From an uncultured Candidatus Saccharibacteria bacterium (GTDB taxonomy: Bacteria; Patescibacteriota; Minisyncoccia; Phycocordibacterales; CAZVEC01): a stretch of DNA of 29,551 nucleotides. The stretch lies in the NCBI GenBank assembly GCA_964626035.1, contig CAZVEC010000001.1, positions 1 to 29,551 on the forward strand, in the 5' to 3' direction. The translations under genes were made by a program, and so were the position numbers. Position 1 is the stretch's first letter. The number at the start of each line of letters is the position of its first letter. A model generated the notes under the pieces. The model saw only the letters and a program-made list of their open reading frames with translations, was not told the DNA's origin and searched no databases. Of this stretch, positions 1-29,551 are shown piece after piece.

Positions 1-138
1 TTTCCTTTCCATTTTCATTATGGAAAAGAAGACAAGGTTATAGATACTAAATTCAGAAAAAAATTACCGGAAGCTCTTATTGATTTTTTAGAGTTTGTTC
101 GTGAAAAACTATCAGGTTATGAAGGCTATGAAAAATAA
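1..138 (+). CDS. 3' end of a gene running in from the window edge; possible DUF6516-like toxin
   Basis: Frame 1 is open from base 1: FPFHFHYGKEDKVIDTKFRKKLPEALIDFLEFVREKLSGYEGYEK*. Its TAA overlaps the next ATG. The FPxHxH motif resembles the DUF6516 C-terminus. Not in the ORF track because it is partial. Confidence 0.45.
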   Translation, partial: FPFHFHYGKEDKVIDTKFRKKLPEALIDFLEFVREKLSGYEGYEK

Positions 139-364
139 AAAAACAAAAATCAAATATGATCCCGAAGCTGATGTTTTGAGTTTAGAAAAGACTGCGGGCG
201 GAAAAATAGATTATGCTTCAGAGATTGGGAATTTTGTTGTCCATTTTACGAAAGATAACAAGCCTGTGTATTTTGGGGTACTTGAAGCTTCAAAGTTTTT
301 TAAGAGTGGAAATAAGCTGATTAAATCTCCATTTAAAATTTCAAGACTGGCTCATTCCAAATAG
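128..364 (+). CDS. DUF2283-family protein (putative antitoxin-like)
   Basis: KIKYDPEADVLSL...GNFVVHFTKDNKPVYFGVLEAS matches the DUF2283 pattern. ATG at 128 overlaps the upstream stop and is preferred over the ORF-track start at 95. Confidence 0.75.
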   Translation: MKNKKTKIKYDPEADVLSLEKTAGGKIDYASEIGNFVVHFTKDNKPVYFGVLEASKFFKSGNKLIKSPFKISRLAHSK

Positions 365-400
365 TCTTTTAAAGAAGTGGTTCTAAATTTTTAAAATTTT

Positions 401-437
401 AAAACCCGCCTTCAACTATGCAGAGGGCGGGTTTTTT
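401..437. terminator. Bidirectional intrinsic terminator
   Basis: AAAACCCGCC...GGCGGGTTTTTT between convergent genes. Confidence 0.8.
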
Positions 438-455
438 GTTAGCAAGTATTTTGTG

Positions 456-935
456 CTATTTTTTTATGTTTTCAATTGAAAGTTTTTTAAGTTTTATTGT
501 TGCGTCATCAAATGATTTGGAGCCTTTTTGGTAAATTTCTGTTGCTTTGTCAGTTCTTTCATTATTTTTCCTTAATATGTCCGTCAAAGCTTTCTTGTCT
601 TTTTTCTCAAGTGACAAATTTCCCAATATGCCCACCAGATCATAGTAGTTTTTAACTGTCAGTGCATAAGCGTCATTAAATTCCACAATAATCTGGCCTG
701 ATTGCTGGATGATTTCCATCGCCTCTAATAAAGCAACGAAACAATCAACACTGTCTTGGCTGTTTGTCTCCATGTAGTCTCCGTGTAAGACAGTTTCATG
801 TTGATTTTGACCATTAAGTATCTCATTCAATTCCTTTTTTATTTCCTCCTCTTCAGGGTCTTTCTTTTTAGAGACCTGGCTGTATAGATTATTGATTAAT
901 AATCCTGTCAGCAGGCAAAACAATAATTTTTTCAT
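456..935 (-). CDS. Secreted helical hypothetical protein, paralog of 1807..2256
   Basis: Signal peptide MKKLLFCLLTGLLINNLYS|Q. Shares QHETVLxG and CFxALxEAMEII blocks with 1807..2256. Confidence 0.8.
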   Translation of the reverse strand: MKKLLFCLLTGLLINNLYSQVSKKKDPEEEEIKKELNEILNGQNQHETVLHGDYMETNSQDSVDCFVALLEAMEIIQQSGQIIVEFNDAYALTVKNYYDLVGILGNLSLEKKDKKALTDILRKNNERTDKATEIYQKGSKSFDDATIKLKKLSIENIKK

Positions 936-971
936 AGTTTTAATTTTTAAGGTGCGTAAATAAATTCCCTT

Positions 972-1018
972 TTAAAATACACCAAAACCATTGACAAGTC
1001 AAGTATTTTTGCTAGGAT
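972..1018. promoter_or_regulatory. Overlapping divergent sigma70 promoters sharing palindromic TTGAC-AA-GTCAA (991..1002)
   Basis: Plus strand: TTGACA-16-TAGGAT with TGn extension. Minus strand: TTGACT-17-TATTTT. Confidence 0.6.
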
Positions 1019-1058
1019 AGCGGGGAACACTTATTTAAAAACAAAAAATCAAAATGTT

Positions 1059-1733
1059 ATGAAAAACTTGATATTTTTCTTCGGAATTATTTTTTCTTTT
1101 TGTATCTTTGGACAGAAAAATGAAAATACCTCAATCGGAGCCATTGGTTCACAGAAAAATCAGGAAACAATAAAACAATGGAAAATTTGGAAGACGGTGA
1201 AGTATACAAATCATAAATCTTCTAACGAAGTAAAAAAATCTTTTGCTGAGAAAGGTATATTATATAGATCATCTTGCGTATTCTATGCCGATAAGAAATT
1301 TATGAGGAGAGCAAAATTTACAGAAAACACCAAAGAAGAGATTATTAATCTTGTTCTGCTTTCGCCTCAAGAGCTTGGTGTTAAAGATAGTGGGATGGTT
1401 AGTTACAGTAAAATTTGCAGGAGTGCAAAAAGGCTCGGATTGAAGTTGTGCACGCCAAATATTGCAATTGCATTGCGCGAGCAATATTTAAATCAATCGG
1501 ATAGAGAAGGTGAAAGGATTTTTTTAGCAATGAATATAAAAAAATCTTTTCTTGTTACGACTGATTTTAATCCCTTCCGTCCCCGCTGGCCCTTTTATCT
1601 TTTTAATGAACGAATGCTTTGTTCTGTTTATATTGATTTCAATAGAAATCCGGTGCTTAATGTTACTGGCATCGATGATGACGCATCTTTCTTTTATTCG
1701 GATGAAAAAATAGTTTTTAGTCTTCCGAACTAG
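1059..1733 (+). CDS. Secreted hypothetical protein
   Basis: Signal peptide ...FSFCIFG|Q. The mature part (WKTVKY...LVLLSPQELG...AKRLGLKLC...ALREQY) resembles an unannotated family I recall from CPR proteomes (recollection, unverified). Confidence 0.75.
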   Translation: MKNLIFFFGIIFSFCIFGQKNENTSIGAIGSQKNQETIKQWKIWKTVKYTNHKSSNEVKKSFAEKGILYRSSCVFYADKKFMRRAKFTENTKEEIINLVLLSPQELGVKDSGMVSYSKICRSAKRLGLKLCTPNIAIALREQYLNQSDREGERIFLAMNIKKSFLVTTDFNPFRPRWPFYLFNERMLCSVYIDFNRNPVLNVTGIDDDASFFYSDEKIVFSLPN

Positions 1734-1760
1734 AGAAGCTAAAATTATTTAGAAAATTTT

Positions 1761-1788
1761 AAAACCCGCACATATGTGCGGGTTTTTT
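1761..1788. terminator. Bidirectional intrinsic terminator
   Basis: Perfect palindrome AAAACCCGCACATATGTGCGGGTTTT between convergent genes; homologous to 401..437. Confidence 0.8.
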
Positions 1789-1806
1789 GTAGTAAATTAT
1801 TCCATG

Positions 1807-2256
1807 CTACTTTAGTATTATTTCTTTTTTGGAAAGCTTTTTCAGCTTCACAGCTGCTTCTGCGTAAGTGTTTGAGCTTTTTTTGTAAATTTCGATAGCC
1901 TTGCCGGCTTTTTCATTATGTTTCTCTATGTTGCGTAAAACTGCCTTCTTGTCTTTTTTTCTTATGCGGCAATTTTTTATTGCATCCGACAAATAACCAT
2001 TACCTTGGTTTAATAATTCAATGGCTTCGTCAGATTCTTTTATGGCTTGGTTTAATTGCATAATAATTTCCATCGCTTCATTTAAGGCATTGAAACAACC
2101 AATACTATTTGTGTCTCTTATATAAACTCCATTTAAGACGGTTTCGTGTTGCATGCTGTCTTTTGTATAAACACCACTCAAGACAGTGGGACGATTTTGG
2201 CTATAAAGACCATTGAACAATAATATCGGCAGAAGGAAAAACAGTAATTTTTTCAT
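1807..2256 (-). CDS. Secreted helical hypothetical protein, paralog of 456..935
   Basis: Signal peptide MKKLLFFLLPILLFNGLYS|Q; aligns by eye with 456..935. Confidence 0.8.
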   Translation of the reverse strand: MKKLLFFLLPILLFNGLYSQNRPTVLSGVYTKDSMQHETVLNGVYIRDTNSIGCFNALNEAMEIIMQLNQAIKESDEAIELLNQGNGYLSDAIKNCRIRKKDKKAVLRNIEKHNEKAGKAIEIYKKSSNTYAEAAVKLKKLSKKEIILK

Positions 2257-2290
2257 AATTTTTAGTTTTAAAGTGCGTAAATAAATTCAA

Positions 2291-2339
2291 TTTAAAATTA
2301 TCACAAAACCATTGACAAGTCAAGGATTTGTGCTAGGAT
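2291..2339. promoter_or_regulatory. Second copy of the divergent promoter with TTGAC-AA-GTCAA (2312..2323)
   Basis: Near-identical to 940..1018: GTGCGTAAATAAATT...CAAAACCATTGACAAGTCAAG.ATTT.TGCTAGGAT. Confidence 0.6.
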
Positions 2340-2378
2340 TGGGATGAATAATTTGTTTAACCTAAATGCTCATTTAAA

Positions 2379-2873
2379 ATGAAAAAACTAATTCTATTGT
2401 CATTATTGATATCATTATCAGTAATGATCTGGCTTCCTGTTTCAGCTCAAACAGATGAAAAGGAAATTATGCCCGTATCTTTCTGCCTTTCGTCAACACA
2501 TAAATTGGCGAGCATGATGTCCGATATTCAGGTAAATAATTATTTAAAAACTAGAACAGTGTTGACGATTTCAACAATGTTCATTGAAGGTGAAGAGTTT
2601 ATGGCTATTATTGGTTTGTATAAAGATACGACTTTGCAGCCAGGGTTTTATGTAAAAAACGGTAAAAAATGGTGTTGGGTAGCATCTTTGTTCTATGTAT
2701 GGGGGGATTATTTTCCGTCTCATGTAAGGATATATAAGCCGAAAGAAAGATTTAGTTATTGTGACGAAAATGAGAGTATTGAATTGGTTTATACAGACTA
2801 CAAAGGTGGTGAATATAGCGAAATTTTTGATCCCAAAACAAAGGAAGTAGTAGCTATTGTTAATCATTACTGA
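2379..2873 (+). CDS. Secreted hypothetical protein
   Basis: Signal peptide MKKLILL...WLPVSA|Q; followed by a terminator. Confidence 0.75.
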   Translation: MKKLILLSLLISLSVMIWLPVSAQTDEKEIMPVSFCLSSTHKLASMMSDIQVNNYLKTRTVLTISTMFIEGEEFMAIIGLYKDTTLQPGFYVKNGKKWCWVASLFYVWGDYFPSHVRIYKPKERFSYCDENESIELVYTDYKGGEYSEIFDPKTKEVVAIVNHY

Positions 2874-2880
2874 TTTTTTT

Positions 2881-2912
2881 AAAAGTCCTCTGATAATTCA
2901 GAGGGCTTTTTT
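2881..2912. terminator. Intrinsic terminator
   Basis: AAAAGTCCTCTGA-TAAT-TCAGAGGGCTTTTTT. Confidence 0.75.
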
Positions 2913-2964
2913 GTTTTGCATGTAAATATATGTTAAAAAAAAGAGTGACTAAGTATTTAACTTG

Positions 2965-3513
2965 TCACTCTTCTTGATGAAAATTTTCGCGGTAGTTTTG
3001 AACCGCTTTATCAATTACTTTTTTAGATGTGCCTTTCTTGAATTCAAGATAGGTACCTTTTATTACTGGGACCATAATCATCTCTGACACATCAGGCGGG
3101 TTAGAAATAAAATCAGCTTTATAATTAAGTTCTTTCTTTTTTTTAACAGAATTGTTTTCTTTAGCCCTTTTTTTTAACCTCTCCTTCGCAATTTTTTTCA
3201 CTCTCTTTTTAATATCATTATTGTCCTTGGCTAATTTTAGGCCATATTCTTTCACTGTTTTCCTAGCTACAGTTTTCTTTAATCTAGTTGCTTTTACAGC
3301 ATGAAGTTCCGTCAATCTTTGTTCAGGAAAAATATTGTTTTTTCTGAAATAATCCAGTTCCTGCTTAATTATCTGATTTATTAAAAACGTTGCGCTAAAA
3401 ATACTTATATCGTATTCTTCTTTTCCCGCTAGGCTTCTAAGAACTTCCTTGTTGAGCTCTTTAAGCTCTTTCCTCCTTTTGGCAGTAAAATCCTTTTCTT
3501 CTGGCGTGTTCAT
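2965..3513 (-). CDS. Lys-rich hypothetical protein
   Basis: Long ORF. ATG at 3513 (MNTPEEK) preferred; the ORF track starts at 3537. No family recognised. Confidence 0.6.
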   Translation of the reverse strand: MNTPEEKDFTAKRRKELKELNKEVLRSLAGKEEYDISIFSATFLINQIIKQELDYFRKNNIFPEQRLTELHAVKATRLKKTVARKTVKEYGLKLAKDNNDIKKRVKKIAKERLKKRAKENNSVKKKKELNYKADFISNPPDVSEMIMVPVIKGTYLEFKKGTSKKVIDKAVQNYRENFHQEE

Positions 3514-3609
3514 AATTATTAAGTTTTTTAAATCCATAGCAAGAATAACCCAAATTACCCATTCCTGTCAATTTTTTGTTTTTTGTATTTTTTCGTGTAT
3601 AATTCGCCC

Positions 3610-4242
3610 ATGCATTTAAGCGCGGAAAAATTTGAAATAGTACCCAATGAACCGCCGGTGGTATCACTTCGGCGCGAGCTTTTAGACACCGTTAAAAATG
3701 TCGAAGAGATAGACAAGGAAAGGGAGATAGTGGCTAACCTTGCGGAAAAAAATAAAACAATACAGCTTGACGCGGCTTTTGTAAGAGAGAAAGATAGGAA
3801 GTCAGGCGACCCTACTAATCCAAATAGCCCTTTTGCTAATTTCATCCGCATGCGTGCCGCGGAATTTCTTGATCTTCCAGATGAAGATGCGTTCAAGTTT
3901 TATTCGGCCGCTTCGGCTTCTCAAAATAAGACCGTTTTGGAGAGGGATTATAAGATTGATGCTTTTTTCGAGCTTGAGAGGGAAGAGGGTAATATTATCG
4001 TTCCGATTAATTTGACCATTCGGCCTGAGGAGAATTCAAATGCACTAGTCTATGTGCTCTCGAAAGATTTTCCTATACACGGGAGATTTTCAAAAGGCGG
4101 GAAGGGAGAATTTGCGGGATTGTCAGAGGGTGAAGAAATACTATTTAATAAATCTGTCGCTGAATTGGGAAAAAAAATAGCTGGCCGTTTTAAGCACTTA
4201 ATTGAGATAGAAAAACAATCTGCCGTTAATGAAACAGATTAG
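3610..4242 (+). CDS. Hypothetical protein, probably leaderless
   Basis: TATAAT at 3598..3603 lies 6 nt before ATG 3610, favouring this start over 3583. Confidence 0.7.
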   Translation: MHLSAEKFEIVPNEPPVVSLRRELLDTVKNVEEIDKEREIVANLAEKNKTIQLDAAFVREKDRKSGDPTNPNSPFANFIRMRAAEFLDLPDEDAFKFYSAASASQNKTVLERDYKIDAFFELEREEGNIIVPINLTIRPEENSNALVYVLSKDFPIHGRFSKGGKGEFAGLSEGEEILFNKSVAELGKKIAGRFKHLIEIEKQSAVNETD

Positions 4243-4315
4243 TTAAACTGTCAATATTGAAGAAGTGTAAAAACTTTGGTATAAAACAATTGAATGCACA
4301 CTAAAACTTGAAAAT

Positions 4316-4714
4316 ATGTACAAGCTTGTTTTCAGAGAGAAAAGAATTCTGCCGGACTTTCTGTGGCTTATGATGAAAGAAAAGTTTATTAAAAATCCGA
4401 TTGTAGCCGAGATCAGAAATGAGGGCGAAGCTCCTATAAGGAAAAGAGACGAGAATGGAAAATTGATCAAATGCGTTACATCAGCGTGCTGTTGCACATG
4501 CGGAGGCGGAATATGGATGCTCACTATGCCCGAAGCTGCGAGATACGCTTTGATTGGACAATTTGAAATGCCTAAAAAAATGACTCTTTTTTCTCACCGA
4601 ATTTATGCTAATTTCTGTGATAATTGTCAAAAGCCAGGTCTTGTTCCAAAGGCGGAAATCGTGCCTTATCTTGAATATGAAGATATGACATTCCCCGAAA
4701 AATTACATTCTTAG
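4316..4714 (+). CDS. Cys-rich hypothetical protein with a probable zinc ribbon
   Basis: CVTSACCCTCGG ... FCDNCQKP gives two CxxC knuckles. Confidence 0.65.
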   Translation: MYKLVFREKRILPDFLWLMMKEKFIKNPIVAEIRNEGEAPIRKRDENGKLIKCVTSACCCTCGGGIWMLTMPEAARYALIGQFEMPKKMTLFSHRIYANFCDNCQKPGLVPKAEIVPYLEYEDMTFPEKLHS

Positions 4715-4737
4715 GAACTGGATTTATGTAAAAAATT

Positions 4738-4764
4738 AAAACATCGCGAAATCGCGGTGTTTTT
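4738..4764 (+). terminator. Intrinsic terminator
   Basis: AAAACATCGCGA-AA-TCGCGGTGTTTTT after the 4714 stop. Confidence 0.65.
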
Positions 4765-4801
4765 GTTTTTTAGGTTTTTTCGTGTATAATAGTCAAACAA
4801 A

Positions 4802-6721
4802 ATGCCTATAAATTTTCAAAAAAATCAAAATGAAAATAGGGGGTCAAAAAAGACGTCCAAAAAAGATGGTCCGAAGTTTTCTAATTTGATGATGACGGGA
4901 CTTCTTATTTTAATGCTTATCACCGCGCTTTACTCGGTGATTTCTTCGCCTGACAAGAAAGTGGAGGAGATTTCTATTTCCGATCTGGCCAAGAAGGTGG
5001 AAAATGCCGAAGTTAAGAATATTGAAGTGGCTGGCGAAAAGCTTAACATAGAGCTTAATGATGGCACTTTAAATCGGGCCAAAAAGGAAACAGAATCATC
5101 GTTGTCTGAAACTTTAAATAATTACGGAGTGACGGCGGAAAAATTAGCCGGTGTCCGTATTATAGTCAAAAATGAAAGTGGACTTGGTTTTTGGCTTTTA
5201 AATATTTTGCCGTTTTTGGTGCCTATTCTTTTTATTTTTATTTTCTTTTGGTTTATTTCGCGCCAGGTCAAAGGCGCCGGCATGCAGGCTTTTTCCTTCG
5301 GCCAGTCCAAAGCGCGCATCACTGATCCGAACGACAAAAATAATAAAGTTACTTTCAAAGACGTGGCCGGCTGCAAGGAGGCCAAAGAAGAATTAAAAGA
5401 GATTGTTGATTTCCTTAAAAGTCCGAAAAAATTCTTGGATATCGGCGCGAGGATTCCAAAGGGCGTGATTTTAATGGGAGCTCCGGGTACGGGAAAAACT
5501 CTGCTTGCTAGAGCTGTCGCTGGCGAGGCTAGCGTTCCATTCTTTCATCTTTCCGGTTCGGAATTTGTGGAGATGTTTGTGGGCGTGGGAGCTTCTCGCG
5601 TACGCGATCTTTTTAAAATGGCCAAGAAAGCGGCTCCGGCTATTATCTTTGTCGATGAACTTGATGCGATCGGGAGGACCCGCGGGGGAGGATTCGGCGG
5701 AGGTAATGATGAGCGTGAGCAGACCTTAAATCAAATCCTAGTGGAAATGGACGGCTTTGAGCCTACTGATAAAGTAATAGTCATGGCGGCCACAAACAGG
5801 CCTGACGTTTTGGATCCGGCACTTGTCCGTCCGGGACGTTTTGACCGAAAAGTGATTCTTGATCTGCCTGACCGATCTGATCGCGAAGAGATTTTGAAAA
5901 TTCACGCGGTTAAAAAACCTCTTGCTGAAGACATTAATTTGAAGTTGATTGCGGAGCGAACTCCGGGATTTTCCGGCGCTGATTTGTATTCTCTGATGAA
6001 CGAAGGCGCGATCTTGGCTGCGAGGGAGAATCGCAAGCAAGTTTTTCAATTCGACCTCATCCGTGCGATTGAAAAGGTGATGCTGGGGCCCGAGCGCAAG
6101 AGCCATCTGCTTTCCAAAAAAGAAAAAGAAATTACCGCCTATCATGAAGCGGGGCATGCTCTTGTGGCGTCTGTGCTTCCGTATGCCGATCCGGTGCATA
6201 AAGTTTCCATTGTGGCCCGCGGGCGCGCCGGGGGATACACTTTAAAGCTTCCACTTGAAGATAGAAAGCTGCAGTCCAAGAAAGAATTCATAGACGATAT
6301 CGCGATGTCTTTGGGCGGTTATGTTGCCGAAAAAATGATTTTTGGAGACATTACGACCGGTCCATCGAGCGACTTGCAAGTGGCCACAAATTTAGCGCGA
6401 GCCATGGTCACCCGTTGGGGGATGTCGGATGTTATCGGCCCTGTTGCTCTAGGTGGAGAAGGCGGAAGGCCTTTGTGGGGCGAGGCTCCGGAAAAAGAAT
6501 ATTCTGAAGAAATATCAGCCAAAGTAGATTCTGAAATTTCTAAGATAATAAACAATGGCATAAAAACTGCGGAAAAAGTTTTGGCTGATCATAAAAAAGC
6601 ACTAGATGCAATTGCGAGCAAGCTTATTGAAGTTGAAACTCTTGAACAAGAAGAATACGAAAAGGTAATAATCGCTCACGGAATAATGCCAAAGACTAAA
6701 GCAGATGAGTCTGTTGGTTAG
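4802..6721 (+). CDS. ftsH: ATP-dependent zinc metalloprotease FtsH
   Basis: Two TM segments, Walker A GAPGTGKT, Walker B IIFVDELD, second region of homology [20 protein letters not shown], and HEAGH zinc motif. Confidence 0.99.
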
Positions 6722-6771
6722 ATTAGTATGGCTTAGGAAAAAATATTTTATTAAAAACAAAATTATCCTCG

Positions 6772-6839
6772 ATCCCCGGGGTAGAGGTCGGTCCTCAAGA
6801 TGTTCCGAGGTCCGACCTCTTGTATTCAACCCCGGGGAT
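6772..6839. repeat. Nested palindromic REP/REPIN-like element (GAGGTCnGACCTC family), copy 1
   Basis: Outer 11-bp IR ATCCCCGGGGT/ACCCCGGGGAT. Inner 14-bp IR AGAGGTCGGTCCTC/GAGGTCCGACCTCT with one T:T mismatch. Confidence 0.75.
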
Positions 6840-6862
6840 TCTCCCTAATTTTGCTTATTATG

Positions 6863-6935
6863 TCCGCCCTCTAGGACTTGAACCTAGAACCTAGCGAGTA
6901 TAAGTCGCTTGCTCTACCAATTGAGCTAAGGGCGG
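6863..6935 (-). tRNA. tRNA-Ile, anticodon UAU; CCA not encoded
   Basis: Cloverleaf: CCGCCCT/AGGGCGG acceptor, GCTC/GAGC D-stem, AGCGA-CT TAT AC-TCGCT anticodon arm, CTAGG-TTCAAGT-CCTAG T-arm, discriminator A73. Confidence 0.93.
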
Positions 6936-6971
6936 TTAGTTATATTAATATATAATATTAGACATATTATA

Positions 6972-7709
6972 TCAATTTTTTAATCCTAAACTTTCAATAA
7001 AAGTTTTAAGCTCTCCACCTTCAATGGGTCTAATTTGGCCTTTCGGGAGATTACCTAAAATAATATTTATGATTCTGATTCTCTTAAGAGATAAAACTTT
7101 ATAACTCAAAGCGGCGCACATGCGGCGGATTTGTCTGTTTTTACCCTCAGTTAAAATAATATCAAATTTAGTTGGATCAGCTTGCCCCGAGGAAAGTTGA
7201 GGGGTTTTTCGAATTTTAGCCGGTCGAACTTTTTCCTTACCCATATTAAAACCCTGCTTAATTTTTAGAAGGAAAGTGTTATTAATCGGGTGGTCTACTT
7301 CCACGCTATATTCTTTTTCGTGATAAAATTTTGGATTTAACATTTTATCTGTGATCCTTCCATCATTAGTCAGAATTATGAGGCCACTTGAATCTTTATC
7401 TAATCGGCCGAGGGGGAATAGATCATTATTTTGGTCAATTTTTGATAAAAAACTTTTTATATCTTTTTCGCCAATTTGGGGAGAGTGAGTGACTACGCCA
7501 ATGGGTTTATTGAAGGCAAAATAAGAATATTTTTTGCTTTGCATTTCTTTTCCCACTTCCACTTTATCTTTTATAGTCACTTGATCTCCTAGTTTAGCTT
7601 TGCGTCCATTTATTTTTACTTTTCCGGCTCGAATAAGCTCATCTGCCCCGCGGCGTGTTGAGATGTTTTTTATGGCCAAATATTTATTTATTCTGACAGG
7701 AAAATCCAT
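6972..7709 (-). CDS. rluF: rRNA pseudouridine synthase, RsuA/RluB/RluF family (RluF-like)
   Basis: N-terminal S4 domain (VRINKYLA...STRRGADELI), catalytic GRLDKDSSGL, and LTEGKNRQIRRM. The exact subfamily is less certain than the family. Confidence 0.88.
   Translation of the reverse strand: MDFPVRINKYLAIKNISTRRGADELIRAGKVKINGRKAKLGDQVTIKDKVEVGKEMQSKKYSYFAFNKPIGVVTHSPQIGEKDIKSFLSKIDQNNDLFPLGRLDKDSSGLIILTNDGRITDKMLNPKFYHEKEYSVEVDHPINNTFLLKIKQGFNMGKEKVRPAKIRKTPQLSSGQADPTKFDIILTEGKNRQIRRMCAALSYKVLSLKRIRIINIILGNLPKGQIRPIEGGELKTFIESLGLKN
7180..7204. repeat. REP-like palindrome inside the rluF coding frame (encodes PQLSSGQA)
   Basis: GCTTGCCCCGAGGAAAGTTGAGGGG. Same CTTGCCC...TCGAAG-type motif as the cluster at 11903..11998. 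Confidence 0.55.
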
Positions 7710-7747
7710 AGATTGTTATAGATTAACATAAATTCTTTAAATTTATT

Positions 7748-7776
7748 AATGTTTCGACCCACGGGGTCGAAACATT
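7748..7776. repeat. Perfect 13-bp inverted repeat with 3-nt loop between divergent genes
   Basis: AATGTTTCGACCC-ACG-GGGTCGAAACATT; no U-tract. Confidence 0.7.
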
Positions 7777-7844
7777 GGATTTGGGTTGACGAAATTAGGT
7801 ATATGGTGTACTATGATAACGATGTTTGTTCTAAATATATTTAT

Positions 7845-8120
7845 ATGGGAAAAGAGATTAAATTAGACGTAGACGGAGAATACATGACCGAAGCAGGAGA
7901 CAAAGTTTCAATTTTTGAAAAAACTCTCAACAATATGTTCTTAGGAACCATTATAAGTTCTGCGCCCGAAAAAACAGTTCCTACAAACGAAGGTGAAGGA
8001 GGAATTGAAGAAACTGAAGGTTCAGAAAGAGTGTATGAATGGTTTGAAGACGGGACATATGTAAATTGTGACGATTCAAGTATGAATATTGTATCCACCG
8101 TCAATTCTCAAGTAAAATAA
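7845..8120 (+). CDS. Small acidic hypothetical protein
   Basis: TTGACG-17-TACTAT promoter (about 7786..7814) lies inside the ORF-track 5' extension, so ATG 7845 (MGKEIK) is preferred. Confidence 0.6.
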   Translation: MGKEIKLDVDGEYMTEAGDKVSIFEKTLNNMFLGTIISSAPEKTVPTNEGEGGIEETEGSERVYEWFEDGTYVNCDDSSMNIVSTVNSQVK

Positions 8121-8123
8121 AAG

Positions 8124-8861
8124 CTATTCTCGTAAATCAGAGGATAGCTTTTTAATTTTAGTTAAACATTCTTCAATGTCATTTATGATCATATTTTCCG
8201 ACAGTCTTAAAATAGTCCAGCCATCAGATTTCAAATTAGTGTTTTTTATTTTATCTTTTATTTTTTGCTGCGGAGTTGAATGTGATGCTTGATTGTCACA
8301 CTCGATTGCCAGTTTTTTATTTTTTCCATAAATTGCAAAATCCAGCCTGTATCTTTTTTTGTTTGCTGTTATTGTATGTTCTTTTAGAGCTTTAATACCA
8401 GCTTGTTTTAATTTATTTTCTATCATTATTTCGATTGGTGCTATATTGAAAAGTTCGAGCAAATTTTTGGAATTGCGTAATTTATTCAGTGTAGTAAATC
8501 CGAAAGTTACTCTGCGAGGCGCAGTATTTTTAATAGGTTTTTTAAGTCTGATTATTTTTCCAACATAACAGATCAGATAAAAATTCCCGGCTCGCGGATG
8601 TAGTCGTTCTTTTGGCAGAGCTTTACTGCGTTTTGTTATTTCTGTCCTTAAAACTTTTGCATAATAATTTATCCGTTTTCCGTTTTTTCCGAAAGAAATA
8701 GGCTGATAAAAAGCCAGATAATCAAAATGTTTTATTGGTGAATGGCTTATTGGAATTCTATACCAATGATGTTCGAGAAGAGTTTTTAAATCATTCTTGT
8801 TTTTTAGTACGCCGACCAAAACAACATGGTTTGTTTTATGTGTTAAATTGGCTTTTGTCAT
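8124..8861 (-). CDS. DUF559/Vsr-like PD-(D/E)XK endonuclease with an N-terminal PUA/EVE-like domain
   Basis: C-terminus YRLDFAI...LAIECDNQASH...GWTILRLSE is typical of DUF559. The N-terminal WYRIP...YLAFYQP...INYYAKV domain is called PUA-like by inference only. Confidence 0.75.
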   Translation of the reverse strand: MTKANLTHKTNHVVLVGVLKNKNDLKTLLEHHWYRIPISHSPIKHFDYLAFYQPISFGKNGKRINYYAKVLRTEITKRSKALPKERLHPRAGNFYLICYVGKIIRLKKPIKNTAPRRVTFGFTTLNKLRNSKNLLELFNIAPIEIMIENKLKQAGIKALKEHTITANKKRYRLDFAIYGKNKKLAIECDNQASHSTPQQKIKDKIKNTNLKSDGWTILRLSENMIINDIEECLTKIKKLSSDLRE

Positions 8862-8920
8862 ATCATTATAAGTATATCAAAACTCGTATTTAATTGAAAA
8901 ATTTGATAAAATGGCAACTA

Positions 8921-9115
8921 ATGGATAATAACACCCAAAATAATGTAAATTTTAATGAAGAGGCGCGAAAAGTCGAAGAGCTTTATAATGATTTTTTGGC
9001 TAATTTAGATAAAATAAAAGCGGAACAAAATCAGGCCATTAAGGATTTTGTGGATAATTTAGTTGTGGAAAAAATAGATGAAATAAAGCAAAGATTGCTA
9101 AGTAAAAGTAATTAG
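8921..9115 (+). CDS. Small helical hypothetical protein
   Basis: ATG 8921 (MDNNTQ) preferred; 12 nt upstream of 9128, probably co-transcribed. Confidence 0.6.
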   Translation: MDNNTQNNVNFNEEARKVEELYNDFLANLDKIKAEQNQAIKDFVDNLVVEKIDEIKQRLLSKSN

Positions 9116-9127
9116 TAATTTATTTAA

Positions 9128-10309
9128 ATGGATTCAACAGATACACAAAAGGAAAAATTAGCGCAAGCAGAAAAAGCCCCAGGGGTAGCTTTAGGTATGG
9201 CTCCATCTGCCCAAGTGAAGAAAATTGAAAATGCAGAAGAATATAAAAATTTAATAACTGAAACTGAAAAGAAAATAGAACAGAAAAGCGAAGGATTAAT
9301 TTCTGATACTCAAGCGAGATTTTCAAAAAGGACAACATATTTGAATCCAAGTGCGCAAAAGATTACAGAAGGAAACAATCTTTTGAATCAATATGCTGAA
9401 AAAACAAGAACAGCTCAAAAAGGTTTTAAAGAAAAATTAGGCCGCTATATAACAATGCTCGGTTTTGTGGCCGTGATAAGCGGGCAAGTATCCAAGGCGG
9501 CAGCGGAGGCACCAGAGAAAGATATTCCCTCAGCCGGCAAGCAAATAGAACATGCAGGCGCATTTAAATCGTCAGGTGGCGAAGAAGGCGGGTCTGCTCT
9601 AAATATCGGCTCCGCACTTGAAGGAGGCGGCGGGGAACCGGAAGAAGAGGATATCACAAAAGAAGTGGAAAAAAGACTTGGTCTTTCTTTATCCACACCT
9701 GAAGAATCTAAATCAGATATTTCAACCGAATCCGGTGAGGGGTTTAGTGTTGATAGTACTTTGAAGGAAATTGGAGATAGACATGACAGTGCTTTTGGAG
9801 AAAAATTTGGTGATCATGCCAAGCCGTCAGATTATATTAAGGGACTCGAACAAGGAGAAGTGGAGCGACTTCAAGAAATTCTTCAAAAGGCTGGATATGA
9901 TATAAATGTTGACGATAAATGGGGTATGAAAACATCTGATGCATGGAAAGATTATGTGGAGAAAGTTAAGAGCGGTCAGATGAAGGCAGTAGAGGAAGAT
10001 GTAGTAGATAATGATTTAATAAAAAAAGTGAGTGAAGTATCGGATGAATTTAAGGCAGAGAAGGTGGCAAAGGATGTTAAAATTGAAATGGAACAAAGTA
10101 TCCATAAAGGCGAGCGAAAAATACCCACGCAATGGCCCAATATAAAAATTATCTCAGAGCAAGATGAGCAAGGAAACTTTATTCCAAAATCTTTCGAAAA
10201 CAAATATGGAGCGAGAAGAGCTTACATTCCAAGCGGAACAAACATTGACGAAAGCTTTCAGTACGAAAAACCACTGCCAGCCACTGCCAGTCAGCCAAGT
10301 ATTAACTAA
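9128..10309 (+). CDS. Membrane-anchored acidic protein with a peptidoglycan-binding (PG_binding_1-like) domain
   Basis: Hydrophobic segment YITMLGFVAVISG near aa 110; VERLQEILQKAGYDINVDDKWGMKTSDAWKDY matches the PGBD pattern. Confidence 0.7.
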   Translation: MDSTDTQKEKLAQAEKAPGVALGMAPSAQVKKIENAEEYKNLITETEKKIEQKSEGLISDTQARFSKRTTYLNPSAQKITEGNNLLNQYAEKTRTAQKGFKEKLGRYITMLGFVAVISGQVSKAAAEAPEKDIPSAGKQIEHAGAFKSSGGEEGGSALNIGSALEGGGGEPEEEDITKEVEKRLGLSLSTPEESKSDISTESGEGFSVDSTLKEIGDRHDSAFGEKFGDHAKPSDYIKGLEQGEVERLQEILQKAGYDINVDDKWGMKTSDAWKDYVEKVKSGQMKAVEEDVVDNDLIKKVSEVSDEFKAEKVAKDVKIEMEQSIHKGERKIPTQWPNIKIISEQDEQGNFIPKSFENKYGARRAYIPSGTNIDESFQYEKPLPATASQPSIN

Positions 10310-10343
10310 TTTTTCTTATACCTATCCATATCCTTATAAAAAA

Positions 10344-10379
10344 ATAATCCTCACTTTTCGATCGAAAAGTGAGGATTAT
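10344..10379. terminator. 36-bp perfect palindrome between convergent genes, likely a bidirectional terminator
   Basis: ATAATCCTCACTTTTCGA|TCGAAAAGTGAGGATTAT. Confidence 0.65.
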
Positions 10380-10382
10380 GTA

Positions 10383-11147
10383 TTACCAATTCAGCTTAGT
10401 TTTTATTTGCCTGAATTGACTCTCGTTTATGAATTTGCCCGCTCTGAGTAAATTCAATTTCTTTGAAAATCGCGGATCCGGCTTTACTTTTTCAAAAAGA
10501 TTAGGCATACCAGCAAGCGCTGCATAAATTTCTGCTACAAATGAAGCAATGTCTTCCTCAATATCAGTACATTCTGCGTAGCATATCTGCTTTCCACTTA
10601 GTGTATCCACATGAGCAAGAGCAGTGTTATACGCATTGCCGCCTCCGGTTGTAACTTTCAACCCATTTCCTTTGAAAGTGGAGACATTTTGCCATAGTGA
10701 ATCGAAATCAGACCATTCCTTTCTTAAAGCTTTCAATCTAAGGTGTGCGATTTCATGCCAAAGCGTGCGCATAATTTCCTTTTCTGTTCTCGTAGATTTA
10801 AGGAAAATAATGCCAGTTTTTGGATTAGATAGGCCTACAACTTCGCCATCGTTTTCCTTTATTATTTTCCCGCTGAAAAATAATGAATCGTCCATGATGA
10901 TGAAGTAGGGCAGGCTGCCCATTTCCTTTGCTTCGAGTTTCATGCAAGCTTCTTTTATGGCTTTCTCGAATTTCTTTTCAAGATCGCCATAAACAGCTAC
11001 ATTTACTGCATTATTTTCAGAAATATTAATCTGATAAACAGTAAGTAATCTTGCTTTGAGCAATGCATTTTCATCTTGAGCTAAAGCGGTAACAGCTGTA
11101 ATAATAAGCAAAATAGTAGCAATTCCAAGCAATAATTTAGTTTTCAT
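10383..11147 (-). CDS. Secreted zincin-like metallopeptidase
   Basis: Signal peptide ...TAVTALA|Q; LWHEIAH (HExxH) plus downstream YA...EEDIASF as candidate third ligand. Confidence 0.7.
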   Translation of the reverse strand: MKTKLLLGIATILLIITAVTALAQDENALLKARLLTVYQINISENNAVNVAVYGDLEKKFEKAIKEACMKLEAKEMGSLPYFIIMDDSLFFSGKIIKENDGEVVGLSNPKTGIIFLKSTRTEKEIMRTLWHEIAHLRLKALRKEWSDFDSLWQNVSTFKGNGLKVTTGGGNAYNTALAHVDTLSGKQICYAECTDIEEDIASFVAEIYAALAGMPNLFEKVKPDPRFSKKLNLLRAGKFINESQFRQIKTKLNW

Positions 11148-11199
11148 AGAACAAATTTTTAATAATCCTTCATCTTATACCACGAATGCTAAAAAAAAT

Positions 11200-11233
11200 C
11201 AACCCCCACCTTTCGTTCGAAGGGTAGGGGTTG
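11200..11233 (-). terminator. Hairpin, likely terminator of 11254..11672
   Basis: CAACCCC...GGGGTTG stem; T-run follows on the minus strand. Confidence 0.55.
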
Positions 11234-11253
11234 TGTTTTACAGTAAATCAGTA

Positions 11254-11672
11254 TTAAATTTCCCAAAGTTCTGATATTACAATCTTTTTAGGCTCCTTCC
11301 ATGCTAATCTTGTTTTTTCAATATTAATAATCAAGGATTCATGTTTTAATTTAAAAACATTTTCATTGCTCTGATACCAACAAAATTTTGAATCTCCATT
11401 TTGAATCAAAGTTCCTTGGTGGCTGTGTTCCTTTCCATTACAAATATTATCTAGCATTAGATGATAGATGAACTTTATTCTGTGTTTCTTGCAAATCTCC
11501 CTAAAGAGTTTACTAAGAGACACACAATCAGCTCTTCCGCTTTCAAACAAATTTAATAGACTGCCATTATTTTTTTGAGAATAATAAACATTAGTTAAGG
11601 AGTGTTCTTTTTTTATTTTTTTAATGTACTTTCAAATTCTCTGATGGCCTTATTAATTTTCCTACTTTCCAT
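11254..11672 (-). pseudogene. Frameshifted gene (one base short in an A7 run); joined product about 139 aa, possibly transglutaminase-like
   Basis: ATG 11672 reads MESRKINKAIREFESTLKK* and stops right after TTA AAA AAA. The -1 frame stays open from that run to 11254. A TTTACA-16-TACAAT promoter lies upstream. Confidence 0.55.
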
Positions 11673-11729
11673 AAGAAGATTGTTATTTTACGTCCGCGAG
11701 CTATTGTATAGATTATTTAGGAAATGTAA

Positions 11730-11772
11730 ACCCTAACACCAATTTTTAATTTATTAGAATTGGTGTTAGGGT
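11730..11772. repeat. 15-bp perfect inverted repeat (ACACCAATT/AATTGGTGT family)
   Basis: ACCCTAACACCAATT-13nt-AATTGGTGTTAGGGT just downstream of the recG remnant stop. Confidence 0.75.
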
Positions 11773-11791
11773 AAATAGGTTATTTGTAATC

Positions 11792-12018
11792 CTATTCAAA
11801 ATGAAATTCGTCGGTTTTTAATTTGACCATTTGTTTGAGGAGGGGATAGTTTTCCAGTTCTGGATTTTGCTTGATAAGAGCTTGCGCTTCAGTGCGGGCG
11901 GCCCCGTAAAATCATTCGGCAAGCTCATGATAACGGGGTAAACTTCGACGGATTCGACCCATTCAAATGCTTCAGGGCAAGCAATCTCACCGAAGGCTAT
12001 TTTGATGTTTTTAATGGC
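11792..12018 (-). pseudogene. recG: Diverged duplicate of the recG 3' end, interrupted by a palindromic repeat cluster
   Basis: 11792..11902 translates AARTEAQALIKQNPELENYPLLKQMVKLKTDEFHFE*, 34/36 aa identical to the RecG C-terminus. 11999..12018 gives AIKNIK, the residues just upstream in RecG. Confidence 0.9.
11903..11998. repeat. Nested REP-like cluster (TTCG(A/G)CAAGCTCA and CAGGGCAAG motifs)
   Basis: CCCCGT/ACGGGG stem enclosing ATCAT-TCGGCAAGCTC-ATGAT, then TTCGAC...CAGGGCAAGC; splits the recG remnant. Confidence 0.65.
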
Positions 12019-12035
12019 CATGATATATTGGAAGT

Positions 12036-12197
12036 ATGAAAACAGCTGCTAAAATAAATATAAATCAAACGCTGCTAAAGTATGTTACACCCAGATCTAA
12101 AATAGGTCTTATTAAGCGTTTAGCAGGCTCGATTTCTCCTAAGGAGGCTAAAAAATGGATTGCCGAAGTTCGCAAGATGCGAGCTTCTTGGCGATAA
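12036..12197 (+). CDS. Putative VapB-type antitoxin, 53 aa; below the ORF-track cutoff
   Basis: MKTAAKININQTLLKYVTPRSKIGLIKRLAGSISPKEAKKWIAEVRKMRASWR*. Ends 7 nt before the PIN gene. TGaTATATT extended -10 lies 6 nt before the ATG. Confidence 0.7.
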   Translation: MKTAAKININQTLLKYVTPRSKIGLIKRLAGSISPKEAKKWIAEVRKMRASWR

Positions 12198-12204
12198 TAA
12201 AAAA

Positions 12205-12576
12205 ATGTATCTTCTTGATACAAATTCAATTATTTATTTTCTAACTGGCGATAAGAACGCTGTCAGCTTGATCAGTGAATTATTTTTGAGAAATGAGATT
12301 GTATATGTTCCGACCATTGTCAGACTGGAATTACTTAGTAAGCCTGGCCTCTTGCGTTCGGAGCATTCTAGTATTATGGATTTCCTAAATAGCGTTAGGG
12401 AAATTAATTTGGATACAGCGATTGCTGATTTGGCGGCAGAAATAAGAAGAACATATAAGCTTAAAGTAGCAGACAGTATTATAGCCGCAACAACTTTGTA
12501 TACAGGCTCAACTTTAGTAACTCGCAATGGCCGAGATTTCAAAAATATTCAGAATTTTAATATTTTAGCTATATAA
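12205..12576 (+). CDS. vapC: PIN-domain ribonuclease toxin (VapC)
   Basis: MYLLDTNSIIYFL, RLEL, VADSIIAAT and LVTRNGRDF motifs; true start at ATG 12205. Confidence 0.93.
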   Translation: MYLLDTNSIIYFLTGDKNAVSLISELFLRNEIVYVPTIVRLELLSKPGLLRSEHSSIMDFLNSVREINLDTAIADLAAEIRRTYKLKVADSIIAATTLYTGSTLVTRNGRDFKNIQNFNILAI

Positions 12577-12642
12577 ATTAAAGCACTGAATTTAGTTACA
12601 TCGCTGGCCCCTGTGGCCGGTTTTTTCGTGCAGTTTCATGAG

Positions 12643-12671
12643 TTGACAGCCGTAGAGAGAGAGAGTATTAT
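12643..12671 (+). promoter_or_regulatory. Sigma70 promoter with (AG)6 in the spacer
   Basis: TTGACA(12643)-GCCGTAGAGAGAGAGAG (17 nt)-TATTAT(12666). Confidence 0.7.
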
Positions 12672-12691
12672 GAGGATATTATTAGATTAAT

Positions 12692-13132
12692 ATGAATCAT
12701 AATAATATGACCAAAGAAGGACCACAAGTAAATATAGAAAACGAAGAAAAAAAGCCGAAAGATTTAAATGAAGCCATGAAAATAATAAGTGATATGAAAG
12801 ATAAATATAAATATCTTTCAAAAGCATTTCGAGGAGTTACATATTCACTTATAGCAATAACATCACTTGCTTCCGCAGTTGGTACATATAAGTGGAATAA
12901 TGACAAAGAAAAGGATGCGAGAATTACGGAAAATTTAAAAAAAATGCAAGGAATAATATTTGATGCTCAAAATCATTTTGTTTCACCAGGCGGAAAAGAA
13001 TATATATATGATAACAAAAAAGTATATCTTTCATCTAGTGCGGAATTTAAAGAAAATATAGATATTGATCCAGTTATAAATAAGTTAGATTATTTGGTTA
13101 ATATAACCAAAAACGAATTAGATTTAAAATAG
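12692..13132 (+). CDS. Single-TM hypothetical protein
   Basis: Charged N-terminus, TM segment VTYSLIAITSLASAVG, good promoter upstream. Confidence 0.7.
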   Translation: MNHNNMTKEGPQVNIENEEKKPKDLNEAMKIISDMKDKYKYLSKAFRGVTYSLIAITSLASAVGTYKWNNDKEKDARITENLKKMQGIIFDAQNHFVSPGGKEYIYDNKKVYLSSSAEFKENIDIDPVINKLDYLVNITKNELDLK

Positions 13133-13139
13133 TTTGAAT

Positions 13140-13170
13140 AAAATAACCCCCCTTAAATGGGGGTTATTTT
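13140..13170. terminator. Bidirectional intrinsic terminator
   Basis: AAAATAACCCCC-CTTAAAT-GGGGGTTATTTT between convergent genes. Confidence 0.8.
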
Positions 13171-15373
13171 ATTCAAAATGAAACTCATCTGTTTTTAGCT
13201 TAACCATTTGCTTGAGGAGGGGATAGTTTTCAAGTTCGGGGTCGGTTTTGATGAGTGCCTGTGCTTCAGTCCGAGCGGCTTCGACCATTTTTATATTTTT
13301 GATCGCTTCCATGCCGAGGTCGGAGATGCCCCATTGTTTTGTTCCGCTAAGTTCGCCGGGACCACGTAAAGCCAAATCAAGCTCCGAAAGCTCAAATCCA
13401 TTTTTGGCAGTCTTCAGAGCCTTTAATCTCTCTATTGATTTATCACTTTTAGTTTCAGTAAACGTGTAGCAGTATGCCTGATGGGTGCTGCGTATGACGC
13501 GGCCACGCAGCTGGTGGAGCTGGGCGAGGCCGAATCGCTCCGCGCCTTCGATGATTATGATCGTCGCATTCGGCACATTCACTCCCACTTCCACTACGGA
13601 CGTGGCGCAGAGAATATGAATTTTATTTTCAGAAAAATCTTTCATTATTTTTTCCTTTTTTTCCTTCGTCATCTTGCTGTGAAGTATCCCTATTTCATAT
13701 TCAGGAAAAACTTTATCCTTTAATCTTTTAGCTTCAGCAGTTACTGATTTAGCTTGCAGAGCTCTTTCTTTATCAGGATCCGGTTCGTCAATGCGGGGGC
13801 ATATGACATACAGCTGCCGGCTCGCTTTAAGCTCGGTTCTGATTTTCTCATATGTTTCCTCTCGCCTGTCCTTCCGCACTATTTCAGTGATTATCTGCTT
13901 TCGGCCTGCCGGCATTTCATCCAATAAAGTCAAATCAAGATCGCCATAAATAGTGAGAGCCAGCGTGCGAGGAATAGGAGTGGCTGTCATGCTTAAAAAG
14001 TGTGGAGCAAATGCCTGTTTACGCGCTAGTTTCATTCTTTGGTTCGTGCCGAAGCGATGCTGTTCGTCGACTATAACAAGCGCGAGATGCTTGAAGTTAA
14101 CTGCCTTTTGGATCAAGGCGTGAGTACCGATAAGAATTGGAATCTCGCCGTTGCCGACCCATTTTAACAACTGGGCTCTGGAGATAGTTGTCCAACCTCC
14201 CGGATTAACTTTAGATGGGAATTTTTTGCAGCCGCTGCCGGTTATGAGGCCTATATTGATAGGAAGATGCTTGAAGTATGAAATAAAAGATTCGAAATGT
14301 TGGCCGGCCAGAATTTCCGTAGGCGCCATGTATGCCACTTGCAAGTTCCCAAAATCTTGCAAGTGGCCCTGCTTGCCCACCATAGCTTCAGCGACGGTGG
14401 GAGCGGCGAAGGGCCTAGTATTTACCACTGTGTGAGCGGCCACGGCTGCAACCAGAGTTTTGCCGCTTCCCACATCTCCCTCAAGAAGGCGCGACATCGG
14501 CCTTGGCTTCTCCAGATCGCTTAATATTTGTAAATTGGCTTTTTCTTGAGCAGGGGTTGGTTTAAAAGGAAAACGAGACAGGAATTTTTGAATATCATCA
14601 TTATCTGCCTTGATTCGAAAAGATTTATTTTTGGCGAATTCCATGCGGTCGTGCTGGCGCTCAAGCTGAATAAAAAAAACTTCTTCAAAAGCGAAGCGCT
14701 TGCGAGCGGCAGTTGCGTCCTCTTCTTTTTTGGGCATATGGATCCAAATCAAGGCAGAACGGAGTGAGGGGAGGCTGTATTTTTTTAATATTTCATGTGG
14801 GATATAATCTTCCATATTTTCGATTACTCCAGCCTTTATTATTTTTTGAATGGCATGATATATCCACTTTGAAGATAATCCTCTAGTTTCCGGATAAATA
14901 GGAAATCTTATCTCATGTTTTTTTTCGGAATGGGCAAAAAGAGAATCATGTATATCGATAGGTATTATCGGTAATTGTTCGAATTCCGGATTAGCTAAAT
15001 AAATACCGGATTTACCTTCAGTTACACGACCGGTTAACTTTAGCGATTGTCCAACTTTAATCATTTTAGCTGCATAAGCTTGATGAAACCAAATAGCTTT
15101 TATTTGGCCTGATAGGTCTTTAATCACGACTTCACCCATTGGGATTTTTGATCTAAACCCCTTTTTAGTAGCTGTCTTTATTATTTGGCCGTAAATTGTA
15201 GACGTTTCTCCGGGGATTAATTCTTTGATAAGTTTTAGTTCTCGGATATCGCTATAGCGCGAGGGAAAATAAAAAAGAAGTTCTCGAACTGTTTCGAGTT
15301 TAAGTTTTTTCAATGCCTTTTTTTGTTCCTCGGCAAGTCTAAATACCTTTTCAATAGGTGAATTTAAATCCAT
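13169..15373 (-). CDS. recG: ATP-dependent DNA helicase RecG
   Basis: OB/wedge domain, Walker A GDVGSGKT, MAPTEILA, DEQH box, MTATPIPRTL, HQLRGRV and RGPGE motifs. Confidence 0.99.
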   Translation of the reverse strand: MDLNSPIEKVFRLAEEQKKALKKLKLETVRELLFYFPSRYSDIRELKLIKELIPGETSTIYGQIIKTATKKGFRSKIPMGEVVIKDLSGQIKAIWFHQAYAAKMIKVGQSLKLTGRVTEGKSGIYLANPEFEQLPIIPIDIHDSLFAHSEKKHEIRFPIYPETRGLSSKWIYHAIQKIIKAGVIENMEDYIPHEILKKYSLPSLRSALIWIHMPKKEEDATAARKRFAFEEVFFIQLERQHDRMEFAKNKSFRIKADNDDIQKFLSRFPFKPTPAQEKANLQILSDLEKPRPMSRLLEGDVGSGKTLVAAVAAHTVVNTRPFAAPTVAEAMVGKQGHLQDFGNLQVAYMAPTEILAGQHFESFISYFKHLPINIGLITGSGCKKFPSKVNPGGWTTISRAQLLKWVGNGEIPILIGTHALIQKAVNFKHLALVIVDEQHRFGTNQRMKLARKQAFAPHFLSMTATPIPRTLALTIYGDLDLTLLDEMPAGRKQIITEIVRKDRREETYEKIRTELKASRQLYVICPRIDEPDPDKERALQAKSVTAEAKRLKDKVFPEYEIGILHSKMTKEKKEKIMKDFSENKIHILCATSVVEVGVNVPNATIIIIEGAERFGLAQLHQLRGRVIRSTHQAYCYTFTETKSDKSIERLKALKTAKNGFELSELDLALRGPGELSGTKQWGISDLGMEAIKNIKMVEAARTEAQALIKTDPELENYPLLKQMVKLKTDEFHFE
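14368..14401. repeat. REP/RPE-like palindrome inside the recG coding frame (encodes PTVAEAMVGKQ)
   Basis: Minus strand CCCACC-GTCGCTGAAGCTAT-GGTGGG-CAAGCAGG: 6-bp GC stem around an imperfect GCTGAAGC core, between helicase motifs I and Ia. Confidence 0.6.
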
Positions 15374-15395
15374 GCTGATATTTTAGCATAAACAA

Positions 15396-15528
15396 AAGAA
15401 GGGTTCGAAATCAGACTTCAGAGGTCAGTCCTCGGGTCGCGCTTCAATGGACACTGCGCGACATGATTCTGCTGAATCAGAGGTCTGACCTCTTAGATGC
15501 CCGAAGCTTGATTTCGGATCACCTTTTT
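15396..15528. repeat. Nested palindromic REP/REPIN-like element (GAGGTCnGACCTC family), copy 2
   Basis: CGAAATCA/TGATTTCG outer stem; AGAGGTCAGTCCTC (15420)/GAGGTCTGACCTCT (15480) with the same T:T mismatch as copy 1; inner GTCGCGC/GCGCGAC and GATTC/GAATC stems. Confidence 0.75.
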
Positions 15529-15878
15529 TGATTCTTATAGGAGATTATGACTAGAACAATTGCCGAGGCAAGAATGGAAACATCTCTAAATATTATGTCC
15601 AAAAGCTGAATATTAAAAATAAGTATTCCTGTGAGCATGAGGGCGGCTATGATGCTTGGGATAAGGATTTTTTTACCAATGATCAGACAAAGTGCGATAA
15701 TAATTTGAAAAATAGCCCAGCTTCCTAGCAAGATTTCTGAGCTTATTGAGTTTGTAATAAAAGAAGGGAAAAAGCCAATCCATGCATCCGGATTAAAATA
15801 AGAAGCGATTGCTGCGTAAATAAAAGGGAATGCAAGTCCAAGACGTGCTATTAAAATTTCTATTTTATATTCCGGCAT
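15519..15878 (-). CDS. DoxX-family membrane protein
   Basis: About four TM helices; LIARLGLAFPFIYAAI and IIFRDVSILA motifs; ATG overlaps the cupredoxin stop. Confidence 0.8.
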   Translation of the reverse strand: MPEYKIEILIARLGLAFPFIYAAIASYFNPDAWIGFFPSFITNSISSEILLGSWAIFQIIIALCLIIGKKILIPSIIAALMLTGILIFNIQLLDIIFRDVSILASAIVLVIISYKNQKR

Positions 15879-16405
15879 TATTTTATGATTATGGTTCCGC
15901 CGTATGATGGCCTTGAATGGTCATGATACCTAAAGGTTCCTGTTTTATTAAAAGTAAATTCATACGATTCAAATCTTTGAATCGGACGGCCTGCATCAAA
16001 GCCGGGCAGATCTGTGTGAATAGGATGAGGATCAGAGGCTACCCAAAAAGTTCGATCACTTTGATTTTCAAATTTCACTTTAGTGCCGATTACTGCTTCA
16101 AATGTTTCTGGGCTAAAACCTGTGCTTGTATAGATTACAGTGTTTTCCGGAAGAGTGAGAATTTTCAATGGATCAGCATTATTATTTGAAGTACTGACAT
16201 TTTCAATAGAAGGCAAAGTGTTTTCTATTTGATCGTTTATTGCATCAGGTTGGTTAGGAATTATTTCAGCTATCTCTATATTTTCTTTTTCTATAGGAGT
16301 ATTTTGGATATCTTTTGCTTGATTATTAAAAAAAGAAAAAAAAGCTAAAATGACAATAGCTATGCCTAAGATAGTGTAAGCAGTTTTTTTCATACTAGTT
16401 TGCAA
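15878..16405 (-). CDS. Membrane-anchored cupredoxin-domain protein lacking the type-1 Cys and Met
   Basis: GFSPETFEAVIGTKVKFEN, YEFTFNKTGTFRYHDH and GTIIIK are cupredoxin strands; the protein has no Cys. Confidence 0.85.
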   Translation of the reverse strand: MQTSMKKTAYTILGIAIVILAFFSFFNNQAKDIQNTPIEKENIEIAEIIPNQPDAINDQIENTLPSIENVSTSNNNADPLKILTLPENTVIYTSTGFSPETFEAVIGTKVKFENQSDRTFWVASDPHPIHTDLPGFDAGRPIQRFESYEFTFNKTGTFRYHDHSRPSYGGTIIIK

Positions 16406-16407
16406 AT

Positions 16408-16779
16408 TTATGATCCGACAACGGTCTTAACTTTTTGAGCGAGTTCATCAAGTGTGAAGTTAGATTTGACCATAAATTCGGTAACGCCTAATTCTTGAGC
16501 TTTTTTGATGTCTTTATCTTCGGAAAGATTAGAGAATACAATAATTGGCACAGATTTTGTTTTTGGGTTTTCTCTTATTGTTTTTAATATCTCAAAACCG
16601 TCCACTTCAGGAAGTAAGAGATCGAGCAGGATTATTGAAGGAGTCTGAGTCTCTAGAATTTTGAAAGCTTCCGTGTGGCTTGAGGCAGTTAAAACATCCA
16701 TGCCATCTGCTTTAAATTTTCTAGAAGCTAGGCCTTGTAGGAAGCTATCGTCTTCGACTATTAAGATTAATTTAGCCAT
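16408..16779 (-). CDS. Single-domain response regulator (REC only)
   Basis: ILIVEDD, LLDLLLPEVDG (phosphoacceptor Asp) and MVKS (conserved Lys). ATG 16779 preferred over TTG 16821. Confidence 0.92.
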   Translation of the reverse strand: MAKLILIVEDDSFLQGLASRKFKADGMDVLTASSHTEAFKILETQTPSIILLDLLLPEVDGFEILKTIRENPKTKSVPIIVFSNLSEDKDIKKAQELGVTEFMVKSNFTLDELAQKVKTVVGS

Positions 16780-16860
16780 TTTTTTTGGTTGCCAGATACT
16801 AGATCTAGTTTCTAGCGACAAGTTATATTTAATAAGTTAATTTTACTACCCCCTAAGTTA

Positions 16861-17610
16861 TTAAGCAAGAGGAATAGTGAAATTGAACACAGTGCCTTCG
16901 TTTATCTTGCTTTCAAAGCCAATTTTGCCGCCATGCCGTTCTATTATTTTCTTACAGGCAAAAAGGCCTAAACCGGTACCCCGGGGAGAGTTTTTAATGG
17001 CATTTGGAGCTCTATAGTATTTTTTAAAAATATTCTTCTGATTTATAGGATTAATTCCAATGCCGGTATCTTTGATTGAAACTTCCATAATTTTGCCTTT
17101 TGGGTTGATAGACGCAATGATTTTACCTTTCTCTTTATTGTATTTAATGGCATTTTCAAATAAATTTTGAAGTACTATTCGCAATTTTTCTTTATCTGCT
17201 TTAACGGTATTAATTTTTGCATTCTGATTATCAAGTGATATCGAAATTTTCTTAGCTTTGGCTGTTGGCATAAACTCAGCCATTACTTCACGAATCAGAC
17301 CGACTAGATCTACTTTTTCAAATTTAAATTCTTTATCTATACCGTCTGATTTGTTTGAAGCGAGGATTTCCCTAGCCAATTCAAGTGTTCTCTCGTTACT
17401 CTCGTAAACTTTTCCAAGTATTTCTTTTTGATCTTTTGAAATACCGCCAATTTCTCCGTCAATAATCATTTTAATTGCCCACTTGGTGGTGGTAAGACCT
17501 GTGCGGATCTGGTGCACGTTCAAAGATACTGATTCTGCTCTTTTAGTATTCAGTTCAATCAATTTTGAGTTTTCCAAAATAAGATCGTTTGAGTTTTTTG
17601 TTTTTTTCAT
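16861..17610 (-). CDS. Cytoplasmic histidine kinase (HisKA + HATPase_c, no sensor domain)
   Basis: H-box VHQIRTGL, N-box LQNLFENAIKY, G1 IKDTGIGI, G2 GTGLGL; no TM segment. Confidence 0.93.
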   Translation of the reverse strand: MKKTKNSNDLILENSKLIELNTKRAESVSLNVHQIRTGLTTTKWAIKMIIDGEIGGISKDQKEILGKVYESNERTLELAREILASNKSDGIDKEFKFEKVDLVGLIREVMAEFMPTAKAKKISISLDNQNAKINTVKADKEKLRIVLQNLFENAIKYNKEKGKIIASINPKGKIMEVSIKDTGIGINPINQKNIFKKYYRAPNAIKNSPRGTGLGLFACKKIIERHGGKIGFESKINEGTVFNFTIPLA

Positions 17611-17710
17611 ATTACTGATAGTTTAATTATTCGCATGAGTGCTTTTGTAGTGCGCTACCCAAACCATTATATCAGAAGTATAAAAAGAAAAATATAAATT
17701 TAATTAACAT

Positions 17711-17801
17711 TGGCGGAGGGGGTGGGATTTGAACCCACAGGCGGCTTTTAAGACCGCCACGGATTAGCAATCCGTTCGTTTAACCATTCACGCACCCCTC
17801 C
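17711..17801 (-). tRNA. tRNA-Ser, anticodon GCU; CCA encoded
   Basis: GGAGGGG/CCCCTCC acceptor, ACGGA-TT GCT AA-TCCGT anticodon arm, long variable arm, GTGGG-TTCAAAT-CCCAC T-arm, G73-CCA. Confidence 0.95.
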
Positions 17802-17820
17802 TTCTGGTTTTTATCTTACG

Positions 17821-18831
17821 CTAAATTTTATATCTTTTCAAATGCTTATTGTTATGTGTACCTACAATCCGCATATATTTTTTAACATCCTGAATTCTAT
17901 CTAACCGGACGTCGAATACGGTTGTGAATCGAGGGTGAAGTCCAATATTTTTTAATATCGTATAAACTGATTTAAGCAACGGTTTCGATTTATTTGTGAA
18001 TGCTATTTTTTTGTACTTATATATCTTACCTCTGACTATATATCGATGAGTAAAAACGCAGCCATCTGTATCTATGAGACCTCGTACGCAGGCTATTGAA
18101 TATTTATTATTATCAAGAATCCATCTAGGAATATCAACTTGGTGATGCACTTTATTTCCGGCCATCAGTCCAAGTGAAGACATATAATCTATAAGCCCCT
18201 TTCGTGAGATAGTGACATCTCTTATCATCAGCTTTCTTTTGTTCCTATATTGATATATTGCAGGAGTAACTTTGAAGAGACGGTTAAGTAAATTTTTCAC
18301 ATACAAAATATATTCGGCATCCGTTACTCGATTTAGAGTAATTCTAATTTGGTTTTTTGTTATACTGCCGTCTCCAAGTAAAATTCCGCATATCTCAGCA
18401 AGTTCTGTCGACTTTTCTGGATAGTAAACGTATTTTTCTTTTCCGAATAAAGTATTAAGTCCAAGGTGTCCTTCCTTGACCCACCACTTGCTCCATTGTT
18501 GTTTACGAAAGAGTTCATCGCCACAAACTTTTCCGTATTTTTTAAGCTTGCTTGTGCCTCCGATTTTACCTGCCTTACTTGTGTGCTCAGACCATACAAT
18601 TATTTTTCGCGGTGATGGCAAGGGTATTCTAGTTAGTTTTGATAATTGATCCCCTACGGTACATGTAATTCTAAATTTATTTCTTCGCCAGTCTCTAATT
18701 GTACGTTCTGATACTTTTAGTTTTTTTGCGATAATAGCAATAGTCCATCCTCTATATTTCAATATTTGCTCAATAAACTTTTTTTGCGCGCCACGAACAA
18801 ATTGATATCTAGATGTATATGATTCAGACAT
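17821..18831 (-). CDS. Free-standing two-motif LAGLIDADG (DOD-type) endonuclease-like protein with an N-terminal HTH
   Basis: HTH TIAIIAKKLKVSERTIRDWRR; motif 1 ELAEICGILLGDG; motif 2 CVRGLIDTDG; both acidic catalytic positions retained; no intein splicing residues evident. Confidence 0.9.
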   Translation of the reverse strand: MSESYTSRYQFVRGAQKKFIEQILKYRGWTIAIIAKKLKVSERTIRDWRRNKFRITCTVGDQLSKLTRIPLPSPRKIIVWSEHTSKAGKIGGTSKLKKYGKVCGDELFRKQQWSKWWVKEGHLGLNTLFGKEKYVYYPEKSTELAEICGILLGDGSITKNQIRITLNRVTDAEYILYVKNLLNRLFKVTPAIYQYRNKRKLMIRDVTISRKGLIDYMSSLGLMAGNKVHHQVDIPRWILDNNKYSIACVRGLIDTDGCVFTHRYIVRGKIYKYKKIAFTNKSKPLLKSVYTILKNIGLHPRFTTVFDVRLDRIQDVKKYMRIVGTHNNKHLKRYKI

Positions 18832-18867
18832 GTCTCCATAATATCAAAACATAGCATTAATTTAAAG

Positions 18868-18896
18868 TGGACAATCTTGTATAGAAAAGCTATAGT
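18868..18896 (+). promoter_or_regulatory. Sigma70 promoter of tRNA-Ser(ACU)
   Basis: TGGACA-17-TATAGT ending 14 nt before the tRNA. Confidence 0.6.
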
Positions 18897-18910
18897 TACG
18901 ATTAAATTTA

Positions 18911-18997
18911 GGAGGAATGGGTGAGTGGTTTAAACCAACGGTTTACTAAACCGTCGTCCTTTAATCGGGACCGTGAGTTCGAATCTCACTTCCTCCG
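18911..18997 (+). tRNA. tRNA-Ser, anticodon ACU; CCA not encoded
   Basis: GGAGGAA/TTCCTCC acceptor, GGT/ACC D-stem, ACGGT-TT ACT AA-ACCGT anticodon arm, long variable arm GTCC/GGAC, GTGAG-TTCGAAT-CTCAC T-arm, discriminator G73. Confidence 0.9.
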
Positions 18998-19131
18998 CAG
19001 TTTGAAACGCAGTGAAAACTGCGGAGGAAAGCAAGTTAATTACTTCACTTGCGAGTGAGATTCGAACGCTAGAGCATAAACAAGGAACGAAGTGATTATG
19101 TTTTGTCTCCACTACCTCGTGCTAGCACGAG
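18977..19131. repeat. Antisense mirror of the tRNA 3' end plus nested hairpins
   Basis: 18990..19003 pairs with 19016..19029 (14 bp); 18977..18990 pairs with 19054..19067 (14 bp); GCAAGT/ACTTGC hairpin between them; CTCGTGCTAGCACGAG palindrome near 19116..19131. Confidence 0.85.
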
Positions 19132-19140
19132 AAACTTTTC

Positions 19141-19584
19141 ATGATTATCGAACATCTTACATCAAAATACATACCATATGTTACAACTGTCATTATGGAT
19201 CGATGGGAAGTTTCAGAAGAAAAAGCAATGAAGGAAATAATCCGTTGGATGTCGAAAAATGATGATTCAGTTTGTTTTGTAGGTATTGTTAATAATATTC
19301 CTATTGCGATAGGGGTATTTGATGTGCAAAGCAACGCCGATAAATCTCTTGGTCCTTGGAATAGGCAATTATATATAGAACCTGCATACAGAGGAGAGAA
19401 TTATGGACTTGAGCTTACACAACAAAGGTTTATTTGGGCGAAAGAAAAAGGATACAAAGAAGTATATTTGTCCACCGAAACAGTGAAGAGATATCACATG
19501 AAACATGGTTGGCAGATTGTCCGTGAAGAAATTAAACCAGACAAGATTATAACCATCATGAGATATGATCTGAAAAATATTTAA
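19141..19584 (+). CDS. GNAT-family N-acetyltransferase
   Basis: QLYIEPAYRGENYG acetyl-CoA motif A; KEKGYKEVYLST...YHMKHGWQ. Confidence 0.85.
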   Translation: MIIEHLTSKYIPYVTTVIMDRWEVSEEKAMKEIIRWMSKNDDSVCFVGIVNNIPIAIGVFDVQSNADKSLGPWNRQLYIEPAYRGENYGLELTQQRFIWAKEKGYKEVYLSTETVKRYHMKHGWQIVREEIKPDKIITIMRYDLKNI

Positions 19585-19634
19585 AATCCGGCTCCGGTCG
19601 AGCGTTTATTAAAAAACATTTTAGTTAAAAAATA

Positions 19635-19664
19635 AAAAAGCCCCTACATTTCTGTAAGGGGCTT
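19635..19664. terminator. Intrinsic terminator between convergent genes
   Basis: AAAAAGCCCCTACA-TTTC-TGTAAGGGGCTT. Confidence 0.7.
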
Positions 19665-19692
19665 ACTATTCACTATTTTTATTATTCTTTCC

Positions 19693-20310
19693 TTAATTGT
19701 AAGGGTACAAGAAAAAATTAAATCGGTTCCAACCGCAATTACCATAATCACATAAATAAATATTCCAATTTCTTTTTTCGTATTGCCATTCTACATTTAA
19801 GTATGCGCGTTCTCCTTCTTCGGTTATAACATAGAAAAAGTTGTCTTTTCCTATATCCAATCCGCCTATTTCCGGTCCGAGATTAAAAGTACCCCCATTT
19901 GGTTGAAACAAAAGCAGGAGATGTAATAATGAAAGGGCTTCCAGTATCGGTGTCGGCTTAAGCGAGTCAAAGCTGTTCTGTAGATCAGAGGTATAGACAC
20001 CGTGGGTTGTGAAATACATGGCTATTTGCTTTTTTGTGTCGTCCAATAATACCTCCCCAGCTATTGGTTCCAGAATTCTCCTGAGGGATGTGTCGCAGTC
20101 AATTTTTACACCATATTTATTACGCTTCTTGTAAAAATCGCCTACTGTCATCCGTGTATATTTGTATTCACTCTCATTATATACAGGACTACTTCCGAGA
20201 AGGATGAGTTGAGGGGCGTTAAAGAAACTTCGGATAACTTTTGGTTGTGGCGGCTGTGCTTTGATTATCGTGCTCAGCGCAATGAATAACATAATGACTA
20301 TTTTTTTCAT
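19693..20310 (-). CDS. Secreted hypothetical protein
   Basis: Signal peptide MKKIVIMLFIALSTIIKA|Q. The C-terminal LLxQPNG...NFFYV...W...W pattern resembles an unannotated family I recall from CPR proteomes (unverified). TTGACA-17-TATGAT promoter upstream. Confidence 0.75.
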   Translation of the reverse strand: MKKIVIMLFIALSTIIKAQPPQPKVIRSFFNAPQLILLGSSPVYNESEYKYTRMTVGDFYKKRNKYGVKIDCDTSLRRILEPIAGEVLLDDTKKQIAMYFTTHGVYTSDLQNSFDSLKPTPILEALSLLHLLLLFQPNGGTFNLGPEIGGLDIGKDNFFYVITEEGERAYLNVEWQYEKRNWNIYLCDYGNCGWNRFNFFLYPYN

Positions 20311-20401
20311 AGAACAAGGGGTTTAAAACTGGTTTGAACGATAAGTTTTATCTAATCACATCATAGCAGATATTAAGCTATCTGTCAATAGCTATTGGTA
20401 A

Positions 20402-20446
20402 TAATTAAGCAAGTACCGTTCTTGCTTAATTACCTTGACAAGTCAA
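20402..20446. promoter_or_regulatory. 12-bp inverted repeat abutting a third TTGAC-AA-GTCAA palindrome (20435..20446)
   Basis: TAATTAAGCAAG-7nt-CTTGCTTAATTA, then CC, then TTGACAAGTCAA; plus strand TTGACA-17-TAAGGT. Confidence 0.6.
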
Positions 20447-20511
20447 TGATTATGCTGTAAGGTAGGGTAGAAAATAATAAGTTCACAAATTCCTTAAAAA
20501 ACTCAAGTAAT

Positions 20512-20808
20512 ATGAAAACTACGTTATTATCAAAATTAGCAATACTTTTTAGTATAGCTTTTCTTTTTTCTCTTATGAGCTGCGATAGAGAAACCGTTTC
20601 TGAGCAGACTAAAACGGAAGTAGAAAATTGGCAGTCCTTCTATTTGGAAGTTTTTAACCTAACAACAAATTTTCAATTGAAACTGAACAGTGAGGATACT
20701 ACTTTTTCGCAGATGATTATCGTACCTAAAGGGTTGACCTTGAATCAAATAGCGTCAGTTTTTACGAAACATTTAAAGCCTGCGGCAAGACTAAGTCTTA
20801 GGTCTTGA
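20512..20808 (+). CDS. Putative lipoprotein
   Basis: Lipoprotein signal ...AFLFSLMS|CDRE. Confidence 0.65.
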   Translation: MKTTLLSKLAILFSIAFLFSLMSCDRETVSEQTKTEVENWQSFYLEVFNLTTNFQLKLNSEDTTFSQMIIVPKGLTLNQIASVFTKHLKPAARLSLRS

Positions 20809-21113
20809 ATTCTGGTGACGTAGAAAGCATTATTTTTGGATTGAAAAAGAAGAGAAATATTATAACAAAAACACTTATACCTTTTGGTACATTTTCAAGT
20901 ATTTCTAAAAATAAGTTAACTGGTCAAAATATAGTAATTAAAGAAATGCCGGATAGTATTTCGTTTGAGGGCTCATTTTGGATTATCAAAGATATAATTG
21001 TACACTTTTCCGGGAGTCAACCATTTTTAGTAGCTATTAAACATAAAGCGATAGTTGATGGAATGAAGAGTATTTATAATTTTTTGTGGGAGATTTCAAA
21101 TTCTAAAAGATAA
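20805..21113 (+). CDS. Hypothetical protein, or the frameshifted C-terminal half of 20512..20808
   Basis: TTG start overlaps the upstream TGA (TTGA); no independent signals. Confidence 0.45.
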   Translation: MNSGDVESIIFGLKKKRNIITKTLIPFGTFSSISKNKLTGQNIVIKEMPDSISFEGSFWIIKDIIVHFSGSQPFLVAIKHKAIVDGMKSIYNFLWEISNSKR

Positions 21114-21254
21114 TAAATATACACTGTATTTGTCTATCACATGAAATGAGTTTAAAAAACAACGCAAAGTGGATTGCGAGGGTGATATTCACTACGTCAA
21201 ACTTCACTTTCTTTCTGTATTGACTTTATTAAAATATAGTGTTATTATCTAAAA

Positions 21255-21824
21255 ATGATACCAATAATACCACCTGCAATACCACATGAAATACCTCGTT
21301 TTGACGTCCCCTTATTTTATCAAATAGGGGATATTTCATCTGTTGAATGGCAGAAAAAAGGCTGCGGAGTGGCAGATGTCGCAATGATAGTGGAATTTTA
21401 TAAGCCTAACACTACTACAGTACAGGAAGTGCTTGAAGAGGCTATTGTGGCAGGAGCATATGTTAAAAACGTCGGTTGGAGCCATGTCGGTCTTGCTGCT
21501 TTGGCCAAAAAACACGACTTAGTGGGAAGAACTTTTGATTTATCTAAATCAAACAAAGAAGCCGCTTTCAATCAATTTAAAAATATTGTAACGGAAGGTC
21601 CTGCTATAGCGTCAATCCATCGAGGCTTTGATCCAAAAAGTCCTTATGGTCACCTTATTGTTATAACTGGATTCGACAAAGATTTCATTTACTATAATGA
21701 TCCGGGTAAACGCGAAGGTATAAGAAAAGTCTCAGTGGCCGATTTTAACAATGGTGGCTGGAAAAAAAGACTTATTGTTTTAAGACCGCCTGAACCGAAA
21801 ATAGAAATCGCTCAAGCGCGCTAA
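21255..21824 (+). CDS. C39-family (papain-like) cysteine peptidase
   Basis: QKKGCGVADVAMIV (Gln, Cys), GHLIVITGFD (His) and IYYNDP (Asp). TTGACT-17-TATTAT promoter lies 6 nt before the ATG. Confidence 0.88.
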   Translation: MIPIIPPAIPHEIPRFDVPLFYQIGDISSVEWQKKGCGVADVAMIVEFYKPNTTTVQEVLEEAIVAGAYVKNVGWSHVGLAALAKKHDLVGRTFDLSKSNKEAAFNQFKNIVTEGPAIASIHRGFDPKSPYGHLIVITGFDKDFIYYNDPGKREGIRKVSVADFNNGGWKKRLIVLRPPEPKIEIAQAR

Positions 21825-21831
21825 TAATTTA

Positions 21832-23796
21832 CTATTGAGAATTTTGCAAAGGATTTGGCAAAATTGCTCCGACAAGACATTTTTTTTGCCAAGGCTGGTA
21901 GATGCTTCGAAAATTTATACTATTAATTGTTCCGTCAGAGTAGCTAACAGTATATAAGACATCAGTCGTTATTCCATCATGCGGCGCCTCAAAACATTTT
22001 GTTTCTCCGACCGGAATTTCTTCGCTTTGAATATACATTGTTTCCGGCGCTGGAATTTTATTATACAAAGTTGCTTCTGAAATCTCCACAGAGCGGCCGT
22101 CTTTCTGGCCGTATAATTCCATTATCACCTGTTTGTTTTCCACTCTTGTCTGCAAGAGAAGGTAGTTGCCCGTGTCATTTACAAAGCGAAGATCCGGATG
22201 GGGTCCGTATATGGTGGCATCAAGTCCGGGCGGATCATAGTATTGGACAGTGAAACGATGATTTTGTCTTTCAGTAATATTTAAACCGGCATTTAGAGCT
22301 AGGCGGAAGAGGGTAGTGGCGATTTGACACAGGCCTCCGCCGAGTTCTTTGATGGTTCTATTTTCTTTGATCACTAATTCTTTCACATAGCCTTCCTTTT
22401 CTGTAACACGGCCAATGGAGGATACTGTGGAAAATTCTGCACCCGGGGCTATTAGTATGCCATTGATGGCGGCAGCTCCTATTTTTATATTATGTTCTCG
22501 ATCTGCGCTGCTTCCTTCAAAACTTGTGCGTGCCTCTCTGACTAAATCATTAATTTTATATTTATCTACGGTCTCTTTAGTGACTTTTGGTTCAACTTTA
22601 ATAATTTCAAGCGGCAGATATATCGTGCCGTTTTTAGGATTGAAATTTGCTTCAGAATTTACAGCGTTCAATGCAGCAGCAGACAAAAAATTCCCGTTTC
22701 TAGCAAATGTCTTTTCAATTTCGGGGATTATTTTTTCAATTTTTTGCACAGTTTTATCTATATCTACCGCATTGCCTGATTTGCCCGGAACAATTTCAAT
22801 CAGTTTTCCGTCCTGCATTTTAAATCGGCTGTTTTGCGGAGGATTGTTAATAAACCTAGCGATTGTATTTGTGAGATATTCCTCTAATATTGCGCCATCA
22901 ATGCCGATTCCGCCTTCTTTTTTTATGGTGAGCCATGATATTAGCTTAGGTCCCTTTATTGTCCATTTGCGTCCTTGATATTGAAATACTAAATTTATTT
23001 TTTTGGCCAAATTTTCGGCAAAATATAAGAATGGTTCAAGATCTGTTTCCGCGACTTTTGGCATATCTGCGCGTGCTTTGAAAGTTATGGGAGTTGAATC
23101 AAATTGGTTAAGTTTATTTTTTATAATATTTATAACTTCTTCTTTGTCTATATTTTCTCCCGCCTTTTCTTTTAATATGGATATTTTATTTTTATCTGAT
23201 GAAAATCTGGCGGGAATACTTAATTTGAAAAAATTATAAAGTTCGTTCTCGAGCAAAGAGTTTACAGCTTCTTTTTGGATATTGGCGGAAAAGTTGAAAT
23301 TTTTTTGCGCGAATATGAGTGCAAACTTTTCCTTTAAACTTCGAAAGAAATTAGCTTGATGGCCCCAACTATAAGCATTACGTAAATCGTTTTCCCAATT
23401 ACCGAGTGAAAAGTATTCCACTGAATTATCTGAAGTGAGTCCGGTGGCGAACATTGGTATGTTTACTTTTCGTATCCCCTTAGAGCTCTCAAAATTTATA
23501 TCCAACCCATTTTTTTGTAGTTCTTCGGCTTTCTCTCTAAAGTAGTTTAGAACTTCTGTGTAAGTTTTTCCGCCGACAGATTCATTATTTACAAAAATGC
23601 CGGGATAAAATCGGTCGCTATATTTAATTTCAAAAAAACCAAGTATTGATATTCCAAAAAGAGCCAGCAACAAAAAAATGAGCAAACCGATAGCCTTGAA
23701 CTTGAAAGTAGCAAAAGGCGGAACAGGCTTATTTGGCTTCTCTTTGTGCCCGCTATATTTATCAAACTGATTATGTGGATGATGTTTTTTGGACAT
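21832..23796 (-). CDS. VanW-family protein with N-terminal TM and putative peptidoglycan-binding (PG_binding_4/YoaR-like) region
   Basis: GGGLCQIATTLFRLALNAGL, ERQNH, GLDATIYGPHPDLRFVNDT. ATG 23796 (MSKKHH) is preferred because TATAAT lies 6 nt upstream. Confidence 0.92.
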   Translation of the reverse strand: MSKKHHPHNQFDKYSGHKEKPNKPVPPFATFKFKAIGLLIFLLLALFGISILGFFEIKYSDRFYPGIFVNNESVGGKTYTEVLNYFREKAEELQKNGLDINFESSKGIRKVNIPMFATGLTSDNSVEYFSLGNWENDLRNAYSWGHQANFFRSLKEKFALIFAQKNFNFSANIQKEAVNSLLENELYNFFKLSIPARFSSDKNKISILKEKAGENIDKEEVINIIKNKLNQFDSTPITFKARADMPKVAETDLEPFLYFAENLAKKINLVFQYQGRKWTIKGPKLISWLTIKKEGGIGIDGAILEEYLTNTIARFINNPPQNSRFKMQDGKLIEIVPGKSGNAVDIDKTVQKIEKIIPEIEKTFARNGNFLSAAALNAVNSEANFNPKNGTIYLPLEIIKVEPKVTKETVDKYKINDLVREARTSFEGSSADREHNIKIGAAAINGILIAPGAEFSTVSSIGRVTEKEGYVKELVIKENRTIKELGGGLCQIATTLFRLALNAGLNITERQNHRFTVQYYDPPGLDATIYGPHPDLRFVNDTGNYLLLQTRVENKQVIMELYGQKDGRSVEISEATLYNKIPAPETMYIQSEEIPVGETKCFEAPHDGITTDVLYTVSYSDGTINSINFRSIYQPWQKKCLVGAILPNPLQNSQ

Positions 23797-23895
23797 ATTT
23801 GTATTATACGATTTTATAAATAAAATCGCCATGATATTATAAAAGAAATTTAATACAATAAAATTTAAGAAAAAGCTAACAAACTTCGCCAGTCT

Positions 23896-23983
23896 TAAAA
23901 GCTCTCATGCTAGAGCTTTTTCATCTAGGAACCTTTCGCCCGAAAGGTTCCTTAAAGAAAAAACACCGCAGTGCGGTGTTTTT
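23896..23983. other. Three tandem hairpins; the last is likely the terminator of 23989..24366
   Basis: AAAAGCTCT/AGAGCTTTT, AGGAACCTTTCG/CGAAAGGTTCCT and AAAAACACCGCA/TGCGGTGTTTTT. Confidence 0.6.
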
Positions 23984-23988
23984 AAAAT

Positions 23989-24366
23989 TCATTTTGCTGG
24001 ATAGACCAGAGTTGTGTATTGTCCGGCTTTGAAATAGATGCAATCTTCTCCGATTTGCCCGGCTATTTCGGCAAGTTTTTCTAAAAGTATCGGTATTCGC
24101 TTTTTGCCGACAAATGAAACTTCATATTGGCGGCATTTGTCGGATACTTTCATCTTCTTTATATTTTCCCAGATGCCGAAATTTGGGATAGTGGAAGATG
24201 TGTACGCTCCAAATTCTTCTATCAGAAATTTATGCAGCGTTTTTTCGACTGCTTGGCCGCGCACTTTCTTTTTCAGTTTTTTAATCGGCAAAAGGAATAT
24301 TGCCGGCCGGCCGAGATTTTGCAACCGATATCCGCGGCCTTCCAATCCTTTCCATTTATTTTTCAT
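23989..24366 (-). CDS. Hypothetical protein
   Basis: Protein-like ORF with ATG, followed by a terminator; overlapping plus-strand ORFs look like shadows. Confidence 0.7.
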   Translation of the reverse strand: MKNKWKGLEGRGYRLQNLGRPAIFLLPIKKLKKKVRGQAVEKTLHKFLIEEFGAYTSSTIPNFGIWENIKKMKVSDKCRQYEVSFVGKKRIPILLEKLAEIAGQIGEDCIYFKAGQYTTLVYPAK

Positions 24367-24475
24367 AATTTTAAGGTTTTTGCTTTCCGTCTGAACTTTA
24401 TCATATACGCAGTAAATAACGCAAATATCCTATCTTTCTGTAAATATGTTAAAATTTACATTATTCATTTAGATT

Positions 24476-25699
24476 ATGGAAAAAATCAATGAAAATAACA
24501 TAGTTCAAGAAAAGTCGCCCGATAAATCATTGCAGGTAGATTTTGATGTTGTGAATAAGGAGACTGAGAGTATTAATAAAGAAATTGCAAAAATGGAAAA
24601 AGTTCCTCTTGTCAGCAAACAGGAGGAAGATGATTTGAAAATGGCTAACCTTAGGAACCTCAGGTATTGGGGTAGTAGATTGCTGCCTGAATTAGATATT
24701 CTGCCTGAGAAAATTAGCCAATCAGTCAAAAAGCTAGCTAGCGGAGGAAAGATAGATCCAGAAGAAAATTCAATTCTTTGGAAATATGTACACAAAAGGA
24801 GCAGTATTTTAAATTTCAACGTTCAAAAAAGGGTGCAAATGGCGGAGCTCAAAAAAAGATTAAAAGAAATTGATGCTGGTAAAGATTATGAGGGAAAAGA
24901 AAAAGAGAATAGAAAAATAATTTTTTATAATAAAGAAAGTAATAAACTTATTGTAAATGGAAATGAAAGAGAGATAGATTTTGGAGATATTGTGGCTGAT
25001 TATGATTGGGGTGTTAAATATCGACCTCATGAATCTGTACCAAAACTTATCTGGCGCCGAATTAGAAAGTTGTCTGATTTTACGGAATCTAAAGATAGTA
25101 TTGGTCAGATTTTTAATGATGAAATATCAAGAATTGAAAAAATTTCCCTGCCAACCACAAGTAAGACTCAAAGTTATTTAGAAAGACATATTAGCGACTG
25201 GGGAATTGAAGGAATTATTGCCGAGCGAATGGCTAAAAATTTTCTAACTAGGATTCAATACAACGATCCAAAGGCTGGATTTAAAGTTGAACCGTCCAAT
25301 GCAATGGAGGATGCAGAACTTAAATATGATTTTAAAGTTTCTTTTCCAAAGAAGCTCCGTGGAGTGGCAATCGAGGGGGAAGAGCTGCCAAGAGAGGAAT
25401 ATGTTAAAAACAAAAAAGAAATAGGAATTCAATTTACTGTTTCTGCTAGGCGGGATAATTTAACCCATAAAGCGCATCAGATTGAGGAAGCAAAAGAAAA
25501 AATTAGTGATGAAAAATATAACCGCTATGTCAAAAAGAAAGTGGATGATATTGTGCTTATATCTTTACCTCTCGGTACTTACAGAACTCATTTTAAAACA
25601 TGGCTAGATGCCGGAAAGCCCGCCGGCGGCCCGGAGCAATATTTAAGCGAGGTAGAGGAAAGGAAAATTTTGGATAAAGTAACCGGAGGAATAAAATAA
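24476..25699 (+). CDS. Hypothetical protein with a possible C-terminal PD-(D/E)XK-like domain
   Basis: 407-aa ORF; IAERMAKNFL...EDAELKYDF...IGIQFT spacing is suggestive only. Confidence 0.75.
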   Translation: MEKINENNIVQEKSPDKSLQVDFDVVNKETESINKEIAKMEKVPLVSKQEEDDLKMANLRNLRYWGSRLLPELDILPEKISQSVKKLASGGKIDPEENSILWKYVHKRSSILNFNVQKRVQMAELKKRLKEIDAGKDYEGKEKENRKIIFYNKESNKLIVNGNEREIDFGDIVADYDWGVKYRPHESVPKLIWRRIRKLSDFTESKDSIGQIFNDEISRIEKISLPTTSKTQSYLERHISDWGIEGIIAERMAKNFLTRIQYNDPKAGFKVEPSNAMEDAELKYDFKVSFPKKLRGVAIEGEELPREEYVKNKKEIGIQFTVSARRDNLTHKAHQIEEAKEKISDEKYNRYVKKKVDDIVLISLPLGTYRTHFKTWLDAGKPAGGPEQYLSEVEERKILDKVTGGIK

Positions 25700-25771
25700 A
25701 TTCCTAATATTTACTATCTACTCTCATACTACAGTGCATGGGAGTGGATTGTTATGATAAAATAAAAAAAT

Positions 25772-26344
25772 ATGGAATCTAAGAAAAAGGAAAAAATACT
25801 TTTGATCGGAGCGGGATTTTGGTGGCTGGGCGAGGGTCTCTTCGGCCCGCTTTTTGCCATCTTTGCCGGGAGAGTGGGCGGAGATATTTTTGAAATCACT
25901 TGGGCTTGGGCGACCTATCTTTTGGTTACGGGAATTTTTGCAATTTTCATGGGTAAACTTGCCGACCGCTTCGGAAAGGAGAGGCTCATGGTTTTGGGCT
26001 ATGCCTTGAACGCGATTTTCACTTGGAGCTATCTTTTGGTTCATTCAGCAACAGGACTTTTTATCGTGCAGGCTGGTCTCGGTCTCTCGCTTGCTCTAGC
26101 CGATCCCACATGGGACGCGCTTTATTCAAAATATGAGGACAAAAAACATGCCGGATATGCTTGGGGAATTTCTCATGGCATAGAGCAGATTATCACAGGC
26201 ATCTCTATTCTAATCGGCGGGCTTATTGTGGCTTCGTACTCATTTACCGCACTTTTTGTGATCATGGGTACAATACAGACTATCGGTACTATCTATCAGG
26301 CGAAAATTCTGAGACACAGGGTTGAAAAAAGTAAGCCGGTATGA
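25772..26344 (+). CDS. Half-size (6-TM) MFS transporter
   Basis: MFS motif A GKLADRFGKE; about six hydrophobic segments in 190 aa; clean ATG and stop. Confidence 0.85.
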   Translation: MESKKKEKILLIGAGFWWLGEGLFGPLFAIFAGRVGGDIFEITWAWATYLLVTGIFAIFMGKLADRFGKERLMVLGYALNAIFTWSYLLVHSATGLFIVQAGLGLSLALADPTWDALYSKYEDKKHAGYAWGISHGIEQIITGISILIGGLIVASYSFTALFVIMGTIQTIGTIYQAKILRHRVEKSKPV

Positions 26345-26410
26345 GCTTGACAAAATCGTTATTAGGTATATACTTAAAGTAATTAATAACTTAATTAATA
26401 CAATAAACAT

Positions 26411-26920
26411 ATGTTAGAAAAACCAATACAAACAATAAGAAAAGCAGTTAATTTACAAGCTGAAGAACTTGCAAAAAAAGAATTTTTACCTACACCTGAA
26501 CCAAGACATTTTAAGGCCGTATTTGATCAAATGAAGGAAATAAGAGAATACAGTCCAAAAATGCTTGAAAAGTTAATAATTGTAGCAGTTCAAATGAAGG
26601 ACATTAAGGAAGAAATAGGTCCAGAATTAGATGCTATTTTTAGCAAAGTTTTTGGAGAATTAAGTGCAGGAATAAATGAAAAATTAGATGTAGGAATGAA
26701 ACAAATAATGGAAACAAAAAACATTACCTCACAAACAGAAGCCTTGCAGGAATTATCTAGTTTGAGCAAGAGAATTATGGAGGATGTCATTAATAATGTT
26801 AAAAATGATGCACGAGTAGTTTCTGCTTTTAAAGGAAAAGAGAAATTACTAGAAAAAGTTAGTAATAATGCCAGAATTGCACAGGCAGATTTAGTGGATA
26901 CTATTGAAGAAGAGGTTTAG
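26411..26920 (+). CDS. Helical hypothetical protein
   Basis: ORF with TTGACA...TATACT promoter upstream (about 26348..26375). Confidence 0.7.
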   Translation: MLEKPIQTIRKAVNLQAEELAKKEFLPTPEPRHFKAVFDQMKEIREYSPKMLEKLIIVAVQMKDIKEEIGPELDAIFSKVFGELSAGINEKLDVGMKQIMETKNITSQTEALQELSSLSKRIMEDVINNVKNDARVVSAFKGKEKLLEKVSNNARIAQADLVDTIEEEV

Positions 26921-26989
26921 TTTATAAATAACAAACAAGAAAGGTTTTTAATAGAATTAATTGATTAACAAATAAACTAAATTTTTAAT

Positions 26990-27805
26990 ATGAAACAAGA
27001 AAAAAGCCTTGAACAGCATGTAAAAGGATTACTAAATAAGCAAAAAGAAGAAGGAGCTGCTGCGTTCCAGAATTTTGTTAATGAACAAAAAAAGAAAAAA
27101 GAACAAATGGGATTTAAAAAAAATCCTAAAATAGAAATTGAAGAAGCTGAAGTTGTTGAGGAAATTCCTCATAGGCTTCCGGCGAAAACTAAAGCGGAAA
27201 AAGTTGAAGCTATTGAAGAGGAAAATAATGAAGAGGCAAAAATGCGAAGGATGCAAAAAGATATCATTCAGAAAATCACTAAAATAAAAATTAGGGAGCT
27301 AATGGCACAGACAGAAGCAGGGCAGATGGAAGAAAAGGGAATGGATAAGTCTGAAGGTTACGAGGTTTTTAGATCCGCTATTAATCGTATAGACACTGAA
27401 AATGTAAAAATTCCAAAAGACCATCCTCTAATACCGATTCTCAAATGGGCTGAGTCTCTACTTGAAGAAAATAAAAAAGGCAAGATAAAGCTAAGCGAAA
27501 CAGTACTCATAAAAAATGGGAAAGAAGAAAAATTGGCCCCTACAATAGAAACGGCCTTGAATAGAATTTTTTACCCAATATATTCAGGTGAAGGAAAAGT
27601 GCCAGAAGGTATGCCAAAAGACGTTAAAGAAATTATTACTCTTATTAAAAGATCATCAGAGGAACATCAGCCACTTTCGGTTTTTCGAACAACCAGCAAG
27701 ATTGGAGGGGCAAGTTTTAATCTTATTTGCAATTTTGGTGATAATTTTAAACATAAGGGTATAAAAGAAGTTCTGAAACAGTTTGAAAATGATATTACGT
27801 CTTAG
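26990..27805 (+). CDS. Lys/Glu-rich hypothetical protein
   Basis: 271-aa ORF; no family recognised. Confidence 0.7.
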   Translation: MKQEKSLEQHVKGLLNKQKEEGAAAFQNFVNEQKKKKEQMGFKKNPKIEIEEAEVVEEIPHRLPAKTKAEKVEAIEEENNEEAKMRRMQKDIIQKITKIKIRELMAQTEAGQMEEKGMDKSEGYEVFRSAINRIDTENVKIPKDHPLIPILKWAESLLEENKKGKIKLSETVLIKNGKEEKLAPTIETALNRIFYPIYSGEGKVPEGMPKDVKEIITLIKRSSEEHQPLSVFRTTSKIGGASFNLICNFGDNFKHKGIKEVLKQFENDITS

Positions 27806-27933
27806 ATTTTATCCATCTAGAATTTCACAGGTTAAACTTGTGGGATTCTATTTAGTAAATTGACTTAGGATTATGATTAATATAGTCTGTAATTGAATTT
27901 ATTTTATTTACAGTTCATTTAAATCATAATCTT

Positions 27934-28437
27934 ATGGAAACTACAGAAACGAAAGTAAAAGGCAGAATTCCCGAACTTCATCCGATGGGCTTTCCAGCCT
28001 GGTGGCATCATCATGGCACTAAAATGCGTGTCGCTTATCCGGCTGGAAATTCTGAAATGTTGATCATTGCCGGCAGTGCGGCAAAGGTGATAATAAACAA
28101 GTCACCTTTTGGAAAGAAAATGTGGCTTATTGAATGGGAAGTTCTCCAAAGCCAAAATGAAAAAGTTAATGGCAGAGTTATTTTTACGAAAGACCATTTG
28201 ACTGATGCTTTTGGTATAACAAAAACCGCTGATCTTTTTGGTTATGGAGCCGATTCATTGATTGAAAGATTTGGTGGCGATTGCGCTTCGCAGGGCAGAT
28301 ATATCCGCTGGAAAAATTTCCTGAATATTCCGTGTCCCGGCACCGGCCATGATGGAGATCCGAATGTTTCCATTAATATCGATGATGAAATCAAAAAAGC
28401 AGTCGAAAAGTTTTTGAAAGAAAACCAAACCGACTGA
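27934..28437 (+). CDS. Hypothetical protein
   Basis: 167-aa ORF followed by a terminator. Confidence 0.7.
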   Translation: METTETKVKGRIPELHPMGFPAWWHHHGTKMRVAYPAGNSEMLIIAGSAAKVIINKSPFGKKMWLIEWEVLQSQNEKVNGRVIFTKDHLTDAFGITKTADLFGYGADSLIERFGGDCASQGRYIRWKNFLNIPCPGTGHDGDPNVSINIDDEIKKAVEKFLKENQTD

Positions 28438-28449
28438 ATTATTTAAACA

Positions 28450-28479
28450 AAAACCCCTCTCTTGATCGAGAGGGGTTTT
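28450..28479 (+). terminator. Intrinsic terminator
   Basis: AAAACCCCTCTC-TTGATC-GAGAGGGGTTTT. Confidence 0.75.
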
Positions 28480-28516
28480 ATGCTAGTATTTGGTTGGAAT
28501 TAAAAAACAAATACTT

Positions 28517-28795
28517 ATGACGAAAAACAGTACAAAACACCCGAGGCATGTTGAAGGCTATAGCGGATCATTGGAAGATCTTGCAAAAGCTATAGGCAAC
28601 ATGGCTTACGATCAAACTTCGGAATTTATCGGCAGATTGGCCGGTGACATAAAAAGCCAGGCCGAAAAAGATTTGGCACGCGGCAGGACGAAGCTTGCTT
28701 CCAAATTAAATGAAGCGGCTTTCAAATTGCAGCAGGCGCAAAACAGCATGCATTCCGCCTGGAAAATCTGCGAACCGTTCATGAAAGAAGAATAA
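28517..28795 (+). CDS. Small helical hypothetical protein
   Basis: ATG 28517 (MTKNSTKH) preferred over TTG 28490; terminator AAAAGACCA/TGGTCTTTT follows. Confidence 0.7.
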   Translation: MTKNSTKHPRHVEGYSGSLEDLAKAIGNMAYDQTSEFIGRLAGDIKSQAEKDLARGRTKLASKLNEAAFKLQQAQNSMHSAWKICEPFMKEE

Positions 28796-28956
28796 ATTAA
28801 AAGACCAACCAGTGTGGTCTTTTTTCCTTAAGGAAAAATCTCATGTGATGAGTTTATGTCGTTTCGCATAGTTTTAGTTTAATAATTTGTAAATGAAAAC
28901 ACCAATTTATCAAATGCGTTATTATGTTATAATGCAAAAATAATATTTATATAATT

Positions 28957-29551
28957 ATGTATTTCAAATCATCTAAAAAAATAAAATCTTACATTGTTTG
29001 CAATGTACCGCATAGCGGAACAAAAATCCCTGCTGATTTTTTGAAGGACTATGTTTTAGCACCGATAGAATTAAAGAAAGAAAATTTAACGATGGCTGAT
29101 TTATATACCGATGAACTTTATAATTCTTTATTGAAGGATTCAAATTATATAATATCGCAGGTAAGCAGAATTGTTGTGGACATAGAACGATTTTATGAGG
29201 AGAAAAAAGAAGCAATGGCGAAAGTTGGAATGTCGGCGCTGTATACCAAAACCGGAGACGGTGACATATTGAGAGTTTTGAATACGAAAGTAAAAAAAGA
29301 ATTATTGGGCAAAATATACAAACCATATCATAAATTATTTGCGGATTTAGTCGGAGAATGTTTAAAAAAACATAAAAAATGTTTAATATTGGACTGCCAT
29401 TCATTCCCTGAAATTCCGAGACCGTACGAGGATGATAAAAAACAAAATAGGCCTGATGTCTGCATAGGGATAGATACTTTCCATACTCCAAGAAAATTAA
29501 GTAAGATTTTAAAAAAGAAATTTGAGCTAATTGGCTATTCTGTCAAATTAA
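28957..29551 (+). CDS. N-formylglutamate amidohydrolase family protein, truncated by the window edge
   Basis: Manual translation from ATG 28957: NVPHSG, ADLYTD, SRIVVDIERF, IYKPYH, LDCHSF, RPDVCIG. Open to the window end. The ORF track shows only its antisense shadow. Confidence 0.92.
   Translation, partial: MYFKSSKKIKSYIVCNVPHSGTKIPADFLKDYVLAPIELKKENLTMADLYTDELYNSLLKDSNYIISQVSRIVVDIERFYEEKKEAMAKVGMSALYTKTGDGDILRVLNTKVKKELLGKIYKPYHKLFADLVGECLKKHKKCLILDCHSFPEIPRPYEDDKKQNRPDVCIGIDTFHTPRKLSKILKKKFELIGYSVKL

Follow-up and report, generated by a model that had tools for sequence, protein, structure and literature searches.

Glutamine after predicted signal peptide cleavage sites in a Nomurabacteria-like CPR genome with no recognisable glutaminyl cyclase

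The predominance of glutamine as the first residue after signal peptide cleavage, known as the Q-rule, has been published as exclusive to Bacteroidetes, together with the glutaminyl cyclase PgQC/PG2157 (PMC5837995; PMC10653852). In this group, the Q-value exceeds 48% in 332 of 334 species and has a mean of 71% (PMC5837995; PMC10653852). N-terminal glutamine can also cyclise spontaneously, and pyroglutamate stabilises exported proteins (PMC5837995; PMC10653852). Among groundwater Patescibacteria, Bacteroidota have been described as over-represented gene donors, and the authors suggested a host-symbiont or close-proximity relationship (PMC12455944). That study concerns the same habitat as ours, but the transferred genes were mainly information-processing and metabolic ones, and signal peptides or secreted proteins are not mentioned (PMC12455944).

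We analysed a stretch of 29,551 nucleotides, referred to as the window, from the metagenome-assembled genome (MAG) of a groundwater bacterium (G000; 925 kb in 111 contigs, 90.9% complete, 0.54% contamination). As judged from its open reading frames and reading of their translations, the window encodes six cleavable signal peptides, and in all six of them a small-x-small motif stands directly before glutamine (the slash marks the predicted cleavage site):

456-935, minus strand: secreted orphan protein, 159 aa, without Pfam family; signal peptide 879-935, predicted LYS/Q, Gln codon 876-878
1059-1733, plus strand: secreted orphan protein, 224 aa; predicted IFG/Q, Gln codon 1113-1115
1807-2256, minus strand: secreted orphan protein, 149 aa; predicted LYS/Q, Gln codon 2197-2199
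2379-2873, plus strand: secreted orphan protein, 164 aa, without Pfam family; predicted VSA/Q, Gln codon 2448-2450
10383-11147, minus strand: secreted protein, look-alike of Peptidase_Mx1-type zinc metallopeptidases, 254 aa; predicted ALA/Q, Gln codon 11076-11078
19693-20310, minus strand: secreted orphan protein, 205 aa; predicted IKA/Q, Gln codon 20254-20256

All six N-termini combine an MK(K) n-region and a hydrophobic core with the small-x-small site. The sites were assigned by our own rule-based script and by reading, and are neither SignalP output nor experimental data. As the glutamine frequency of the proteome is 2.9%, six out of six is far beyond chance. An earlier note on this DNA had claimed exactly these six cases, two of them paralogs, and all of the open reading frames were confirmed at its coordinates. 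The paralogs are the proteins at 456-935 and 1807-2256, whose mature parts are 46% identical and whose signal peptides agree at 14 of 20 residues. The only other hydrophobic N-termini in the window, those of 15878-16405, a VanW protein, and FtsH, have the look of uncleaved membrane anchors.

The enrichment extends to the whole genome. Glutamine follows 28 of 163 valid -3/-1 sites (17%) but only 20 of 621 neighbouring non-site positions (3.2%), which corresponds to an odds ratio of 6.2 (p = 4e-9), and it is the top residue at +1. The +1 residue was not used in picking the sites for this comparison. In a rule-guided reading, about 35 of the 52 classical signal peptides of G000 (~66%) carry glutamine at +1, a majority like that of Bacteroidetes with their mean of 71%. 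The MKK start, the hydrophobic core, the A/S/G at -1, and the lipobox and type IX secretion system (T9SS)-tailed proteins found alongside are further likenesses. Unlike in Bacteroidetes, the trait is found in a CPR genome of less than 1 Mb, it is patchy within one order and not phylum-wide, its carriers are mostly orphan accessory genes, a cyclase of either fold was not found, and pyroglutamate is putative. Single-best-site predictors of our own were dropped, as they mistook membrane anchors for signal peptides.

It was in principle conceivable that the pattern was an artefact of a mixed CPR/Bacteroidota bin or contig, or of misread cleavage sites, given that the MAG consists of 111 contigs, that the sites were assigned without SignalP, and that the 456-2873 cluster, where assembled independently, lies on short contigs ending before ftsH. 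This explanation is largely refuted, and we give it hardly any credence. Contamination is as low as 0.54%, and the window contains two core genes that place it:

4802-6721, plus strand: ftsH, core gene, context only (Pfam); assigns the contig to a Nomurabacteria-like CPR genome
13169-15373, minus strand: recG, core gene, context only (Pfam); syntenic with relatives

FtsH is 77-85% identical to 80 MAG loci, most of which bear Nomurabacteria, Paceibacterota or Patescibacteria in their titles, in agreement with the earlier remark that the housekeeping genes look Patescibacterial. RecG is 70% identical to that of the congener G001 and 67% identical to that of G046, a genome from another family of the same order, and the gene order is conserved. 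Two of the window genes with glutamine at +1 have core CPR genes on both sides, also in conserved order, and genes with CPR homologs were found on most contigs, among them all longer ones and every inspected contig with Gln or T9SS-tail genes. The congener shows the same pattern, negative-control relatives gave no signal with the same script, and the enrichment test is independent of the by-eye choice of sites. The genome is a real, Nomurabacteria-like CPR genome, as shown by FtsH, the core-gene context, and the single native copy of the signal peptidase LepB, an enzyme common to 144 of 151 genomes of the order. The earlier note had named in advance four outcomes that would speak against it, and its claim survived all of them: the predicted sites lie before glutamine; glutamine is far above background; the contig is neither chimeric nor from Bacteroidota, judging from FtsH, the core-gene flanks and the CPR genes on the contigs; and searches with the proteins 1059-1733, 19693-20310 and C62, a T9SS-tailed protein of G000 outside the window, found no Bacteroidota orthologs of high identity.

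Within the order, the trait is patchy and not lineage-wide. Using the same script, glutamine was found at +1 in 10 of 32 cases in G001 (p = 1.4e-5) and in 21 of 43 cases in G046 (p = 9e-11), which together with G000 are the strong carriers, and its level in G033 was intermediate. It was weak or absent in G002 (0/18), G017 (1/9), G111 (2/22), G003 (0/10) and G070 (0/8). The flanks of ftsH in 80 relatives yielded so few signal peptides that nothing could be concluded from them.

Neither of the two glutaminyl cyclase folds (PF05096 and PF04389) gave a match in G000, G001 or G046; as G000 is 90.9% complete, a cyclase gene might still lie in its missing part if this genome is taken by itself. Of 121 genomes of the order, not one matched the beta-propeller cyclase PF05096 and just 5 had M28 domains; the 301 genomes searched for PF05096 across the phylum had no match either. 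These results give no support to the earlier idea that the lineage has its own pyroglutamate capping system, as far as known enzymes are concerned. Since no cyclase is recognisable, pyroglutamate could form only spontaneously or via the enzyme of a partner cell. The rule has been published as restricted to Bacteroidetes and as dependent on an essential cyclase, and its signature in a tiny, supposedly single-membrane genome without a recognisable cyclase leaves three possibilities: an N-terminal glutamine brings a benefit even if no enzyme acts on it, an enzyme of a new kind is at work, or another cell does the processing. As to the second, capping by a protein unrelated to both known folds would account for a strong enrichment without a known cyclase, and the glutaminyl cyclase of P. 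gingivalis is essential (PMC10653852). A search for genes common to G000, G001 and G046 but missing in other relatives, which was a crude comparison of partial genome samples, returned only sampling noise and no candidate, and extra enzymes are rare in tiny genomes. We regard such a cyclase as very unlikely.

Outside the window, G000 encodes proteins with C-terminal TIGR04183 tails, such as C62 (48.7 bits) and C33 (45.6 bits; cut-off 23), and these tails carry the textbook motifs PNPF, GxYFY and KKMxLLK. The proteins resemble the T9SS type A cargo of Bacteroidota and Ignavibacteriota (TIGR04183/PF18962) in that the tails score above the cut-off and mostly occur together with a signal peptide and glutamine at +1; one tailed protein of G000 starts with threonine. 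T9SS-tailed proteins of other CPR mostly have a glutamine start as well. In contrast to the known cargo, the translocon was not found, as SprA (PF14349) had no match in G000, G001 or G046 in a search in which the control genomes likewise had no match, and the six window proteins all lack a tail. T9SS type B tails were not detected either, in a search without positive control. TIGR04183 tails are present in 19 of 151 genomes of the order, and T9SS tails are present in 5% of Patescibacteria, including one closed genome.

A third export signal is found next to the last of the six window genes:

20512-20808, plus strand: small protein with lipobox-like N-terminus LMS/CDRE, Cys codon 20581-20583

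This is the lipoprotein that the earlier note had listed as accompanying the glutamine set, and it belongs to about eight proteins with lipobox-like N-termini in the genome. Its C-D-R-E has acidic residues among positions +2 to +5, which had been likened to the Bacteroidota surface-export signal, but in the others such residues are mostly missing there (CGTSS, CASNQ, CSGNK, CVNPH). Lgt (PF01790) and LspA (PF01252) had no match in G000; Lgt was likewise not found in G001 and G046, and LspA not in G001, G111, G003, G041 and G002. The surface-export reading of the lipoprotein was thus not supported. An outer membrane is not expected in CPR. The link to Bacteroidota as such was strengthened by the T9SS tails, by the lipoboxes in a genome with neither Lgt nor LspA found, and by an OmpA protein of G000, which has PorE/CHU_0125-like domain matches and whose named partial matches are from Bacteroidota. 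The Mx1-like peptidase of the window is a further FCB-type trait of this secretome.

As the processing machineries for three export signals (glutamine at +1, T9SS tail and lipobox) were not found in the symbiont and are all present in Bacteroidota, these proteins might be effectors that, after export by Sec, enter the periplasm of an FCB host at a contact site, where the host cyclase would cap the glutamine and the host T9SS would export the tailed ones. The genes are intact, numerous and equipped with strong predicted promoters, and published work on aquifers describes Patescibacteria and Bacteroidota as co-occurring and sharing genes (PMC12455944). However, the host, the contact structure and the delivery route are all hypothetical, lipoprotein processing cannot act on proteins that come in from the exterior, SprA was searched for without a positive control, and spontaneous cyclisation combined with plain gene import is simpler. 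Such mimicry of the host envelope appears improbable to us, and the same applies to the wider proposal that cells of the Bacteroidota or Ignavibacteriota type are the hosts of this Nomurabacteria clade, with a secretome built for processing in the host envelope, which we consider equally doubtful. If it were true, the host phylum of an uncultured CPR bacterium could be predicted from the signal peptides and tails of its secretome. In any case, tails and lipoboxes without detected machinery are, like the glutamine, a sequence-based lead on the gene-exchange or host partners of uncultured CPR, and the identity of these partners is a central question in CPR research.

The reading that we consider best, and to which we give an even chance, is that of a glutamine-first accessory secretome with Bacteroidota/FCB-style export signals that was imported and then domesticated. 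The secretome, which would depend on Sec and signal peptidase I, appears to be dominated by lineage-specific, fast-evolving and mostly small accessory proteins. Their export signals look FCB-type, with an MKK signal peptide and small-x-small before glutamine, sometimes a lipobox cysteine instead, and sometimes a T9SS tail. The most likely donors would be Bacteroidota or Ignavibacteriota with Q-rule and T9SS, or else mobile elements of such bacteria. After import, the genes would have been domesticated by coming under sigma-70-type promoters, among them a palindromic promoter cassette that recurs, and would then have expanded and diverged. In the CPR cell, Sec would translocate the proteins and the genome's only, native LepB would cleave them so as to expose the N-terminal glutamine; the benefit would probably be as in Bacteroidetes, where a blocked N-terminus resists aminopeptidases. 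Import of whole genes with subsequent divergence fits at least as well as the grafting of export signals onto symbiont proteins that was proposed earlier.

Glutamine at +1 is found in 30 of 41 lineage-specific proteins of G000 and in 5 of 11 conserved ones. As the conserved proteins thus also reach about 45%, import alone does not explain the pattern. A Q-rule could instead have arisen convergently within the lineage, by selection for blocked N-termini or by LepB specificity, in which case tails and lipoboxes would be unrelated, older CPR features. In this sense, it is relevant that some proteins with glutamine at +1 belong to CPR-type families (the conserved M23, pilin-like, VanY/T4SS_pilin and DUF5667 proteins, and SLT) and that T9SS tails are resident in Patescibacteria, as their occurrence includes a closed genome. 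The M23 peptidase is common to 139 of 151 genomes of the order, and in about 31 of these genomes that were compared, its ortholog carries glutamine 7 times, at a homologous position where others have alanine. As evidence of selection for glutamine, the M23 case was down-weighted, as the glutamine carriers include G111, which has no general Q-rule. The promoters, which are described below, also look native. However, glutamine is most frequent in the lineage-specific orphans, LepB is an ordinary, vertically inherited enzyme of which no special variant was seen, and most tested genomes of the order do not have the trait. Moreover, the strength of the glutamine signal follows the number of T9SS-tailed genes, with 10 in G046, 3-4 in G000 and none in G002 and G017. 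We consider a home-grown rule unlikely, albeit worth keeping in mind.

The promoters of the glutamine genes seem to be sigma-70-like and native-looking, judged from sequence. A palindrome recurs in three intergenic regions:

991-1002, no strand: palindrome TTGACAAGTCAA, between divergent genes with glutamine at +1
2312-2323, no strand: palindromic -35 element, second copy, between 1807-2256 and 2379-2873
20435-20446, no strand: palindromic -35 element, third copy, between 19693-20310 and 20512-20808

On either strand, the TTGACAAGTCAA palindrome serves as the -35 box of a TTGACA-17-TAGGAT promoter.

A point against the preferred import reading is that no homolog could be detected for the six proteins of the window or for other members that were searched with, so that simple recent transfer or a Bacteroidota origin has no sequence support in their case. 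A search of 5.8 billion proteins with the 1059-1733 protein returned the query alone, as did HMMER against 1.84 billion representatives with the 19693-20310 protein and a homology search with C62. As these three matched only themselves, neither a donor nor a family can be named. Atlas look-alikes of the 1059-1733 protein are unnamed clusters, and structural look-alikes of the 19693-20310 protein are in Minisyncoccota clusters. The 10383-11147 protein, which had no homolog among 40 relatives, resembles Mx1 clusters from Bacteroidota, phages and Peregrinibacteria (Atlas score 0.96, TM 0.64). Its gene is part of an inserted accessory segment; the core genes on either side, recG and the homolog of 8124-8861, are syntenic with G046 and G001.

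All six window ORFs that the earlier note had listed as bearing cleavable signal peptides are present, and each combines an MK(K) start, a hydrophobic core, and a small-x-small motif directly before a Gln (predicted cut marked by an arrow):

456-935, LYS↓Q, Gln codon verified
1059-1733, IFG↓Q, Gln codon verified
1807-2256, LYS↓Q, Gln codon verified
2379-2873, VSA↓Q, Gln codon verified
10383-11147, ALA↓Q, Gln codon verified; looks like a Peptidase_Mx1-type metallopeptidase
19693-20310, IKA↓Q, Gln codon verified

456-935 and 1807-2256 proved to be paralogs: their mature parts are 46% identical, and their signal peptides share 14 of 20 residues. The remaining window ORFs with a hydrophobic N-terminus resemble uncleaved anchors, and the Gln content of the proteome is 2.9%. 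As a side aspect, a C39/C70-like papain-fold peptidase lacking a signal peptide (21255-21824) adjoins a membrane-anchored VanW and PG_binding_4 protein (21832-23832).

For the whole genome, ORFs and signal-peptide-like N-termini were called by our own rule-based scripts, not by SignalP, and the enrichment test covered positions just past the hydrophobic core and before a hydrophilic stretch, with site choice blind to the +1 residue. Gln followed a valid -3/-1 motif in 28 of 163 cases, as compared with 20 of 621 other positions (odds ratio 6.2, p = 4e-9), and was the commonest +1 residue in this site-level test. Direct reading of the N-termini gave about 35 classical signal peptides with Gln next, spread over at least 20 contigs, and about 17 with another residue, which amounts to a Gln(+1) share of about two thirds. 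Gln(+1) exceeds background genome-wide. Glu was the most frequent of the other residues (about 7 of 17; contigs C64, C38, C41, C21, C7, C8, and C78); pyroglutamate can also arise from N-terminal Glu, albeit slowly. The share of about two thirds is to be compared with a published mean of 71% for the Q-rule of Bacteroidetes, whereas Gln(+1) is mostly below 9% in Chlorobi and typically below 20% in Chlamydiae and Spirochaetes (PMC5837995). Three Gln(+1) genes lie in C4:15242-28481, a region that resembles an integrated element with serine-recombinase-like, primase-like, and other phage-like ORFs.

The genome, derived from a groundwater metagenome, comprises 925 kb on 111 contigs (90.9% complete, 0.54% contaminated), and the window covers 29,551 bases from the start of a 32.7-kb contig. 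FtsH (4802-6721) shares 77-85% identity with 80 loci, most of which carry the title Candidatus Nomurabacteria, Paceibacterota, or Patescibacteria, and the gene order histidine kinase, response regulator, recG, the 8124-8861 gene, and ftsH is the same in the window, the congener G001, and G046 from another family. Genes with homologs in Patescibacteria (CPR) relatives occur on most contigs, including all longer ones, and on every inspected contig with Gln(+1) or type IX secretion (T9SS) tail genes. The genome is therefore CPR, as the earlier note had inferred, and the contig is neither a chimera nor of Bacteroidota origin. Relative to G046 and G001, the window carries an insert of about 4.3 kb (9128-13168) between the 8124-8861 gene and recG, and it is in this insert, between two core genes of conserved order, that the Gln gene 10383-11147 sits, together with 9128-10309 and a vapBC island. 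The single signal peptidase I (LepB) is an ordinary, vertically inherited enzyme: of the order's 151 genomes, 144 have it, and the congener's copy is 70% identical.

Relatives were scored with the same script on partial genomes.

Gln(+1) in relatives (proteins in which Gln follows a valid site / signal-peptide-like proteins; site-level test)
G001, same genus: 10/32; p = 1.4e-5
G046, another family: 21/43; p = 9e-11
G033, same order: 5/19; p = 0.016
G111, same order: 2/22; not significant
G002, same order: 0/18; not significant
G017, same order: 1/9; not significant
G003, same order: 0/10; not significant
G070, same order: 0/8; not significant

As the signal is strong in some relatives, whereas those without it usually have Ala at +1 and Gln only occasionally, the trait is real but patchy. 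Classical signal peptides are far more numerous in the Q-rule genomes than in their kin.

Among the Bacteroidota/FCB hallmarks of the secretome are type A C-terminal sorting domains of T9SS (TIGR04183; loci L197-L200). Those of C62 (48.7 bits) and C33 (45.6 bits) exceed the curated cut-off, and two others are weaker:

C62:4276-4470, type A sorting domain
C33:7015-7236, type A sorting domain
C52:124-291, type A sorting domain
C19:1817-1957, type A sorting domain

The textbook motifs PNPF, GxYFY, and KKMxLLK are present in the tails. The predicted cut is LCS↓Q in the tailed C33 protein and VNA↓T in the full-length tailed C62 protein. Within the order, 19 of 151 genomes have such tails (G046 has ten copies), and across the phylum 15 of 301 genomes do, including the closed single-contig genome G361; in other CPR genomes, most of the tailed proteins begin with a signal peptide followed by Gln. 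At C8:13510-18902 (L130), five consecutive signal-peptide genes, four with Gln(+1), adjoin dnaE and RNase HII. One encodes an OmpA protein with matches to PorE/CHU_0125-like domains, whose named partial relatives belong to Saprospiraceae, Chitinophagales, and Flavobacteriales and whose nearest full-length relatives begin with Gln.

Neither fold of glutaminyl cyclase was found in this genome, G001, or G046. A search of 121 genomes of the order and 301 of the phylum gave no beta-propeller enzyme, and M28 domains occur in only 5 of the 121; an unrecognised cyclase would be an unlikely rival explanation. LspA was not found in this genome or in G001, G111, G003, G041, and G002, and Lgt was not found in this genome, G001, or G046. 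Despite this, there are about eight lipobox-like N-termini, one of which (C2:20506-21159, LVS↓CGTSS) is conserved with G046 (ISS↓CGTSD). SprA was likewise not found, in a search that had no positive control. Because three signal types were seen and none of their machineries was found, an attractive but improbable rival reading regards the proteins as effectors made for the envelope of a Bacteroidota-type host. The best-supported reading is a fast-evolving accessory secretome with export signals of Bacteroidota/FCB style. Genes imported from Q-rule bacteria with a T9SS probably seeded it; Bacteroidota are reported to be over-represented donors to groundwater Patescibacteria (PMC12455944). The native Sec system and LepB would export and cut the proteins, and the exposed Gln would become pyroglutamate only spontaneously or via a partner's enzyme. 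Our literature search found no paper on Gln-first signal peptides or T9SS tails in CPR.

A simple recent transfer of this secretome is not supported. Word-indexed and exhaustive HMMER searches with 1059-1733, 19693-20310, and the C62 protein returned nothing but the queries themselves, and no high-identity Bacteroidota orthologs were found for them. Some other Gln proteins belong to CPR-type families (DUF5667, T4SS_pilin and VanY, M23, SLT). When the curated signal peptides were split by the presence or absence of a homolog of the mature part in 2.8 Mb of relatives, Gln(+1) occurred in 5 of 11 conserved and 30 of 41 lineage-specific ones. A convergent, home-grown Q-rule is a less likely rival to import. 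In the conserved M23 peptidase, Gln takes the place of the Ala found in most orthologs, but this is weak evidence for selection, since several further genomes share this Gln, among them G111, which lacks a general rule.

Sigma-70-like promoters precede the Gln genes. The palindrome TTGAC(AA/TT)GTCAA occurs in 14 copies (window 991-1002, 2312-2323, and 20435-20446; also contigs C3, C4, C33, C2, and C35), and 11 of these are followed by a start codon at a distance of about 65-100 nt, in many cases that of a Gln(+1) gene. Each copy of the palindrome forms the -35 box of a predicted TTGACA-17-TAGGAT extended -10 promoter, and the element resembles a promoter cassette used repeatedly in the accessory secretome. 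Leaders of Gln(+1) genes span 35-45 nt and have no Shine-Dalgarno motif (e.g., window 1003-1058 and 2324-2378), and a TTTAAAA element is found in 16 of 28 of them; among core genes, the figure is 29 of 208. In core genes (e.g., recG and ftsH), the -10 box directly precedes the ATG, and these genes, judged from sequence, look leaderless. These promoter and leader features argue that the CPR cell has domesticated the Gln genes and expresses them.

Follow-up and report, generated by a model that had tools for sequence, protein, structure and literature searches.

A tRNA-docked LAGLIDADG gene family of Patescibacteria, probably free-standing homing endonucleases, whose last codons appear to hold a tRNA promoter

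The window analysed here, the whole stretch of 29,551 nucleotides, belongs to a 925-kb, 91%-complete, low-GC genome of Patescibacteria/CPR type and carries a long open reading frame (ORF) between two divergently oriented serine tRNA genes, tRNA-Ser(GCU) and tRNA-Ser(ACU). This ORF is the only long one in the 1109 nt that separate the two tRNA genes. Its stop codon is followed, after exactly 19 nt (17802-17820), by the tRNA-Ser(GCU) on the same strand, and its start codon lies exactly 79 nt (18832-18910) from the divergent tRNA-Ser(ACU). This arrangement, described in the initial annotation, is confirmed by ARAGORN, by Infernal and by the ORF coordinates. Both programs also agree that the two serine tRNAs are complete, uninterrupted type-II tRNAs and not truncated. 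According to the whole-genome tRNA list, the tRNA-Ser(GCU) of the window is the sole GCU serine tRNA among the 36 tRNAs found, and its D-arm is of an unusual type. The features of the locus are collected in Table 1.

Table 1. Features of the locus, in coordinates of the window
Feature	Position	Strand	Evidence or sequence
tRNA-Ser(GCU)	17711-17801	minus	ARAGORN; Rfam/Infernal 58.8 bits, complete tRNA model 1-71
Promoter-like site of tRNA-Ser(GCU), overlapping the ORF 3' end	17813-17841	minus	TTGAAA-17-TAAGAT
Endonuclease ORF, 336 aa	17821-18831	minus	open reading frame starting with ATG
Codon of catalytic Asp256, LIDTDG motif	18066-18064	minus	Asp of DTDG
Codon of catalytic Asp154, LLGDG motif	18372-18370	minus	Asp of GDG
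Promoter-like site of the ORF, extended -10	18838-18866	minus	TTTAAA-17-TG-n-TATTAT
Promoter-like site of tRNA-Ser(ACU)	18868-18896	plus	TGGACA-17-TATAGT, 10/12 matches
tRNA-Ser(ACU)	18911-18998	plus	ARAGORN; Rfam/Infernal 57.8 bits, complete tRNA model 1-71

From the perspective of their transcription, the three genes would form three separate units within 1.3 kb (the ACU tRNA, the endonuclease gene and the GCU tRNA), as defined by promoter-like sites that are, in all three cases, matches to consensus motifs from a promoter scan. The site assigned to the tRNA-Ser(ACU) ends 14 nt before this gene. Upstream of the ORF, the extended -10 box ends only 6 nt (GGAGAC) before the ATG, which implies that the mRNA is probably leaderless or nearly so. 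The third site overlaps the end of the coding sequence. The Leu-Lys codons of a conserved C-terminal KHLKRY motif make up its -35 box, TTGAAA (17841-17836), and its -10 box, TAAGAT (17818-17813), is reached after a 17-nt spacer, begins 2 nt past the stop codon and is followed after 11 nt by the 5' end of the tRNA-Ser(GCU). Judged from these motifs, the last codons of the ORF and the region of its stop codon appear to hold the promoter of the tRNA-Ser(GCU).

The encoded protein combines three parts: an XRE-type helix-turn-helix (HTH) at the N-terminus (about residues 15-67), a Trp-rich helical linker (residues 80-124) and a monomeric, two-motif LAGLIDADG endonuclease core (about residues 140-336). 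The Pfam model LAGLIDADG_3 (PF14528) matches with an E-value of 3.3e-13 and 50.1 bits, against a cut-off of 22.5, and HTH_23 gives a marginal match (1.7e-5). NCBIfam holds no model for the endonuclease family, and the only match there, to the endonuclease part of an intein protein, lies far below the cut-off. A profile built from 20 homologs matches the endonuclease I-Tsp061I (PDB 2DCH) with an E-value of 1.3e-7 across the whole core, including a C-terminal NPxHLxR motif that the two proteins have in common. The AF2 model of the 336-aa protein has a mean pLDDT of 87, and 2dch is also its best Foldseek match (TM 0.74 by target), ahead of intein endonucleases, the bI3 and I-AniI maturases, relatives of I-OnuI and I-DmoI. 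The top matches (2dch, the intein endonucleases, I-AniI, I-OnuI and I-DmoI) all have a Foldseek probability of 1.00, and model and matches together show the pseudo-dimeric alpha-beta-beta-alpha-beta-beta-alpha fold of LAGLIDADG enzymes. Modelled separately (pLDDT 83), residues 1-135 resemble XRE/Cro-type HTH proteins such as SinR, HipB, C-proteins and Aca1, with weak E-values of 0.02-0.1 and a TM of 0.6-0.78 over about 60 residues. The reading of the protein as an HTH joined to a LAGLIDADG domain is thus borne out by Pfam, AF2 and Foldseek. The two acidic residues that had been noted as intact, Asp154 and Asp256, are present without exception in the 83 full-length proteins of the GCU clade.

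The closest relatives of the core in sequence and fold are I-Tsp061I and I-DmoI, with which it has in common the two motifs and their catalytic Asp. These archaeal enzymes are encoded in rRNA introns and have no counterpart of the 135-residue N-terminal HTH-linker module, whereas the gene described here is free-standing, has a promoter-like site of its own and lies in a bacterial tRNA spacer. The core is therefore most likely of the archaeal I-Tsp061I/I-DmoI type, to which an N-terminal XRE-type HTH has been added. A second protein with a LAGLIDADG scaffold and an HTH domain is WhiA, which carries its HTH at the C-terminus, lacks the acidic residues of catalysis and is widely conserved across its host phyla. 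The ORF product differs from it in each of these respects, with an HTH at the N-terminus, two invariant Asp and a sporadic occurrence of its gene. In addition, the Pfam WhiA model PF14527 stays at 17.9 bits, under its cut-off of 23.2, and no WhiA structure is present among the top 50 Foldseek matches. A WhiA-type regulator, one of the readings that had been offered for this gene, was therefore rejected. The suggestion of a WhiA-like protein or an RNA maturase is weak as a whole, since the HTH is N-terminal and XRE-like, the Asp are invariant, the WhiA model scores below its cut-off and the tRNAs have no introns.

A protein search recovered 653 relatives of the ORF product, mostly of 325-340 aa and about 45% identical, from Parcubacteria-type metagenome-assembled genomes; a pattern scan places relatives in 356 species genomes. 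Among the 111 loci at which a homolog was matched at the protein level, 104 carry a tRNA gene immediately downstream on the same strand, and the seven exceptions are mostly at contig ends. The downstream tRNA is Ser(GCU) at 85 of these loci, Ser(GGA) at seven, Ser(UGA) at five, Tyr(GUA) at four, Ser(CGA) at two and Ser(ACU) at one. The gap between stop codon and tRNA is mostly 7-37 nt, and some ORFs extend into the tRNA. Further loci from the order of the source genome give the same picture: a tRNA, be it Ser (CGA, UGA, GGA or GCU), Tyr or Gln, is directly downstream in 25 of 28 cases, and at two of the remaining three a tRNA-Ser(GCU) lies farther downstream on the same strand. A survey of the neighbours of homologs had been named as the check on the tRNA linkage of this gene, and it shows this linkage to be near universal. 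The ORF belongs to a large unnamed family of Patescibacteria whose members are docked, in the same orientation, directly before one particular tRNA gene. The clades of the family follow the tRNA on which they are docked. On a quick maximum-likelihood protein tree (IQ-TREE), the label of the docked tRNA changes 7 times, compared with 18.7 times in shuffles (none of 200 shuffles was as low), and the Tyr-docked clade is monophyletic; the association with tRNAs is therefore real and lineage-specific. A full-text literature search found no description of tRNA-docked LAGLIDADG genes in bacteria of the candidate phyla radiation (CPR).

Both promoter-like sites associated with the ORF recur across the family. 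In 38 of 80 distinct family loci, a TGnTAnnnT motif stops exactly 6 nt short of the start codon, which implies leaderless mRNAs for these relatives too. At the other end of the gene, the conserved KHLKRY motif has its Leu encoded by TTG in 61 of 76 cases (80%), whereas TTG accounts for 16.7% of all remaining Leu codons of these ORFs. A TAnnnT box follows at a spacing of 16-18 nt in 60 of the 80 loci. Of ten control spacings, nine show such a box in 0-11 of the 80 loci; the tenth, of 10-12 nt, reaches 43 of 80 because the conserved Arg-Tyr codons create TAnnnT there. In most of the loci with the TAnnnT box, this embedded -10 element ends 9-14 nt before the tRNA. One subclade, whose C-terminus is three residues longer, has its -10 box (TAGGAT) inside the Leu-Gly-stop codons and a gap of 7 nt to the tRNA, which suggests that the geometry of the putative promoter has been kept and the length of the protein has not. 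Loci without the endonuclease gene have extended -10 promoter-like motifs (TGnTAnnnT) instead, mostly 10-20 nt before the tRNA.

The distribution of the gene is sporadic. At E <= 1e-20 it is found in 19 of 401 genomes sampled from the phylum, and any relative in 9 of 41 near-relative genomes. The C-terminal half of the protein matches 38 of 301 genomes of the order, some of which have two copies at different tRNAs. A genome of the same genus (G001) has its copy at tRNA-Ser(GGA) and not at GCU; it was considered as an empty allele and rejected, as synteny is not conserved and no tRNA is present at the homologous two-component locus. The 13-mer of the ACU anticodon stem-loop occurs in 41 of 301 genomes of the order. 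Among 30 fetched loci with this 13-mer, ARAGORN identified 28 as tRNA-Ser(ACU), and 27 of these 28 have no endonuclease gene nearby. Such endonuclease-free tRNA-Ser(ACU) genes often lie beside a tRNA-Ser(GCU), either divergently or in tandem. Six empty divergent ACU/GCU pairs were found in genomes of the order (L127-L130, L136 and L137), with spacings of 47-133 nt. A metagenome contig (L146) carries a tRNA-Ser(GCU) with the D-arm type of the window, 84% identical to that of the window, preceded by an aspartase-like gene and not by an endonuclease gene. The empty alleles in relatives that the initial annotation had proposed to look for therefore exist, and presence and absence of the gene are polymorphic. 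None of the empty alleles compared shares conserved flanks on either side alike with a filled one, and no joint skipping the ORF was present among the low-depth assembler contigs of the source groundwater metagenome; a search of RNA runs gave none that covers the locus.

Of the two flanking tRNAs, it is the GCU gene downstream that forms the constant partner of the endonuclease. The ACU gene is native, a resident neighbour and not cargo of the element, because ACU genes free of the endonuclease and empty ACU/GCU pairs exist and just 10 of the homolog loci examined have ACU as their closest tRNA upstream, at 33-119 nt. The copy in the window thus occupies the spacer of a pre-existing divergent tRNA-Ser(ACU)/tRNA-Ser(GCU) pair. 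In one further locus (L091), the endonuclease lies in an ACU/GCU spacer in the opposite orientation and is docked on the ACU gene. The ACU tRNA copies (n = 11) show compensatory changes in their stems. In these bacteria, the tRNA-Ser(ACU) is accordingly to be seen as native and independent of the element.

Taken together, the ORF is probably the gene of a selfish DNA-cutting enzyme. The explanation preferred here, and a fairly probable one, is an intact free-standing homing endonuclease cassette that cuts empty tRNA-Ser(GCU) loci, is copied into them by break repair and supplies a promoter to the tRNA. The enzyme would cut tRNA-Ser(GCU) loci that do not carry the gene, at or near the tRNA promoter or 5' end, and repair of the double-strand break would then copy the cassette into the cut locus. 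Once there, the cassette would express itself from its leaderless extended -10 promoter, while its 3' end would supply a replacement -35/-10 promoter for the displaced tRNA-Ser(GCU), so that the sole AGC-reading tRNA would stay expressed. The position of this promoter in the 3' end of the ORF would in turn make this end of the selfish gene hard to delete. A decayed copy (G025) retains only the last 80 or so codons and the embedded promoter beside tRNA-Ser(GCU).

The most far-reaching part of this explanation is offered more tentatively, and with less than even confidence: the C-terminal His-Leu-Lys codons (with TTG for Leu) and the stop region may serve as the -35 and -10 elements of an essential, single-copy tRNA. 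Insertion would therefore be harmless, whereas removal of the selfish gene afterwards would shut off the tRNA. If true, this would be an addiction-like mechanism of persistence for homing endonucleases, and it would explain the presence of intact, vertically inherited endonuclease genes in streamlined genomes. By the usual description, homing endonucleases ride in self-splicing introns or inteins, which spare the host gene. The LAGLIDADG enzyme described here seems to spare its host in another way, by parking before a tRNA with a replacement promoter in its own coding sequence. If confirmed, this would add a new means by which selfish genes settle at the essential loci of minimal genomes, and it would be a clear case of DNA that encodes both the end of a protein and a promoter. 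It would also provide a source of natural nucleases with specificities for tRNA genes (Ser, Tyr, Gln and others) and explain the recurring unannotated 'hypothetical protein' beside tRNA genes of Patescibacteria.

Among known systems, the best functional analogue, as far as the abstract of the report describes it, is SegB of phage T4, a free-standing GIY-YIG homing endonuclease encoded in the T4 tRNA gene cluster (PMC2330249). Its 27-bp recognition site includes the conserved T-psi-C motif of tRNAs, and its homing carries the gene, together with neighbouring tRNA markers, into relatives that do not have it (PMC2330249). Like the ORF, it is a free-standing endonuclease gene among tRNA genes, although in the present case cleavage and homing are putative. 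SegB differs in its GIY-YIG fold, in being phage-borne and, in the abstract's account, in having no fixed position before one tRNA. Likewise, the abstract (PMC2330249) mentions no tRNA promoter within coding sequence, such as the promoter-like site embedded in the ORF. The comparison extends to organelles. Stand-alone intergenic LAGLIDADG and GIY-YIG ORFs also occur near tRNA genes in fungal mitochondrial genomes, and these are organellar, unlike the bacterial ORF described here. To our knowledge, neither strict docking on one tRNA nor a promoter overlapping the end of the ORF has been reported for them.

Of the alternatives, the one that survives best, although it is unlikely, is that the protein has been domesticated as a host factor. 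According to it, the gene is no longer mobile and is retained for a useful function at the tRNA locus: its product would be a regulator guided by the HTH to the promoter of tRNA-Ser or to that of its own gene, or else a nuclease or nickase that the host employs at specific sites. A sign of persistence comes from the L033-L049 subclade, in which the upstream flank is about 70% identical, the same as the endonuclease gene; upstream synteny has thus been kept at the gene's own divergence, which speaks for long vertical co-inheritance rather than recent invasion. Several Candidatus groups form clades of their own on the tree, and the N-terminal domain resembles the XRE-type repressors mentioned above. 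Intact ORFs also dominate, with truncated copies making up only 2 of 44 matches in the order; such scarcity is unusual for a purely selfish gene, though pseudogenes are lost fast from small genomes. That the gene has persisted vertically for long in some lineages is what keeps a domesticated role under consideration. Against it stand the presence of the gene in only about 5% of the sampled genomes of the phylum, the existence of relatives in which the locus is empty and the tRNA has an ordinary promoter-like site of the extended -10 type, and the sister clades docked at other tRNAs, sometimes with two copies per genome. The invariant catalytic Asp are a further argument against it, as WhiA-type domestication and many maturases lose these residues. 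The similarity of the endonucleases is, moreover, discordant with that of their linked tRNAs, as the two identities correlate only weakly (Spearman 0.14). The window and L013 have 74% identity in the protein and 60% in the tRNA, and L014, the more distant of the two, has a tRNA more similar to that of the window. Together with the break of homology at the outer tRNA borders of these three loci, this counts among the signs of mobility. The patchy spread, the empty sites and the several tRNA targets, combined with vertical persistence, fit a selfish element that stays for long periods. Comparison of tRNA-Ser(GCU) genes with and without the endonuclease revealed no diagnostic difference separable from phylogeny that might serve as a clue to immunity or target, and no stranded 5' fragment of a tRNA was present upstream of the ORF in the clade of the window. 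The best duplicates in the search for stranded fragments do not exceed 11 nt and resemble chance matches or GGAG boxes.

Very improbable, in turn, is an element that carries the tRNA-Ser(ACU) as cargo and spreads the pair of genes by cutting tRNA loci that lack it. What speaks for it is the trio of ACU gene, endonuclease gene and GCU gene, which the three closest copies (the window, L013 and L014/L147) keep while their outer neighbours differ; in the window, L013 and L014, homology ends at the outer ends of both tRNAs. This reading is already largely refuted by the tRNA-Ser(ACU) genes that occur without the endonuclease in 27 genomes of the order, by the low number of homolog loci (10) in which ACU is the nearest upstream tRNA and by the scatter of the ACU-adjacent copies over the protein tree, where they fall into at least three distinct clades. 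The initial annotation had proposed a free-standing homing endonuclease that spreads together with the extra tRNA: the free-standing nature of the gene stands, and its joint spread with the tRNA gives way to the 27 genomes with ACU and no ORF.

The least probable alternative of all, an ORF contained in a spliced intervening sequence or encoding an RNA-binding maturase for the tRNA, can point to the bI3 and I-AniI maturases among the structural matches and to the LAGLIDADG ORFs reported from rRNA insertions in this bacterial group, but both tRNAs match the full model without interruption, so that a maturase would find no intron in them. A start codon and a promoter box belong to the ORF itself, its catalytic residues are retained, and it is not bordered by Hint or extein sequence; nor does the Rfam scan of the window give a match to any intron family. 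With predicted transcription signals of its own, the ORF is a free-standing gene outside any intron or intein. The initial annotation had likewise held that it is not intron-encoded and has no intein termini; both points agree with the uninterrupted tRNAs, the ATG start preceded by a promoter-like site and the absence of Hint or extein sequence beside the ORF.

As a separate observation, an inverted 3' fragment of a tRNA lies downstream of the tRNA-Ser(ACU) of the window. It was considered as a possible footprint of the element and rejected, since it is not conserved in L013, L014 or L147, and for the same reason it is regarded as local to the source genome.

The gene for tRNA-Ser with A34 in its anticodon (ACU) is conserved and shows compensatory changes in the stems. 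The exact 13-mer of its anticodon stem-loop was found in 41 of the 301 genomes of the order to which the window belongs (control: 14 hits), with real tRNAs at 28 of the 30 loci checked, and the gene frequently forms a pair, divergent or tandem, with tRNA-Ser(GCU). The features discussed here are collected in the table.

Features of the window and of its source genome
Feature	Location	Strand	Remarks
tRNA-Ile, UAU anticodon	window 6862-6935		71.6 bits
tRNA-Ser(ACU), A34 anticodon	window 18911-18998		also loci L114-L142
Hairpin structure at end of tRNA-Ser(ACU)	window 18988-19075		
Second LAGLIDADG ORF (locus L002)	G000 contig C88, about 2056-2810	-	

The final 11 nt of tRNA-Ser(ACU) and its trailer pair with an inverted copy at 19020-19033, forming a perfect 14-bp hairpin (dG = -23.9 kcal/mol), and, beyond a small intervening hairpin, an inverted copy of the T-loop (GTTCGAATCTCACT) lies at approximately 19054-19070. 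This structure, which is not kept in the closest relatives (L013, L014 and L147), may be a terminator or a scar left by fold-back repair.

Among other loci of the endonuclease family, a divergent tRNA pair seems to be a recurrent landing place for the endonuclease gene, since at eight of them (L056, L065, L072, L075, L078, L080, L085 and L109) tRNA-Arg(GCG) replaces tRNA-Ser(ACU) as the divergent upstream neighbour. Distant family members from the same order (L174-L176, in genomes G526, G570 and G639) have tRNA-Gln(CUG) directly downstream. In the source genome itself, the second ORF encodes 251 aa with both LAGLIDADG motifs and without the HTH; its reading frame enters tRNA-Cys(GCA) to a depth of 26 nt, so that docking also occurs at a type-I tRNA, and tRNA-Leu(UAA) follows.

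The genome carrying tRNA-Ile(UAU) also has a tRNA-Ile(GAU), and only one tRNA with a CAU anticodon was found in it by ARAGORN.

Within one endonuclease subclade (L043, L053, L057, L065, L075, L085, L088 and L090), the TGnTAnAAT-GGAGnn box is followed by ATA in place of the usual ATG, the first ATG lying about 30 nt downstream; these proteins either start later or use a non-canonical leaderless start.

Follow-up and report, generated by a model that had tools for sequence, protein, structure and literature searches.

The window, as we call the whole 29,551-nt stretch of DNA analysed here, contains three tRNA genes recognised by ARAGORN. One of these, at 18911-18997 on the plus strand (18911-18998 in the ARAGORN call, as tRNA-Ser(act)), encodes a class II tRNA-Ser with the anticodon ACU. 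The Rfam model RF00005 matched 18911-18997 over its full length with 57.8 bits (gathering score 29) and an E-value of 3.2e-10. Read directly from the sequence, the gene has a 7-bp acceptor stem (GGAGGAA/TTCCTCC), a 3-bp D stem, an anticodon stem ACGGT/ACCGT, a long variable arm with its own stem, and the T arm GTGAG-TTCGAAT-CTCAC. The 7-nt anticodon loop, TTACTAA, provides U33, A34 (position 18945), C35, U36 and A37, such that the anticodon ACT occupies 18945-18947 of the plus strand. The discriminator base, G73, is position 18997, and the gene does not encode CCA. Class II tRNAs for leucine and tyrosine carry A73, unlike the G73 of tRNA-Ser. The covariance-model cloverleaf, the long variable arm with a stem, G73 and the presence of SerRS in the genome together place the gene among class II tRNA-Ser; an earlier note on this DNA had given the same coordinates and the same cloverleaf with serine identity (G73, long variable arm), and these proved exact by ARAGORN, Rfam and sequence reading.

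A consensus scan revealed a candidate sigma-70-like promoter (TGGACA-17-TATAGT; 18868-18896, plus strand) that matches the consensus at 10 of 12 positions and ends 14 nt 5' of the gene. Upstream matches of at least 9 of 12 to this consensus were present at 35% of 43 ACU loci versus 11% of shuffles, an enrichment that renders the promoter suggested earlier for this gene plausible.

The identity of the critical base was examined in a second assembly. A 918-nt Logan contig from run X1 spans 18860-19060 with 0 differences at a depth of 5.2, and reproduces the A at 18945 and the whole ACT anticodon. X1 is a groundwater metagenome from 2014 that is probably the source sample, and therefore this contig represents a second assembly rather than an independent sample; nonetheless, the identical A indicates that A34 is not the slip of one assembler. 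That the A is an assembly or sequencing error within a GCU gene could be argued from the low coverage (depth about 5), but a different assembler returned an identical contig, the tRNA body shares just 71% identity with the true GCU gene, which lies 1.1 kb from it, and the ACT anticodon recurs in 85 of 401 genomes of the order. We consider the chance of such an error negligible. Among the RNA runs searched for the locus, none was shown to hold Ser(ACU), those listed sharing only about 2 of 16 sampled words with it, and SOLiD metatranscriptomes of the same study contained 0 sampled words of the locus. One wetland metatranscriptome contig overlaps a related tRNA with 6 differences, the anticodon not being visible in the contig, which therefore does not count as a sign of expression.

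The canonical tRNA-Ser(GCU) gene, with CCA encoded, is a divergent neighbour (17711-17801, minus strand; ARAGORN and Rfam). Between the two tRNA genes lies a free-standing HTH-LAGLIDADG homing endonuclease gene (17821-18831, minus strand), recognised by Pfam LAGLIDADG_3 (3.2e-13), HTH_23 and LAGLIDADG_2; in the related genome G040 only about 110 bp separate the two tRNA genes. Behind the Ser(ACU) gene, an inverted copy of the 3' 28 nt of the tRNA (the 3' strand of the acceptor stem, and the T stem and loop) is located at 19016-19067 (plus strand), split by a hairpin at 19031-19053, and the inverted repeat comprises two perfect 14-nt arms (18977-18990 with 19054-19067, and 18990-19003 with 19016-19029). 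A degenerate third copy of the tRNA 3' end is located at 19078-19095. The tRNA together with this trailer folds with -65 kcal/mol (z -5.6). Of 46 carrier loci, 9 share this layout; they belong to different families, the layout frequently follows a terminator-like hairpin, and it occurs only behind copies that lack an encoded CCA; the inverted copy co-varies with the acceptor and T-stem sequence of each genome's own tRNA. No other tRNA gene of the source genome (G000) had such an inverted copy among the roughly half that matched the strict T-loop motif of the scan. Elsewhere in this genome, on contig C26 (about 2968-4950), the spc ribosomal-protein operon is broken by a stretch of about 2.7 kb that separates the genes for L5 and S8 and contains a 420-aa frame and, on the opposite strand, a 205-aa frame.

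Distribution, covariation and relation to tRNA-Ser(GCU)

We searched genomes of the order with a strict pattern made up of the anticodon loop plus the single base on either side of it, then a gap and the T loop. This pattern was present in 85 of 401 sampled genomes and 54 of 223 genera, with 1 match for the reversed control; counts of this kind are minimum values, and relatives among the genomes are not independent observations. The tallies for ACU, GCU, MnmG and UAU include one unpublished genome, G249, on which no claim rests. All 30 ACU loci that were fetched were called Ser(act) by ARAGORN. Outside the order, 14 of 393 sampled genomes of the phylum (about 3.6%) carry Ser(ACU), and these copies have a different body type, again often beside GCU; the looser pattern used at this level is noisy (about 24 control matches), and therefore only copies confirmed by ARAGORN (13) were counted, plus one by sequence.

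In an alignment of 29 copies, 99.6% of stem cells were paired. Changes on both sides were present in 13 of 24 stem pairs and in all five helices, all 4 pairs of the variable-arm stem co-vary, and the discriminator G is invariant in the 29 sequences. Among 500 shuffles, none reached the observed covariation score or percentage paired and 2 reached the count of doubly changed pairs, and slid controls of the stem alignment scored far lower. Such compensation in every helix points to selection acting on the RNA fold. In this set the loop is invariant by design of the search pattern, and the pattern-independent evidence on the anticodon comes from copies found by BLAST: a whole-tRNA search of 40 relatives identified four orthologues, all with ACT (G026, G012 and G040 at 86-82% identity, and G030 at 76%), the remaining matches (at most 77% identity) being UGA, GCU or CGA tRNAs.

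Identity of the window's ACU tRNA to its counterparts is 0.8-0.9 in other families and 0.66-0.86 across classes, whereas ACU tRNAs share 0.57-0.76 with the serine isoacceptors of their own genomes. In G000, Ser(ACU) is 0.71 identical to the GCU tRNA, 0.75 to UGA and 0.60 to GGA, and its differences from GCU in the acceptor, anticodon and T stems are compensated. Because it is closer to foreign ACU tRNAs than to its own serine tRNAs, and because 71% identity with compensated stem differences separates it from GCU, Ser(ACU) is an old paralogue and not a recent G34A copy. The view that the gene is maintained rather than a recent mutant copy, put forward when the locus was first described, is thus borne out by the compensatory changes across families and the 0.8-0.9 identity to foreign ACU tRNAs.

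The GCU tRNA is retained alongside it. The corresponding GCU pattern was present in 341 of the 401 genomes and in 83 of the 85 ACU carriers, or 84 of 85 with G222, where the gene was recognised by ARAGORN, and in 17 of 32 loci of relatives the GCU gene lies within 1.5 kb of the ACU gene. Five same-genus non-carriers (G017, G212, G284, G033 and G150) have the GCU locus with GCU only. In a same-genus comparison with G001, synteny stops at the histidine kinase gene and neither serine tRNA is present there, so that this genome does not bear on loss of ACU alone. Ser(ACU) is a presence/absence polymorphism, an addition to the GCU tRNA rather than a substitute for it, and does not stand in for the GNN tRNA of its box. 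Given that 79% of the sampled genomes of the order, including relatives of the same genus, manage without Ser(ACU), any benefit that it confers should be small.

Codon usage and viral copies

For codon usage, we compared 103 genomes (50 carriers and 53 non-carriers), sampling about 20 kb of each, through 31 within-family contrasts, with p values uncorrected over 11 measures. Relative to non-carriers, carriers have lower GC3 (-0.035, p 0.04), more AGU (+1.95 per 1000 codons, p 0.02) and less AGC (-1.75 per 1000 codons, p 0.05). The excess of AGU over AGC, after subtraction of the U-over-C preference of five other two-codon boxes, came to +0.225 (p 0.11) and was above zero in 16 of 31 families, and neither the AGY share of serine codons nor the AGR share of arginine codons differed between carriers and non-carriers. 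In G000 itself, AGU makes up 55% of AGY versus 72-80% U in the other two-codon boxes, and the ribosomal-protein operon has the same AGU:AGC ratio (28:24), with no AGU preference. Ser(ACU) goes with AT-rich genomes in which AGU is frequent, with no special co-adaptation of AGY codons seen.

Copies of the tRNA are also present in viruses. The strict pattern matches at least 120 IMG/VR contigs, and among the matches listed 77 of 80 viral loci encode Ser(act), mostly inside tRNA arrays. Among these listed matches, one recurrent array comprises Lys(ttt), Glu(ttc), Ile(tat), Ser(act), Asn(gtt), Gln(ttg), Thr(tgt) and Arg(tct), Ser(gct) is usually absent from the arrays that have Ser(act), and the viral copies vary among themselves, none exceeding 78% identity to the tRNA of the window. 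In 47 viral contigs from the matches listed, GC3 is 0.30 and AGU is the commonest serine codon, at 18.1 per 1000. Several of the listed Ser(act) arrays also include Arg(acg), which suggests that the hosts of those arrays have TadA; if so, loss of TadA would not be a strict precondition for Ser(ACU). Some of the arrays include Gly(acc) alongside Ser(act), and others have odd calls with four-base anticodons (gaga, ttcg). Reviews count the Gly(acc) anticodon, too, among those missing universally. No isolated phage with Ser(ACU) was found, a blastn search with two viral arrays returning generic tRNA matches only. A tRNA-Ser of Pseudomonas phage ZC03, considered as a case from a cultured phage, was discarded on account of its UGA anticodon.

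Together, these observations raise the possibility that Ser(ACU) is a passenger of mobile DNA or a near-neutral duplicate, persisting through slow tRNA evolution or mobile or phage spread, with little or no role in decoding. Its patchy presence, within genera too, would be expected of such a gene, as would the adjoining LAGLIDADG homing endonuclease gene in the window, the inverted copy of the tRNA's own 3' end behind it, its abundance in phage tRNA arrays, and the lack of a visible AGY-specific shift in codon usage. However, compensatory changes affect five helices across families and classes, and the cloverleaf is intact in every copy examined. The CPR copies moreover form a body type of their own, with 84-89% mutual identity and at most 78% identity to the viral copies listed, and their place beside GCU is kept, which fits vertical descent with losses better than repeated import by phages. 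We therefore regard the passenger explanation as unlikely.

Modification enzymes and proposed decoding

To place the gene within the decoding apparatus of its genome, we examined the G000 assembly (925 kb in 111 contigs, 36.7% G+C, 91% completeness). Proteins related to one from the window carry the names Candidatus Paceibacteria, Paceibacterota or Nomurabacteria, which assigns the genome to the Parcubacteria branch of the CPR. Ser(act) is the sole A34 tRNA among the 36 tRNA genes of G000. Its arginine tRNAs are CCT, TCT (two copies), CCG and TCG, and neither GCG nor ACG was found. In several relatives within the order (L006, L009, L010, L020 and L022), Arg(GCG) is located near Ser(UGA), in place of Arg(ACG). 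This arrangement fits the reported lack of ACG and TadA in CPR bacteria; the absence of tRNA-Arg(ACG) from CPR genomes was described by Shulgina and Eddy (PMC8629427).

A search of G000 (91% complete) for TadA returned no PF14437 or PF00383 match and no gene of the deaminase fold. In four other carriers, the PF00383 proteins are ComEB/dCMP-deaminase-like (or dCTP deaminase), and the TadA model reached 17.7 bits against a cut-off of 150. The search for TilS in G000 returned GuaA as the only PP-loop match. Neither tadA nor tilS, both of which were to be catalogued according to the earlier note, was thus found in G000. SerRS is encoded by a 420-aa frame on contig C45 (PF02403, 83 bits), and TsaD, an MnmA-like protein and a protein of the CCA-adding-enzyme family are all encoded. 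MnmG (GidA, PF01134) was found in 0 of 401 genomes of the order at E <= 1e-30, whereas 9 bacterial control genomes matched. With no MnmG found in these genomes, U34 of the Arg(UCU), Lys, Glu, Gln and Leu(UAA) tRNAs probably goes without xm5U throughout the order. The uniform absence (0 of 401) leaves no contrast with which the presence of Ser(ACU) could be correlated.

The earlier note also proposed that Ser(ACU) and Ile(UAU) are parts of one decoding strategy, in which extra Watson-Crick tRNAs replace modification enzymes. The window does encode a tRNA-Ile(UAU) (C38; 6862-6935, minus strand; Ile(tat) by ARAGORN), and Ile(UAU) without TilS is a known way to read AUA without lysidine. Of 331 genomes of the order, at least 246 (at least 74%) had the UAU pattern, and lysidine-free decoding of AUA seems to be shared across the order, whereas the distribution of Ser(ACU) is patchy (85 of 401; 21%). 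UAU was present in 63 of 72 carriers (87.5%) versus 183 of 259 non-carriers (70.7%), but the excess is no larger than that of GCU (98% versus 82%) and thus looks like a bias of assembly or detectability. We therefore rejected a specific coupling between the two tRNAs. Nor does Ser(ACU) appear to replace a modification enzyme: with its G34, Ser(GCU) reads AGU as well as AGC without any modification, and the GCU tRNA is retained in nearly every carrier.

We propose instead that Ser(ACU) is a functional accessory serine isoacceptor whose unmodified A34 reads AGU by Watson-Crick pairing and supplements the GCU tRNA. We hold this to be the probable reading, given a folded and conserved gene that co-occurs with GCU in a genome with no TadA gene found and with SerRS, TsaD and a CCA-adding enzyme present. 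The gene's own promoter would drive its transcription, and 3' processing together with the addition of CCA would yield the mature tRNA. The anticodon is not an identity element for SerRS, and thus the enzyme should charge the tRNA with serine, through the long variable arm and G73. In a lineage without TadA, A34 should remain plain adenosine, and t6A37 would adjoin U36. Ser(ACU) would then pair with AGU by full Watson-Crick geometry, leaving AGC to Ser(GCU), which could still wobble onto AGU. The gene would be a dispensable old paralogue that is kept mainly in AT-rich genomes where AGU is frequent, and phage arrays would use the same solution.

Two sets of experiments in E. coli bear on this proposal. 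An orthogonal tRNA(ACU) read AGU at 9.4% and AGG at 0.36%, did not read AGC or AGA above the detection limit, and escaped deamination at A34 (PMC11066159). Overexpressed Ser-tRNA(ACU) was among the few split-box ANN tRNAs that improved E. coli growth, with low predicted mistranslation (bioRxiv 10.64898/2026.05.15.725136). Misincorporation of serine at the arginine codons AGA and AGG, which the earlier note raised as a risk in this box, is probably a small one, judging from the values for AGA and AGG in the first of these studies.

An alternative is that A34 reads beyond AGU, either through an A:C pair with AGC or after a modification other than that by TadA, so that the tRNA would serve as a second general AGY reader. 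Unmodified A34 in four-codon boxes does read C and G as well, as in Mycoplasma Thr(AGU) and in orthogonal ANN tRNAs (PMC11066159), and AGC, at 9.2 per 1000 codons in G000, is not rare. We nonetheless think this improbable, with the ACU anticodon below detection on AGC in E. coli (PMC11066159) and GCU retained in 84 of 85 carriers, as would be expected if ACU cannot serve AGC.

Still less credible is that an unrecognised deaminase converts A34 to inosine, in which case AGU, AGC and AGA would be read and AGA would become ambiguous between serine and arginine. Bacterial A34 is almost always I34 (PMC8007984), and the four carriers examined do have proteins of the cytidine/dCMP-deaminase fold with N-terminal extensions. 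These proteins, however, score as ComEB/dCMP or dCTP deaminases rather than TadA, and G000 at 91% completeness has no match of that fold at all. Inosine would also be costly, since AGA is the commonest arginine codon in G000 (14.4 per 1000), where two Arg(UCU) genes and one Arg(CCU) gene are present. Furthermore, E. coli TadA leaves the ACU anticodon unmodified (PMC11066159), the loop with U36 is not the UACG that TadA accepts, and GCU, although retained, would be redundant.

Returning to a working tRNA with unmodified A34, its selective value might lie in shielding AGU from misreading by Arg(UCU). The xm5U34 modification normally keeps U34 tRNAs off pyrimidine-ending codons. As no MnmG was found and Arg(UCU) is probably without xm5U, this tRNA could misread AGU, which would be the most exposed codon given that GCU reads it only via a G:U wobble; a Watson-Crick competitor would then lower arginine-for-serine errors. 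This protective role, which we put forward as a speculation that is rather unlikely to be correct, would explain the occurrence of Ser(ACU) in phages with AT-rich genes.

Comparison with known systems

Why anticodons starting with A are almost never used unmodified is an open question of the genetic code. A 2021 review lists A34 as universally missing in the Ser-Arg box (PMC8007984). A 2026 preprint covering 4,047 bacteria reports split-box ANN tRNAs as only sporadic in GtRNAdb, describes their near-universal absence as a paradox, and does not mention CPR (10.64898/2026.05.15.725136). Our search of the literature on anticodons in CPR bacteria or Patescibacteria returned no description of Ser(ACU), a serine isoacceptor whose anticodon had been regarded as unused. 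A supposedly forbidden tRNA is here a conserved gene of ultra-small bacteria in which TadA was not found, and is common in arrays of uncultivated phages. This offers a natural system in which to ask whether a plain A34 works in a split box, what it reads and at what cost, and illustrates for annotators that ANN tRNA calls in CPR genomes and phages are not to be dismissed as errors.

The nearest natural counterpart is tRNA-Thr(AGU) of Mycoplasma capricolum. Both are natural bacterial tRNAs with an A34, which in M. capricolum is unmodified and used in translation (PMC11066159) and which in the window would be so by our reading. Thr(AGU) serves a four-codon box, where misreading is harmless, and is the NNY reader of that box, whereas Ser(ACU) shares a split box with arginine and has a G34 tRNA alongside (84 of 85 carriers). 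The combination of an encoded A34 with no gene for an A34 deaminase, which characterises natural decoders with unmodified A34, is also that of G000. The same anticodon and codon box have been engineered in E. coli, both with the M. jannaschii tRNA(ACU) (PMC11066159) and with Ser-tRNA(ACU), obtained by converting the wobble base to A (bioRxiv 10.64898/2026.05.15.725136). Those are laboratory constructs that read AGU almost exclusively and are not deaminated by TadA, in a host with TadA and MnmEG; the gene in the window is natural, with no TadA found (in G000 and four carriers) and no MnmG (in 401 genomes).

The tRNA-Arg(ACG) that is modified by TadA likewise has a gene-encoded A34 and shares U33-A34-C35 with Ser(ACU). 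Unlike Arg(ACG), Ser(ACU) has U36 rather than G, I34 would be harmful in its box, and no TadA gene was found; in relatives, Arg(GCG), Arg(UCG) and Arg(CCG) take the place of ACG. The Ile(UAU) of bacteria lacking TilS, of the Mycoplasma mobile type, resembles Ser(ACU) in being an extra Watson-Crick reader of an A/U-ending codon. Ile(UAU) adjoins Ser(act) in many phage arrays among the matches listed, and both fit AT-rich codon use, but Ile(UAU) replaces the lysidine pathway and is order-wide, whereas Ser(ACU) replaces nothing and is patchy. Accessory tRNA sets of phages have the choice of anticodon in common with the tRNA of the window, which, unlike the copies in phage arrays, has the neighbours of a bacterial chromosome (two-component, GNAT and VanW genes) and lies beside GCU. 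Finally, bacterial tRNA-Ser(GCU), of the E. coli serV type, belongs to the same class II, with a long variable arm and G73, and serves the same codon box. The ACU and GCU tRNAs have in common G1-C72/G2-C71/A3-U70 and the loop U32 U33 N34 C35 U36 A37 A38, and differ in that GCU, with G34, reads AGU and AGC, whereas ACU has A34 and a conserved body of its own.
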